The notes under the pieces: generated by a model
The model's database searches: none
The model's input: only the letters and a program-made list of their open reading frames with translations
Told to the model about the DNA's origin: nothing
Shown: one piece after another, positions 1-64,000 of the stretch
How the letters are laid out: every line of letters starts with the position of its first letter
Numbering within the stretch: position 1 is the stretch's first letter
Program-made: the position numbers and the translations under genes
Source: Chrysemys picta bellii
Lineage: Eukaryota
Assembly (NCBI RefSeq): GCF_011386835.1
Contig: NC_088798.1
Location: 25,358,001 to 25,422,000 of the forward strand
Direction: 5' to 3'
Length of the DNA stretch: 64,000 nt

Positions 1-398
1 CCCTCCCCCATCCTTATGTCCCTGCACCCCCTGTTCCTATGTGGCCTTGTGCCCCCACTCAGCCACCCTCTTCCCCCTTGTGTCCCTGCATCCCCTTCCC
101 CCTGTCCCCATGTGTGTCCCTGCACCTCCACTCCCATTCATCCCTCTCCCCAGTCTGTGACCCTCCCCAGCAGCCCCATGCTGTCCATTTCCCCCATACC
201 CTGTGTTTACTGACCTGGTCCCATGGGCAGGGAGCAGTGAGGAACACTGCCTCTTCTGGTCCCTATCTGCAGCTGAGGTGGGGGAAAGGCGTAACTGCAG
301 CACCTTTCTGGCAGAATGTATTTTCTGTGGTGAAAAAAAAATCTACACACCACATGAATTCTGTGCATGTACAGTGGTGTAGAATTCCCCCAGGAGTA
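1..398. mobile_element. One end of a non-autonomous DNA-transposon-like repeat with a C-rich degenerate tandem interior; other end lies outside the window
   Basis: C-rich ccctgtgtcccc-like repeats at 1-215, ending in GAATTCTGTGCATGTACAGTGGTGTAGAATTCCCCCAGGAGTA, a terminus I recognise from turtle repeats. No TSD can be tested. Confidence 0.45.
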
Positions 399-1721
399 GG
401 CAAGACACAGGATGACCGTGTGGGAAAGAGAGTCAAAGGGGGCATTACTGATGACTAGAGGTCAAGAAGGAGTATTTGGAGAGATTTGTATGAGAAGACA
501 AAGGGGTGTTTGGTGGAAAGAAAGTGGGAATCTGTTCCAAGCAACGGGCATGGTAAAAGAGGAAAAGGAGAAGAAGAATGTTCTTTAGAATACTGAACCA
601 GCTTTACCCACGGGGATCTTTCACTGGGCAGATGAACATTCTAAACTGTTATGTTAATAGCTATGAATGGGTGGTGTATAGTATTTGGATGAAGGGACAT
701 TTATTTTAATTATCTTTCTGAGTGGGTACCCAATAATGAACTGACCATCTATGTATGCTAAACTGCTGTTCTGCTAAGATTCTGCTGTCCTCTTTAGGGC
801 GGTATGTGCTTGGAAATACCCCAAATGGGATGTGTTTTGACTAAACGTGGAAGGTTGCAGGCCTAGAATGCAAGTTGTTCATATATGGAATAAATTGTTC
901 GAGTCTAATGTAATGCTTACATTGAATTTTTGTCAGTGAATATATGGGACAAATGATTCTTGATGTAAAGCTGAGTCTGGCTGAGATCTGTTTTACTTTA
1001 CTATTATAAATATCAGACTTGCCAAGTCACATTCATTTCCAAGAATGGTCACTCACATTGTTTTCAGTTTTGAGATTGTATTTGTGATGAAGGATTTTGC
1101 AAGTGTTCCATAACCAATCTCACTCATTTTCATCATCAACGTTCAAAAGCAAGGTTATACTTTAGTAACTGATTTTCAATAACGGAGACCTGTGGTGTCC
1201 ATGCAAACATAACCACAATTACGCACAAAAATGGTTAGCTGTGCACATACCTAGCTATTTGAATGTGCAGCCACCCTCTTTGCATGCCGTTTCATACTGA
1301 GTACATGCAAACAACTGCTCACACATTTCGCATGTGCAAATCTATTTTTAAAACATTTGAACTTGAATGCTTTTCAGGGTTACTGGAAGATCTGTACAAA
1401 ATGTTTAACTTGAGCCACATGTGTGTTCAAAATCATCCTTGGAATTTTTTTTCTGTCTATATTTGTTGAAGATTTTCAGGAGACATGTTCCTCAAGATAT
1501 ATTCAACCTTAAACTGGATATTAGCAGTGTACTTAGAAATCCACGTAGGCAAGTCTCAAGGTGAAAGTCCTAGGGTACATTCTGTACCTTGGGGGAGCAT
1601 GATGTAACCCCCATATTCCTCATTTTTGTATAATCGTGATCTTACATATAAAGCATGCCTTTTAAGGTATCAGGGGAAAGGTTATGAACTGCTGAAAGTC
1701 ATTTCTCTGTCCTTATATGTA

Positions 1722-3226
1722 CAGTAACTCCTCACTTAATGTTGCAGTTATGTTCCTGAAAAATGCAACTTTAAGTGAAACGATGTTAAACTAATCCAAT
1801 TTTCCCATAAGATTTAATGTAAATGCAGGGGGTTAGGTTCCAAGGAATTTTTTTGGGGCAGACAAAAGGCATTATATACTGTACAGTACTGTGGTGGTGA
1901 GGTGTCCCTGGCTTACTCCACACAGGCACAGCCCGCTGCAGACAATGAAGCAGGCAAGGATGCTAGGAAGCACCTTGCGCAGCAGTAGCTTCCCCCCCCC
2001 AGGAAAAACAGGTGCTGACTTTTGTGGGGGATGCTCCAGGCCTGCCTCTTCCCATCCCCGCTCCACTCCAGGCCCAGCTCTTCCAACCCCCACTCTGCCT
2101 CCTCCCTGGAGCATGCCACGTCCCCGCTTCTCCTCCTTCCTCACAGCGCTTCCCTGCTGCCAAACAGCTGTTTGGCAGCACTTAGGACTTTCTGACACGG
2201 CGCTTCCCCGCTCATCCCCCTCCCACCAGTGGCGGATTTAGAGTTAGCGGGGCCCTGTGCTCAGCTTCATTTTGGGGAACATTCTCTTTTATCTCCCCCC
2301 CCCCCCTGTTTTTCATTCTTTTTTTTTCTCCATTCTCCTCCTAGGGCTCAGGGCTTGGGGTGCAGAGTCTGGAGGGAGTTAGGGTGGGGGTGCAGGAGGA
2401 GGCTCAGGGCTGGGGCAGGCAGGAGATGCAGAGCACTTACCTGGGGCAGCTCCTGTTTGGTGCAGGGGGTGTGCAGGTGGCTCTGCGCAGCGCGGGACCT
2501 CCCCCATGGCCGCGATTCTGGGAGCCACGATTTTGGGAGCTGCCTCCTCCCATCAGGCAGGGCCACCTGGAATGCAGGGGCTTTAGGGACTGCAGGGCCC
2601 TGGGCTAAGGGGGCCTCAGGGCCCTGGCCTGCAGCTCTAAAGCCCCTTTTGGAATGCGGCCCTGCGAGCACAGGCTGGAGGACTCAGAAGAAGCAGGAGC
2701 AGCTGCGCAGCCAGCTTTCAAAGCGCCACTTCTCTCTGGTTGGCTTTGAAGGGGAAAGCGCTGCTTCTCTCTGGCCGCTGGCTGAGCGGCTGCCTCTGCT
2801 CCTCCTGAGTCCTCCAGTCCGTGCGTGCAGGGCTGCATTCCGAAAGGGGCTTTAGAGCTGCAGGCTAGGGCTCCGGGACCCCCTTAGCCCAGGGCCCTGC
2901 AGCCCCTAAAGCCCCTGTGTTCCGGGTGGCCCTGCCTGCCCGGGAGGGGGAGGGGGGCGCTTCCCCGCTCGCTTGCTCCCTCCCTCCCTCCCTCCCTGAA
3001 AGTCTTACACGCCGCCAAACAGATGTTTGGTATCGGGGGAAGAGCTGGGAGGAAGGGAGGGGGAGGAGGCGGAGAAGAGGAACTTGTGCAATGCTCCCTT
3101 GTAAAGTCAGCCAAACGACGTTATAAGGGAGCATTGCACAACTTTAAATGAGTATGTTCCCTAATAGAGCAGGGCCGTAATTTCGAAACAACGTTAAGCG
3201 GGAGGACGTTAAGTGAGGAGTTTCTG
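1722..3226. mobile_element. Tc1/mariner Tigger-like non-autonomous element
   Basis: TIRs CAGTAACTCCTCACTTAATGT and ACGTTAAGTGAGGAGTTTCTG, with TA on both sides (1720-1721 and 3227-3228). GC-rich interior, no transposase. Confidence 0.85.
2556..2936. repeat. ~110-bp GC-rich inverted repeat pair (2556-2665 and 2827-2936)
   Basis: The reverse complement of 2556-2665 aligns to 2827-2936 with few mismatches (for example GGGGCTTTAGAGCTGCAGGC and CCTTAGCCCAGGGCCCTGCAG). Confidence 0.85.
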
Positions 3227-4463
3227 TATATCATTAATGCATATGAAGTTATGAGAATTGTGTAGTATGGTTGTCACTTAAACATGCTGTAAGTTGGGGG
3301 AATCATCCAGATATTAACACCCCAGAGGCAACAGCAAGGAAAGTAACCAACGCTTGGGCAGGGTGTCAAACAACGTATTAACAGCCATTGTCCAGAAAGG
3401 GAGCTACAATGCAATGACTCACCTGCATGAGGCCACACCAGGGGAACTGCTCAACCTTGCTTGGAGAGATTCAGTAATGATCACCTGACTCTGTAGGGAG
3501 TGGGGCAAAGCCAAGGGAGAGGAAAGGACATGATAAAAGGAAGAGATTTTTGCCATGCTCTTCCTCTCTTTTCCACCTCCATCTACAGACACCACACCAA
3601 GTCATTGAAGCACTGATCAAAGGGGAGAGCCTGGCTGAAGAGCAACCAGCCAGCCTGTGGTGAGAAGCATCGAAGTTTGTAAGGACACTGAAAGTGTTAA
3701 GATCAGCTTAGAACTCATTTTACTTTTATTTCATTTGACCAAATCTGACTTATTATGCTTTGACTTATAATCACTTAAAATTTATCTTTGTAGTTAATAT
3801 ATCTGTTTGTTTATTCTACCTGAAGCAGTGTGTTTGGTTTGAAGTGTGTCAGAGACTCCCCTTGCGATAACAAGCCTGGTACATATACATTTCTTTGTTA
3901 AATTGACAAACTCATATAAGCTTGCAGCGCTTAGAGGGCATAACTGGACATGGCAAGATGGAGGTTCCTAGGGTTGTGTCTGGGACCGGAGATATTAGCT
4001 AGTGTCATTTGGTTGCAAGTAGCTGGGAGCAGCTTACATGCCAGAGGCTGTGCGTGAACAGCTCAGGAGTGGAGGTTCTCACAGCAGAGCAGGGTAAGGC
4101 TGGCTCCTAGAGTCAAGGATTGGAGTGACCTAGCAGATCAGCGGTTCAGATAACACCAGAGGGGAATGTCACAACCGTATATATATTCTGTGTCCCAAAT
4201 TGGCTGAGCCAACCCCATATTAACTGGTGAATTAGCATAAACAAGGGCAGGACCAAGAAAACCAAACCTTGCCCATGGGTTCACAATAAAATTTAAGAAA
4301 ATGGGTTGTACAAATCCAGACTGTAGTCATCAGGGTCTGTGAAGCCATGCAAACTATTTATGATGAGGAAAAATATGAACCTTTTGCAAATCAACCTTGA
4401 AGTTTTCATATAGCTCTGTCTGACAAGATACCAACAGGTATCTTCTAAGCTGACAGTTATTTT

Positions 4464-4621
4464 GGACCTGATTCTCCATTCACCTTTCCTGCTAGAGAGT
4501 TACTTACAACAGTGCATAATGAGTGCCAAGTGGGTGTAAATGCTACCACATCACACTTTTCACCCCATTTGCAGTAGTGTACCTGACAGCACATTGTGCA
4601 GAGCAGTAGGGAATCAGGCCC
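4464..4621. mobile_element. Short palindromic MITE (Chompy/Harbinger-like ancient repeat)
   Basis: Termini GGACCTGATTCTC and GGGAATCAGGCCC; TTT on both flanks. Confidence 0.55.
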
Positions 4622-4811
4622 TTTATGTGCTCAGTAGTGATTCTTCTACCATAAAATAAGGGACTTGGGAGTCCATTTTATTCCTGAAATGGAGTTAATA
4701 TGTGAAAAATTATAACTTCTGTGTGTTTTTTTCCACTCTACCTTCATGGAAGGCGATGAAAAGCTGGTCAGGAATCAGAACACACAGGTTACTTATAGGA
4801 TGGTTGGAGAA

Positions 4812-4925
4812 GACCAGATTCTGCCACCCTTACTCATGTTGAATACTCATGCCTTATGAAGTTAATGGCACTACTTGTGGAATTAGGCTTTACTGAACAT
4901 GTGGAAAAGTGGCAGGATCTGGTTC
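4812..4925. mobile_element. Short palindromic MITE
   Basis: Termini GACCAGATTCTGCCAC and GTGGCAGGATCTGGTTC. Confidence 0.55.
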
Positions 4926-6092
4926 TTACGCAGCAGCAGTAGCTTCATAATCAGAGTACAATGGCCTTATAAAACTTCAGTAAAACAAGCCTTGTTATTT
5001 TAGCCAAGTCTGCCTGATTTACTGTCCTCTAGGCATTACAACATTATCCAAACACCGTGCTTAAAAATATAAAATTGGCATTTCATCAATACCACATAAG
5101 TGGAATGTTTTTTGTGAAATGCTCTATATTAGAAACATTTTCCCTTCCAGAGCATTAGTGGTAAAATGAGTCCTCTTAAAAATACAGAGAAAGAGGCTCA
5201 CTTCATTAGCACAAATACGCCTTTGGACAATATGGGACTACATTCTGTGCTGGAACTCTCGTGAGAGAGGCTTTAAATCCCTTTTTACCACCCAGATTGT
5301 GGGTTCCTTGAGAAGCTGTTGCAGTCCTTAGCCTAAATTAGAATAGGCCATAAACTACTCTAATTTAAGGCAGCCTTACCTAGATACCTATGGGTTGCTC
5401 TCCAGCCCAGAATTACCCTGTCTATTTCAATTCCCTCTCGCTCTCCTACCATTGGCCCCACCCCAAAATGCTCCCATACCAAGGGCTGCCAGCAAACATT
5501 AAGAAAACTAGATTTCTCTAGGGGACTGTGGAGAGTGAGCCCAGAATTCCTTGTTTTACTGAAATGTTGGAACCAACTTGACAAAATTATACAAAATGCA
5601 TTATGCTCTGACAGTAATTTTCTTCCATATTCCTTTGTTATATTTATTATGAAGCAGAGTTTTCTTCCTTTCAGTTTTTGTCGGAATTTGTGTTAACGAC
5701 ATCTGTCAGTTACCATGGAGATAATTGTGATATCCTAGATTCAAAGTTATGGCTTCATTATAGGATTAAGTTTAGGGGAAAATAGAACAAAACAACAAAT
5801 AAACAAACACACAAAATCCACCCAAAATGGGCCAGATTCTGTACCGACGAATATCTTGCTCCACCTGATTCATATTTTTCTGTCATAACTGGGTTGACAG
5901 GCCCTGAGGTTTCAAAAGGTTCAGAATCAAACAAATGTAGTGAGTGGGGCTGCCTGGAGCATAAGTCAACCCAGAATCCCCCCCCCAAGGTTGAAATCCT
6001 GCTGTTTATAGTACGCCACTTCAGGTTATGACCTCAAAAGCTAAGCAGAGCTGATGGATATTTGGATGGAAGAGCTCCAGAAAGCACCCACC

Positions 6093-6866
6093 CAGGCCCG
6101 CTGACAGCAATTCTGGGCCCCAGGGCAGAACAGTCAATGGGCCCACGCAGACATGGTCCGCCTGACATTTGGGCGATGCTGCACTGGTTGGTGCCCAGCG
6201 AGCTGCCAGCTGCACTGCTGGTGCCCAGCGAGCTGCTGGAACGGCCAAAGCTTCCACATGCCCTCCTGGTAGGGTTGCCAACTGTCTAATAGCGCAAACC
6301 TAATGACCCTTGCCCCGCCCCCTTCCCTGAGACCACGCCCTTGTCTCATCCCCTTCTCCCAGGGTGCGGGCTCTGGGAGGGAGTTTAGGTGTGGGAGGGG
6401 TTGAGGTCGGGCTCTGGGAGGGAGTTGGGGTGGGCTCTAGGCTGGGGCAGGGGTCGGGATGTGGGAGATAGTAAGAGGTGCGGCGCTTACCTGGGGCGGA
6501 TCCTGAAAGAGACTAATACACCCCTCTGGCAATGGCTCCCAGGTGAGGGACTCAGGGTCTCTGCGCGCTGCTGCCCACAGGCACCTTCCCCACAGCTCCC
6601 ATTGACCACATTTCCCAGCCAATGGGAGCTGCGGAGTTGGTGCTGGGGACAGGGGCAGCGCATGGAGACCCCATCCCAACGGGCTGCAGGGATGTGCTGG
6701 CTACTTCTGGGAGTGGTGTGGAGCAAGGGCAGGCAGGAAGCCTGCCTTAGCTCCTCTGTGCTGCTGGTGGCGGCCGGGGGCCCCCGGCCTTTTTAAATTG
6801 CCCGGGCCCCATGGCATTTGCCCCCCTGCCCTCCTTTCCTCCCCCCCCCCCCCGTCAGCAGGCCTG
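6093..6866. mobile_element. hAT non-autonomous element
   Basis: TIRs CAGGCCCGCTGACAG and CCGTCAGCAGGCCTG; exact 8-bp TSD CACCCACC (6085-6092 and 6867-6874). Confidence 0.9.
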
Positions 6867-7024
6867 CACCCACCGGTTGCAGAACATGTTAATTATGATT
6901 CATGAGATGACACACATGCCGCTGTCAGTACTGAACCCATGCCCCAGCATGATCTTTGGGATACTGCAGCTGGACATATTCTATTTCAGTGAGATGTAAA
7001 ACGAAGTTCCTGGCCACTTGTAGC

Positions 7025-8039
7025 TAGGGTTGCCAGGTGGCTGGTTTTCGACCGGAATGCCCGGTTGAAAAGGGACCCTGTTGGCTTCAGCCAGCACTGC
7101 TGACTGGGCTGTTAAAAGTCCAATTGGTGGTGCAGCGAGGGCCGGGGCCAAGGCAGGCTCCCTACCTGCCTTGGCTCTGTGCAGCTCCCGGAAGCAGCCG
7201 CCAGGTCCCTGCAGCCCCTACACATATGGGCGGACAGGGAGGCTCCGCACACTGCCCCTGCCCCCTAGGGCTGGCTCCACAGCTCCCATTGGCTGGGAAC
7301 TGGGACCAATGGGAGCTGCAGGGGTGGCGCTTGTGGGTGCAAAGGCAGCATGCGGAGCCTCCCTGGCCGCCCATGTGTCTAGGGGCTGCAGGGACCTGGC
7401 GGCCACTTTCTGGGAGCCGTGGTAAGCATCACCAGGACCCCACACCCTGAACCATCTCCCACACCCCAACCCCCTGCCCCAGCCTGAAGTCCCCTTCTGC
7501 ACCCAAACTCCCTCCTGGAGCCTGCACCCCCCCCCCAATCCGCTGCCCCAGCCCTGAGCCCTCTCCTGCACCCCAAACCCCTCATCCCTGGCCCCACCCC
7601 AGAGTCCACACCCCCAGTGGAGTCCTCACCCCCCCTGCACCCCAGCCTCCTGCCCCATCCCACAGCCCTTTCCCAGACTCTCATTTCTGGCCCCACCCAG
7701 AGCCTGCACCCCCATCCCAGGGCCCATACGCTCCACCCCTCAATCCCATGCCCAATCCTGGAGCCCTCTCCCACACCCCAAACTCCTCATTTCTGGCTCC
7801 ACCCCAGAGCCTGCACCCACAGCCTAAGCTCTCTCATTCCTCCCGCACCCCAACTCCCTGCACCAGCCCAGTAAAAGTGAGTGAGGGTGGGAGAGAGTGA
7901 GCGATGGAGGGGGGGGGGGATGGAGCGAGTGGAGCCGGGGCCTTGGAGAAGGGGCGGGGCAGGGGTATTACCCATTAATATTAATAGTATTAATATTCCA
8001 TGAGTTCAGTTTTGTGCAATTAGAAAGTTGGCAACCTTA
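7025..8039. mobile_element. hAT non-autonomous element (TAGGGTTGCCA-type ends)
   Basis: TIRs TAGGGTTGCCA and TGGCAACCTTA; exact 8-bp TSD CTTGTAGC (7017-7024 and 8040-8047). C-rich tandem interior. Confidence 0.9.
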
Positions 8040-8575
8040 CTTGTAGCCATTAAAGATCCATTGACTTTTTAAAAAAAATGTAAGGGGGTTAGCTTCAGTG
8101 TCAGCTGAATTTCAACGTGTGTAATTGTGTTCTGCCAACTACTTCTTCTAGTACTTTCAGTTAGATATGCAAAATGGTGGAAAGATATGCAAAATGATTG
8201 GCATAAATATAGAGAGATGATAGACTTGTCATCTGGAGGAGTTGTGGCTATTCCGGCCTGTTCAGGAAGAGTTCTGTAGTTTTGTAAAATGTTTTGTTAC
8301 AATAAAAGTGTACATCATTGCCATTATGCAATAAGCATCTGGTGAAGGATGGACATCTAAAAGTTCAAACTGCAAGGGTAAATTGGCAGAAGGATACTTG
8401 TCATTTTGGGGGAACTTCCCCTAAAGCTAAATGTTTTTAAAGGGCTATTTAGGTGGAAAAACCTTGGATTTGGGGAGTTATTTCCTCTTTTCTGTATCCA
8501 CCACCTGTGTGAATAGAGCCATTTTTGACACATTTGCACAATCTTAGTTTGACAGAAACCCGGGGGGGGGGGGGG

Positions 8576-8757
8576 AGAGGGATAGCTCAGTGGTTTGAGC
8601 ATTGGCCTGCTAAACCCAGGGTTGTGAGCTCAATCCTTAAGGGGGCCATTTAGGGAACGGGGGTAAAAATCTGTCTGGGGATTAGTCTTGCATTGAGCAG
8701 GGGATTGGACTAGATGACCTCCTGAGATCCCTTCCAACCCCCTGATATTCTATGATT
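8576..8757 (+). mobile_element. Turtle tRNA-derived SINE with CR1-derived 3' tail
   Basis: A box GATAGCTCAGTGG, B-box-like GAGCTCAATCC, and CR1 tail GGACTAGATGACCTCCTGAGATCCCTTCCAACCC...TTCTATGATT. Two further copies are in the window. Confidence 0.9.
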
Positions 8758-9759
8758 TCCATAGCTTTGTTTTAGTTTGCCTAATTCCAGGGATGCATAT
8801 TCAAAATAAAACAAAATACTTCTAGTATCACGTGTTGCAGCAGAAACTTCCTCCTTGCTGGCATTTCAAATTTCTTCTGTCTGGGAATATTTTCCCTAGA
8901 GAAACTAAATCTCTGAGGTTCAAATGTCCCTTACAAGAGAACTTTTCATTCTAAAGAAAATGTTCATACATATAATATTTCAAAGGAGGAGTTTACCTTC
9001 TCTCTGTCCACAATCATAGAATGGAGTCTGCTGCTGGGAGAAGCAGGAGGAGATGCTGATTTCTCTGAGTGACAGTTTTCATTCTAACACAAATACCTAC
9101 ATGTTATGCTGAGTACGTTGATCTTCTTGTAAATGGTCTAGTCTACAAGTCCCAGGACTAGCTGTGGGGAAAGGAATTTGATTGATAGATCACTCACTTG
9201 CCACCAGCTAATCTGACTACATGCCAAAGGTCTGGGGCAGGAAATATGTGATGTAGAAGTAGACCTGAAGTAGTAGTTCTCATTGTGCAGGTGCATGGGC
9301 AGCAAAGATTCTTATGAGAGAAAGTCAGATGAAAAAGAGGTGTAGATCTTCAGCAGTACAATAAAGTACTAGAGAAAGGCCTGGGACTTGATTCTGAGCT
9401 CCATTCAGGCTCTGCCTGTCAGTCTAATGCCACGAAGGGACTAGAAATCCTGAGATGGCTTAGAGCTATTGTAACCAGCATCAATGCCTCTTCCTTCCCA
9501 TACCTTGATGTAGGATGTGTGCTGGGGACAGGAGTGGGTATGGATTGCAGTGCCCTTGGTAATTCCTGGCTGGGTGCACAGCTCAATCCTTTGGGGTGAT
9601 AGCCAGCTAGGTGTAGTTTAAGAGCAACACGTTGGGTGCTTTAAACTGTGCCATGATGAGCTAGCCTCAGGACTGGGGAGCTGCAAATGGCTTCTTTGTG
9701 GTTTTCGTCTTCTGCCCTGAGCCATATCCAACGCTTACTGGAGTAGTATGTGTCTGAGA

Positions 9760-10525
9760 GGTGACACAGTTCATGAGGTAACTGCACCTCTGATCCCTTG
9801 GTGGCCTCCTTCAGGGCACCTCACTTTGGTCTAAGGCCTTTAGTTATTATCTTTCTTTCTGTGGGATCCTTCAGATTGGAGATTTGGACTTCAGACTCCT
9901 GTGATTGTCCTCTGTGATCATCTCAACAGGTCTGACTTTAATTTAGCACTGCACTCCTGTTCTGTCAGGGGAATGACGCGGTTCTTCAGAACAAGAACAT
10001 TTTAGAGAAAACATTTAATAAAAACAATAAAAAGTTTATATGTATGCCTGACTTACCCATTTTCCACATAGAGACCATGGCAGGACTAAAGTACTTCAGT
10101 CCTTCTCACAGGGCCTATCTCTCTTGATCACAGTCTTATGTCAGTTCTTGGACTGAGTGTGAGAGACCTCACACTTTATATTGTTTCAAGTTCTTTGCCT
10201 ACCAGGCCTCAGGTCAAAGCAATATATGCTATTTCTTCTGGGGACTAAACTTCCACAGAGTTACTACCTATATTGTTTCAGCATTTGGGATTCACATTAA
10301 TGACTCTTTCTCTCCTACCACTCACCCCGAGTGACTTTAGTTCATGCAGGAAACACCATTAAGTTCACCCACTGAATCAGGAATACAATCACTAGCCAAC
10401 CCATATGGATATATTTATAAAGTTGATGCAAGTCTTTGAATATTCCATGAGTCCATAGCATCTGTTACATGTCAGTATAATAGTTTTCAAATATTCCATG
10501 TTTCCAAAGCATTGCATCTGTCACA
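9760..10525. mobile_element. Probable old solo LTR
   Basis: (G)GTGACA...TGTCACA termini and turtle-LTR-like interior; no clear TSD. Confidence 0.4.
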
Positions 10526-10934
10526 AGAAGCTTTCATCCATTGATAATACAAGTTAGATGGGATCAACAGTATTTAGCCGTAACAAAATGCAAGAATTAT
10601 ACTTTCTAAAATGTTCTACTAACCAGGCATTTTTCATCTGCTGGCTCAGTAATAGGTTAAATACATCTGGACACAGATATTGTGGAGAACACTTGAGCAG
10701 GATGAAGTATGAAGTGGTGGATGCTGTGGTACAAACGGCCTAATTTCTAGCATTAAAAATAGTGCAGCTCAATACCACACTGAAGGCCTGATCCATTGCT
10801 CAGGGAACTGCCCTTGAAATCAGCGAGAGATCTGCAATATGATGAAATGGGTCTATCATAATTAAGTTTCAGATATAATTATAGTAAAAGAAACTCGATT
10901 CCTCCTATTGTAATTAAACAGTACTTTATACAAA

Positions 10935-11160
10935 GGGCCAGATTTTTAAAGGGAATTAGGCCCTAAAGATGTAGAAAAGCACCTAGTGGGATCCATCTAT
11001 TTTTGAAAACCCCAATAGGCAGCTATCTACATCTTCAGGTGCCTATGGCCCATATCCTCAAAGGTATTTAGATGCCTAACTTTTTATTGGTTTCAATGGG
11101 AGTTAGGCACCTAAATATCTTTGAAGATCTGGGTCCAAATACCTTAAAAAAATCTGGCCC
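10935..11160. mobile_element. Palindromic MITE with a related MITE nested inside (11047-11136)
   Basis: Outer termini GGGCCAGATTTTTAAAGG and CCTTAAAAAAATCTGGCCC. Inner termini GGCCCATATCCTCAAAGGTATTTAG and CTAAATATCTTTGAAGATCTGGGTCC. Confidence 0.7.
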
Positions 11161-14100
11161 TTGGTGTTTATTATTTGAAGGAACCTTTGAAATTAGAAAA
11201 TAACATTAACGTTAAAAGGATTCATTCCATATGAAGAGAAATTCTTGTTGCACTACTGTAGAATTAAAATTAATAGGAGGTCTGGTTTCTATTAGTTAAA
11301 TATGACACACTATAATAACATATCTCAGCTTGACAGCGAGTACAGAGTGTTTATTCTTTCATGGAGACACAAGCCACTATATCAAACCTTCTTTCCACTT
11401 CTCCAAGTGAAGGAACTTATTTAAACTTATTAAACCATTTAAAGTGTGCTGCTTGTGCACTGAGCAGTGATGCTGTGAAAATGCCATTGTGGGGATTCTT
11501 GTTTATTGTGTCTCAGTGACTCAAGATCAGATTTGTTCCATTTACAAGTAGTAAGGATGTTACTATCTGCCATTCCTGCAAACACACTCAGGGATTTGAA
11601 AAGCAACGGGGTCTCTCTCCCATTTGCTTATCATCACCAGCAACCTTGATCCAGCTGGGCGGTGTCGCAGGTGTAGTCAGGGGTAGTTGTCAAAGGAAGC
11701 ATCAGATTTGTTTCATATTTTAAATAACGAGGATCATGCACTGATTTAAATGCAATTAACATAGCACAGGATTTGAAGGTGGGGTCACATCAAAGCTTGC
11801 CACTAGCTCTGCATTACATATTTCCTTAAACTCCTAAACATCCTGAAATGGACTGTTCCATTGGGATGTCCAAGTTCATTCTGTGTATTCACTCTGTAAG
11901 TGACAGAACGGAGTCCTCAGTCCAAAGCCTCATAATATATTTTCTTGCAACTGAACAGTCATTTCCTATCAGCTTCTTTTTATCTACATATCCTATTCTG
12001 TTCTTTTATTCTTTTCGGCTTTCTGCACTGCGCCCATTCCCATTGTATCTAATGCCTGCAAAAGGACCCGTCTTCTGAATCTTGGAACTTAATGGTGCTA
12101 GTCAGATACATGTAGCAGAATAAAAGGTGGGCTAGTTTGTCTCATTTTATATCTTAGTGAATGAAATAAAAACATCTTGGTCAAACAGACCATAAGCCAG
12201 GTATTGTCTCTTTTCTGTGTTCGTGCAGCCTCAGCACAATGAGTCTCCATTCCTGTTTGTGGCCCTAGGGTGCTACTATAATATAAACATTTAATAATAA
12301 CTTTAACAAATTTTAGTCCTTCCAGCATCTGAAAAAGGGAGATTTAAATGACATTCTCTGCAAGAATGTAAGTTCTTATGTAGCTTTATGTACTATTTGC
12401 TGTTCACCTACCTGTCCCCTGGCTGGCCGCATTTCCTTCTTTCAGATTTTTGGTGCAAGAAAAATATGTGAAATAGACATGGGTTGTTTTTCACTGTGCC
12501 ACTGCCCTTTCTGGGATGAATCAGAACTGCTTAGCTGTGTCTCATAGGCTTTATACAGCTGATAGCTGAAGAGGATTCTCCTTTTAGCTCAAGTGATAAA
12601 GGGCCTTTGCCTTCTCAGGCAGGAGAAAGTGAATTCTGTCTCTGCTGCCATTTGACATTCCAAGTGCAGATGGTGTGCAATAGAATAACAACTATGGAGT
12701 CCTAAGTGGCCACAGATTTGTTACAATATTTTTTTTTATCCTGGCCTTTCCTTCTGTTGCCTATTAAAGGGCTGCAGAGAAGTAAGTGGCTTTCGCCATT
12801 TCTCTCCCCCTGATTTTCCCAATATTTCAGTAAGAGTCAATGTGTCTTGTACTAGAGGAAGGAAAAGAGTGATGTTGTGTTACTTTTACCTACATTACCT
12901 ACTTCATGAGACAATGTAACGGGGAAGATAATTTGGGAGCCATATTCATTCAGCTGCTAAATTGATTATAAACTGTATGCTTTGTACAGCTTATGTTCTG
13001 TTCTCCTAAATGAAACAGCTTGTGGCTATTATATTCACAGTACAAGAAGGCTGGATCGCTCTTGAAGCCGTGATAGAAGTTTGCAATTTTAGTAATTGTA
13101 AAGCAAAAACAAAGGAGGTTGTGTCTGTACTCTCTCTTTATTCTCTAATGTGCGTACATTGTGCCATTTAGGTTAGATGGGCCAAAGAACTCAGCATTCA
13201 ATTTTATGATATTTCAGATTTGCAGAGATTGCAAGTGTATATATATTCTAAAACAGTTCAAAGACAGTTATGTGGGACTTTCAGAGATCTTTCTTCTGGA
13301 AAACTCAAATAGAAATGCGTTCACAACAGGCTTTTATATCTAGCAGTTCCCAAATACTACTGAGTATTATATCATCACTAGGGATGAGCGAATACTTTTA
13401 ACAAAAATATTTGTGAATAGTCACTTGAAGAAAAATTTTGAACTTGTTTGTGTTGGCTTCCTGCTCCGATTCTAGTAATCACATTCCCTTGGAGAAATGT
13501 TCAGTGAAAATTAAGTGAATGTTTGAAAGGTAAATAATTTTAAATGTAGAAGTTAACAAAGATAACAAATTGTTTGGGGATGAGTCACAAGCTTTAAAAA
13601 GTTAATATCCATTGTGATTTGTATATACAGCTCTAGTCACTACTCAAACTTCTGTCTATGTTCCTAAAAATCCTGAGATTTTGCTGTCTAGAATTATCCT
13701 ATTATAAAATTATACTAAATTTGCTTCAGAAATATTAAAAATTGCAGAGGTAGTACAGTAAGATTTCTATTTACCAAGTTTCCTTTATTCTTAAGATTTC
13801 ATGTCTTTGTTGCAATATATAGATATATTCCCTGTCCTAGGCTTTGGAAACAATTCCTAATTATTAATCATTGTGACAGAAAGTAACCAAAAGGTGGCAG
13901 CACTCTAATAATTTATTAAAGCTAGTGTTTAAAATCAAGTTTAGACAAGTTAAGGGGGAAGGTACTGTACATTTGAGGTCAGGCTTGAATTATGAGAGAT
14001 TACAAGTATTGGTTACAAGGTTCCCAAGATACATACATAGTACATAACCAGCATAGACCCAGATTGGGGTGCAGGAGTTTTTAAAGCGTCAGTGAATAAG

Positions 14101-17100
14101 TGATCTCGGGTATGTCACCCATAGAATGTATTTAGAGTCCACGTCAGTATTGTAGCGAACAGGTACATGGATGGGGTGCGTCTCTTGGTTTGTCAGGGAA
14201 GGAAGTGGGTTATTTCCCTGACCTGCGGTCTCATTTACTCATCCTAGTACTGACAGTGTCCCATGATGTGCTCCGTATAGATGGACAGCAGATTGGGAAA
14301 ACATGGACAGTAGATTGGGAAGAGTTACTATATTATCAGCACATGGATATTTGTTTTAGTTATCTTTGGTGGGCGGGAGATGAATGGGGGGAGATTCATA
14401 AAACAGACAGGTCAGAAAGAGCTTTGCAGCTTTCATACATAACAAAAAATACAAACTATATTTTCTATTATAAAAATGCAATATGCAGAACAAACACTCT
14501 GAATGTAGGAAATAAAGAACCAAAACTACTCTGATTGTAGTGGCTGGCCACTCCAAGTGGGAAAAGTTTGTTTCTTGTTAATGAAACACAATTTATAAAA
14601 GCTGTAAACTGAACTTATTCTAAAAATAACTCAAATCAAAAGTGCAATTAGCTCTCTACAACCAGGAAGTGAAATCCTAATTGCGGCTGACTCTCTGACG
14701 GAATCAGGCAATCAGCAAAGACACACAGAGAAATGTTCCCTTGTCTCATAATCCAAAAGAGTTAGTAAATCTAACTTTGGAGTTGTCAACCTTGTCAGGA
14801 TCCTTCTGAAGCCAAATAAGCTACTTCATGCCTCTACCCTCCAACCTTCCTGCTGACTTGCATTCAGTAGATGTATTGTTTGTGGGGGTTGGAGACAAGT
14901 CAACAAAGTGATCTCAACAGACGTCATCCAAAGCCCAGTAAAGTCAGAGAAAAGGTTCCCATTGACTTCACTGGATTTTGTTTCAGTCCCAATAAATATC
15001 ACAAGAGTGGCTGAAATTTGGAAATGGACAAAAATGCTGCTACGCTAGATTAATTTAGGGTGGGGAAGTTTTCAGGACATCAGGGTGGCTGGGTAGACAA
15101 TGAGAGCAAGTAGGGGCTGTTTCCCTTTGGGGAAAATTTGGCTTGCATTTTTCTATGTTTAGGAAAGGAACCCCCAATCAGCTTTTAAAGGAAAAAAAAC
15201 TCACCCACCCACCCACACAAAAATCCAAAGCACTGAAACTTTGAAATACTTCCCGAGTCAAATTATGTAACATCTTTCAAGACATAGAAAATCCCTTAGG
15301 AAAAGGTTTCTCATAATCAGGAATTTCCTTACAGGAGATTGCTCAATAATTCTTAAGCAACATTTCCATTATGTCCCTGTATCCATTCACTTGTTCTCTG
15401 TCACAGTATAACCATCTGTTATTGGTCTACTTTGCTATCAGATGTTTGTAAGGTAAATTCCAAGTAGGTACTTGATCCTGTAGATCCCTACTTACACATG
15501 TGGTTCTTTCCTACCCTTGTTCATAGCCCCATTTACTTCAATGGAACTATGGCACTAATATCCTATTTGTCTAATCAATGTGGTACCTGAGTACTGGATT
15601 ATTTGAATAGTTGAAGATTTTTAGGATTGGGCTCCAGCTTGTTCATTCCTTTTACACATTTTCTTTTTTACTTACTGTTTGTTTTTGGTGGCTTAAAGCT
15701 ACATGCTGAAGCTAGACAGTGTGAATAAATAAAGGAAACAAAACCAATGTGTGATTCATATGCTCTTGGCCTCTAAACCATAGTGACTGGTCCAAAGTAG
15801 GCAGGGTGAGCAGTGTCTGCCTTTTTTTACAGCACTCTTCACAAACCTCGGAGAGACAAAGGAAAACAAAAGGAGAAAAGAAGGGACCTGACCCAAAGAA
15901 AACGGTGGGATTTACTTACCCACTTTCCAAATGTCACCAGCTTCTACTACCCTTAAACCTAACCTGCTCTGGTGTTCTAATTACATGACTTCTTGTCACT
16001 GAGCTTTATTTTTTTTTAAAGAAAAACAAATAACAAAACAAAACAAAACATTATCTGTGCCAGTGAAGAATGGTCTACAGCTCCAGAAATTCGAGTCACT
16101 TTTTTTGATCTGCGTTGTTGTTGTCCAGACTGCTACTATGTATGAACGTTAAGGCACATCTTATTGTAATGGGCTTTATTATAACACCACAGCACCTGTC
16201 ACTGTTCTCTCTATCAGTGCAGTGTGATTAACTGTGAGCCAAACCCTGCAGACATTCCTCAGGCAATGGGAGTTTGACTTCAGTGGGAGTTATGCGTGCG
16301 GAACACCTACACCACTTGACCGAACAATATTAGGCGCACACATTCCTCAGCCTTCCTATTAAATAAACAAAATGTTGAGGCTTGTGGTGGATGGGACATC
16401 TGAGTATAACTTTATGAATATTTTCTGAACTTTTCACTGTCAAGTTTTCCCCAGTTTTATTAAATTTTACACGTAGCTATCAGAAAATGCTTTAAAAAGG
16501 AGTGAACAATAGCGAGTGGTGCCCTTTTTGTATCGAAAGAACAGCTGTCCCAATATTCTGCATTTTTGTGGATTGACGATTATTGTTGCACACCCACACA
16601 TACTTCCTGGATATTAATGGGTCTGTTAATAGCCTTACTCACTGGTCATAAATAATATTTATTTGTATTTTCTTTTTTCTATGTTCTTGTCACTTCATTT
16701 GTTGAAACCTACCTCTTTTCTTTTTAATGGAAGATTTTATAGCAGGGGAGAGAGATTGGACTAGCCCATTCATTTTTATTGGGACTTAAAGATTGTTCTC
16801 TTGCTTCTCTTAGGTGGTGTTCCAGCAGGGCCATGTGAAATCCTTGCAAAGCAATCCCAAACCACATGAAACTTGTTGGTTTGAGGTTTTTTAGAAATTC
16901 AAAATTCAGGTTGTGTTAATCAAAAGGCTCAAAAAACTTTCAAACCCTTTGCAGAAAAATGATGCAGAATTTGTGGTTTTGACATCCCACTGGGTGAAAT
17001 TTTACAGGATTTTGCTTTGAGATTTTTGGCTTTGTTTGATCCTGAAACTCAAAGTGAATCTTGGGTATGCAAACCTAATGTGGATCAAAACTAATGGAAA

Positions 17101-17156
17101 TGTTCACGCAAGCCCTAGGAGAAGTGAAACCACTGCATTTTGCACAGCTCTAATTA

Positions 17157-19700
17157 CACTGCTCTACAGCCAAAATGCTTCTGAAATAAATGTAGTCAAA
17201 CTTTACTAATTCTGGGTCACTGAGAACGAAAATGATGCTTAAAATTGTTGATTGCCTCTAGTTTTCAAGATATGCTATTGGGTCAGTATATACGACCCTT
17301 GACTTGGGAATGGCGGAGGATAAGTGAGTTATAAAGGGAAGGGATCTCAATTTAAACCAGACATGACTAAAATACATCTTTGACTGGATCTATGAATAAA
17401 TCTATGACTGGGTTTGGACAGTACTTGCTTTTTAGGCAAAACAATGAATGATGCAATCTGAAGCTGGTATTGCGTCATACATGATATGAATTGCATCATG
17501 TTATTCCTACAAGTCATGGATGATGCAATCATAACGAAGCTTACATCACTCTGCTGAACAAATTGCCCTATATCAGCTCTAGAAATCATACAGTGTCATG
17601 CTCTCTTATTTGTCAGTGTTTGATTTTGCAAAGGGACACATTTCTGTTTAGCCAAAGTGAGCAGAGATGCCTCGTACTTGTGTGAACAGTGCAGATAACT
17701 TCTGCTATGTTTGTGGTGAAGTGACTTTTGCATCACAAAAGCGCAGTATAACCACTATGGTTAAGAAAGCCTATCACCTTTATTTTGGCTGCAAAATTGG
17801 AGATCAGGACAAGAGGTGGGCTCCACACATATGCTGCAACACTTGTGCAACAAATCTTCACCAGTGGTTGAACAGGAAAAGGAAATCTATGCCTTTTGCA
17901 GTGCCAATGATTTGGAGAGAGCCAACAGATCATACCAGCAATTGTTACTTCTGCATGGTGCCTCCAGTTGGGAAAGGTGTGTCAAAGAAGAAAAAGTGGA
18001 CTGTGCATTATCCAAACATTCCATCAGCTAGATGCCCAGTACCCCACAGAGAAGGACTGCCGGTTCCTGATGCACCAGAATCATTCTCACTTGAGTCAGA
18101 TGAGGAAGAGGATGAAACTTCTGGTCATGAACCATCTATGTCACAGGACCCACATTTTCTCCCATCCTCCTCCTCTGAACCACACCTCATAACACAAGGT
18201 GAACTGAATGACCTTGTCAGGGATTTGGAACTACCCAAGAGTAAGGCAGAGCTGTTGGGCTCCAGACTACAGCAGTGGAATCTCCTGGCAGGTGATGTTA
18301 GGGTTTCCATGTTCCGTGACCGTCAAAAGGATCTTGTCCCATTCTTCTTCATGGAAGGTGATCTTGTAGCCTGCAACAACATCGATGGTGTGATGGCAGC
18401 CCTCAACGTTGTTCACGATCCAGATGAATGGAGACTGTTCATTGATTCATCGAAGACGAGTCTTAAAGCTGTTTTACTGCATAATGGCAATGTTTTGCCA
18501 TCAATTCCAGTTGGTCATGCAGTCCATATGAAGGAAACCTATGACAATATGAAACAACTTTTGAGGTGCATAAACTATGACCAACATCAGTGGCAGCTTT
18601 GTGGCAATTTGAAGGTTGTTGCTCTCTTGCTTGGTCTGCAGACTGGATACACAAAGTACTGCTGTTTTCTCTGCAAATGGGATAGTCGTGCAAGAGATTC
18701 CCACTACATCAAGAAAGATTGGCCACTCCGACAGTCATTGGAGCCTGGGAGGAAAAGTGTTCAGCATCCACCACTTGTTGAACCAAGGAAGATTTTGTTA
18801 CCACCCTTACACATCAAGCTGGGTCTGATGAAGAACTTTGTCAAGGCCATTGACAAAACACAAGCAGCTTTCAAGTACCTCCATGGAAAATTTCCAAGGT
18901 TAAGTGAAGCTAAGATAAAGGAAGGTGTCTTTGTTGGTCCTCAGATTCGTGAACTTCTTCAAGATGATGCATTTGACCATGCTCTGCGTGGCAAGGAAAA
19001 GACGGCATGGAAAGCCTTCCAGTTAGTGGCAATAAATTTTCTCGGAAACAACAAGGCAGACAACTACAGGTTGTTGGTGGAAAACCTCCTCAAGGCATAC
19101 AAAAGCCTTGGTTGCAACATGTCACTAAAGAGAAATTTTTTGCACTCTCGTCTAGATTTTTTTCCACTGAACTGCAGAGCAGTGAGCGACGAGCACGGTG
19201 AGCGATTTCACCAGGACATTGCAACAATGGAGAAACGCTATCAGGGCAAATGGAGCCCATCAATGCTTGCAGACTATTGCTGGACAGTGACAAGAGATGC
19301 TCCATTTAATGAATACAAGAGACAAGCCAAGAAGCGCCAAGTAGACACTGAATAGGACTAAACTATGTACAGAATAGTTTTTTGCCTTTTGTTTCATAAT
19401 ACATTTTATTTATATAACCCTTTTGCTGATTTTTCAAGTGTTACATAAACAGGACAAGTGAAATATTATCATGTAAAGCAACCATAAACACATGAAAAGA
19501 CCTAGGTTTACAATTTATGATTAAAACTCTACTATCTACACAATATACATAGACATAAAATGTAAAAACTTAAATATCTTAGAAACAGTAGCCAATCAGT
19601 TGTTTTAATTGTCATGTTTGAATTCAGCACATCAAAATACATAATAAATAGCACATTTTATCTCTGAAGCAGATGACTTCTCAAAAACTGTAGCCCAGTG
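17157..19700 (+). mobile_element. Full-length Chapaev3-type (CMC superfamily) DNA transposon
   Basis: Left end CACTGCTCTACAG; right end CTGTAGCCCAGTG (reverse complement CACTGGGCTACAG, 11/13 match). 3-bp TSD TTA (17154-17156 and 19701-19703). Imperfect subterminal inverted repeats and a single long transposase ORF. CAC termini with a 3-bp TWA TSD fit Chapaev3. Confidence 0.9.
17667..19355 (+). CDS. Chapaev3-like DDE transposase, 562 aa, uninterrupted but probably inactive
   Basis: N-terminal Cys/His-rich zinc-binding module (CYVC, HICCNTC, DHTSNCYFC), acidic linker, WRLFIDSS (D260), LCGNLKV (N314 at the expected second Asp), CCFLC C(2)C motif, LPPLH, SDEHGERFHQ (E512) and a basic C-terminal KRQAKKR. 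Confidence 0.9.
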   Translation: MPRTCVNSADNFCYVCGEVTFASQKRSITTMVKKAYHLYFGCKIGDQDKRWAPHICCNTCATNLHQWLNRKRKSMPFAVPMIWREPTDHTSNCYFCMVPPVGKGVSKKKKWTVHYPNIPSARCPVPHREGLPVPDAPESFSLESDEEEDETSGHEPSMSQDPHFLPSSSSEPHLITQGELNDLVRDLELPKSKAELLGSRLQQWNLLAGDVRVSMFRDRQKDLVPFFFMEGDLVACNNIDGVMAALNVVHDPDEWRLFIDSSKTSLKAVLLHNGNVLPSIPVGHAVHMKETYDNMKQLLRCINYDQHQWQLCGNLKVVALLLGLQTGYTKYCCFLCKWDSRARDSHYIKKDWPLRQSLEPGRKSVQHPPLVEPRKILLPPLHIKLGLMKNFVKAIDKTQAAFKYLHGKFPRLSEAKIKEGVFVGPQIRELLQDDAFDHALRGKEKTAWKAFQLVAINFLGNNKADNYRLLVENLLKAYKSLGCNMSLKRNFLHSRLDFFPLNCRAVSDEHGERFHQDIATMEKRYQGKWSPSMLADYCWTVTRDAPFNEYKRQAKKRQVDTE

Positions 19701-19707
19701 TTATAAA

Positions 19708-20082
19708 TAGACATGTTTCTGAGCCACAGAATTTGGATCTGGATTTGGATCAGAATATTTTCAAAGCTTCTTTTATTTGGATTTGGTGGTTCAGTTTAAA
19801 CCCCTGTATAAAGACAGATTAGAAACATGAGGTTCAGATCTGGGTATTGATGCTAATTTCCTAAAGATGTCTATGTTCAGATATTACGTTCCAGTTCGGG
19901 ATCATCTCTACTTATTGATTAAATATTAATTTGAGCTGCAAAGTTCAGATCTGGATTCTGCTACAAGTCCAAAATTTCCTTAAATTTTGAGTTCCAGATT
20001 AAGTTAGAGTTAGAATCCAAACTTCCACCCAGTGTCAGGCTGGGGAGCTCAGATATGGGTTCCCCATTAAGGCCCATCTCTA
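19708..20082. mobile_element. Old hAT-like MITE with degenerate GGATCTGGATT/GTTCAGATCTGG internal repeats
   Basis: Termini TAGACATG and CATCTCTA. Flanks GTTATAAA and GTAACAAA match at 6/8. Confidence 0.35.
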
Positions 20083-21782
20083 GTAACAAATACAAGTATT
20101 TATAATACGACGACTCAGTGAAGGTAGGTCATTGTTTCCAGTGGTTTCTCAATAGTGCGGCAAAGAAAAGGAAGGGAAGTAGTACTGTTACCTTATCCAA
20201 TGCAAACACAGATTAGGATCCAGATCAGTAATGGAAAGAGGGACACACCCCTTCCAGAGACTGTGGGTTCTTGCACCCCTCCCGATCCAATCATTTCTGA
20301 AGTGGTTTGAATCCAGGATGAAAGAGCAACAACAAAAAATCTTTCCCCTGTGTTCAAGTGCAACTTACCTAATCAAAATCAGCTTCAGCCAGTGCTGCAG
20401 GGGAGAGGGTTGCTCAGGTGCCAGCTATGGGCTCATCACAGAACAAAGCTTTTGTTTGTGTTACATTTATTTCATTGCATTGGCAGTAATAAATCTAACC
20501 CGAGTTATTGTTTGTCACCACAGGCACAAGAACAATGTTAATCAAATAGCTTAATAAATTCAAGCTTACCAAACTGGAACATATTTGCCAGACAGGCTAT
20601 GCCCATAATAAAAATATCCCACATGGATGCAGAATGGGAAATGTACTTGCCAGGTTAGGGTGTACGGAATAGCCATATTCCTTATCAATGAATCTTAACT
20701 ATGTCAGACCATGTGTGATTGGGGAGGGGAAACAAGTGGATGTCTTTGCTAAATGATCAGCAGGGGAAAAAGCTGTGTTTGAATAATGTAAACTGTCACC
20801 ATTAGATTTCAACATTTGAACCCCATTGAGGGGCTGCATACATCTCTGACACATGTTTGTCTGTCTCCAACCTCAGGAAGACAGCGTAGCTTTGGGTCAT
20901 ATTCAGTGGGTTTTCTTAACAACTGGAAGGGCTTGGAACTTAATTAAGAAGAAAACAGAATTTAAGCTTCAGGTTTTTGGAAACAAATCGGTGAGTCAGT
21001 AGCTACGTTTTCTGGGAAATCTGTCACAGAGAGAAGCCAGCTGGCAGAAAGCAGTTCTCTTATTTAGGGAAGTTTAATTTGTTATCCAATATAACCATGT
21101 CTCTGTGGTGTTGACTGTGATGATCATGTTGAAATGTTTGACTGCATCACTAGCGGTCAATGTTTGCCCTTGATGATGGACTGTGGCCCATCAGCCTCAT
21201 AGTGGTGACACGGCTGCTTTTGCTATGCTAAGTAGAGTGGTGAAGATGGGTGCATTGGCTGCAATAGTGAGTTTTGTGTCATCAGCTCTCTTCTTGTATG
21301 TGCCTCCAGTTCCGAAAGATGATGATCTGAAGCTGGATGAAAGCGTAGCTGCACATCTCCCTTCCCACCCCCATAGTTTTTTTTACATACTAGACTCTAG
21401 AGCTGCAACTACTCTAGTAGAGCCCTATGAGGAGGAAGCTACAACTGCGGTTTCTCCCTTGAAATGTGCTCTAAGCTAAGTCCTCACTCAGATTTCACAT
21501 TGCAGCTCATTTGTTACAGAAGGAAGTTTGGGTTAGTAGCTTGATTTGTAGTTTTCTTGTGTCTCCAAACCTCTTACCCTTTTCTCTGGTTGTCTGTTAG
21601 AAAGAACCCTCGCTTAATTTGTTGCAGTTCTCTCTGCACCTAAGCATGGATGGACCATAATTCTTGGGAAACTGGAGACTTTACATTCATACTACATAGT
21701 AGTTCATCTAATTCCTGGTAGCCAAGTGTGTCCACTTTATAGAGATCACCACCCCAAGGGAAATCATAGAAGAGAAATAACA

Positions 21783-22086
21783 GGGGGAACTGGTTGTCTC
21801 AGGGTATTTGTAAGTAGTAGCGAGTTTTCCCCCTGCATCACTGGCTCAAATTGGTTTTGGTTGGTATTGATCAAAAGCTTTTATGATCTGAAAGCTATGT
21901 CTGATGATCCATTCCAGTTCCCACCTATTAATAATCATCACTAACTTTAATAGTAACTAGCATCCTTGTTAGCAATCTCAGCAGAGATACAAAGGATTGA
22001 AGTGGCCACAAAGACTGAACTCCCCGTTCCCTCTACAGATGGCCCGTCAAGGTCAGAATTAAGACACATTGGCAGGGAAATGTGGT
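21783..22086 (+). mobile_element. LF-SINE, near full length and diverged
   Basis: tRNA-like head GGGGGAACTGGTTGTCTCAGGG...ATCACTGGCTCAAAT and body CCTTGTTAGCAATCTCAGCAGAGATACAAAGGATTGAAGTGGCCACAAAGACTGAACT...GGTCAGAATTAAGACACATTGGCAGGG match my recalled LF-SINE consensus. Confidence 0.7.
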
Positions 22087-23498
22087 GATGTCAATCCAGA
22101 ACTTTTCTCAAATACTATATTTGCTCAGTCAGACTCCTGTCTCTAAATCTTTCTGTCTTCACTACTGAATTTCAGCCTTCTGCTATCATTTGTTTCCTTT
22201 CCATCAGTGAATATGAGGCCTTTTTCATTCAAAGGATAGTTTCCATTTAGTTATAAAGTTTTAAAATTATTCTTCCTTTCAAATACAAGGGCAGATTCTC
22301 AGCTAATGAAAATGGTCATACCATCTTTGAGCTCAATTTACACCAGAAGAGAGTCTGCCCTCGGTGCTTTAAATTCAGAAGGAAAATGTTTCTTGAAACT
22401 TGAGAAAGTTTTGCAAGATGCAAATGAAAAACAAAATATTCTAAAGGTTTTGTGAAATCCATATACCCTTGAGTTCTCCCCTCTTCACTGTTAAAGGTCA
22501 CACTTTACATTAAAGATATTCTTAACAGTTTATACATGAATAGCTTTAATAAACAGTTAATCAATTATTATAGAGTCTAGCAGATCAATCTGTTGCTTAT
22601 TACCATGTCTGATAACCACTGATATTGTCTTCTACTGATGTGCTTATAACTATCCATAATACATAGTACTCATGTCTGTAACATGCTTATAATATCTATT
22701 AATAATTTATTATCCCTTTAGAAACGATATATAAATGTACTCTTAATATGTTGTATGACACTTTTTTAATCTTCCTACACATTTTGTTATGTCTAAGTCA
22801 TCGGCTTGGAATTTTTATTTTTAAAGCATAGCTGTGCTTATTGAAATAACCTTGAAAACACTTGAGTTTAGTAGAAGACACAACCTTGGCCCCAATAAAT
22901 ATAATATTTATATATACACATATAGGCGCACACACGCAAGCCATGAAAATATCTCTCCATTATTATTGCAACACTTCTTCACTTCCTGATTGCAAGTGAA
23001 CTCACCAGATCCAGATGCAGTTTCCCCCCTTGGAATTGATTCCCCAAGAGTGAATAGACATAACTTGTGCTGTAAATCTCTAAGCACTATGTATTAGGGC
23101 TGTCTCTGAAAGAAGACTGTGGTTAAAGCACAAAGGTTGAAATGTTCATTTGGTCATGTGAAATTTATCACACTGGTTTAAATTATTCATTTTCTTTTTT
23201 TGTACTTGCATGTTATGGGGTTTCCAGATGTGCATGAAAGAGGGACAGTATTACATACATTACCATTTGCTAGATGTACACTGGCTCATCTACACATACC
23301 AATTGTACTGCTTTTAACTATATTAGTATAGTTAAGTGGTACAACAGCCCCCTGCCCTCCTCCTCACACACAGCAGACACAGTTATATCAGCATAAAGGT
23401 GCATACATTAGTATAGCTTATTCCAAAAGGGAATAGTAATAAACTCTACCAATATGAGCACTTTTATATTGATATAAAAGCTATGTGTTGTTTTGACA

Positions 23499-23649
23499 TA
23501 GGGTGACCAGATGTCCTGTTTTTATAGGGACAGTCCCATTTTTGGGGACTTTTTCTTATATAGGCGCCTATTACCCCCCCCCCCCCCCCCCCGCTCCCTC
23601 CACACACACCCCGTCCCATTTTTTTCACAGTTGCTATCTGGTCACCCTA
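23499..23649. mobile_element. Short hAT MITE (TAGGGTGACCAGA family)
   Basis: TIRs TAGGGTGACCAGAT and ATCTGGTCACCCTA; TSD TTTTGACA / TTTTGATG. Confidence 0.9.
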
Positions 23650-24104
23650 TTTTGATGTAACTATTTCAGTAGAAAATTCTCTCTTGTTCCATCCCTCTTT
23701 TCTGTGCATTCATTTAAATGGGACCACTTGCAGAGTAAGGTAGTACTGAATGTGAGTAAGGGGGGCTGAAGTGAGGCTAGAATGACTCCACTTCTTAAAG
23801 TGGAATCTCATTTCCCAATAAAAAAGGTCTTTCTATATTTTAAAACTATTTTTATAACAATACATACATTTATTTTAATTTTGTTTCAAAACTATTTTTT
23901 ATCTACAGAATGGCTTTGGTGGTTAATAGTGCAAGGAGGAAATATCAGTGTTAGATAAAAATGTCAAAAGTGAAAGTGAAGACATAACATTCGCTGGGCC
24001 AGATTCTCACCTGGTGCAAATTGATATAGCTCCGTTGATTTCAATGGGACTATCTGTCTTGACTATTTGTATAGTCCCTATCTCCATAGTAATCAAGCAC
24101 CACA

Positions 24105-24300
24105 CAATCTTTATTTATCCTCACAATTACCCTGTGAGGTAGGAATATACTACTATACCATTTTACAGATGGGGAACTAAAGCAGAGAGAGTCTAATTGC
24201 CTCACCCTAGGTCAGACAGGAAATCTATAGCACAGCAGGGAATTGAAGCTGTTTTTTTAAAGTTCCAGGCAAATAACCTAACCACTGAACCATCCTTCCA
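24105..24300 (-). mobile_element. MIR/CORE-SINE fragment
   Basis: CCTCACAATTACCCTGTGAGGTAGG...CCATTTTACAGATGGGGAACTAAAGCAGAGAGAG, the CORE domain on the minus strand. Confidence 0.65.
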
Positions 24301-25646
24301 CCCTGTAGGCCTGTTCGCCATACCAATTTACAGCAGCTGAGCCTCTATCCTTCTTATTTGCACTTCTTCAAAGTAAAGGTGTACTGAGATTGAATTCCAT
24401 ACATCCTAAATACATTAACAAGAATAAAATGCAAATATTTAATACTTCTCTATATCTTTATTATAGGGGCATTTCAACCAGAGTTGGATCCCAGCACAGA
24501 GGTATTTGAATCTACTTAGGAAAATAGATTCCAGAAAACTCTAAAAAGCTTCTTTGAATTGGGAAAGTCTTTCTTTTTGTGTGATTTTAACACCCCAAAA
24601 TCATTTCCCAGCTCATTCCCTAGGCCAAATCCTGCTTGTCTTATTCACACTAGTATCTCCATTGAAACCAATCGCGTAGGAGGAGCAGTCGTTGACCAAA
24701 ATAAAAGTTTTACTCATTTCCCCACTTTTTTTTTCTTTCTTGAAAAACAAGTTGTTGTTTTTTTTAAAAAAAGTGTGCAATGCCCTTTATTTCCTGAGTG
24801 CTTGCCTCCTATATGCAACATTCTGACCTGGGTGGCTACTTTAGTCACTTGAAAGAAAAGAGTTCTTAAAAAAGGACAAACTATTGATCTCCTGGGTTCT
24901 GAGACTCTTGTTGGATCAAGAGTATCACTTCACAAGTTAAAAGTGCACGAGTGAGTCTCTTGTTAAGATTCATGGAACAGAAGTTACTAGTAGATACAGC
25001 TAATTGTTCATGTATTAATATGTTGGTTTTGTTTGGACATTATTTAAGCATTGACCTTAAAATATGTTAGACAAATTAAGGCCTAAAGAAGTACTTTAAA
25101 AATAATGTTGTCCCCAGACCAAGAACAGGTATTAAAAATGGAATACTTTAAATAACTATACTTTAAGCTTTTAATGGACAGGCGATTTCTTACTCATGAA
25201 GCTAAACTCCTTATCTTTGATAAAGGTGCAACTATATGCAAATTACAATGTTGCTGTATTTTGTATAGCACAATTTCAAACAATCTCTAAAAACTTCTTT
25301 ACAGAGTTAAATAATATGGTTAGAGAGATCACTGTAACAGAGGGGTAGGGTCTTAGGAAGTATAGGTAAGGGAGAAAAGATCTGTTATCAAACGAGATTT
25401 AAAAATAGATGGAGAGATGGTGAGGATGAGCAATATGGAAAGGTTGTTGTGAATTACTCTTAGGCCAAGAGTGGTGCTATTGTGCTAAAGAAGAGAGGAG
25501 ACTGGTGCTAGACAAATGGATGGAGCAGTGAGCCCAGAAGATGGAGATGTCGCTGATGTTGGGATATTTGTGAATATTGTTCTCTTACAGGCCATATAGT
25601 CCAATTACCAACTATAATATAGTTATCCATACTATAGTATTTAACC

Positions 25647-25865
25647 CAGGGGTTCTCAAACTGGCAGTCGGGACCTCTCAGGGGGTCACGAGGTTATTAC
25701 ACGGGGGGGTCATTAGCTGTCAGCCTCCACCCCAAACCCCGCTTTGCCTCCAGTATTTATAATGGTGTTAAATATATAAACAAGTGTTTTTACTTGATAA
25801 GGCAGGTCGCACTCAGAGGCTTGCTATGTGAAATGGGTCACAAGTCAATAGTTTGAGAGCCACTG
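25647..25865. mobile_element. hAT (Charlie-like) MITE
   Basis: TIRs CAGGGGTTCTCAAAC and GTTTGAGAGCCACTG; TSD ATTTAACC / ATTTAAAC. Confidence 0.85.
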
Positions 25866-26334
25866 ATTTAAACAGAGATTATACAACATTAGGTAGAATA
25901 GACACAGAAGAATTCTCCTGTCTTCATTAAACCCATATGCCAATGCCAAAAAAGACATGTAGAAATCCTTAGCAAAAGGGACAGTTCACTGGCCCAAGGT
26001 TCTGAATGATTGTCATAATAAAACTTAGCACAGATACATATTTACTGTACCTGTGGCTCCAGACTTCTTTACGCTCCAAACAAAAGGTATCTGTCTTTCA
26101 CATTAGGTGCGCTGGTTGGTTGTAGATATAAGTATTACAGACCATATCATCCACATCTATGCTCTGCAGACTTAGTTCACTTTATAAGCAAATGTTGCAA
26201 ATATACAGGATGTAAGACTCCATAAAATCCATATGAAAATGTATTTATCTTACAAAAATTGCCTGGTGTGGCACAAATGTTGGAGGGGTCACAGGACAGA
26301 GTTGATGATCATGACAGTCCCTTCTGACCTTCAA

Positions 26335-26595
26335 GTCTGTGTCTACACTACCGCCAGATCGACATGCCGCGATCAATGCACTGAGGATTGATTTAGCAAA
26401 TCTAGTGAAGACCCGCCAAATCAACCGCAGATCGCCAAATCAACCGCAGATCGCTCTCTGGTTGACCCTGGTACTTCACCCCGAACAAGAAGAGTAAGGT
26501 AAGTCAACCTACGCTATGTCGACTCCAGCTACGTTATTCACGTAGGTGGTGTAGCGTAACTTAGGTCGACTTACTGCGGTAGTGTAGACAGAGCC
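26335..26595. mobile_element. PIF/Harbinger-type MITE inserted at a CR1 3'-end remnant
   Basis: Termini CTGTGTCTACACTAC and GTAGTGTAGACAGAGCC. Preceded by the CR1-like tail GATGATCATGACAGTCCCTTCTGACCTT. Confidence 0.8.
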
Positions 26596-26787
26596 GAGTC
26601 TATCAGAATTATAATAGTGTGTTAATACTATAATACTATAATTATTCTTAAACAATACAATACTATCAACATGTTTACCATGTTTTATTGAAGTTATATG
26701 TCCTCTATAGGGTGCCAGGTGTAGCCCAATACATCTCTGATGTGATAGCAGTTCTGATTCTCATTTGGAAGAATCTTTGGCATGTTA

Positions 26788-27042
26788 GGGTACGTCTATA
26801 CTTACCTCCGGGTCCGGCGGTAAGCAATCGATCTTCTGGGTTCGATTTATCGCGTCTTGTCTAGACGCGATAAATCAATCCCGGATCGATCCCGGAAGTG
26901 CTTGCCGTCGACGCCGGTACTCCTGCTCCGCGATAGGCGTACGCGGATTCAATGGGGGAGCCTGCCTGCTGCATCTGGACCCGCGGTAAATTCGAACTAA
27001 GGTACTTCGACTTCAGCTACGTTATTCACGGGGGATTAGTGT
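26788..27042. mobile_element. PIF/Harbinger-type MITE, CpG-rich, right end missing
   Basis: Left end GGGTACGTCTATACT after TTA. Shares CAGCTACGTTATTCACG with the 26335 element. No intact right TIR. Confidence 0.75.
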
Positions 27043-27139
27043 GTTGGTAGCTGATTCAGCATACTGCTGGAGCAGGGACCAGATGGAATGAGCACATAAT
27101 TCCAGTTCAGGTTCAGTTATGCTCGTAGCTAGTGGGATT

Positions 27140-27420
27140 CTGTCTTGGCTTCAAGGTGCACCATTTAATCCATAAACTTCAACTGTAGTCATCAGAACCT
27201 GGCCTACTTGTCTACATCTGCCCTGCTAGATATCTGTAGCTTCAGCCATTTAGCATCTTCTGCATGGAACTCATTGCCTGAATACGTCAAGGATGTCGTC
27301 ACATTTTAAATCAAATCAAAGTCACGTATTCTCCCCTAACTTTAATCATTTATTTGGCATTGCAGTATAGGTTATTAAATTATAATACTTCATTTGTAAA
27401 GTGCTTTGAGATAGCCTGGC
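27140..27420 (+). mobile_element. Old L2-like LINE 3' fragment
   Basis: GCATGGAACTCATTGCCTG and GTAAAGTGCTTTGAGATAGCC...ACAAGGCCCTCCATAT resemble L2 3' ends; highly diverged. Confidence 0.35.
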
Positions 27421-28384
27421 ATGACAAGGCCCTCCATATGCTGAAGTTTATTGTTAAATGGACAAGGCCAAGAACATCAATATATGTTACTGACAGGAAT
27501 TTACAAGGTCATTATTTTGTTTCATCTTGGCTGTCAAAGTAGCCACAAGTTGCCATCCATAATACTGTCCTTGATTTTAGTCACATAAAACATTGTACAT
27601 CATGAAAGCAAATGATATTGCATTTCTAGATATATAAAGGCACTTGTCTCTCAACAGTTGCTTCTGACACTGTTAAATCTAAACATGTTGGGCAAACTCA
27701 GTGGCCTGGTGGATAACACTCTGTGAGGCTATGTAAGGAAACACATTTAGATGCAACCTCATGCTTTGCTCCTTGAGTTGTTCAGGACCAGAAGTATCAT
27801 GAAGTTCTCCTAACTCCTAACTGCTGGGATTGGGGTAGGAGGGTGAAGTATGAAAAGTATGATAGTATGGGTTAATGGTAGAATCTGTTTCACAGCATAG
27901 CCTTGCTGGTTTGCAGTGATTGCTGGAGAACATAGATTAATAAGAGGTAGCTGAAGATGCTAGACATTTTTTCTCATCTCATACAAATGTCATTTTAGAT
28001 ATACAGGCTAGTCTGCATGCAAACCTCAGAATATGATTTCATCCGTGCCCTTGTAGGTTGCTAAAGGTCTCCTCTAGTTTGAGGTGTTCAACTGCTGTTC
28101 CCCAGGCACAGATCTTGTTCTAACAGCAATTCTGGAGGAGTGAAACAATCAGGGTTTCTACATTGTAAGAGTATCTGTGGCATTACTGTCCAGATTTAAG
28201 GTTAAATGCAAGTGGAATTGTGTGAAATGATCATTAATTAGAGGAAACATTTTACTGTATATTCATAGGAATTGTACCTAATGTGTGATTGTCACATTAA
28301 TAAAGGGCTTATGCCATGAAATGATGCAAAATGAATCTGCTAGTAATAAAAGCTAATCACAATGAGCTAGTCATAGTTCAGAGG

Positions 28385-28540
28385 GGGCAAGATCTCCAAA
28401 GATATTTAGGCACTAAAAATGCAGCTAGGCATCTAATGGATTTTTCAAAAGCACCTATGTGTCTAACTCCCATGGGAGCGTTGAAAATCCCAGTAGGTGC
28501 CTATCTGCACCTTTAAGTGCCTAACTACCTTCGGAAATCT
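28385..28540. mobile_element. Palindromic TAGGCACCTAA-type MITE
   Basis: GGGCAAGATCTCCAAAGATATTTAGGCAC...GTGCCTAACTACCTTCGGAAATCT; same family as 10935-11160. Confidence 0.6.
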
Positions 28541-29537
28541 CTCATAGTGTATATTAAACTGAGTACTGGACAGCCACTTGACTGTATAGACATCTTTACA
28601 ACTGGAAAATCTGTGTTTGTTCAAGCAGGGGAGTATCTCTCCCTCCCTCCAAAAACTGAGATTTCTCCAGGGTTTTAGGGTATGTCTGTACTTGGAGCTG
28701 GAGGTATAATTCTCCTCAAACTGGAAATTACACCCTAAATGAGGAGACCCCATAGAGGGGAAAAAACAGTAGTGCTGAATATCAGAGTGGGTATATTTGT
28801 TTAGCCCAGAATGGCAACTGCAAAAGTGTCAGATGCAGACTGAAAAGCCAGAGTCCGGGAATGAACAGAAGTCTGACTAGAAGAAAAGGATGTGTAAGTG
28901 ACAAATGGCAGTCACTCCATGTGACTGAAGACAGATCCATGTCAGCTGCAGTCAGTGATCCAAGAGGGTTCCCTGACAATGCAATTTGAAATAGCAGACA
29001 GATCAGTGAGCATCAAAGAACATATGTTACCCCTCAGCCAGCCCAAAGCAAGAGATGACTGCAAATCTTCAGTGTTTTATATCCCCAATCCCATCTGAAG
29101 CCAAACTTGGATTTTTAGGCATTAGACCTGTGTGAACTGTTCAACTTGTTGCCAATATGCTTGAAATCAGCCTTATCTTGAGTTTGAGTTTGAACTGTGC
29201 TTGTGAGCTAGCAGTGGGTTTATGTACTTTTTATCTGGATAGCTGCATACTTGATCAAATTTATGGTATGTTTCAGATTCATCCACCAACAAATCCCTGC
29301 TTTACTGCCTAGATTCCTAATGATGCACGAAGGAAAGTTTAGATATTTGTAAGGTAATGGAACCCAGAAACAGGCAATCAAAACTCAGGTGGACAATATG
29401 GGCTGGTCAGGAAGACCTTTGCTGTGATTACTCGTCCCATGGATAACTAAATAATAGTAACATTTTGCACATTTCTATCATATGTCTCTGAGAATTTGAC
29501 AACATTACTTAATTTAACCTCACAACACTCTTGTAAG

Positions 29538-29790
29538 AGGTGGCGGCTCCAAGAACCAGCGCTCTACGCGTGTGGTGGCCTGCGGGTGGTGGCCTGCGGT
29601 CCCTGTGAGGGCGGCCGTCAGGCTGCCTTCGGTGGCATGCCTGCGGGAGGTCTGCCGGTCCCGCAGATTCGGCGGCAATTCGGCAGTGGGTACGCCGAAG
29701 CCGTGGGACCGGCGGACCTCCCTCAGGCATGCCGCCGAAGGGAGCCTGCCTGCCATGCTTGGGGCGGCAAAAAAGCTAGAGTCGTCGCTG
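29538..29790. mobile_element. GC-rich hAT MITE
   Basis: Exact 8-bp TSD CTTGTAAG (29530-29537 and 29791-29798); termini GTGGCGGCTCCA and TAGAGTCGTCGCTG. Confidence 0.85.
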
Positions 29791-29996
29791 CTTGTAAGAT
29801 AGGAACTGTAGGCCCATTTGAAGAATTACCAGTAATGGTGCTGAGGAAAAATATATTTAAACGGGGAGATACTGGCTTTTTTAGTTTGTCCAGAAACTTT
29901 AAGGGACAATCTCACTGGGGGGTAGTTGTAAACCAAATATACAACAAAAAATTGATATCTTTGTGTTGTATGTGGTGGCAGCAATAGATACCTAAC

Positions 29997-30120
29997 TAGG
30001 GTGACCAGATGTCCCTTTTTTATAGGGACAGTCCCGTTTTTGGGGACTTTTTCCTATATAGGCGCCTATTACTCCTCCACCCCCATCCCTTTTTTTCACA
30101 GTTGCTATCTGGTCATCCTG
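29997..30120. mobile_element. Short hAT MITE (TAGGGTGACCAGA family)
   Basis: TIRs TAGGGTGACCAGAT and ATCTGGTCATCCTG; exact TSD TACCTAAC. Confidence 0.9.
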
Positions 30121-32374
30121 TACCTAACTAAACCAAATGTTAAAAAAGTAATAATATATTGCTTAAAGGAACCGTCTTGAATATTAAATAACATGAGTGA
30201 AATTTCGGCCAAGATTTCCAAAAGTGATGAGTCTAGGGGCCTCACGTTCTGGACATCCAATTTGAGACACCTGATTTTCAGAGCAGGAGCTCTGCGCTTT
30301 CAGGAAATCAAGCCCATTTAATATGTTTCAAGCTTGATATCCAATAACTGAGGCATCCAAAGTCGCTAGTCACTTTTAAAAATCTTGAACTGCATCTGTT
30401 TATATCTCATTCTAAATCTTGTTTAGCAAATAGATGTGTAATTTCACCATCAGTAATGACAAGATTTATCAGTAAAGGGTCAAATCAATAGAAGCCTCAG
30501 AAGGTGAAATGTGAAGATGGAACTGATCCTTATTGGATGATTTGGATTGCCTCTTCTCTATCTATGTATGTATATGGCCCCTTCCATGAGAATATCTGAG
30601 CTTCTAGTTCAACATCTGTTCTACTTCTTTTTCCATTTTTGCATCACACGTTCTCTACTTGCATTAGATCTACTTATGGCCAGTATCATGCCTTTTACTG
30701 CTTTCTAAATAGTATTGCTTTTGTCCCTTTTCCTTCCATACGTCATCGACTTTGGTCTGCTACCCACATAACCTTCTGCCTCCTAATCACAGGAAAACAA
30801 AGTGTGTATTTTTTCATTACATTCACCGGGTGAAGTCTCACCCTCCCACCAGTGAACTTAATGGGAGTTTCTCCATTGATTACAATTCATCCTCTGTCAA
30901 AGGAATGGCAGGGAGCCAATGATGCCAGCTAAAGCCCAGGAGTTTGGATGGGCATGCTTGCCAAAAGTTCACATCACTGCAGACCATTCAACACAATGGT
31001 CTGCTTATGTGATAAGTGCACATCTCCCATAGATATTAATGGGAGCCACTTGTGTGTGCATCCAAGGACAGAATTTGGTCCATAAAACATAAGAGTAGTA
31101 TAATAATATAATATTAAACGCTTGACAAGTTTTTCCCATCAGATTTCCTGTGACACCAAAGATTATTTTAAGGAATAGGAAAAAGTCTAATTCGAGAGGA
31201 AAAAGGTAACATGACTGCATCTCTGGGCACTAAATTCTTCTTGTCTGCTGCCTCGAAGCCTTCACAGCAAGAAGCTTTTAAAAAATAAACAGTCATCAGT
31301 TTCTCTGTCATGAATTGACACTTTCAGTCCAAAAGAACATTGAACACACATTTTAATGTCTTGCAGGCTGATTTGGGAACTCAATCTTCTTTTACAGGGG
31401 AGTGTTCATTTAGAGTAGACACTGCTAACTTCTCCAGCCTGCTGCTTCCCTGTGCCACAACTTCCAAAATTTCCTATTTGCAACATATCACTTGGTGTGA
31501 TATAAACTGTTGTTTCTCATAAAACATTATTTTTCCTCTCTGCCCCACTTGTTTCCAACCAGTTTGTTTGCCATCACAATGGCCTGACATGTGGATCCTT
31601 CTGAAGAAGCAATACCCTGGAGTGGTTGCTATCCACCCCCCACCTGACCCTTTCCTTTTCTTCCATCCTGTCCTTTTCTATTTCTTTTCTTTTCTTTAAT
31701 TTGTCGCCTCATGCTGTGTGTGTGTGTGTATTTTTCCTTTCTGTTTATCTAGGTTTTTTTTTGCTTCACCTCTACTTTGGTAGCTCTTCCACTATTTCTA
31801 CCTGTTTTCTGGTCGCTTTCCCCATTTCTCTTTCCTCCTTTCCTGAGGCTCCTTGCTCTGTTAGTGACTCCCGATCTCCTCCCTTCACCTTGAATTCTCT
31901 CTTTTTGGTTTGGCATGGCTGTGACTCTCTGCTCCCTGCCAGGCTGTGTCCTTGCCATCACGGGACCTCTTTGCCTGTCCCAGACATCAATGCCACAGTG
32001 TTTTGCCCCTCTCTTGTAGTCCTCTCTTGTTACCAGGTAGGCAGCAGGCAGTACTTCAGGGAGAAGCATCCTACAGCACATCCTGAGGGAAAGGAGTGAG
32101 AGAGAGGGTAAGAGCACACACAGCCTGATGTTGCCTCTAACACCTTAGACATCTTCCCATGGAAAAAGCTTGGTGCTTCTGCCCTCTCAGAGCTTGAAGA
32201 TCCTGCATTAAATATAGCAAGATCTTGTTTCCTCTACAATTTCCTCTACATTTTGTCTCTGTTCAGATTCTTATATGCGTTGAGAGAACACTAATTCCCT
32301 TTAATTCACCTAACGGCAGTGTGTATATGATTGGTATACTCAGCAGTCAATGGATCATACTGTGATACAACAAG

Positions 32375-32600
32375 AAGTAATGGCCTAAAATTAAGAGGAG
32401 AAATTTAGGATAACTAATACAGACCACCATATCACAGAGGGAGTGATAAAGATGGAAAACCTGCTAGTGGAGGTGTTGCAATCACTATCAATATTATTCA
32501 AGATATTCAAGGCAAGATTATACAGGGAGCTAATAGAGATGTTGTAAAAATCTATGTATTCTATCCTGCAGTGATAAAGGGGGATAGATTAAGTGATCAC
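32375..32600 (+). mobile_element. Old CR1 LINE 3' fragment
   Basis: AGTAATGGCCTAAAATTAAGAGGAGAAATTTAGGATA...GGAAAACCTGCTAGTGGAGGTGTTGCAATCACTATCA...TTCAAGGCAAGATT, typical of a CR1 ORF2 end. Confidence 0.55.
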
Positions 32601-33814
32601 AGAAGTTGTTTTCTGCTCTCACATATATAAATCTATTTACACAAGGGGAAAAAAATATACATCAGGCCAAGGAATACACAGTTTTGCCTTGCTGCAGTTA
32701 AGTGGTGATTACTCTGCACCAATTATTTTCTCTGCTTCCATACCTACACTTTAGACACTCACATAATTCCTCTTTCTCATCTTCTTACCTATCAATAACA
32801 ATTCCAGGATATGCATCAAAGGAAAAATGGCTCATTACTCTCCAAGATTAAAATGGATTCCAGTACATTATTTCTCAGTTTTATCCATCACTCTGTTTTA
32901 TATCTTCCTTGGTATGTGCTGATAACTAATAGAGCTGCTGTGGCTGTCAACACAATGGGACTACTCCTGTGTTTCAGATTAAGCAGGTGCTTCAATGCTT
33001 TGCTGAATAAGGGCAATAGTCTTGCTATTTGTATGACAAGCAAACAGTTAATTCGTCCATAGTACATAGCAAATCCATTCTTAATCATGGGTCTAATATC
33101 AGATCTAGTTGTAGTGCTAACCCGAACATTAGTGGTAACAGTAAACCTAACTCCCACTGAAAAGATTAATCATCTATATGGATGCTGGAGTAATCATGCA
33201 TTATCAGCCTTTACTAGCACAGCTGTGGGAAACCAGACCAATTCATGTAGGGGCTTTGTGGTAATCTGTATACCCACACTGGCCACAAAATGGATACACT
33301 CTATTCAATTCAGCGAGGAATCAAACCCGCTCCTGCCCTCTAGGTCAGATGACAAAAGCACATTCACACCACCCCATCAGCAATCCCCTCTTTGGTTCAT
33401 ACTGAACTGCCTACTCAGCTGAAATGACAGTGTGATGTTCACTGCTCAGTTCCTGACTGTCACATGTGAAGGATATAAATTGCTTTGCACTGGCTGAGAG
33501 CCCCTGCATTTACTTCAGATACATTCCCTATTTCCCATAACGGTATTGAATCTCCCTCAGCAGTTTGGAACAGTATTCTTTGCATCATCTATTTACTGAT
33601 CACTGGGATCAGAGTGGAGAATAGGGCCCAGATTAGCTAGAAGCAGTAAGAGGGGGATTGGGATGAAAGGCTGCAGGGAGAGAAGATGAGAACGGATGAA
33701 TGAGTGACTGAACAAAGTTTAAATTATATTATCCACAAGAAATTCACTGATGGACAAACTGGGAAATACTTTGCTTCTGTTGACTGAAGCAGAATGCATT
33801 TTGGAGTATATTTA

Positions 33815-34126
33815 CATATGGAGCTGGGGGTATGATTCCCAGCTTGCATGGGAATACTTGTGCTAGCTCTTATCCAACTAGCACACTAAAATAGTAGTGT
33901 AGCCGCGGTAGCGTGGGAAGTGGCAGCGTGGGCTAGCCATGCTGAGTACAAACTCTCCTGAACTCTCTGGGTACATACTTGGCATGGCTAGCCAGTGCCA
34001 CCACGCACCATTGCCTGTGCTGCCCCAGCTACACCACTATTTTTAGCATGCTATCTTGATGAGAGTCAGTGCCAGTATGTGTATGCAAGATGGGAATTAC
34101 ACTAACTCCAAGTGTAGATGTAGCCG
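33815..34126. mobile_element. Older PIF/Harbinger-derived palindromic element
   Basis: Internal inverted segments (CTAAAATAGTAGTGTAGC and GCTACACCACTATTTTTAG) and right end AGTGTAGATGTAGCC. Confidence 0.6.
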
Positions 34127-35077
34127 AATTAGCAGCAAATCACTCCTTTAATTTATTTTCATTGCTGTTTATAGTCTTTACTTTGAGAGCTGTTTGTAGA
34201 CTTTTGAGGTTTGTTATATTTTCTGTTTTGTAATGACAATTGTGACTCAGATTTTTATGAAAAATTAATGAAACCTAAGTAATCACCAATTTTCTTTCTT
34301 TCTTCATCACTCCTTCCCTCCCTCACAAGAAGTGAGCAGAGAAGAGATTAGATAGTTTTAATACAACTTTTAACATTGTTCCATAGGGACCCGATCAAAA
34401 GCCCATTGAAGTCAAAGGGAGTCTTTTTGCTGATTTGAGTAGATTTTTGGATCAACCCCTAGTTTAGCATGTGGTACAAATTAAAGAGTACTGAAGTTGA
34501 TTCATTCACCTCCCTGACATGCCTCGCATCTACCAGTTCAGGAAGTCTAAGTAATAAGTTCATTGGTTGGCCTTGGTTGCCAACAGAATAGCAAAATAGG
34601 CAAAAATGCTAGTTTAGCTTGTGCCCAGCTACTATATGGATGTATGAGAGGTCTGGGGCAAGAGGCTCCCTCATTATGTCCCTGGGCTGCTTCGTCTTGG
34701 AGCACGGGAAATGCTCCCTTTGAACATGCTGAGATGTAAGAAACCCCAAAAGGGGCAGTGAGGAGGCAGAGCCATCCTCACTATGCCAGTCTCCAGACCT
34801 GGCTTGGAGCAGCAAGGTGGGTATATTGCTTTCTTCGTGGGTGCCGTGCTCCTGGAAAAATTGCGTCTCCCTTAGGTAGAATTCCTACCAGAGCTTTGTA
34901 TGTGGTGGGAGGTTTCGCTTGTCCCCAACATGAGCTAGCGCCTGCAGTCATGACTGAACCCCCTACAAGTAAGTATGAGATTAGCAGAAGTATCACAGCT
35001 ATGTGCTCAGAATTTTGAATATTTGTGAAAATAAAACTAAACTACTTTAATCAACTCAAAGGATAGGTAAGTCTATC

Positions 35078-35248
35078 TCATAGAACTAGACGGGACCCCA
35101 AAAGGTCATTGAGTCCAGCCCCCTGCCTTCACTAGCCAGGACCAAGTACTGATTTTGCCCCAGATCCCTAAGTGGCCCCTTCAAGGATTGAACTCACAAC
35201 CCTGGGTTTAGTAGACCACTGCTCAAACCACTGAGCGCTCTCTCCCCC
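35078..35248 (-). mobile_element. Turtle tRNA-derived SINE with CR1 tail
   Basis: Reverse complement of the 8576 family (TCATAGAA...GGATTGAACTCACAACCCTGGG...CTCAAACCACTGAGC). Confidence 0.9.
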
Positions 35249-36061
35249 TGTACATTTGGGTATGTATGGAATGTAGCACGGGACCCATAATATCTTAGGT
35301 TTTTGCATCATGTCAGAACTTCAGAAGTATGTAGTAATCACCCATATATCTATTATGTCTTGGATTTAGAAGCTCATAGCCCTTCATAAAACTGCAGCTC
35401 AGTTACAGACCTAGTAGTAATAAAGAATACTCACATTTAATACTAAAGTATGGTTTTGGAGTGGGATTAGAGCTCAAGATTTCCTCGCTGTCCGTCTGGT
35501 CCCCAGACCACTGGACTATGGGCCTGTCTTATCAGTCACCTTTTCATCTGAGGTTCTCAGATTGTCTATGTTAAAATATATATTTATTGAGGAAATAGGA
35601 CCAAATTCATGCCCAGTGTAACTCCATTGAAGTTAATAAAGTTATATCGGGAGATGAATTTGTCCCATATGATCTACTTTGTGGATCTCAGAGATTCCAC
35701 AGTGAAGTAATGGTAGTTGATCCCAGATTCAGTGAACAAGGCATATGTTTTTAATCATTTCCCTCCTCCCCACACTTTTGTCATCTTTAAGGGGTGATAT
35801 TAAGCCCTTTCTTCTCCAGATGAAGGGCCTTGGGTGCCCTAGCATGCTCCCAGCGTCATTGTATTGATCAAGATCTTATTCCTAATCATGGGATCAATCT
35901 CAGCTCAGCTCACCAGAATTGGAGAGGGGTTTGAACTGGCTGCTTGTCTACTCCCACATGACAGTATGTAAGTGCTAGTCTTTGTTTGGTAAATGTATTT
36001 AACCTGAGCTAACTGTGTGTGTAATATCCCAAAACGGGGGGGGGGCGGGGGGGTGGGACAA

Positions 36062-36215
36062 CTTTTCAAAGGCATTTGGGCACCTGGATTAGGACTGCAG
36101 CTTTCATTAATTTCAATGAAATGTAGGCCCCTTTGCCTGCTTAGGCACTTTTGAAAATCACACTAGGTGTGTATATGCATTTTTAGGTGCCTAAATATCT
36201 TTGCAAATCTGGCCC
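36062..36215. mobile_element. Palindromic TAGGCACCTAA-type MITE
   Basis: TTTTCAAAGGCATTTGGGCACCT...AGGTGCCTAAATATCTTTGCAAATCTGGCCC. Confidence 0.6.
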
Positions 36216-38786
36216 AGGGTTTTTTGATCTGTATAATGGTGATGGAGAACTGGCTCTATTAATTGGAAGGGAATGAGTCAGGAGAATCTGTCCCCGAGAT
36301 GGTGGTGATGGTCAGGCTGAGCCTACAGGTGGTCCGGGCCTTCAGGCTATTTTGCTGCACTCTTTGGGGTAAGTGGTATTGAACAGCCTACTTGAGGTTG
36401 CCTCCATCTGGGATAGCCAAATTCATGAGTCAACACCCCAGCAATGATAAGTGAGGAAAGGTTAAAAAAAAAAAAGTCACATCCACTAGGGCTAGAGTTG
36501 AAGGCAATGTTTCAGTGGCAGAGGCATCCTGTTTTAGACTTGACAGTGAGAAGCAGACATTGGAAAAGAGGGCTCCATGGAAGAAGCTGTGTTACAAGGT
36601 TTTATTATTTTTTTCCTTTTTAAAAGAAAACCAGTGCATTTTCTCCCTACTCAAAAATAATTTCACAGCTAATAAACTTCTCATTAACTATGGACAGATT
36701 TAGGATATCAGTTACAGAGAAAGAAAAGTTAAATGTACCATAAATTAAACTGTATAAGAAAGCTCTGCAGTGAATGTTAACACAACACAGTTTCACCTCT
36801 TTGACCAAAGAAACTACATAGGTTTCTGTTAAAAGGAAGAAAGGATGCCACATAGTGATGTGTGGCAGTGAAATTAAATGAGCTCCACCCATTATTTAAA
36901 GCTGATTTATTTCCATAAGAGTCAACCAACTGTGTTCCAATACTGTGGAGATGGTGACCAATCAGTTGACAATAATCAGGACGAAAACTTCACTGCCTTC
37001 GAAATATTTATTGAGATAGAATCAGGCATTCTTTGATAGTTCAACATTTGATTGGTAATGCCACCGGGGGAAGAAAGTTATAAGAAAGAAATTGAAGCAA
37101 ATCAGTTAGGCATAGAAGTTGTACAAAGTACTGTACTGTGATAGACAAGTTAAGGGTAGTATTTATAAAAGAGTACTAAAGATAAACATTGTTCACATGG
37201 TTAAGAAAGCAGCGAAGAGGTAATCGGAGACCAGAGTAAAGAGCCAGGCAACTATAAATATAGTCAAGCAGAAAGACCAGAAATTCCTTTGATTTAACAA
37301 AGACTTAGAGGGGCATTTAGGAATCCTTTGCACTCCATTTATGCAGAACAAGGGCCATATGTTGCTCTGTCCACAGCACGCAGTGCTCCCAACAGCATTT
37401 ACTCTTCCTCCATATTCTTTGACCACCATTGTGACAGAGGCAAATTCTGCTCTCAGCTACAGGAATAAATAGGGGAGTTACTCTGTATGTACATCTGTGC
37501 AGCTGGGAGTAGAACGTGACTAACAATCATGTTAATTTACCATTTAGTTCACAACTATGTGCCAATGTCAGTTATACAGGTTATAATCTTCATTCAGTTC
37601 TTAACAACATAATGACAAATCGTTTACATTCAGATAATTAGGAAGCTCTTCTGGTGCCTAGAGCCAGAGTTTGCTAATATTTGGGTGCCTGGTACACAAA
37701 TCCCAATATCCAGGAGTGAAGCAGTATTTTCCGAGTGCATGCACTTTATGGAGTTTAATTTAAATTCAATTAAAGAATATGGGATTTAGGATTTAAAAAC
37801 AGGACACATAAAACCAACTGAATGGCTATTTTCTGAACTCAACCAATGAAAATCTTTTTGGGGCTAATCCACAACATGCTGAAGTCAATGCAAAGACTCC
37901 CATTGACCGCAATTATAAAAATGCATTTAAAGCCAGGTGAGTGCAACATAAATCTGCCAGCTGTGTGGTAGATGGTTTGTAACATCCCTTAAGCTTTATT
38001 AGAATCCCAATTGCTTACAATGGATCAATGAGTCATTAATTCAAATTCAGACCCATCACAAGAAGGCAGAATTATATCAGCAGCTGAATTAATTTTTTCT
38101 AGTAGTTTGACACTGAGTACATCTGAGAAATATAGTAACAAATATTCACGCTTGAGTTGGCTTCACTTCAGCCTGCTAAATATTTGGCAAGTTATTAAAG
38201 AAACATATAAAATAGTTGCTAAGGGGAATCTGAAAACTTTTTAGACCCATGAAATATTTTACAGGTGTGTGTGTGTATGTAAATATTCAGGAAACACGTC
38301 ATTCCAAAGTTAGTCTGGTTTGGAAAAAGATGCCTTGATCAAATTTGCCACTTTCAATTTGCCAGTGTAGGCAACACTATTAATGATTATTCCTTATATG
38401 GCGGGGGAGAGGGGGGATTGATGTATTTTTTTCATTTTAATGATTTTTTTTTTAAATTTTCTAAATTTGGTGGATTTGTAGATTTTTGGAACTATGGTCC
38501 AGAGAGCAAGTAATTCTCTGATTATTTTCATGTCTTCAAGGATATATACCTTGGATTCTTTTAAATGTTGGAGAAAGTGCAGTGTTTCACAACATGGTGA
38601 TTTGGCTGCCCTGGGAGTGTATCAGATTATTTTGTTATTTGGGGGGCAGGGGAGAAGGGAGAGGTGCACAAGAGGAGGAGCAGCAGCGAGAGTTGTGTGA
38701 ACCTACAACCTGTAGGGCCAGCCTCGGGATTTCAGGGAGAGTCATTGAGATGGTCCCTGGGACACACCCCAGATCTAACAGACTAT

Positions 38787-39070
38787 GGCTACATCTACAC
38801 TACAGGGGGAGTCGATTTAAGATACGCAAATTCAGCTATGTGAATAGCGTAGCTGAATTCGACGTATCGCAGCCAACTTACCCTGCTGTGAGGACGGCGG
38901 CAAAATTGACCTCTGCAGCTTCCCGTCGACGGCGCTTACTCCCACCTCCGCTGGTGGAGTAAGAGCGTCGATTCGGGGATCGATTGTCGTGTCCCAATGG
39001 GACGCGATAAATCGATCCCCGAGAGGTCGATTTCTACCTGCCGATTCAGGCGGGTAGTGTAGACCCAGCC
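38787..39070. mobile_element. PIF/Harbinger-type MITE
   Basis: TIRs GGCTACATCTACACTAC and GTAGTGTAGACCCAGCC; flanks TAT / TAA; CpG-rich. Confidence 0.85.
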
Positions 39071-41067
39071 TAACTTTACATAAAAAGAGGGTTCCTGCAC
39101 AGAGGAGAAGCAGTGCAAGTTAACACACCTTAAGACTATATTACATGGACCATTTTCCCTCACAGTTAAAAGATATTGAGCCTAGCCTTCACTCTTAGCC
39201 ACCTTTCCTGCCACCTCCTGACTTGCTCCACGCTAGGCTGTTTAACCTGAATCCTGTATCCCCTGCCCCCAAGGGACTCACTTGCGACCTGGGGTGAAGT
39301 ATCCCCTTTGTGGACACAGGTCACTCTGTGTGCAGATGTGGAGGCCTCCTGACACCCTCGGTTCTTATTTAGAAATGTGCCCATCAGCTGCAGGATTTTG
39401 GTCCACTGCTTTGTTCTAATTATGAGTATTGTATTATCTGTTCATTTCTTTTCCCCCCTAGAATGAAGAAGGAAAATGTTGAGGGGAGGTAGTAGGTGCG
39501 GGGTGGGAGAAGGAGACATAAAAGGAAGTGCAGCTGTAGAGTCTGGTCCAGCTTTCCTTGCACATCAAAAACTCCCATGGAAAGCAGTGATCATTTTAGG
39601 TATTCAAGGAATGCAGATTTAGTTCTTTGCTCCTTCAAGTCTGCAGCCCTGCCACATATGAAACTCCAAGTGAAATCAGTGGATGTTTAACATTAGGAAG
39701 GACTGTATGTTCAGTTCAAGGATATGCTGATTCTGTTTCTGTTGGATGAGAAATTGGTGATAGGAATCGGGTATATTCATGGTCTGAATTTGTTTATTAT
39801 ACACAAAGTCCTGTTTCTCTGAACACAGAAACAAACAACAGCAGGAAGTTTCTTTGCTGAGAAATCCACAGGTCACTCATTCCAGCAAGGTCTGTGCCCA
39901 ACATGATCTGTCTTGTTACTTCCTTTCACGGTCATGCTGACAATTCCTTCTGCTTGCTCCCTTCAACACACACCACCTGCAATCAATATCCTAGTCCATA
40001 TGCTTACAGCCAAGGAAACCCCTTTTAATCCACCTTGTTTAGCTCTGCTGTGGCCATGAAGCCTGGTGCTTTGGGTCATAGTCCCCATTGTCTGAAGCTG
40101 CTTTTACTACATGGAGGGGTTTCATAGTTCCTGCTGTTGAGCTGAAAAGAGAGGACCTGGAACACCCATGAGTTTTAATGAATGAGGGCTGTATTTGTCT
40201 TTAAATCCAAATAGTGGCCATTAGCACTTCTGAGCATAACACCAGGATAACTCTACTTGACATGGAAGAAAGCATTTGGTGGGCCTGGGTAGGATAGAGA
40301 ATGGCCACTAGAACCATATTGTCATGGATCCCTGTGCCTGGGGAACTCTGGTTTGGAATATCAGCCATGGAAGAGCTGTGCTGTAACCCTATAAGCCTAC
40401 ATGGGTTTGGAATGGATTGTTTTTCTTCAAGTCCCAGTCCATTTATTCGAGGATCAATTTTGCTCTTAAGTAAGAAAAAATATTATTTTAATGTAAAAAA
40501 TCTGAAAAAATATTTGCAACCAAATTTTTTGTGGCAGTAGGAACACTGTTAATATAAGACATTCTTGAGGGTATCTGATTAAATGCCTCTTAAAACTTTA
40601 ATGAAAATATGCCAAGCAAAAGTTCCCACTTATAAGAAAGTGAAATGGATTTTTTAAATGAGATGTTATGAGCAACACAGTGAATATTAAGTAACCTCAT
40701 AAACTTTAAAACAAATATGAAACCCTGATTTACTGCTCAGTCTAGAGGATCTGGAGATGTAAAACTTTTGTGATGTCCTATTATTGTATCATGGGACCAA
40801 ATTAGTTGTGTATGCAAAGTTCTGGTATCTGTATTTGCATCAAAAATTCTGTAGTGTGGTTCATTTCCTGTCAGTGCTTTTAATCAATCAAGTTCCAACT
40901 ACAGTTTCTCTAAAATCTTCTATGCCAGCCTATACACTTGGGTACCGTTTTTCTCTGCCTGCAGATGGAGACAATACAGTAAGACTCTGTATTTGAGTGA
41001 GGACTGAGGTAGGATTAGGATAAATAACTTAATTATTTAACAAACAAGAAGACACAACTTGTAACAC

Positions 41068-42174
41068 TGTGACATACCAGGGTACAACCCAGACTAATGA
41101 ATAGCTGTGTCACCCCGGCCCTCTAACCTGGAATACCCTTTACAAAGCTTTGTTGCTTTAGCCTCCAGCCTGGACTGCTCATAAACAGCCTCCAGCATGC
41201 AAGTCATTCCCAGCTATGTATGTGCTGCAGCCAGACAGCCACACCTTGGATCTTACCAGGCTTGGTTATACTGCATGGTGACTCCAACACACTCCCAGTC
41301 TTAGATCCCTCCGCCCTCCCCCCCCGACAAATGTATGTCCTGTACTGCCCAGACCTCTCTGGACAATACAAGTTTATATAAAGTCCATCATTTCTTTAAT
41401 AGAAATGATATGCATACAACTTACCACCCCAAATGGAGTTTCCTAGACACTACAATTTAAACACACTGGATTAGATAAAACAATGAAACAAGCTTATTAA
41501 TTATAAAGAGAAATTTTAAGTGAGTACAAGTAATGAGGCATAAAAGTCAGAAATGGTTACAAGAAAAATAAAGATAAAATGCAACTGGTGCCTAACTTAA
41601 AAAACTATGTTAAATTCAAAGCAAAGTTTTCTCACCACATGCTCTTAACGGTCTTACTGACCCAACTTCTTAGGTCAGGACCCTTTCTCCCAGAGTTCCA
41701 CAAATGCTTCTTTTGTCACTTCTGATGCCATGAATGTGAACAGTGCCGTGGGGTGTTTGTCTCTCCTTTTTATATTCTCAGTCTCTCTTGAAAAACATTT
41801 CCAGCTGAAATTCAGGAGACAAAGAGTCTATATGGAAGGATGTTCCCCGTTGCTATTTCCTCACCTGTTTGAGTGTCCTTTGTTTCCCTTCCTGCTTGAT
41901 GACTCTCTCTTTACTGCTTAAATGCAAATTAAGCAAAGGACGCATTCCTTTGTTTGAGACAGACTTGTTTGCCAGCCTTCATTTGGAACATGTGATGATA
42001 ATCCCATACAGTGTAATCTTATAACTTCACATAGTGTGTTGCCATATACATTTTTTCAGGACAATAATGACCAGCAAATTATGAGTTTTCAAGTGACACC
42101 TCACAAGGCATACTTTGTACAAAGATTATTATAATAGTATGTGGGGTGTGGACAAAGGGGTACATTCTGTCACA
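41068..42174 (-). mobile_element. Solo LTR
   Basis: TGTGACA...TGTCACA termini with an exact 5-bp TSD AACAC (41063-41067 and 42175-42179). The reverse complement matches the ends of the LTRs at 44390 and 63678. Confidence 0.9.
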
Positions 42175-42204
42175 AACACAGTACTGTCGGTGCTTCATAC
42201 TTCA

Positions 42205-42527
42205 AGCCTAAATAGAGACTGGGAATGGCTGAGCCATTACACACATGGAATCTATTTCCCCATGTTAAGTATTCTCACACCTCTTGTCAAACTGTCTGTA
42301 ATGGGCTATCTTGATTATCATTACAAAAGTTTTTTCTCTTAATTAATTAGCCTTTTAGAGTTGGTAGGACAACTCCCACCTTTTCATGTTCTCTGTATGT
42401 GTATATATATCTCTTTACTGTATGTTCCATTCTATGCATCCGATGAAGTGAGCTGTAGCCCACGAAAGCTTATGCTCAAATAAATTTGTTAGTCTCTAAG
42501 GCGCCACAAGTACTCCTGTTCTTTTTG
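42205..42527 (+). mobile_element. Penelope-like retroelement 3' fragment
   Basis: Encodes LNRDWEWLSHY, resembling a Penelope ORF C-terminus. Followed by the tail GCATCCGATGAAGTGAGCTGTAGCCCACGAAAGCTTATGCTCAAATAAATTTGTTAGTCTCTAAGGCGCCACAAG. Confidence 0.75.
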
Positions 42528-44389
42528 TACAAACAAAGTGTCTTTACGAATGTTCTACGTTTCTTCCACACAGTCCAAGAATGTCCAAAGATATGGCCAA
42601 GAAAAAACAACTGATGGTATGGGCAGAGAAATACATAACCATCTTAACTGTCATTCACATCACTGTAGGCTTGGTATTCTGATCCTAAGTATTGCTGGCA
42701 GAGTGGAAAATCAAAAGAGTTCTTTAACTGAATTTGCTGTACTTGGAGGGGGCAGCAAGCACATGTGATAACCATGAAATCCAGCAGACAGGTATTTCAG
42801 CAGGGTCAGGAATATAACTTCCAGCCCCACAGATGCCCTAGCAATTTTACGGGACTGCACATTGTATACATTCTGGATACTGCAAAAAATAGCCAGAAAC
42901 GTGGGGACCTTCATCTCCCCTCATTATTTGCACTCAGAACTGTTAACATGTCAACAGAAGATCTGATACCTAGTATTCTATGGACACAGGACTGTTATTC
43001 TATGGACATGGGACCCAATTTGCCAAAATAGTCCTGTTCACTTCAGGTTTAAGGCATGTCCACTTAGAGGCAATTTCCTTGGGGGTAGGGGGAGGGGGGA
43101 AGGCTTTCGATAAGTCATTACAGTCATGATGTGCTCTTGCAAGCAGTCCATGCTCAACTGGGATACAAGGACCTGGAGAACATTTTCTTACTATTTTGAC
43201 AGATGAACAGTGGATCTAATTGTTACTGACATACTGGAGTTCCTTTAAAATGACATAGGAATGAGCACCAGGTTCAGCACCTTAAAAATACACGCATCAG
43301 CAATAGCAGTCTAAAGGTCAGTTCACCTCTTGGAGTCAGCTCAAATATAACTAGATTTAACTCGGTGGTCAATAAGATGTCAGACCACCTATACCTCTTT
43401 GGATCCTAAATCTGGTATTAAGTTGGTGTAATGCTCTTCCATGTGAACCTTTTAAGAAGAGGAATATTTCCTAGGCAATCAGTCAAAGTCGGGTTCCCTT
43501 TTGACATCTGCTCAGCTAGGAGAACTTCCCTTTGTCTCCTCTGTCTTCTATTCTAGTCCATATGCTTGGGACTTCCCAAACTAATGCAGTGCTGTTCACT
43601 ATGGGGAGATTAGCACCTTGCAGCTGTCTTGACCACCTTCTTCCCAATGATGTGTCCAGCCAATGGCTGACACTGTAAATTTACTTGTGCAGATAAATAT
43701 AAATTTGAAGTTTATAGTACAGTTGGCTTTAGTTTTATTACTTTGCTGTCTATATATTTCAGGCAGTACATCTACAGAAAACCTGAACAAACAATTAGAC
43801 ACTACTTGCCATATTTACTTAATGATAAACAGTGGGTCTCTATATCTATTCCATTGCTGAAATTCATTAGGCAAAGAAAGGAGACCATGCTCAATACCAT
43901 TATGAAACTCTGGCTCATTGTGACCCATTGTAATCCACATATTGCTAATGACATTTATTATTTTGTCTGTGACTGCTGCTACTGGAATATTTGTTTTTCT
44001 ATTCTCGCTTGCATGAAAAAACAGACTGGCAGTACAATGACTGAGGACTGATTGAATAGACAACCTTTGATATTTACTCATCAGTTATTGACTCATGACA
44101 CTAACAAACAAGATACAATTGACCACTTTTGCAAGACAGTTAGGAACTCCAATATTATTACTTATGTAATGCATTAGTGCCTGTGTAATTTCTTGTCTGT
44201 CATAAAGATACAGCTACTCTGCATAACAAGCATGCTACTGATTTGTATACAGGTTTCACTTACTGTTGCAAAATCCTCCATCCACTATTACTTTCGGCCT
44301 CTTGCAAGATGGGGCTCAGCACCTAATAAGATTAGGTCCTTATTTTATACAGCGTCTTTCCTATAAACTCTATCCCAAAGAAAGCAGTC

Positions 44390-45450
44390 TGTGATAGTCT
44401 GTACTCCTATGTTCACTCCTTTCACAGGACTATGGTACATTTTGTACAAAGTATGCCTTATGAGGTATCATTCAAAACCTCATAATTTGCTGACTATTAT
44501 TGTCAGGGTAAAAGTATGTAAAATTATAACATTCTACATTCTAGTATAGTATTACTGTGTTCCAAGCCTGTGGAGCAGCCACAAACCAGTTCCCCAGAGA
44601 CAAAAGCAAGCTGATGCCTCAGCCAGGTGTCAACAAAATCAAATGGACCATCACCTGGTTAAGTGGCCATTCTTTGGCAGGAAAGAAGGTGTGGGTGAAA
44701 AAGCTACATCTTGACAAAGAAACAGCGTGGGGTCCCATCCACACAGATTTCTGTCTCCTGAACCTCAGCTGGAGATGCTTCTTGAAGAAGACGGGAGCAC
44801 AGATGCCCCAAATTATTTCTCTCTTTCTTTCTTCCCATGGTATCCACAACACCTGAAGAACAAAGGAAGCTGCATTGGACTGGGGGAGGGCTCCTGAAAG
44901 ACAGTCAACAAGTAAGACATGGTGAGAGAGACTTTGCTTTGAGTTCATTTAGCTTGTTAAGTTAGGCATTAGTTGCATTTTACTTTAATTTTCTTGTAAC
45001 CAATTCTGACTTTTATGCCCCATTATTCATATTCACTTAAAATCTATCTTTTGTAATTAATAACTTTGTTTTATCTAATCCAGTGTGTTTGAACTGAAGT
45101 GTTTGGGAAACTCTATTTGAGATATTGTACATATCATTTTCTATTAATAAAATGACAGACTTTATATGATCTTGCATTGTCCAGGAGAAAGCTGGCTAGT
45201 ACAAGACATAGATTTCTGGGGAAAGTCTGGGACTGGGAGTTTGCTAGTGTTGCTCTGCAACGTAACTCAAGAGTGGTTGGTTGCAGCACTCATACTATAA
45301 TTGGGAGTAACTTACCTGCTGGAGGCTGTGTGAGAGCAGACCAGAAGTGGGAAGTTCTCACAGTGAAGCAGTGTAAGAGGTATTCCAAGTTGGAGAATTG
45401 AGGGGACACAGCTGTTCATCAGTCCAGATTGTACTCTGGGTAATGTCACA
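44390..45450 (+). mobile_element. Solo LTR
   Basis: TGTGATA...TGTCACA termini; AATAAA near 45145; shares blocks with the 41068 copy (inverted) and the 63678 copy. No TSD seen. Confidence 0.8.
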
Positions 45451-46022
45451 ATGATTTATCCCACAAGAACATATAGTTGCATTTCACACGGTAAAACTTT
45501 ATACAAAGGCTTTTAACACTGGAACTATTCTTCCAGTGTGGCAGACATTTTTGGATCACATACAATGCCTGTGACTGAAAAGATATAGAAAAGGCAGTAG
45601 AAGCAAAAGTTTAACACTGAAGATATAGAATAAATCTGCTCCACATCTCTATAGGGTTCACCCCCAGGTACTCTCTTAACTTTATTTTCAAATGAAATAT
45701 GGGCATCTATTGATCTTCTGTAGGCAGCAACTCAAAAACAGTGACCTTTGTTGGCCTTGTGATGGTGCCATGGAGCATGAATTATTAGAATGCAGCTTCA
45801 GTATGTTCCTGATTTTTGTATTCAGGTCTGGAACTTTGTTAAAAAAATTGTTCACTATTGATCTTAATAAGATGCGAAGATATTTTTGTGAAATAAGCAG
45901 TTCCAGCAGATTAATATGGACCCAATTTGAAGAAGTTGCTTGATATTATCTACTGCCCTCAAATCAATACTGTGATGTTGGAAACAGTCTTCAGAATTAA
46001 ATATCAAAAGCATAGCTTAATT

Positions 46023-46241
46023 CAGTGGTGAGCAACTTGTGGGCTGCACATGGCCCATCAGGGCAAGCCACTAGCGGGCCTCCAGACTGTTTGTTTACAT
46101 TTGCATGGCCAGTGGACGTGGTTCACTGTTCCCAGCCAATGGAAGCTGCACGTGGCTGTGCAAATGTAAACAAATGGTCTGGTGGTCTGCCAGCGGCTTG
46201 CTCTGATGGGCTGCATGCGGCCCGCAGGTTGCCCATCACTG
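46023..46241. mobile_element. Fold-back hAT-type MITE with ~90-bp inverted arms
   Basis: CAGTGGTGAGCAACTTGTGGGCTGCA...TTTGTTTACATTTGCA is mirrored by TGCAAATGTAAACAAA...GCCCGCAGGTTGCCCATCACTG. No TSD match. Confidence 0.8.
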
Positions 46242-46406
46242 CTCTATGCAATCAAAAAGGTACATGCTTGTAGGTCCCTGGCCTTGATGAGTACTAAATC
46301 TAATCTTTCTCCATAAACATGGACAGATCATACCCTGTTTGCATATAAAACTTCATTAAAAACTTAGCTCCAGCTTCTCAAATGGTGTAAATTGATCTCA
46401 ATAGAG

Positions 46407-46717
46407 CACGGGTAGGCAACATATGGCACGCGTGCCGAAGGCGGCACGCGAGCTGATTTTCAGTGGCACTCATGCTGCCTGGGTCCTGGCCACTGGTCCG
46501 GGGGGCTCTGCATTTTAATTTAATTTTAAATGAAGCTTCTTACAAATTTTAAAAACCTTATTTACTTTACATACAACAATAGTTTAGTTATATATTATAG
46601 ACTTAGAGAAAGAGACCTTCTAAAAACATTAAAATGTATTACTGGCATGCAAAACCTTAAATTAGAGTGAATGACTGAAGACTCGTCACCCCACTTCTGA
46701 AAGGTTGCTAACCCCTG
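46407..46717. mobile_element. hAT (Charlie-like) MITE
   Basis: TIRs CACGGGTAGGCAAC and GTTGCTAACCCCTG; exact TSD CAATAGAG. Confidence 0.88.
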
Positions 46718-46879
46718 CAATAGAGGTATGCAAATTTACACCAGCTGAGGCTCTAACCCTTAATAGAAACTGTAACAATACAGCCATCTAAAAAAAACTG
46801 AAAACAAACACTGATGGAACCTTGCACTACAGAACAGATCTTTAGCTTACCATAAAGGAGCCATAAAACAAACTTAACC

Positions 46880-47340
46880 ATCCTGCCCAGGATTCTACCA
46901 CTTCCCTTGAGAGAACATTCCACAGTCCAACATCTCTCACTAGCAGTACATTATTGTTCTGATATTCAACCTAAATTTTCCATTACTCAGTTTAGTTCAG
47001 TTAATCCTAATTATATTTCCTTGGCTCCACTCTAAACAATTTGTCTCCCACCTTGGTGTTTATACTCCAGAAATACTTGTAGAAGGTAATCACACACCCC
47101 CTCCCCACTTATTTGCTGTTTTGCAAACCTAAACCAATCTAGTTCTTTTAATATTTCCTCAGATTTTGTTAGTCACTCCAGTCCATTGGTCATTTGTGTT
47201 GCTCTAATCTTAATTCTTTCTAGTTTGTAGGTCATCCTTCTGTTAATGAGGTGCCCAAAACCCTATACAGTTTTGTAGGTGTGGTGTCATCAGTGGAGAA
47301 CAGAGAGTGACTTTTATTTTCCTAAAATGTGACATGATTC
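46880..47340 (-). mobile_element. Old CR1/L3 LINE fragment
   Basis: ACCACTTCCCTTGAGAGAACATTCCACAGTC...GATATTCAACCTAAATTTTCC...GAGGTGCCCAAAACCCTATACAG, the reverse complement of a CR1 ORF2 3' region. Confidence 0.6.
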
Positions 47341-48507
47341 CTTTTTCAACTAGCTCCCATTAAGCACACTGTGAGGTCTTAAAGGGACCTCTGAAGAGAC
47401 TGAATTGGCAACAAACAAGCTAATGTAAACAAATGTTAGGGGAAGACTTATTCTCTTGAAAAACAAATCAAAGGGCAAAGAACCAGTCAAACTGGGAACA
47501 GGGAAATTCACTGACAGTATTTATTCCTTAAGCACAGCACAAGTACAATAAGACCCTAAGTGACAGAGCCAGATATTTGGCCTTCATCCTAAAGACTAAG
47601 TACTTCTCAGAAAGTAATAAATCTGACAACATATTGGCCAATTACCTAAAGGAAGAAAAGAAAATACCAGCATCAAAGCCATTACACTGGGTAAGATAAA
47701 ATATCCCTTAATAAAGGTCTCGATATTTGATCTGAATTTCAAGTTTCACCAGAAGTATTGCTCCTCCAAAGTGCTTAAGGAGACATCCAAATTCAACACC
47801 ATCTTTCACTTTCACTTTGTCTCTTATCTCATTAGTGATGGTAATGTGTTTACATTATAGAGCCATATGATAAATTGTATTATCGTGACCCTTTGATGAC
47901 CTGCACTTTTCTCATTAACCCATCTCTGAAGGACTACTTCTAATGAGTGAAGCGCTTGGGGGAAATGCATAGGGCACAGGACGACAAAGCAGGAGACTTG
48001 GATGATATACTTGGGTTTGCCATTGCCTTGCTATGCGACCATGGGAAAATCATTTAACCTCTGTGCCTGAGTTTTTCCACCTATGAAATGGGAATATTAT
48101 TGCTTAATCACTTTTTATTAGAGCTGTTGATTAATCACAGTTAACTCACATATTAACTCAAAAATTATTTGTGATTAATTTTATTAATCATGATTAATCG
48201 CTGTTTTAATCACACTGTTAAACAATAGAATACCAATTGAAATTTATTAAATATTTTGGACATTTTTCTACATTTTTCAAATATATTGATTTCAGTTACA
48301 ATAGAGAATACAAAGTGTACAGTGCTCACTTGATATTATTTGTATTACAAATATTTGCATTGTAAAAATGATAAAAGAAATAGTATTTTTCAGTTCACCT
48401 CATACAAGTATCATAGTGCAATCTCTTTATCATAAAAGTGCAACTTATAAATGTAGATTTTTTTGTTATATATATAACTGCACTCAAAAACAAAATAATG
48501 TAAAGCT

Positions 48508-48759
48508 TTAGAACCTACAAGTCCACTCAGTCCTACTTCTTGTGCAGCCAATCGCTGAAAGTTTGTTTACATTTGCGGGAGATAATGCTGCCCACTTCTT
48601 ATTTACAATGTCACTTGAAAGTGAGAACAGATGTTTGCATGGCACTTTTGTAGCTAACATTGCAAGGTATTTACGTGCCAGATAGGCTAAACATTTGTAT
48701 GACCCTTCATGCTTTGGCCACCATTCCAGAGGACATGCTTCCACGCTGATGATGCTCAT
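48508..48759 (-). pseudogene. hAT transposase C-terminal dimerization-domain remnant (ZBED1/Ac-like)
   Basis: ACPLEWWPKHEGSYKCLAYLARKYLAMLATKVPCKHLFSLSSDIVNKKWAALSPANVNKL, the hATC WW...LA...PAT...LFS pattern. Confidence 0.8.
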
Positions 48760-48899
48760 TAAAAAAATGTGTTAATTAAATTGGTGACTGAACTCCTTCG
48801 GGGAGAATTGTATGTCTCCTTCTTTGTGTTTTACCTGCATTCTGCCATATATTTCATGTTATAGAAGTCTCAGATTCTGACCCAGCATGTTGTTCGTTT

Positions 48900-49539
48900 T
48901 AAGAACACTTTCACTGCAGATTTGACAAAATGCAAAGAAGGTACCAATGTGAGATTTCTAAAGATAGCTACAGTAATCAACCCAAGTTTTAAGAATCTGA
49001 AGTGCCTTCTAAAATCTGAGAGGGATGAGGTGTGGCGCATGCTTTCAGAAGTCTTAAAAGAGCAACACTATGATGCGGAAACTAAGAAAATCAACCTTCT
49101 GCTGGTGACATCTGACTAGGGTGACCAGACAGCAAGTGTGAAAAATTGGGACGGGGGGTGGGGGGTAATAGGAGCCTATATAAGAAAGAGACCCAAAAAT
49201 CGGGACTGTCCCTATAAAATCGGGACATCTGGTCACCCTACATCTGACTCAGATGATGAAAATGAACATACATTGGTCTGTACTGCTTTGTATTGTTATC
49301 GAGCAGAACCCGTCATCAGCATGGACGCATGTCCTTAGGAATGGTGGTTGAAGCATGAAGGGACATATGAATCTTTAGAGGATCTGGCACGTAAATATCT
49401 TGCGACGCCAGCTACAACAGTGCCATGTGAATGCCTGTTCTCACTTTCAGGTGACATTGTAAACAAGAAGCGGGCAGCTTTATCTCCTGCAAATGTAAAC
49501 AAACTTGTCTGTCTGAGCAATTGGCTGAACAAGAAGTAG
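48900..49539 (+). pseudogene. hAT transposase C-terminal remnant, interrupted by a MITE
   Basis: FLKIATVINPSFKNLKCL..., then DSDDENEH...ACPLEWWLKHEGTYESLEDLARKYLATPATTVPCECLFSLSGDIVNKKRAALSPANVNKLVCLSNWLNKK*. Confidence 0.8.
49117..49240. mobile_element. Short hAT MITE (TAGGGTGACCAGA family) nested in the transposase remnant
   Basis: TIRs TAGGGTGACCAGA and TCTGGTCACCCTA; exact TSD CATCTGAC. Confidence 0.92.
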
Positions 49540-52500
49540 GACTGAGTGGACTTGTAGGCTCTAAAGTTTTACATTGTTTTATTTTTGAATGCAGTTATTT
49601 TTGTACATAACTCTACATTTGTAAATTCAACTTTCATGATAAAGATATTGCACTATGGTAAATTTAAAAATACTATTTCTTTTATTTTTACAGTGCAAAT
49701 ATTTATAATAAAAAATAAATATAAAGTGAGCACTGTACACTTTGGATTCCATATTGTAATTGCAATCAATATATTTGAAAATGTGGAAAACATCCAAAAA
49801 TATTTATATAAATGGTATTCTATTATTGTTTAACAGCACAATTAATTGCGATTAATTTTTTTAATCATGATTAATTGTTTTAATTGCTTGACAGCCCTAC
49901 TTTTTATAAAGTTCTTTGAGCTCAACAGATTAAAAGAACAATATAAATGCTAAGTATTTAATAGTATTTCATCTGTATACATTCCAAACTTCTCAGCAGC
50001 TTAAACTTTTCTTTTTAAAATTTTCTTCAAAATTACATTGATTTCACAGCAAGACAAGTAGAATTCAATCCTGGACCAGTGACAAATTTACTGTCAATTA
50101 TCTCACAACTCATAGGTCTAGAGATGGGTGACAGATACAGCTGGAAAGGGGAAGTTTTCAGCTTTCCACTGGACATTCAGCAATTACTTCTAGCCCTGGA
50201 AGATCAGAAGGTGTCAGGCTTTAAAACTACAGAATACTGTATTGGGAGAAGTCACTGTAGTCATTTGTAGAGGTTTTGAAAATGTATTAGTTATAATTTT
50301 CCTTCTTTTCTAGAGCTTGTACAACTGATCTCATAGTACAAAGGCACTTTATGAACAGAAAGATGAGAAAATTAGCACCAATCCAATGTTTTAACATATT
50401 AAAATATTTGTAAAATATTTTTCTCTATAAAATATGTAGCAGTCACATGATTGTGTGGTGTTACTGGCACTTGTTTAAAATCATCTGCATAACTCACTCA
50501 CAGTGAATGTGGTCATTCCATAGTGAGGCTGGGATAACCCTTATACCATACCATCAGGCATTCTATTTTTTCCAGTTGTATAACACACATAGAATTTGGC
50601 CTGAAGAAAGAGATCCCTAATGCCGCAAGGTAGAGAACACAGCACTAATGAAAAAAAAAAGGGAAGATAGGCTGGACCAGAACTCTGAATTCTTGTACCC
50701 TAGAACTTTCAAGGGTATTCAGAATTTGAATCTGGCTGAATCCAAAACTTAATTTTGCAGGTGAAAGCCCCAGATCCTAACACTGGGCTGTTTCAAATCT
50801 TTTTGAAGCCCTTTCAATTCTGTTTGATCCCTCTCAACAAAACCAAGCCAACCAACCAAATAAAACTACCAGCAAGCCAAAAATGTGTAATAAACTGATG
50901 TCTGAAAAAAAAATCGTAATTCCCTTCTTGGAAAATTTGGAACAAATGACATTGTAAAACCAAAATTGTGTTTAAGGAGTTTTGCAGAAGTATATACATA
51001 GGGAAACTTTGTGATAAAAGTAAATGTCAGATAGTATAGCAGGCTAATGGGACACAATGGAAAATTTAAATCTACCTATTTATTTTATAAAGATGAAACG
51101 TAGAGTTTCACTGATGTTCAAAGCAAAGCAACATTACAGAGAAATGATTACTGGCAATAATTATTACCAAGAGAATGTTAAAAGTCTTAAGATGGGCGTC
51201 AGCATATGTCTCAAAATTCTATTAAAAATCAAAATACAAAATGTAGTGGTTGTAGCACAAATGTATCACCCTTATATAATATGTTACTAAAGCCCCAGTA
51301 TAATAAATATATATACCTCAGAGAATTAAAACTGTACAGGAAAATTAGGAATTTTCTATAAGCTGTACTGAACTCCAGCCTGCATTAATAGGTTTAGTTT
51401 GTGAGACAAAGTGGGGGCTATGGGGAGCAGTACCAAGGAAATGGCAGAACCCTTCTATTCCACGTAAAGAGGTTCCTCTCTAATGCTGCACATGGATTTA
51501 GGGAACAAAATTTGGGCCATTATAATTAATATTGGCTTTAGACCTTGATGAGATAGAATTAATAACATTGCAGACACAAAGATTAATTCATGTCTTGTGT
51601 GTTTTTAGATGTCACTTTTATGTGGATGATATTTTTGTTTTCTTTAGCAAACTTTAGATTTTGGTCCAACATTTACTGAATGCTGTTGAATTTGGGTTAA
51701 ATTTCCTTGGGCCTCAACCTGGCCTCTATTTATGGGGATACAGTATTAATAATAGGAATTAGCAATCTACCCAATTTGCAGGTGGAATCAGGTAGCCAGA
51801 AGGCTATGTTTTATAATGTACACTTGCAAAAAATTATCGGACCACAAAATATGGGTCCAAATATTTCAGAGCATAAACATGTGTCTCAAAATGAGAGGTC
51901 ACCTTTAAAATTGTCCTTTATCTTCAGTATCTGGTTGTAAGATAAATTAGTCAAAGGTGAGGCTTGCCCTTTAAATTAAGGTCGTTTCCAAACATTTTCA
52001 ATCATTTTACATTTAATTAAACCTCAGGTGGCTTAATGTGCCCAGGAGTTTTTACCAATTACTCACACAGCTGGAGCAAACAATTGAATTAAATTCGGAA
52101 CAGATTCTGATTGTAATCTGTAATGTCTCTTTAATGTGGTCTTTTCTCAACTTTACTTGCTGGGACAGGATGGGTTCAATACTAATGGTCCTCACCTAAC
52201 ACATCCTTGGTATTCTGAACACATTGTCATTTGGTTTTCCACTGCATTCTTCAGTGAAGTTTGTATCAGCATCAGCATGAACAGGTTCCATTGGCATGAA
52301 AAACCCCTCTGTTTAAAAAAAAAAACGAGGGAAAAGTTCTTCTTGATATATAAGAAATTAGGAGTAGTACAAAAAAAGGTCAAACTTTCTAACTTTTGTG
52401 CAGTCTGTGTATTCCCCCTTAGCCCCTGTCTAGCTGCTGTATGAAGACTAAAAAGCATTTTCCTTTCCTTTCTCATCCTTTTGCATTAGGCATTCATTCT

Positions 52501-55500
52501 GCTCTAGATGAAATACTGGTATTTATGTATTAAAACGTACGGCTTGTCTTTTAGAACATCCCAATATGACTTATTTGGGGGCAAATTCTGTTTTGTATAT
52601 TTAAAGTCAAATCCTTATGCCAAGCAGGAGTAAACAGGGGACTTGGGTATAATCCTCCTGCTCCAGATCACGCAGAGACAGTGGAGCTTCTCTTTGGCCA
52701 CTACTTCAACTTCAGGTGTGCATCTACGTCTGTGACTACTGCGTCCCCTAATCTGGCTGGAGATTTGGCTGGTGAATCGAGGCAGTCAGAGATCTACAAT
52801 GCTCAGACCCCTTCCCTGGCCTGTTCCTAACCCAACCTTCTACTACTCTCAAGCAAATAGAACCTGGAGCTATGTGGAGTCCCCTGTGCCGGCTTCCTCA
52901 ATCCTATGCTCTAGTGCTGGATGGCCCAATTCCACTCCAAATAGCGCAAGCAAACGAACAAAATACAACCCCTCCACCCCCCAAAGAAACCAAACAAAGC
53001 AAACCCCAAACAAGCTCTAGTAAGCATATTATTTGGAACTGTAGTTGTCCTTCGAATAGTATTGTAGATCATGATTAAATAGTACAATGACTTTTCTGGG
53101 GTAAATTAGCTACTTGGTTTACGGATATAGCTGTACAGATCCTGTTAATGTTAATGGGAGTTGCATGATTACATTGCTGCATACCTCATTGAAAACAAAC
53201 TCTCTTCTAATCAAGGGACCAAGTTTGTTTACCAGTTTTCCTCATTCGCAATTCTACTTTGTATATGTCAAAATTGTGACAATGACCTTAAACCATAGAT
53301 CAGATAATTCTAAATGAAACACACTGGAATGTGTGAGTGCATTTTCTCTGATGTACAAAGAAAACAAAGCTGTCTGTCTTCTTTTATAGTGCTATAGCCA
53401 AGATTTTATTAATGAAGGTTACAGTGACAGGCTGTATAATTACAAGACAAAACAAATCTAATACATCAAAGTTCTGCCCCTGTACACAGTGGAGATATAC
53501 ACCAGAGCTCTATAATACAACATTGACACTATAGTAACTAAGACCTCAAACTTATGAGTTCTCACTATTTAAAAATGATCCAGGTGTCAAAGTCTTTTTG
53601 AAAAAGATAGAAGAGAGAATAAAAACCGAAGGGCTATTGGCTAGATTTCTTCAGTAAGTCTGAGGGAAATTCAGAGTTGCTGCAACCTTTGGCAAGACTG
53701 TACAGTTGCTGCACCTAAAGGGAGTTCCCTTTTTTTCCCTGTTTATGAATGAATTACAAATAATATTAAATGAATATCAAACATTGATATTATATGATGT
53801 GCCAGATACAGTAGTAAAATGGGAGAATTTGATAGAATCTAATATGATAATTAAAATATGTATAAAAGGGAAGTCAGCTATAAGTGATACGGCTTTGGGC
53901 CAAATCTTGTTAACTTTTAATGCCTAGGTTTACCTCAGGTGCAATCTTGTTAGGGAAATAAGTGTTGCATTCATACTGATTTCTTTTATTGTAGTGACAA
54001 AGTGAAGCAGTAAGGCTAATATTTACAATCAAGCATGCCTATGCTATCAAGTTAGTGAAATACACCTGGGTAGAAAGAGGCACTCAGTAAAAGGAACCGA
54101 AACCTTTGGTATTTGTGAAACCAAATAGTGTGTTTATAAGGGCACTTGCTCACAGAATGGAATAATAGAAATGTGGCTCTTTAATTAATGCTGCATTGAG
54201 TCTGTGCATTCATATATCCCAAAGGTTCCACCATTGTTAAAACAAGGTGAATGGGAATGGAAGATTTATACATCTGTTCCAGCCCGCTGGAGAACAATAG
54301 TTCTTAAAATGACTTTGCATTGTGTAATGGACTGTTAAAACAAGTTTAAAAAGTATCAAAAAATATGGAGGGACTTTGTGTAAATTATATGAACTTTAAA
54401 CTGGACATTTCAGCAGCTAGCAGAGCATTGGTGGAGAAACTGAAACTTGAGCAAGCAGAACTGCAAAACTGGCCAAGGGATGCACCACAGAGGGGTGCAC
54501 AGAAGGTAAGTTGCGGACCAGCTGATGTTCAAGGTATGCCTCAGATAGTTGTACCATCAGTTATTGCCTAACTTGTCTTACACCAGTTGGTGTGACAAAA
54601 TGTGTTACACAAAGAGCCTGGAAAATTCCAGTACCTGTTGCAAGAACTCAGAAGTTGAAGTCTTGTTCCATGATTGGATAATGAGAGAGGTCGACTGTCA
54701 TTTTGGTTGGACAGTCAAAATCTTTGGAAGAAGTTTGGGTCACCGTCTGATTGATCCACACCCGCACTTCCAGGAAGAATAACCAAGCGAGACCGCTTAG
54801 AAGAAATAGGATAAAATGGCTTGTCTTCTTCAGCATGTTGCTTCCTGAGACTTCTGGTGACATAAAAATACCTATCTTGGATAGGCACATTTAGTGGTCT
54901 CTGTTTTCCAGCAATTCAGGTTACTTACTAATGACTTCAACAATTAATTTCTTTCCAAAATTAGATGTCTGGGACTAAATCCTGATAACATGAGACCTCT
55001 TTTTTATTAATAAGTGGTAACAATTATTCAAGTAAAAATAATGCTACAAGTGAGATGTTGCCCATGTATCTTTACATTTGGTGCAGGCTACATCTTTTAA
55101 ATTGACCAACAGTGTATGATTTTTCTTTTTCACCTACATCTTTCAAAAGAGACATGATTGTTGTGTACATCTTCAGAGAAATACATTTATACTGAATTTG
55201 TAGAGTGAAAAATATAGGATAAAAAGATCTGTTCTGGTCCATTTTCGGTGGTGGGTATACTCTCGGAAATCCATGCAGAGATAGTATTACCATAGTATCA
55301 CCAATAATAAATACTATTTCCATTTTTCTTTTGAGCCAACCTCCTTTTATTGAGGGCCATTACTCCCTGAGTGGGTATAATACATTCTTCTTTAAGAAGA
55401 TTGCTATTAGTGCTGCTTGTGTGGTAGCTCGCAGACTCTTTCATGACTTGTCAGTACAGAACAGGATTTAGGAAACCACAGGTAGTGACGATAGAGCACA

Positions 55501-55894
55501 ATTTTTGTTTAGTCAGCATGGATCCATTCCAAAACCCATTGACTTCAATGGGCTTTGGATCAGGTCCTTTGTGAGTTACAAAGCTGGAAAGGATTATAGG
55601 GGCTTGTCTACGTTCCACAGCCCAAATAATCACCTTCATATTCACGACAGCCAAGTCTTGTCTCTCTTCTATCACAAGCGACACTACATTGCCACTCCAG
55701 TAAAGAGTGGCAGAATGAAGTGAAGCTGGAGATCAAGCATATTACTTTCCCAGTGTGCCTCATGTTAGCCTGTATGGACAGACTTGAGCTTTCGTCTAAA
55801 ACTGCTGGGCATCCGCTCTAAGCTGCACCTAAAGGATGCTTTAAAATTGTGCCATAAAGTGCAGTTCATCATATGGCAATGCACAGGAAGTATT

Positions 55895-56051
55895 ATGAAA
55901 AATGTTTACACCACCCCTGTTCGGAAACTTTAGAGTTTGATCCCCAGCCTGAGCCCGAACATCTACACAACTATTTTTAGTGCTGTAGTGTGAGCCCAAG
56001 TCTGCAGACCAGGGCTCTGAGACTCACTGCTGCTTGCCATGTAGACGTACC
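55895..56051. mobile_element. PIF/Harbinger MITE fragment
   Basis: GAACATCTACACAACTATTTTTAG...GGGCTCTGAGACTCACTGCTGC...TGTAGACGTACCC right-end-like terminus. Confidence 0.5.
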
Positions 56052-57021
56052 CTTTGGTTTGTTTTTCTGTTTTGTATAAGGGGGATTGAGAATAGTTCTT
56101 ACCTACCTACCTCACAGGGTTGTATGACTTAGTCACATTTTCAAAATATAATGCAATATAAATAGTCCGCTATTTCAAAATATAATGCAACTTTGGGCAC
56201 GATCAAAGCCCTTTGAAGTTAAGGGACAGTGTCGTGTTGCTTTCAGGGGGCTTTGGGTATCTAATAACCAATAGTCGTATATAAAAGAGAATTTAGTGAG
56301 AACATATCCAAGTCTTTTGTACATCCACCTAAATCCTACCCTCAACTTGAAGTCTTTATTGAATTTTTGATGTTGGCATGACACAATACATGTCTAGCAC
56401 AAAGTTGATCCATAGGCAATGACATACTACACAAATATTTGCTCTGATATCATGGCCCAGCATAAACAAAAATGAGGAAATGGTCCCACTTCAGATATTT
56501 GTGCAAATTGTGTAGATTATTCTTAATTCATAGCACCCCATTAATATATTCTTAATGTGAAATTCTGTGTGCTTTTACACCAAAAAGAAATGGTTGCTGT
56601 TTTTTAAAAAAAGTAGCTGTGTTCTGTTTCCTGGCGCTTTCAGTAATCAGAGCAGCTATTATTCATCCAACCACCTTTCTGTCACAGAACCGGAATTTGG
56701 AAAAGCATGCTCTTTTTTTTTTTTTTTTTCAAACACAAGCAACATTAGTTACAGATTATTAAACCACAAAGAAGAATTTCACTCAGTCACAGCTCTGACA
56801 AACCTAGAGTTATGCTCTCATATGCAACACCAAAACCCATACTGACACTGAATCGCATTTTGCATTTTTCACACAGGCCACTTCCTTGAAGACTTATTCA
56901 GTTTAAAACCCACTCCCATTCATCTAAATCACAATACATGTGCCTGAATATAATGACTTGTATGTAGAAAACAAAAGAAATTATTAACATCGTACTTCTT
57001 CTTCATTTGGTTTAGAGTTTG

Positions 57022-57245
57022 AGAGGCAGTGAGGTTTAGTGCATGGGGCCCTGGACTGGGAATCAAGAGACCTGGTTTCTCTTCCTGTCCTTATGCAACT
57101 CACATTACCACTCTTTCCCACTATTTTTATATTTATATTGTAAACTCTTTGGGGAGGGGCTTTTCCTACTATGTGTCTATACAATGTAACCTGATCTTGA
57201 TTGGGGCTCCTATGCATTGCTGTATTTATTAATATAAATAATAAG
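57022..57245 (+). mobile_element. Old tRNA-derived SINE (MIR-like head, L2-type tail)
   Basis: GAGGCAGTGAGGTTTAGTG...GGACTGGGAATCAAGAGACCTGG head; TTGTAAACTCTTTGGGGAGGGG...TTGGGGCTCCTATGCATTGCTGTA...AAATAATAA tail. Confidence 0.55.
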
Positions 57246-59792
57246 ACCATCATGTACACCTTCTTCCTTCTACCCTGGCCCTTCCCTCAATAAGGAACTT
57301 TGTGTGGGATGCTACATGAGTTGGAATGACTAGAATCCACCTAACATAAAGATAATCTTTGGGAAATGAGGATCTAGGAAATGTTTTGAAAATGCCTTCC
57401 ATGTGGTTAAATCTTGTTCTTTTCAAAAGCAGAAGACTTGTTTTTGAGATTAATTATTATATGCACCTCAGGAATAAGTCATCTGTGTCAGGGATGATCC
57501 AGAATCCAGAGAGGAATGAACTCCTGGAGACGCAGAGAAATGAAGCCAATCTTCTAGTTTGGTGGAAGAATTTTAACAAGGGGCTTGTGGGAACCACCAG
57601 GAGGCTTCTGGGACCTATTCCAGCATGTCACTACAAAAAAATTATTGGGCAATAAGATTGTCAAGAATTAACTTCTTCCTATAAAATCACAATATTGTTT
57701 TAAATATTGTCTCCTTTCTTAATGACGAGAAAAGCCCCCCGCATTAGTACCCGCCCTCATTTAGTAGTTGTCCCTTTACCAACAGACCAGCAAAGGAAAG
57801 AAATTATATTTAACAGAAGCCCCCATTGTTTTGAGTTCCCCTCCTTGATTTAAAGCTGCAGAGGGTTATAATTAAGTGTAACACATGGCGCATCCTCCAA
57901 AGCTATGTGGTATTACACAATTAAAAATAAGAAAGAGCTCACAGAAACAACTGATCATAGTTAAATGTATGTATATGTTAGTGTTTTATCCTCAGGCATA
58001 TAATGAAAGAGTACAATTATAATATTGTTTCTTGAAGTGCTGAGAGAATCTTAATTTGTTGTAAAATTACTTAAGTGACAAAATCCTATAGGATAGTCTT
58101 CTATCTTCTGGATAAAGCTAGAAATTAAATTGTGTAATAATACAGGATTTTAATTAGATCTATAATGTATGGGCCATCAATTTTTAAGGAGAACTCTTCA
58201 CTGAAATGACTGGGGAATTCTCGTTGAAAGTGACAGAACAATAGGGCCCTATGCATTTATTTTAAAATACCATTTTTTAGTGTTTGAACCATATATTAAA
58301 TCTTTGAAAATGCTGCAGTAGCCAAATAAATAATACCACATAACTTGATGAGGGCGTACAGCAGACATACACTAATGAGATTTATTCGCATAATAGACTT
58401 ATTTTAGCAGTTATGTCACATGTCATAAACATAATATGTTAAGACAGTTTGAAGGAAATGATTTCTTTATTTAATTTCATCTAAGCAGAATGATTGAAGA
58501 GAATAATGGATGATTCCTTCTGGTTTAGACTTCCAAGAGAGCCTATCTCTTGCTATCTCCATTCTGGAAAAGAATTAATATGACACAGCATTTAATATCA
58601 TGTTGCAGGTTTTTTGTTCTTATGCATCAGAATATTAAAGAGGTGATCCATAAGACCGAATATTTTGTACTGAATATTTAAAATGATCTCAACTATGTTA
58701 TAGTGACACCATAGTTATAGATAGTATAGTACTTCCACCCTGATGAGGAGGGCTTGCCCAATGATCAGAATAGGTAAGATTCAGACCTACAGCATGCAGT
58801 GACAACTTGTCTATACATAAAAATGATTCAGCTCTGAAGTCTAATTTCTCATGGCCTCGCAGTGCTAAAAATAGGAACTTTATATAATTGGAAGGGGAGA
58901 GTCTTTGCTTCTATCCGTTGAGATTCCATCATATTGGACTTTAAAACCATACCTTTGAAGACATTTTGTGTCATTTCTGGAGATGTTTATGGCTCCCTGT
59001 GAGTCCTGTACAGTTGGGCTAAAGGACCAAGATTTTCAAAAAGTAGGAGCTGGAAGTCAGGCTTATAAATCCACATGTAAATGTAATAAACAACAAATAT
59101 TTTTAAAGTCCATTAGAATTTTCTATTGATTATGGCCAATAAGGTGCTTGGGGAGACAGGTATCAAATTATAGCATGAAAATCTCTAGAAATGTCCATAG
59201 GAAGTGCATAAATCCAAAGGTAATCAAGACTCCATTCAATCAACTTGAAATAGAGTTAATTAAAAAAAGTAGTTAAAAGAGGTACCTGGGACTATACCTG
59301 TTCCCCTGCCTATTTTTTATGATTTTACAATCACATTTTCTTATTTTTTTTAAATATTCCTCCCCTCCCCCTGCTTCTGTTTGAAAGATCCACATAAACA
59401 GCAAGGAACATTCACTGACAGCACAAGAAAAAAGTTAAATTCATTATATACAAGGGACTGGGTATCCTCTCACAAGTTTTGCAATTATGTAATAAAAAAA
59501 GAATCCGTTTCAACTTCCAAAGTGTTATTAAATATACAAACTAAGCAAACCCCAGAAAAAAAACCAAGATTTTTTTCTTTCAACCCTTTTTGGTTATAGT
59601 AATTTTAGGTGTCCCCTGTAACTATAGTAGGTCAAACAATTTTGAGGAAAAGTATCATTATTAAATTGACCATGTCCCTGTAAGTAGAAAGAAATGTCAT
59701 TAAAAAAACCTGATATAATGAAAGGCTTCAGTGGCCACCTCCGATATTTACTATTGGCTGCAGCACTCTGTTAGCAAGTTATTTTTGTTTGC

Positions 59793-60066
59793 AGTGGTGT
59801 TGTAGCCATGTTGGGCCCAGGATATGAGAGAGAGAAAAAGTAGGTGAGATAATATATTTTATTGGACTAACTTCTGTTGGTTAAATGGACAAGCATTTGA
59901 GCTACACAGAGCTCTTCTTCAGGTCTGGGATATACTCCTTGTATTTAGCTGACACATGCTGATTACCATTCCAAGACCTTCAGAAGAGCTCTGTGTATCT
60001 CGAAAGCTTCTCTCCTTCATCAACAGATAATTGGTTGAATTAAAGTCAAGATATTACCTTACCCAC
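59793..60066. mobile_element. Two inverted Penelope-like terminal segments
   Basis: 59793-59928 (GGTGAGATAATAT...GAGCTACACAGAGCTCTTCTTCAGGTCTGG) is mirrored by 59971-60066 (CCAAGACCTTCAGAAGAGCTCTGTGTATCTCGAAAGC...GATATTACCTTACCCAC). Confidence 0.7.
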
Positions 60067-60353
60067 TTAGGAAAGTTTCATCTCAGATGAGGTAAGAGGC
60101 TTTAACTACCCTTTGCTAAACCACTGTATAATGATAATATAATAATAATAACTTGGAGCCTCTCAGGCTCTCTCTTAAATGAGACATATTCTCTATAAAT
60201 CACAGACACAATAGTTTATTGTCTTAGTGCAAAGTAACCAAATTTGTTTGAAAGGATTCATCACTGCATGCCTCATTGTTAATGTTTCTAGTTGTCTGTT
60301 GCAGATTTTTTCTTAACTAGTGCCAGTGCATAGCGTTACTGACACCCCCACTC

Positions 60354-60356
<3 letters not shown>

Positions 60357-60384
<28 letters not shown>
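60357..60384. repeat. (TC)14 microsatellite
   Basis: Perfect dinucleotide run. Confidence 0.95.
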
Positions 60385-60387
<3 letters not shown>

Positions 60388-60645
60388 ATTATCTACTACA
60401 CCCACCATTATGGTATCTGAGAGCAGTATGTATCCCAACTGCTTACACATTCCTGGCTTTTTCTGGTCTCTGTTCTGACAGTTCAGATGATGTCCAGCTC
60501 CTCATAGTCTCCAGACAATGCTGGTTTGAAGGGAAAAAGTGAGGGCCCCCCATCTTTTTCACAATTCTCAAATGTCTTGAAAGGGCTGTCTCCCTCATCT
60601 TATCCATTCAGCATGGTTTGTACAAGTTGGGAGCAAAATAACTAA

Positions 60646-60735
60646 AGCTGGGATTTTCAAAGGTGCTCAACTCCCATTGGAATTTGATGGTAGCTAGGTG
60701 CCCAGCTCCCTTAAACAGCTATGAAAATCCCAGCC
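60646..60735. mobile_element. 90-bp palindromic MITE with TAA TSD (Harbinger-like)
   Basis: Perfect 13-bp inverted pair GCTGGGATTTTCA and TGAAAATCCCAGC; TAA at 60643-60645 and 60736-60738. Confidence 0.7.
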
Positions 60736-62038
60736 TAAAGGAATGAAGACAGGGTCTTGTCTTGCATGCTCCTGAAAAGACTTCTGGGGTGGTGCCTCTG
60801 CTCTGACAAGGTCAAGACTTAGGTTAAGACCCTTAATTTAATATAGTTTTCTGTATGTAATATCAATAAAAAGTATTCTAGCATGGATGCCCCACCCTCC
60901 AGCAAAGAGAACCACGCTGTTCTTTTTGTGATGACTCTAAAACTCACCATGTGGATTATACACATTTTTTTTCCTTAGCTCTATAAAGGGCAGCGATTCT
61001 TTTGTTTTTCAGAAGACATGCGTCACCACTGGGATGGTCAGACTAAACTTCTTAGCTGCGATACTTGGGAATGGAGGGAAGGAGAGGATGACAAAAACCT
61101 AGCAACCCCCGCAAAACTCCCACAGTTGTACTTTCAGTACAAACAAACATACCTTGCTCCTTTTCAGCAGATAGAGATTGCATCAGAAAGATGTATGTTT
61201 ATTCAGACTATTTCTGATGACATTTTGTTTTTTATTCCAATTGGTAGGAAACGAACACTGGTGTGTTTTTACTTCCTGAGTTAATTTAGGGCTTGTTGTT
61301 ACAAACTGCCAATTATTTATATTTAATTACCTAGGAATTTCCTCCGCCAAGAACACAGGAAATATTCAGTCCAGGATTAGTGACCTGTATCTCAGAACCC
61401 ACCGGGACCACTATGTACATGGTATATACAGAATACCCTAATGGTGTGGCATAAAAATTTGAGTGGCTTAGATAAAGGCTGGTCACATTACCTGAGTGGC
61501 AAAGCCAAGAATGAATTATTCAAGTAATCCCAAATGAGCGTATTCTGCTATGCAAACATATTTTACAGAAAAAGCATTTTTTAAAAATGTTAGCGAGAGC
61601 TTTAGAAATTGTTATTGATAGTATTTATTTTACCCTATTGCCTCTAAAACCAGGCAACCCTATTACCATGAGATCAGCTGTACAGACCGATGAAGGAGAA
61701 ATTCCAACTCACTCTATGTACTAAGTATTTAATGCAGTATTTCTGACATGAGTGCACACAAGAAGTAACTTTGCTCTATTTACACAGCCCTACAGCCTTT
61801 ATTTTCTAACTCAGGTAGGAACTTATAACTGTCAAACCAGCACAGAATTCACAAATGGTAATTGATCTTAAAAAGGGCTATCATGAATGGCTAACTCTTT
61901 AAAGAATGGGTTTTTTTTGTTTGTTTTTGTTACAGTATTTTGTGCTTTTGAAGACTTACGGATTGGTGACATATTGTAGTAACAATCTAAATACACTTCT
62001 TAAAGCAATATTATTATATACTTTCCCATCCCATCTCC

Positions 62039-62200
62039 TAGAACTGGAAGGGACCTTGAAAGGTCATCGAGTCCAGCCCCCTGCCTTCACTAGCAGGACC
62101 AAGTACTGATTTTTGCCCCAGATCCCCAAGTGGCCCCCTCAGGGATTGAACTCACAACCCTGGGTCTAGCAGGCCAATGCTCAAACCACTGAGCTATCCC
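62039..62200 (-). mobile_element. Turtle tRNA-derived SINE with CR1 tail
   Basis: Reverse complement of the 8576 family, ending CTCAAACCACTGAGCTATCCC. Confidence 0.9.
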
Positions 62201-62229
62201 GGTAAGGAGTTGCTGGGACTGCAGTCTGC

Positions 62230-62820
62230 TGTTTACCCTGAGGAGATAGAGGACCCATAGATTATGTAGCCATGCCAAGGAAGGGTGGTAGGAAGTAGCC
62301 CAGGGGAACCAGGCATTAGTCTGGTTATAGTGGATCCCCAGTGACCCAGTGGTGGGACTACCTGCCACTGTTAGGGCCCTGGGCAGGACCCAATGTAGTA
62401 GGATGGGCCTGGGCCCCCCATCTCCTGCTGTGAACCCCACCCTGGGGTGGCATCCTACTCATCCTAGGCCGGAAGGTCTGTGCCTTATCCATGGCTTGCC
62501 CCAGCCAGAAGTCTGTGAGCCCCAGACTCTCTTGTTTGCTGTCCGCAGTAGACAGGAGGCTTAGGCTATAGACTGCTCCCTGCTCTGTTCCACCCCAAGG
62601 GGCAGAGCTCCAGACTGTAGTCCCTATCTGCCCTAGACAAGAGACTAGACTAAAGATGACTTGTTACTCTGCCCTGCCCCAAAGGGCCCAGGTGGTAGAC
62701 TGTTAATTGTTGTCTGCCTAGCCAAGAGTCTAGGTCAAAGACTGATAATCTCCTGTAAATTCACTGTTTGATGGAGTGAGGCAGAGTGGCCTCCCTCTGA
62801 GCCTGACTGCTGGCCATGGA
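62230..62820. mobile_element. Probable LTR-derived fragment with degenerate internal tandem units
   Basis: GGAAGTAGCCCAGGG...AGGGCCCTGGGCAGGACCCAATGTAG...GGGCCTGGGCCCCCC, followed by repeated TAGACTG...CCCCAAGGG units. Recalled similarity only. Confidence 0.4.
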
Positions 62821-63677
62821 AAACTGCACAGTCCAAAACTTAGTCCTGTGTTCAAGGTCACCCCCAGGATATTTCAAGTTCCTCTCAATCATATGGCAAT
62901 ACGTTCTCCATCCAATGTCAGTTTTAGACTGTAGTTGAATGTCCTGTGATTAGTGGTAAAATAGGTGGAATTTATTTTTGCTGGATTCAGCTGGAATTTA
63001 TGTTCCTTTGCCCATCTAATTACAATTTCCAAGTCCTCATTCAATCATTTTCCAATACCTCTATTTCATAACCAGTGATGAAGCACAATAACACCTGCAT
63101 ACATGTACACAGTTTATTTCAAGCCACCTGACAGTCCAGAGGAGTATAGTAGGAAAAGAAGAAAACTTCAAACTGAGTCCTGAGGAACTCCCACCCTGAG
63201 TGGCCTAGTCTCTGAAAAAGTACCATTTAATCTTTTTTATTTTCCTATATGGTAGGAAATCTCTTATCTAAAGGTACATTTTTACCACAGATCCCCATCT
63301 CACTGAGTTTCACTAAGAGCTTATCATGTCAAACCTATCAAATGCCGTACTGAGATCCAAAAAGACTCCTATTGATGACTGGTGGCTTTTGTTGGAATCC
63401 ATCAATAATAGTCTGACAGAAGGCCAACTTTAAGTCCATAGTTGAATGCAAGAGCCTGTATGCCTTTGGGTAGGTTCTATTTTCTTTTCTTTTAAAAGCC
63501 ACCACAGAAGCTTTGTTTGAATCATTCTTTCCATTGTCTTTCAAAGGTGACTTGAAGATTCAGGCTGATAGTGGCCCGGAGAAGTGGCATCCTTGCCAGT
63601 CTTAAGAAGTGGGACAATAACTGCTAACTTTCACCATTTAGGTATCTTCCCTTTTAGCCATGATTTGTTTATGATGT

Positions 63678-64000
63678 TGTGATGGAAGGCACCCCTGTAT
63701 TCACACCCTACACACTACTGTAATAATCTTTGTACAAGGCATGCCTTGAGACGTATCATTTGAAAACTCATAACTTGCTGATCAGTAATACCATGGTAAA
63801 ATGCATGTAGGAACATTATATGTAAAGTTATGAACATGGGCTTAAATCATGACTGGCGTGTGTTTCCCAGATAAGTCTGGGGAATGGCTCAGTTTCTCCA
63901 AGACAATGGCTCAGTTTCTCCAAAGGGCAAACTGATGCCTCAACCAGGTGTCAACAAAGCTGATGAGCCATTACCTATCAAGTGGCCATTCTTTGGCAAG
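63678..64000 (+). mobile_element. LTR 5' portion running off the window end
   Basis: TGTGATGG start; CTTTGTACAAGGCATGCCTTG...TTTGAAAACTCATAA and CTGATGCCTCAACCAGGTGTCAACAAA...AAGTGGCCATTCTTTGGCA are shared with the 44390 LTR. Confidence 0.8.

What the first reader, a model, noticed from the sequence alone, without database searches (positions are those of the whole stretch)
17157..19700. Structurally complete Chapaev3-type transposon with an uninterrupted 562-aa transposase in a turtle genome
Seen in the sequence: both ends (CACTG...CAGTG), an exact TTA TSD and one stop-free ORF. Every other coding TE here is a fragment. Established: Chapaev is a poorly characterised branch of the CMC (CACTA/Mirage/Chapaev) DDE superfamily, and I know of no biochemical characterisation of its transposase. 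Inference: such an intact copy is young and is a good template for reconstructing an active element. The protein joins a Cys/His-rich N-terminal module (C13/C16, H54/C56/C57/C60, H89/C93/C96) to the RNase H-like core. That module may be a PHD/RING-like reader or DNA-binding domain.
Basis: partly seen in the sequence, partly recalled or inferred. Interest (0 to 1): 0.8.

Follow-up and report, generated by a model that had tools for sequence, protein, structure and literature searches.

The report
Open-frame but disabled Chapaev3 transposon copy
This is one full-length copy of a very abundant turtle cut-and-paste jumping gene whose reading frame is still open, but whose enzyme has lost a catalytic aspartate and two zinc-binding histidines, so it is an ordinary neutral fossil and not a ready template for an active element.

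Summary
Window 17157-19700 is a 2,544-bp element with CACTG...CAGTG ends, an exact TTA duplication inside an A|TTA|T target, and one 562-aa open frame (17667-19355).

It is a Chapaev3-group DNA transposon. Independent copies in other turtles and in a marine metagenome end at the same bases with TWA duplications.

- The family is highly repeated. Summed contig depth over the element is about 10^4 times that of the flanks.
- This copy lies 1.4% from the family majority and evolves neutrally: coding and non-coding change are equal, and dN/dS is 0.66 (not significant).
- This copy has N314 where 64 of 64 homologs have Asp, at the end of strand beta-4 of the RNase H fold.
- It also has H490N and H495R in the C(2)C/H(3-4)H motif. 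The encoded transposase is almost certainly dead.
- Other turtle loci keep open 562-aa frames with all these residues.

The N-terminal Cys/His module is the published Chapa domain, ZAD-like and RAG1-NZD-like, not PHD/RING. The core fold matches RAG1 and Transib over about 365 residues (Z 18-19).

A lamprey copy is only 5.8% from the turtle majority, and a softshell-turtle copy 2.75%. That indicates horizontal transfer.

Another first-reader note on this same stretch had already flagged GNLK for GDLK.

The parts
17154..17156 (.). 5' target-site duplication TTA, preceded by A at 17153
   Evidence: The A|TWA...TWA|T pattern is described for Chapaev3 in PMC4079192. Other copies show TTA or TAA.
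17157..17169 (+). 5' terminal inverted repeat CACTGCTCTACAG
   Evidence: I9. The same start is seen in L001, L002, L007, L008 and L009. Depth jumps at this base.
17157..17277 (+). 5' subterminal region, conserved at 83% even in the 18%-diverged marine family (L003); a likely cis-acting end
   Evidence: window 17150-17277 against L003, 82.8%.
17449..17529 (.). Cluster of four TGATGCAAT / ATTGCRTCA motifs upstream of the ATG; a possible internal promoter or enhancer element
   Evidence: Conserved in the turtle copies, and 3 of 4 in the lamprey copy. Function not tested.
17667..19355 (+). Open 562-aa transposase frame, stop codon included
   Evidence: 2,183 or more homologs. 16,833 representatives at E<=0.001. 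No Pfam family.
17667..18071 (+). Residues 1-135, the Chapa (NZD-like) two-zinc module. Proposed site 1 is C13, C16, C57, C60 (ZAD-like); proposed site 2 is C5, H89, C93, C96.
   Evidence: Model pLDDT 94.5. ZAD domains are the top hits. RAG1 residues about 103-230 of eight species are hit. The ligand assignment is inferred.
18159..19352 (+). Residues 165-562, a RAG1/Transib-like transposase core: dimerisation/pre-RNase H part, RNase H fold, zinc motif and C-terminal domain
   Evidence: Model pLDDT 92. VIA-align Z 19.3 to RAG1 (363 residues, 3.4 A), 18.1 to HzTransib and 17.2 to BbRAGL. The next hits are P element 11.6 and Hermes 9.2.
18444..18446 (+). Codon 260, Asp, first catalytic residue, on strand beta-1
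   Evidence: D in all 63 homologs that have a residue at this column (one of the 64 is gapped there). It lies in strand 91-97 of the model.
18606..18608 (+). Codon 314, AAT (Asn) where the family has GAT (Asp). This is the second catalytic residue, directly after strand beta-4, lost by a CpG-type transition.
   Evidence: D in 64 of 64 homologs. G at 18606 makes up 93% of family depth in run X1. The change is private against L001, L002 and L006. Strand 146-149 of the model is followed by residue 150, which is N314.
18663..18674 (+). C333-x2-C336, the C(2)C motif, intact in this copy
   Evidence: The motif is described in PMC12730594.
19131..19151 (+). Codons 489-495, RNFLHSR in place of the family's IHFLHSH. 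H490N and H495R remove two of the three conserved His of the H(3-4)H motif.
   Evidence: (places 19132, 19134, 19150).
19191..19202 (+). E509 and E512 at the start of a helix; one of them is the third catalytic residue. Both are intact.
   Evidence: Each is E in 60 of 64 homologs. The model has a helix at 345-360. Which of the two is catalytic was not resolved.
19643..19648 (+). AATAAA, about 50 bp before the 3' end; a possible polyadenylation signal
   Evidence: Read from the sequence only.
19688..19700 (-). 3' terminal inverted repeat (reverse complement CACTGGGCTACAG)
   Evidence: Depth drops at this base, and contigs run on into unlike sequence at 19700-19704.
19701..19703 (.). 3' target-site duplication TTA, followed by T at 19704

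Best explanation
Window 17157-19700 is a fixed, neutrally decaying, full-length copy of a high-copy Chapaev3-group cut-and-paste DNA transposon.

[quoted passage not shown] That core carries a C(2)C/H(3-4)H zinc motif.

By analogy with Transib and RAG1 (inferred, not shown):
- an active family member binds the CAC-ended inverted repeats and nicks at the element ends;
- it releases the element through hairpins on the flanking DNA;
- it inserts the element with a 3-bp stagger into ATWAT, which gives the TWA duplication.

This particular copy keeps usable ends and an open frame, but encodes a dead enzyme. The second catalytic Asp is Asn (D314N), and two of the three motif histidines are lost (H490N, H495R). 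At most it could be moved in trans by an intact copy elsewhere.
For: Structure of the element and its family boundaries.

Chapaev3 hallmarks met:
- a TWA duplication between A and T, and CAC...GTG ends (PMC4079192; PMC3014272);
- a protein of 562 aa, like other Chapaev3 transposases;
- a Chapa/NZD-like N-terminus (with PMC4411706 and the 2026 preprint).

Core fold:
- RAG1 Z 19.3, HzTransib 18.1, BbRAGL 17.2, well above the P element (11.6) and Hermes (9.2).
- The motif order D...D...C(2)C...H(3-4)H...E is as published for CMC, Transib and RAG1 (PMC12730594).

Dead enzyme:
- N314 against D in 64 of 64 homologs of 33-97% identity.
- The family majority letter at 18606 is G, 93% of depth in run X1.
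- N314 sits right after strand beta-4, and D260 on strand beta-1, of a canonical beta1-beta2-beta3-alpha1-beta4-alpha2 fold.
- H490N, H495R, I489R, P501L, G504R and E337K are also present.

Neutral decay:
- 30 private substitutions, 1.19% in coding and 1.17% in non-coding sequence.
- 17 non-synonymous to 7 synonymous changes, dN/dS 0.66, p 0.32; 13 of 24 are CpG-type transitions.
- 26% of simulated copies stay open under the same load of substitutions.

High copy number and fixation:
- 23,166 and 9,036 contigs were laid in the two DNA runs. Summed depth is 4-9 x 10^5 over the element against about 40 or 10 in the flanks.
- A contig of run X1 bridges the 3' junction with no difference.
- Flank contigs of run X14 run 18 and 26 nt into the element, and the flanks differ by about 1%.
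Against: - The residue-level equivalence of D260, D314 and E509/E512 with RAG1 D600, D708 and E962 was not computed. It rests on secondary-structure position, motif order, invariance and a whole-core structural match.
- The RAG1 residue numbers, and the matching D-x18-C-x2-C spacing, are from my memory of the RAG1 literature.
- Repbase and Dfam could not be searched, so the family name is unknown.
- The tool warns that summed contig depth is not a copy number.
- The X14 junction contigs overlap the element by fewer than the 31 letters the tool asks for, so shared occupancy in that taxon is likely but not proven.
- The hairpin mechanism is an analogy. No Chapaev transposase has been assayed.
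Confidence: 0.85

Rival explanations
1. The copy is a young, autonomous element that is still active or nearly so, and its ORF is a good template for an active transposase.
For: - The frame is open, both ends and the duplication are intact, and the copy is only 1.4% from the family majority.
- Family sequences are present in RNA libraries.
Against: - D314N at a position that is invariant in 64 of 64 homologs; H490N and H495R in the zinc motif; 17 amino-acid changes in all.
- The pattern of change is neutral.
- The RNA contigs carry the family majority letters rather than this copy's, and run on into unrelated sequence, so they look like read-through.
- The insertion is apparently shared with a taxon whose flanks differ by about 1%.
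- Better-preserved 562-aa frames exist elsewhere.
Confidence: 0.04
2. The open frame is kept by selection. It would then be a domesticated, catalytically dead Chapaev3 transposase that serves the host as a DNA-binding or dimerising protein.
For: - The 562-aa frame is open although catalytic residues are lost, as in some domesticated transposases.
- The zinc ligands of the Chapa domain are all intact.
Against: - Coding and non-coding parts have diverged equally (1.19% against 1.17%).
- dN/dS is 0.66 and not different from 1.
- Changes hit conserved positions throughout the protein.
- The inverted repeats and the duplication are retained.
- The exact protein is not in the 15-billion-protein collection, so no gene model was made for it.
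- An open frame is expected by chance in about a quarter of such copies, and the family has thousands of copies.
Confidence: 0.04
3. The element belongs to another CMC/Transib lineage, for example a Transib with a short duplication or another CACTA-like family, and not to Chapaev3.
For: - The core fold is closest to RAG1 and Transib.
- Some Transib relatives make 3-bp duplications (preprint 10.64898/2026.08.26.747230).
- Repbase could not be searched.
Against: - A TWA duplication between A and T, and CACTG ends, are as published for Chapaev3.
- The ends resemble Merrow (Chapaev3-1_PM) and the Anolis Chapaev3 inverted repeats.
- The N-terminal Chapa domain is reported to be absent from Transib transposases.
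- The protein length matches other Chapaev3 transposases.
Confidence: 0.06

Closest known systems
Chapaev3 group of DNA transposons (Repbase; e.g. Merrow = Chapaev3-1_PM of lampreys, Chapaev3-1/2_AC of Anolis)
   Same: - A 3-bp TWA duplication between A and T, and CAC(T)...GTG ends.
- An element of about 2.4-2.5 kb, with a transposase of about 561-562 aa carrying an N-terminal Chapa zinc module.
- A patchy distribution, with very high identity between distant hosts.
   Different: - It is not Merrow. The Merrow_PM ends read CACTGTGTAACAATTTT, and the Merrow_LC primers are absent.
- The frame is a single exon, whereas Merrow is described with two exons (78 + 484 aa).
- It is far younger (1.4-2.8% from the majority) and far more abundant than the Anolis families, which are 12-35% diverged with 4-988 copies.
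- Turtles are not among the hosts in the papers found.
RAG1 / RAG1-like / Transib transposases (PDB 4WWX, 6XNX, 6PQX, 6B40)
   Same: - Whole-core fold, with about 346-375 residues aligned at Z 17-19.
[quoted passage not shown]
- CAC-ended recognition sequences.
- An NZD-like N-terminal zinc domain, as in RAG1 and RAG1L.
   Different: - Sequence identity is only 9-12%, and no sequence-level hit to any solved structure was found.
- The duplication is 3 bp, not 5 bp.
- The model alignment begins at RAG1 residue 446-480 depending on the entry, so it does not cover the RING or nonamer-binding regions.
- No second (RAG2-like) long ORF lies within the element.
ZAD (zinc-finger-associated domain) of Drosophila M1BP, Grauzone and Pita
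   Same: Residues 11-72 (C13, C16 ... C57, C60) superpose on ZAD domains (60 residues, rmsd 2.2 A, Z 5.3; Foldseek probability 0.98). ZADs take the top six places of only eight chains with Z>=2 among 48,161.
   Different: - The scores are modest.
- The Chapa domain has a second conserved Cys/His set (C5, H89, C93, C96) and about 60 further residues that ZAD lacks.
- ZAD is a dimerisation module of transcription factors, not part of a transposase.

Membership tests
Chapaev3 (CMC-Chapaev-3) | 3-bp target-site duplication of consensus TWA, inserted between A and T | tested here: met
   Window a|TTA...TTA|t. L002 and L003 a|TAA...TAA|t. L008 and L009 a|TTA...TTA|t. The feature is as stated in PMC4079192.
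Chapaev3 (CMC-Chapaev-3) | Terminal inverted repeats with invariable 5'-CAC...GTG-3' termini | tested here: met
   CACTG...CAGTG in the window and in all full copies compared.
Chapaev3 (CMC-Chapaev-3) | N-terminal Chapa zinc-finger domain | tested here: met
   Confident model. ZAD-like module, and RAG1 residues about 103-230 hit in eight species. Conserved C5, C13, C16, C57, C60, C93 and C96. The domain is defined in PMC4411706 and in the 2026 preprint.
Chapaev3 (CMC-Chapaev-3) | DDE catalytic triad | tested here: not met
   The family has it: D260 in all 63 homologs with a residue there, D314 in 64 of 64, E509 and E512 in 60 of 64. This copy has N314 through a private G-to-A change. It is a member by descent with a broken triad.
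CMC / CMCT clade | [quoted passage not shown] | tested here: inconclusive
   C333-x2-C336 is present. The family has H490, H493 and H495; this copy has N490, H493 and R495. The motif is defined in PMC12730594. So it is met by the family and lost in this copy.
Chapaev3 (CMC-Chapaev-3) | Significant sequence similarity to Repbase/Dfam Chapaev3 consensus sequences or RepeatPeps proteins | not testable with these tools
   No Repbase or Dfam library is available. The only indirect evidence is 13 to 15 of 17 matches of the inverted repeats to the Merrow_PM ends printed in the supplement.
Merrow family (Chapaev3-1_PM) | At least 80% nucleotide identity to Merrow, with the Merrow termini | tested here: not met
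   The Merrow_PM ends differ, and both Merrow_LC PCR primers are absent (up to 4 mismatches allowed) from the window element and from the lamprey copy L006.
Transib superfamily in the strict sense | 5-bp target-site duplication; no N-terminal NZD-like domain | tested here: not met
   The duplication is 3 bp and a Chapa domain is present. The core fold is nevertheless Transib/RAG1-like.
   No PHD or RING chain scored Z>=2 among 48,161 representatives. Only ZAD domains, SAP30L and one FYVE domain (Z 2.1) did. Foldseek gave the same picture.

The most novel reading that the evidence does not exclude
The family, not this copy, may still hold active members in turtles. It is young (copies 1.4-2.8% from the majority) and abundant (about 10^4 copy equivalents). 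Natural 562-aa frames at other loci keep every catalytic and zinc residue. It is nearly identical in a softshell turtle and close in a lamprey.

If one of those frames is active, turtles would carry a vertebrate-resident transposase that is RAG1-like from the NZD through the core and has no RAG2-like partner. Its chemistry (hairpin or not, role of the NZD/Chapa domain) could then be tested directly.

A second, separate possibility concerns the intact copy shared by Chrysemys and Malaclemys (L008/L009). Its dN/dS is 0.36, so it may be under selection.
Probability: 0.15. Interest if true: 0.7.

Novelty: new member of a known kind. Interest (0 to 1): 0.33.

Why it matters
For this copy, little: it is a neutral fossil of a known kind of transposon, and its open frame is misleading because the active site is broken.

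For the family, three points are useful.
- It is a very abundant, recently amplified Chapaev3 lineage in turtles, a host group not listed in the papers found. It shows lamprey-to-turtle and turtle-to-turtle similarity that only horizontal transfer explains.
- The predicted structure ties a Chapaev3 transposase to RAG1 and Transib over the whole core as well as the N-terminal zinc domain. This bears on the debate over whether Chapaev belongs with CMC or with Transib, and on the origin of the RAG1 N-terminus.
- Pfam has no model for a family with more than 16,000 representative sequences.

Tried and rejected
- Pfam scan of the protein: no family, even at E<=1.
- Profile search against the sequences of solved structures: only chance hits at E>0.8, so the RAG1 link is visible by fold only.
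- Merrow membership: I first assumed it from the 91% identity to a lamprey copy and from 78 + 484 = 562 aa. I rejected it after reading the Merrow ends and primers in the supplement.
- PHD/RING reading of the N-terminus: rejected.
- Other copies of the element in the window: none.
- Rfam scan of 12000-25000: nothing.
- The sigma-70 promoter and terminator scan does not apply to a vertebrate element and was ignored.
- Residue-by-residue superposition on RAG1: not possible, because the tools return only aligned ranges and I had no tool-supplied RAG1 sequence for a profile comparison.
- The first BLAST script returned nothing because it picked the wrong record; this was corrected.
- No complex prediction was run, since the report makes no binding claim.
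A majority sequence was used inside scripts only, to measure distances and for the open-frame simulation.
Full report
**Observation.**
- CACTG begins at 17157 and CAGTG ends at 19700. TTA lies on both sides (17154-17156 and 19701-19703).
- A single ATG-to-stop frame at 17667-19355 (+) encodes 562 aa.
- The base before the 5' TTA is A and the base after the 3' TTA is T, so the target was ATTAT.
- The terminal repeat is short: 13 nt with 11 matching.
- The frame is the only ORF above 208 aa in the 64-kb window.
- The element is not repeated elsewhere in the window.

**The ends are family boundaries.**
I fetched independent copies through their proteins:
- a metagenome contig (L001);
- two Chrysemys picta loci (L002, L009);
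- a Malaclemys terrapin locus (L008);
- a Pelodiscus sinensis locus (L007);
- marine-metagenome contigs (L003-L005);
- a Lethenteron reissneri locus (L006).

The copies compared at their ends (L001, L002, L003 and L006-L009) all begin with CACTG next to unrelated flanks. The full ones have TTA or TAA duplications between A and T.

I then laid the contigs of two DNA runs on 16457-20400.
- The flanks have depth of about 40 (X1) and about 10 (X14).
- Summed depth inside 17157-19700 is 4-9 x 10^5, with sharp edges. It comes from 23,166 and 9,036 laid contigs.
- Dozens of contigs run on into mutually unlike sequence at 17151-17157 and 19700-19704.
- The tool warns that summed depth is not a copy number. 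Even so, the family is clearly highly repeated, on the order of 10^4 copy equivalents.
- Joints such as 17971 to 19311 occur in both runs. They show internal-deletion derivatives.

**What it is.**
- Pfam has no model for the protein. The protein nevertheless has 2,183 or more close homologs and 16,833 representatives at E<=0.001, in animals from insects to frogs and lampreys.
- The papers found give the Chapaev3 hallmarks as a TWA duplication between A and T, CAC...GTG ends, an element of about 2.4 kb, a transposase of about 561-562 aa, and an N-terminal Chapa zinc domain (PMC4079192, PMC3014272, PMC4411706). All are met here.
- It is not the Merrow family. The Merrow_PM ends and the Merrow_LC primers printed in the supplement are absent.
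- Repbase and Dfam could not be searched, so I cannot say whether this family is already deposited.

**Protein anatomy, N-terminus.**
Residues 1-135 fold confidently (pLDDT 94.5).
- Against 48,161 solved chains, only eight reach Z>=2, and the top six are ZAD domains. The best aligns 60 residues at 2.2 A with Z 5.3, over residues 11-72. Foldseek agrees.
- Against the Swiss-Prot models, the hits other than ZAD proteins are RAG1 residues about 103-230 in eight vertebrates. They have TM by query 0.41-0.53 and weak E-values.
- This independently matches the 2026 preprint. [quoted passage not shown]
- From conservation I propose C13, C16, C57 and C60 for the first site, and C5, H89, C93 and C96 for the second. 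The second site would then have one N-terminal and three C-terminal ligands, the preprint's type I. This assignment is inferred.
- A PHD/RING reading is not supported.

**Protein anatomy, core.**
Residues 165-562 also fold confidently (pLDDT 92, pTM 0.88).
- The best structural matches are RAG1 (Z 19.3, 363 residues, 3.4 A, model 10-386 on RAG1 460-1007), HzTransib (Z 18.1) and amphioxus RAG1-like (Z 17.2).
- After a gap come the P element (11.6), Hermes (9.2) and the retroviral integrases (about 8).
- Sequence identity to these is only 9-12%, and a sequence profile finds no solved relative.
- The motif order is D...D...C(2)C...H(3-4)H...E, as published for CMC, Transib and RAG1 (PMC12730594).
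- The model has the canonical RNase H order beta1-beta2-beta3-alpha1-beta4-alpha2. D260 lies on beta-1, residue 314 directly follows beta-4, and E509 and E512 lie at the start of a later helix.

**This copy is disabled.**
- Residue 314 is Asn in the window and Asp in 64 of 64 homologs of 33-97% identity.
- The family majority at 18606 is G, 93% of depth in X1. The change is private relative to L001, L002 and the lamprey copy, and it is a CpG-type transition.
- Codons 489-495 read RNFLHSR where the family has IHFLHSH. Two of the three motif histidines are therefore lost.
- E337K, P501L and G504R hit conserved positions too.
- Another first-reader note on this same stretch (s1-330053) had flagged GNLK and KRNFLHSR. 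My alignment and the read evidence confirm it.
- Asp-to-Asn at a DDE carboxylate is expected to abolish catalysis. This rests on established knowledge of DDE enzymes and was not tested here.

**Neutral decay and age.**
- The copy has 30 private substitutions: 1.19% in coding and 1.17% in non-coding sequence.
- Against the family majority there are 17 non-synonymous and 7 synonymous changes. dN/dS is 0.66 (p 0.32), and 13 of the 24 are CpG-type.
- The copy is 1.38% from the majority of six turtle copies.
- A simulation with the same load leaves the frame open in 26% of trials. In a family of thousands of copies, open frames are therefore expected.
- They are in fact seen. P0278 (Malaclemys) and P0281 (Chrysemys) are 562 aa and keep D260, D314, C333, C336, H490, H493, H495, E509 and E512.
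- The insertion is present in run X1, where a contig bridges the 3' junction without a difference.
- It is apparently also present in run X14, from a different coded organism. There the flank contigs differ by about 1% and run 18 and 26 nt into the element.
- For scale, the orthologous Malaclemys/Chrysemys copy pair differs by 2.0%. I therefore read the insertion as many millions of years old, in a slowly evolving genome. Absolute dates would need a calibrated rate.

**Horizontal transfer.**
- The Pelodiscus copy is 2.75% from the mostly emydid majority. The lamprey copy is 5.8% from it over 2.4 kb, non-coding ends included.
- The 90%-identity protein cluster also holds Macrochelys proteins. 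A second 90%-identity cluster, that of P0059, holds a Gopherus protein.
- Such similarity cannot be vertical between softshell and hard-shelled turtles, let alone between turtles and lampreys.
- Repeated horizontal transfer is already documented for other Chapaev3 families (PMC4079192). Turtles are not among the hosts in the papers I found.
- Only one lamprey copy and one Pelodiscus copy were examined.

**Expression.**
Contigs from two RNA libraries tile the element. They carry the family majority letters, and some run on into unrelated sequence. This fits read-through or other copies, and says nothing specific about this locus.

**Verdict.**
- The claim that this copy is a good template for an active element is not supported.
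- The zinc module is the known Chapa/NZD-like domain.
- The copy itself is ordinary.
- The family deserves a note for its abundance and youth in turtles, its horizontal spread, and its RAG1-like fold.

Noticed in passing
window 17449-17529: There are four copies of the 9-bp motif TGATGCAAT / ATTGCRTCA within 81 bp, 140-220 bp upstream of the transposase ATG. They are conserved in the turtle copies, and 3 of 4 are conserved in the lamprey copy; the marine family lacks them. From memory this motif is the C/EBP-ATF composite (amino-acid response) element, so the element may carry a bZIP-driven internal promoter.
   Followed up: partly
L008:1489-4020 (Malaclemys terrapin CM051175.1) and L009:1489-3942 (Chrysemys picta CM062336.1): This is one orthologous insertion shared by two emydid genera: same flanks, same a|TTA...TTA|t. 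Both copies have open 562-aa frames that keep all catalytic and zinc residues. There are 16 non-synonymous and 12 synonymous differences (dN/dS 0.36, p 0.009 by simple site counts). NCBI annotates the Chrysemys frame as 'NCBP3 isoform X2'. This could be selection (domestication) or chance in a slowly evolving genome.
   Followed up: partly
L007:2025-4533 (Pelodiscus sinensis) and L006:2517-6355 (Lethenteron reissneri): The softshell-turtle copy is 2.75%, and the lamprey copy 5.8%, from the majority of turtle copies over the whole element, non-coding ends included. This implies horizontal transfer among turtle lineages and between turtles and lampreys. The lamprey copy is interrupted by about 1.4 kb of other DNA.
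   Followed up: partly
window 17971-19311 and other joints inside 17157-19700: Contigs in two DNA runs join 17971 to 19311, skipping 1,339 bp. Many other internal joints are seen. Internally deleted, non-autonomous derivatives of the family therefore circulate in these genomes.
   Followed up: no
window 17667-19355 (protein family): Pfam-A has no model that matches this transposase at E<=1, although 16,833 cluster representatives match it at E<=0.001. NCBI gene models often fuse copies to host genes; names seen include boule-like, NMNAT3 isoform and NCBP3 isoform.
   Followed up: partly
window 18101-18102: Copies L001 and L002, and an RNA contig, carry an extra in-frame GAGGAA (two Glu) in the acidic linker. 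The window, the lamprey copy and the marine copy lack it. This is a length polymorphism within the family.
   Followed up: no
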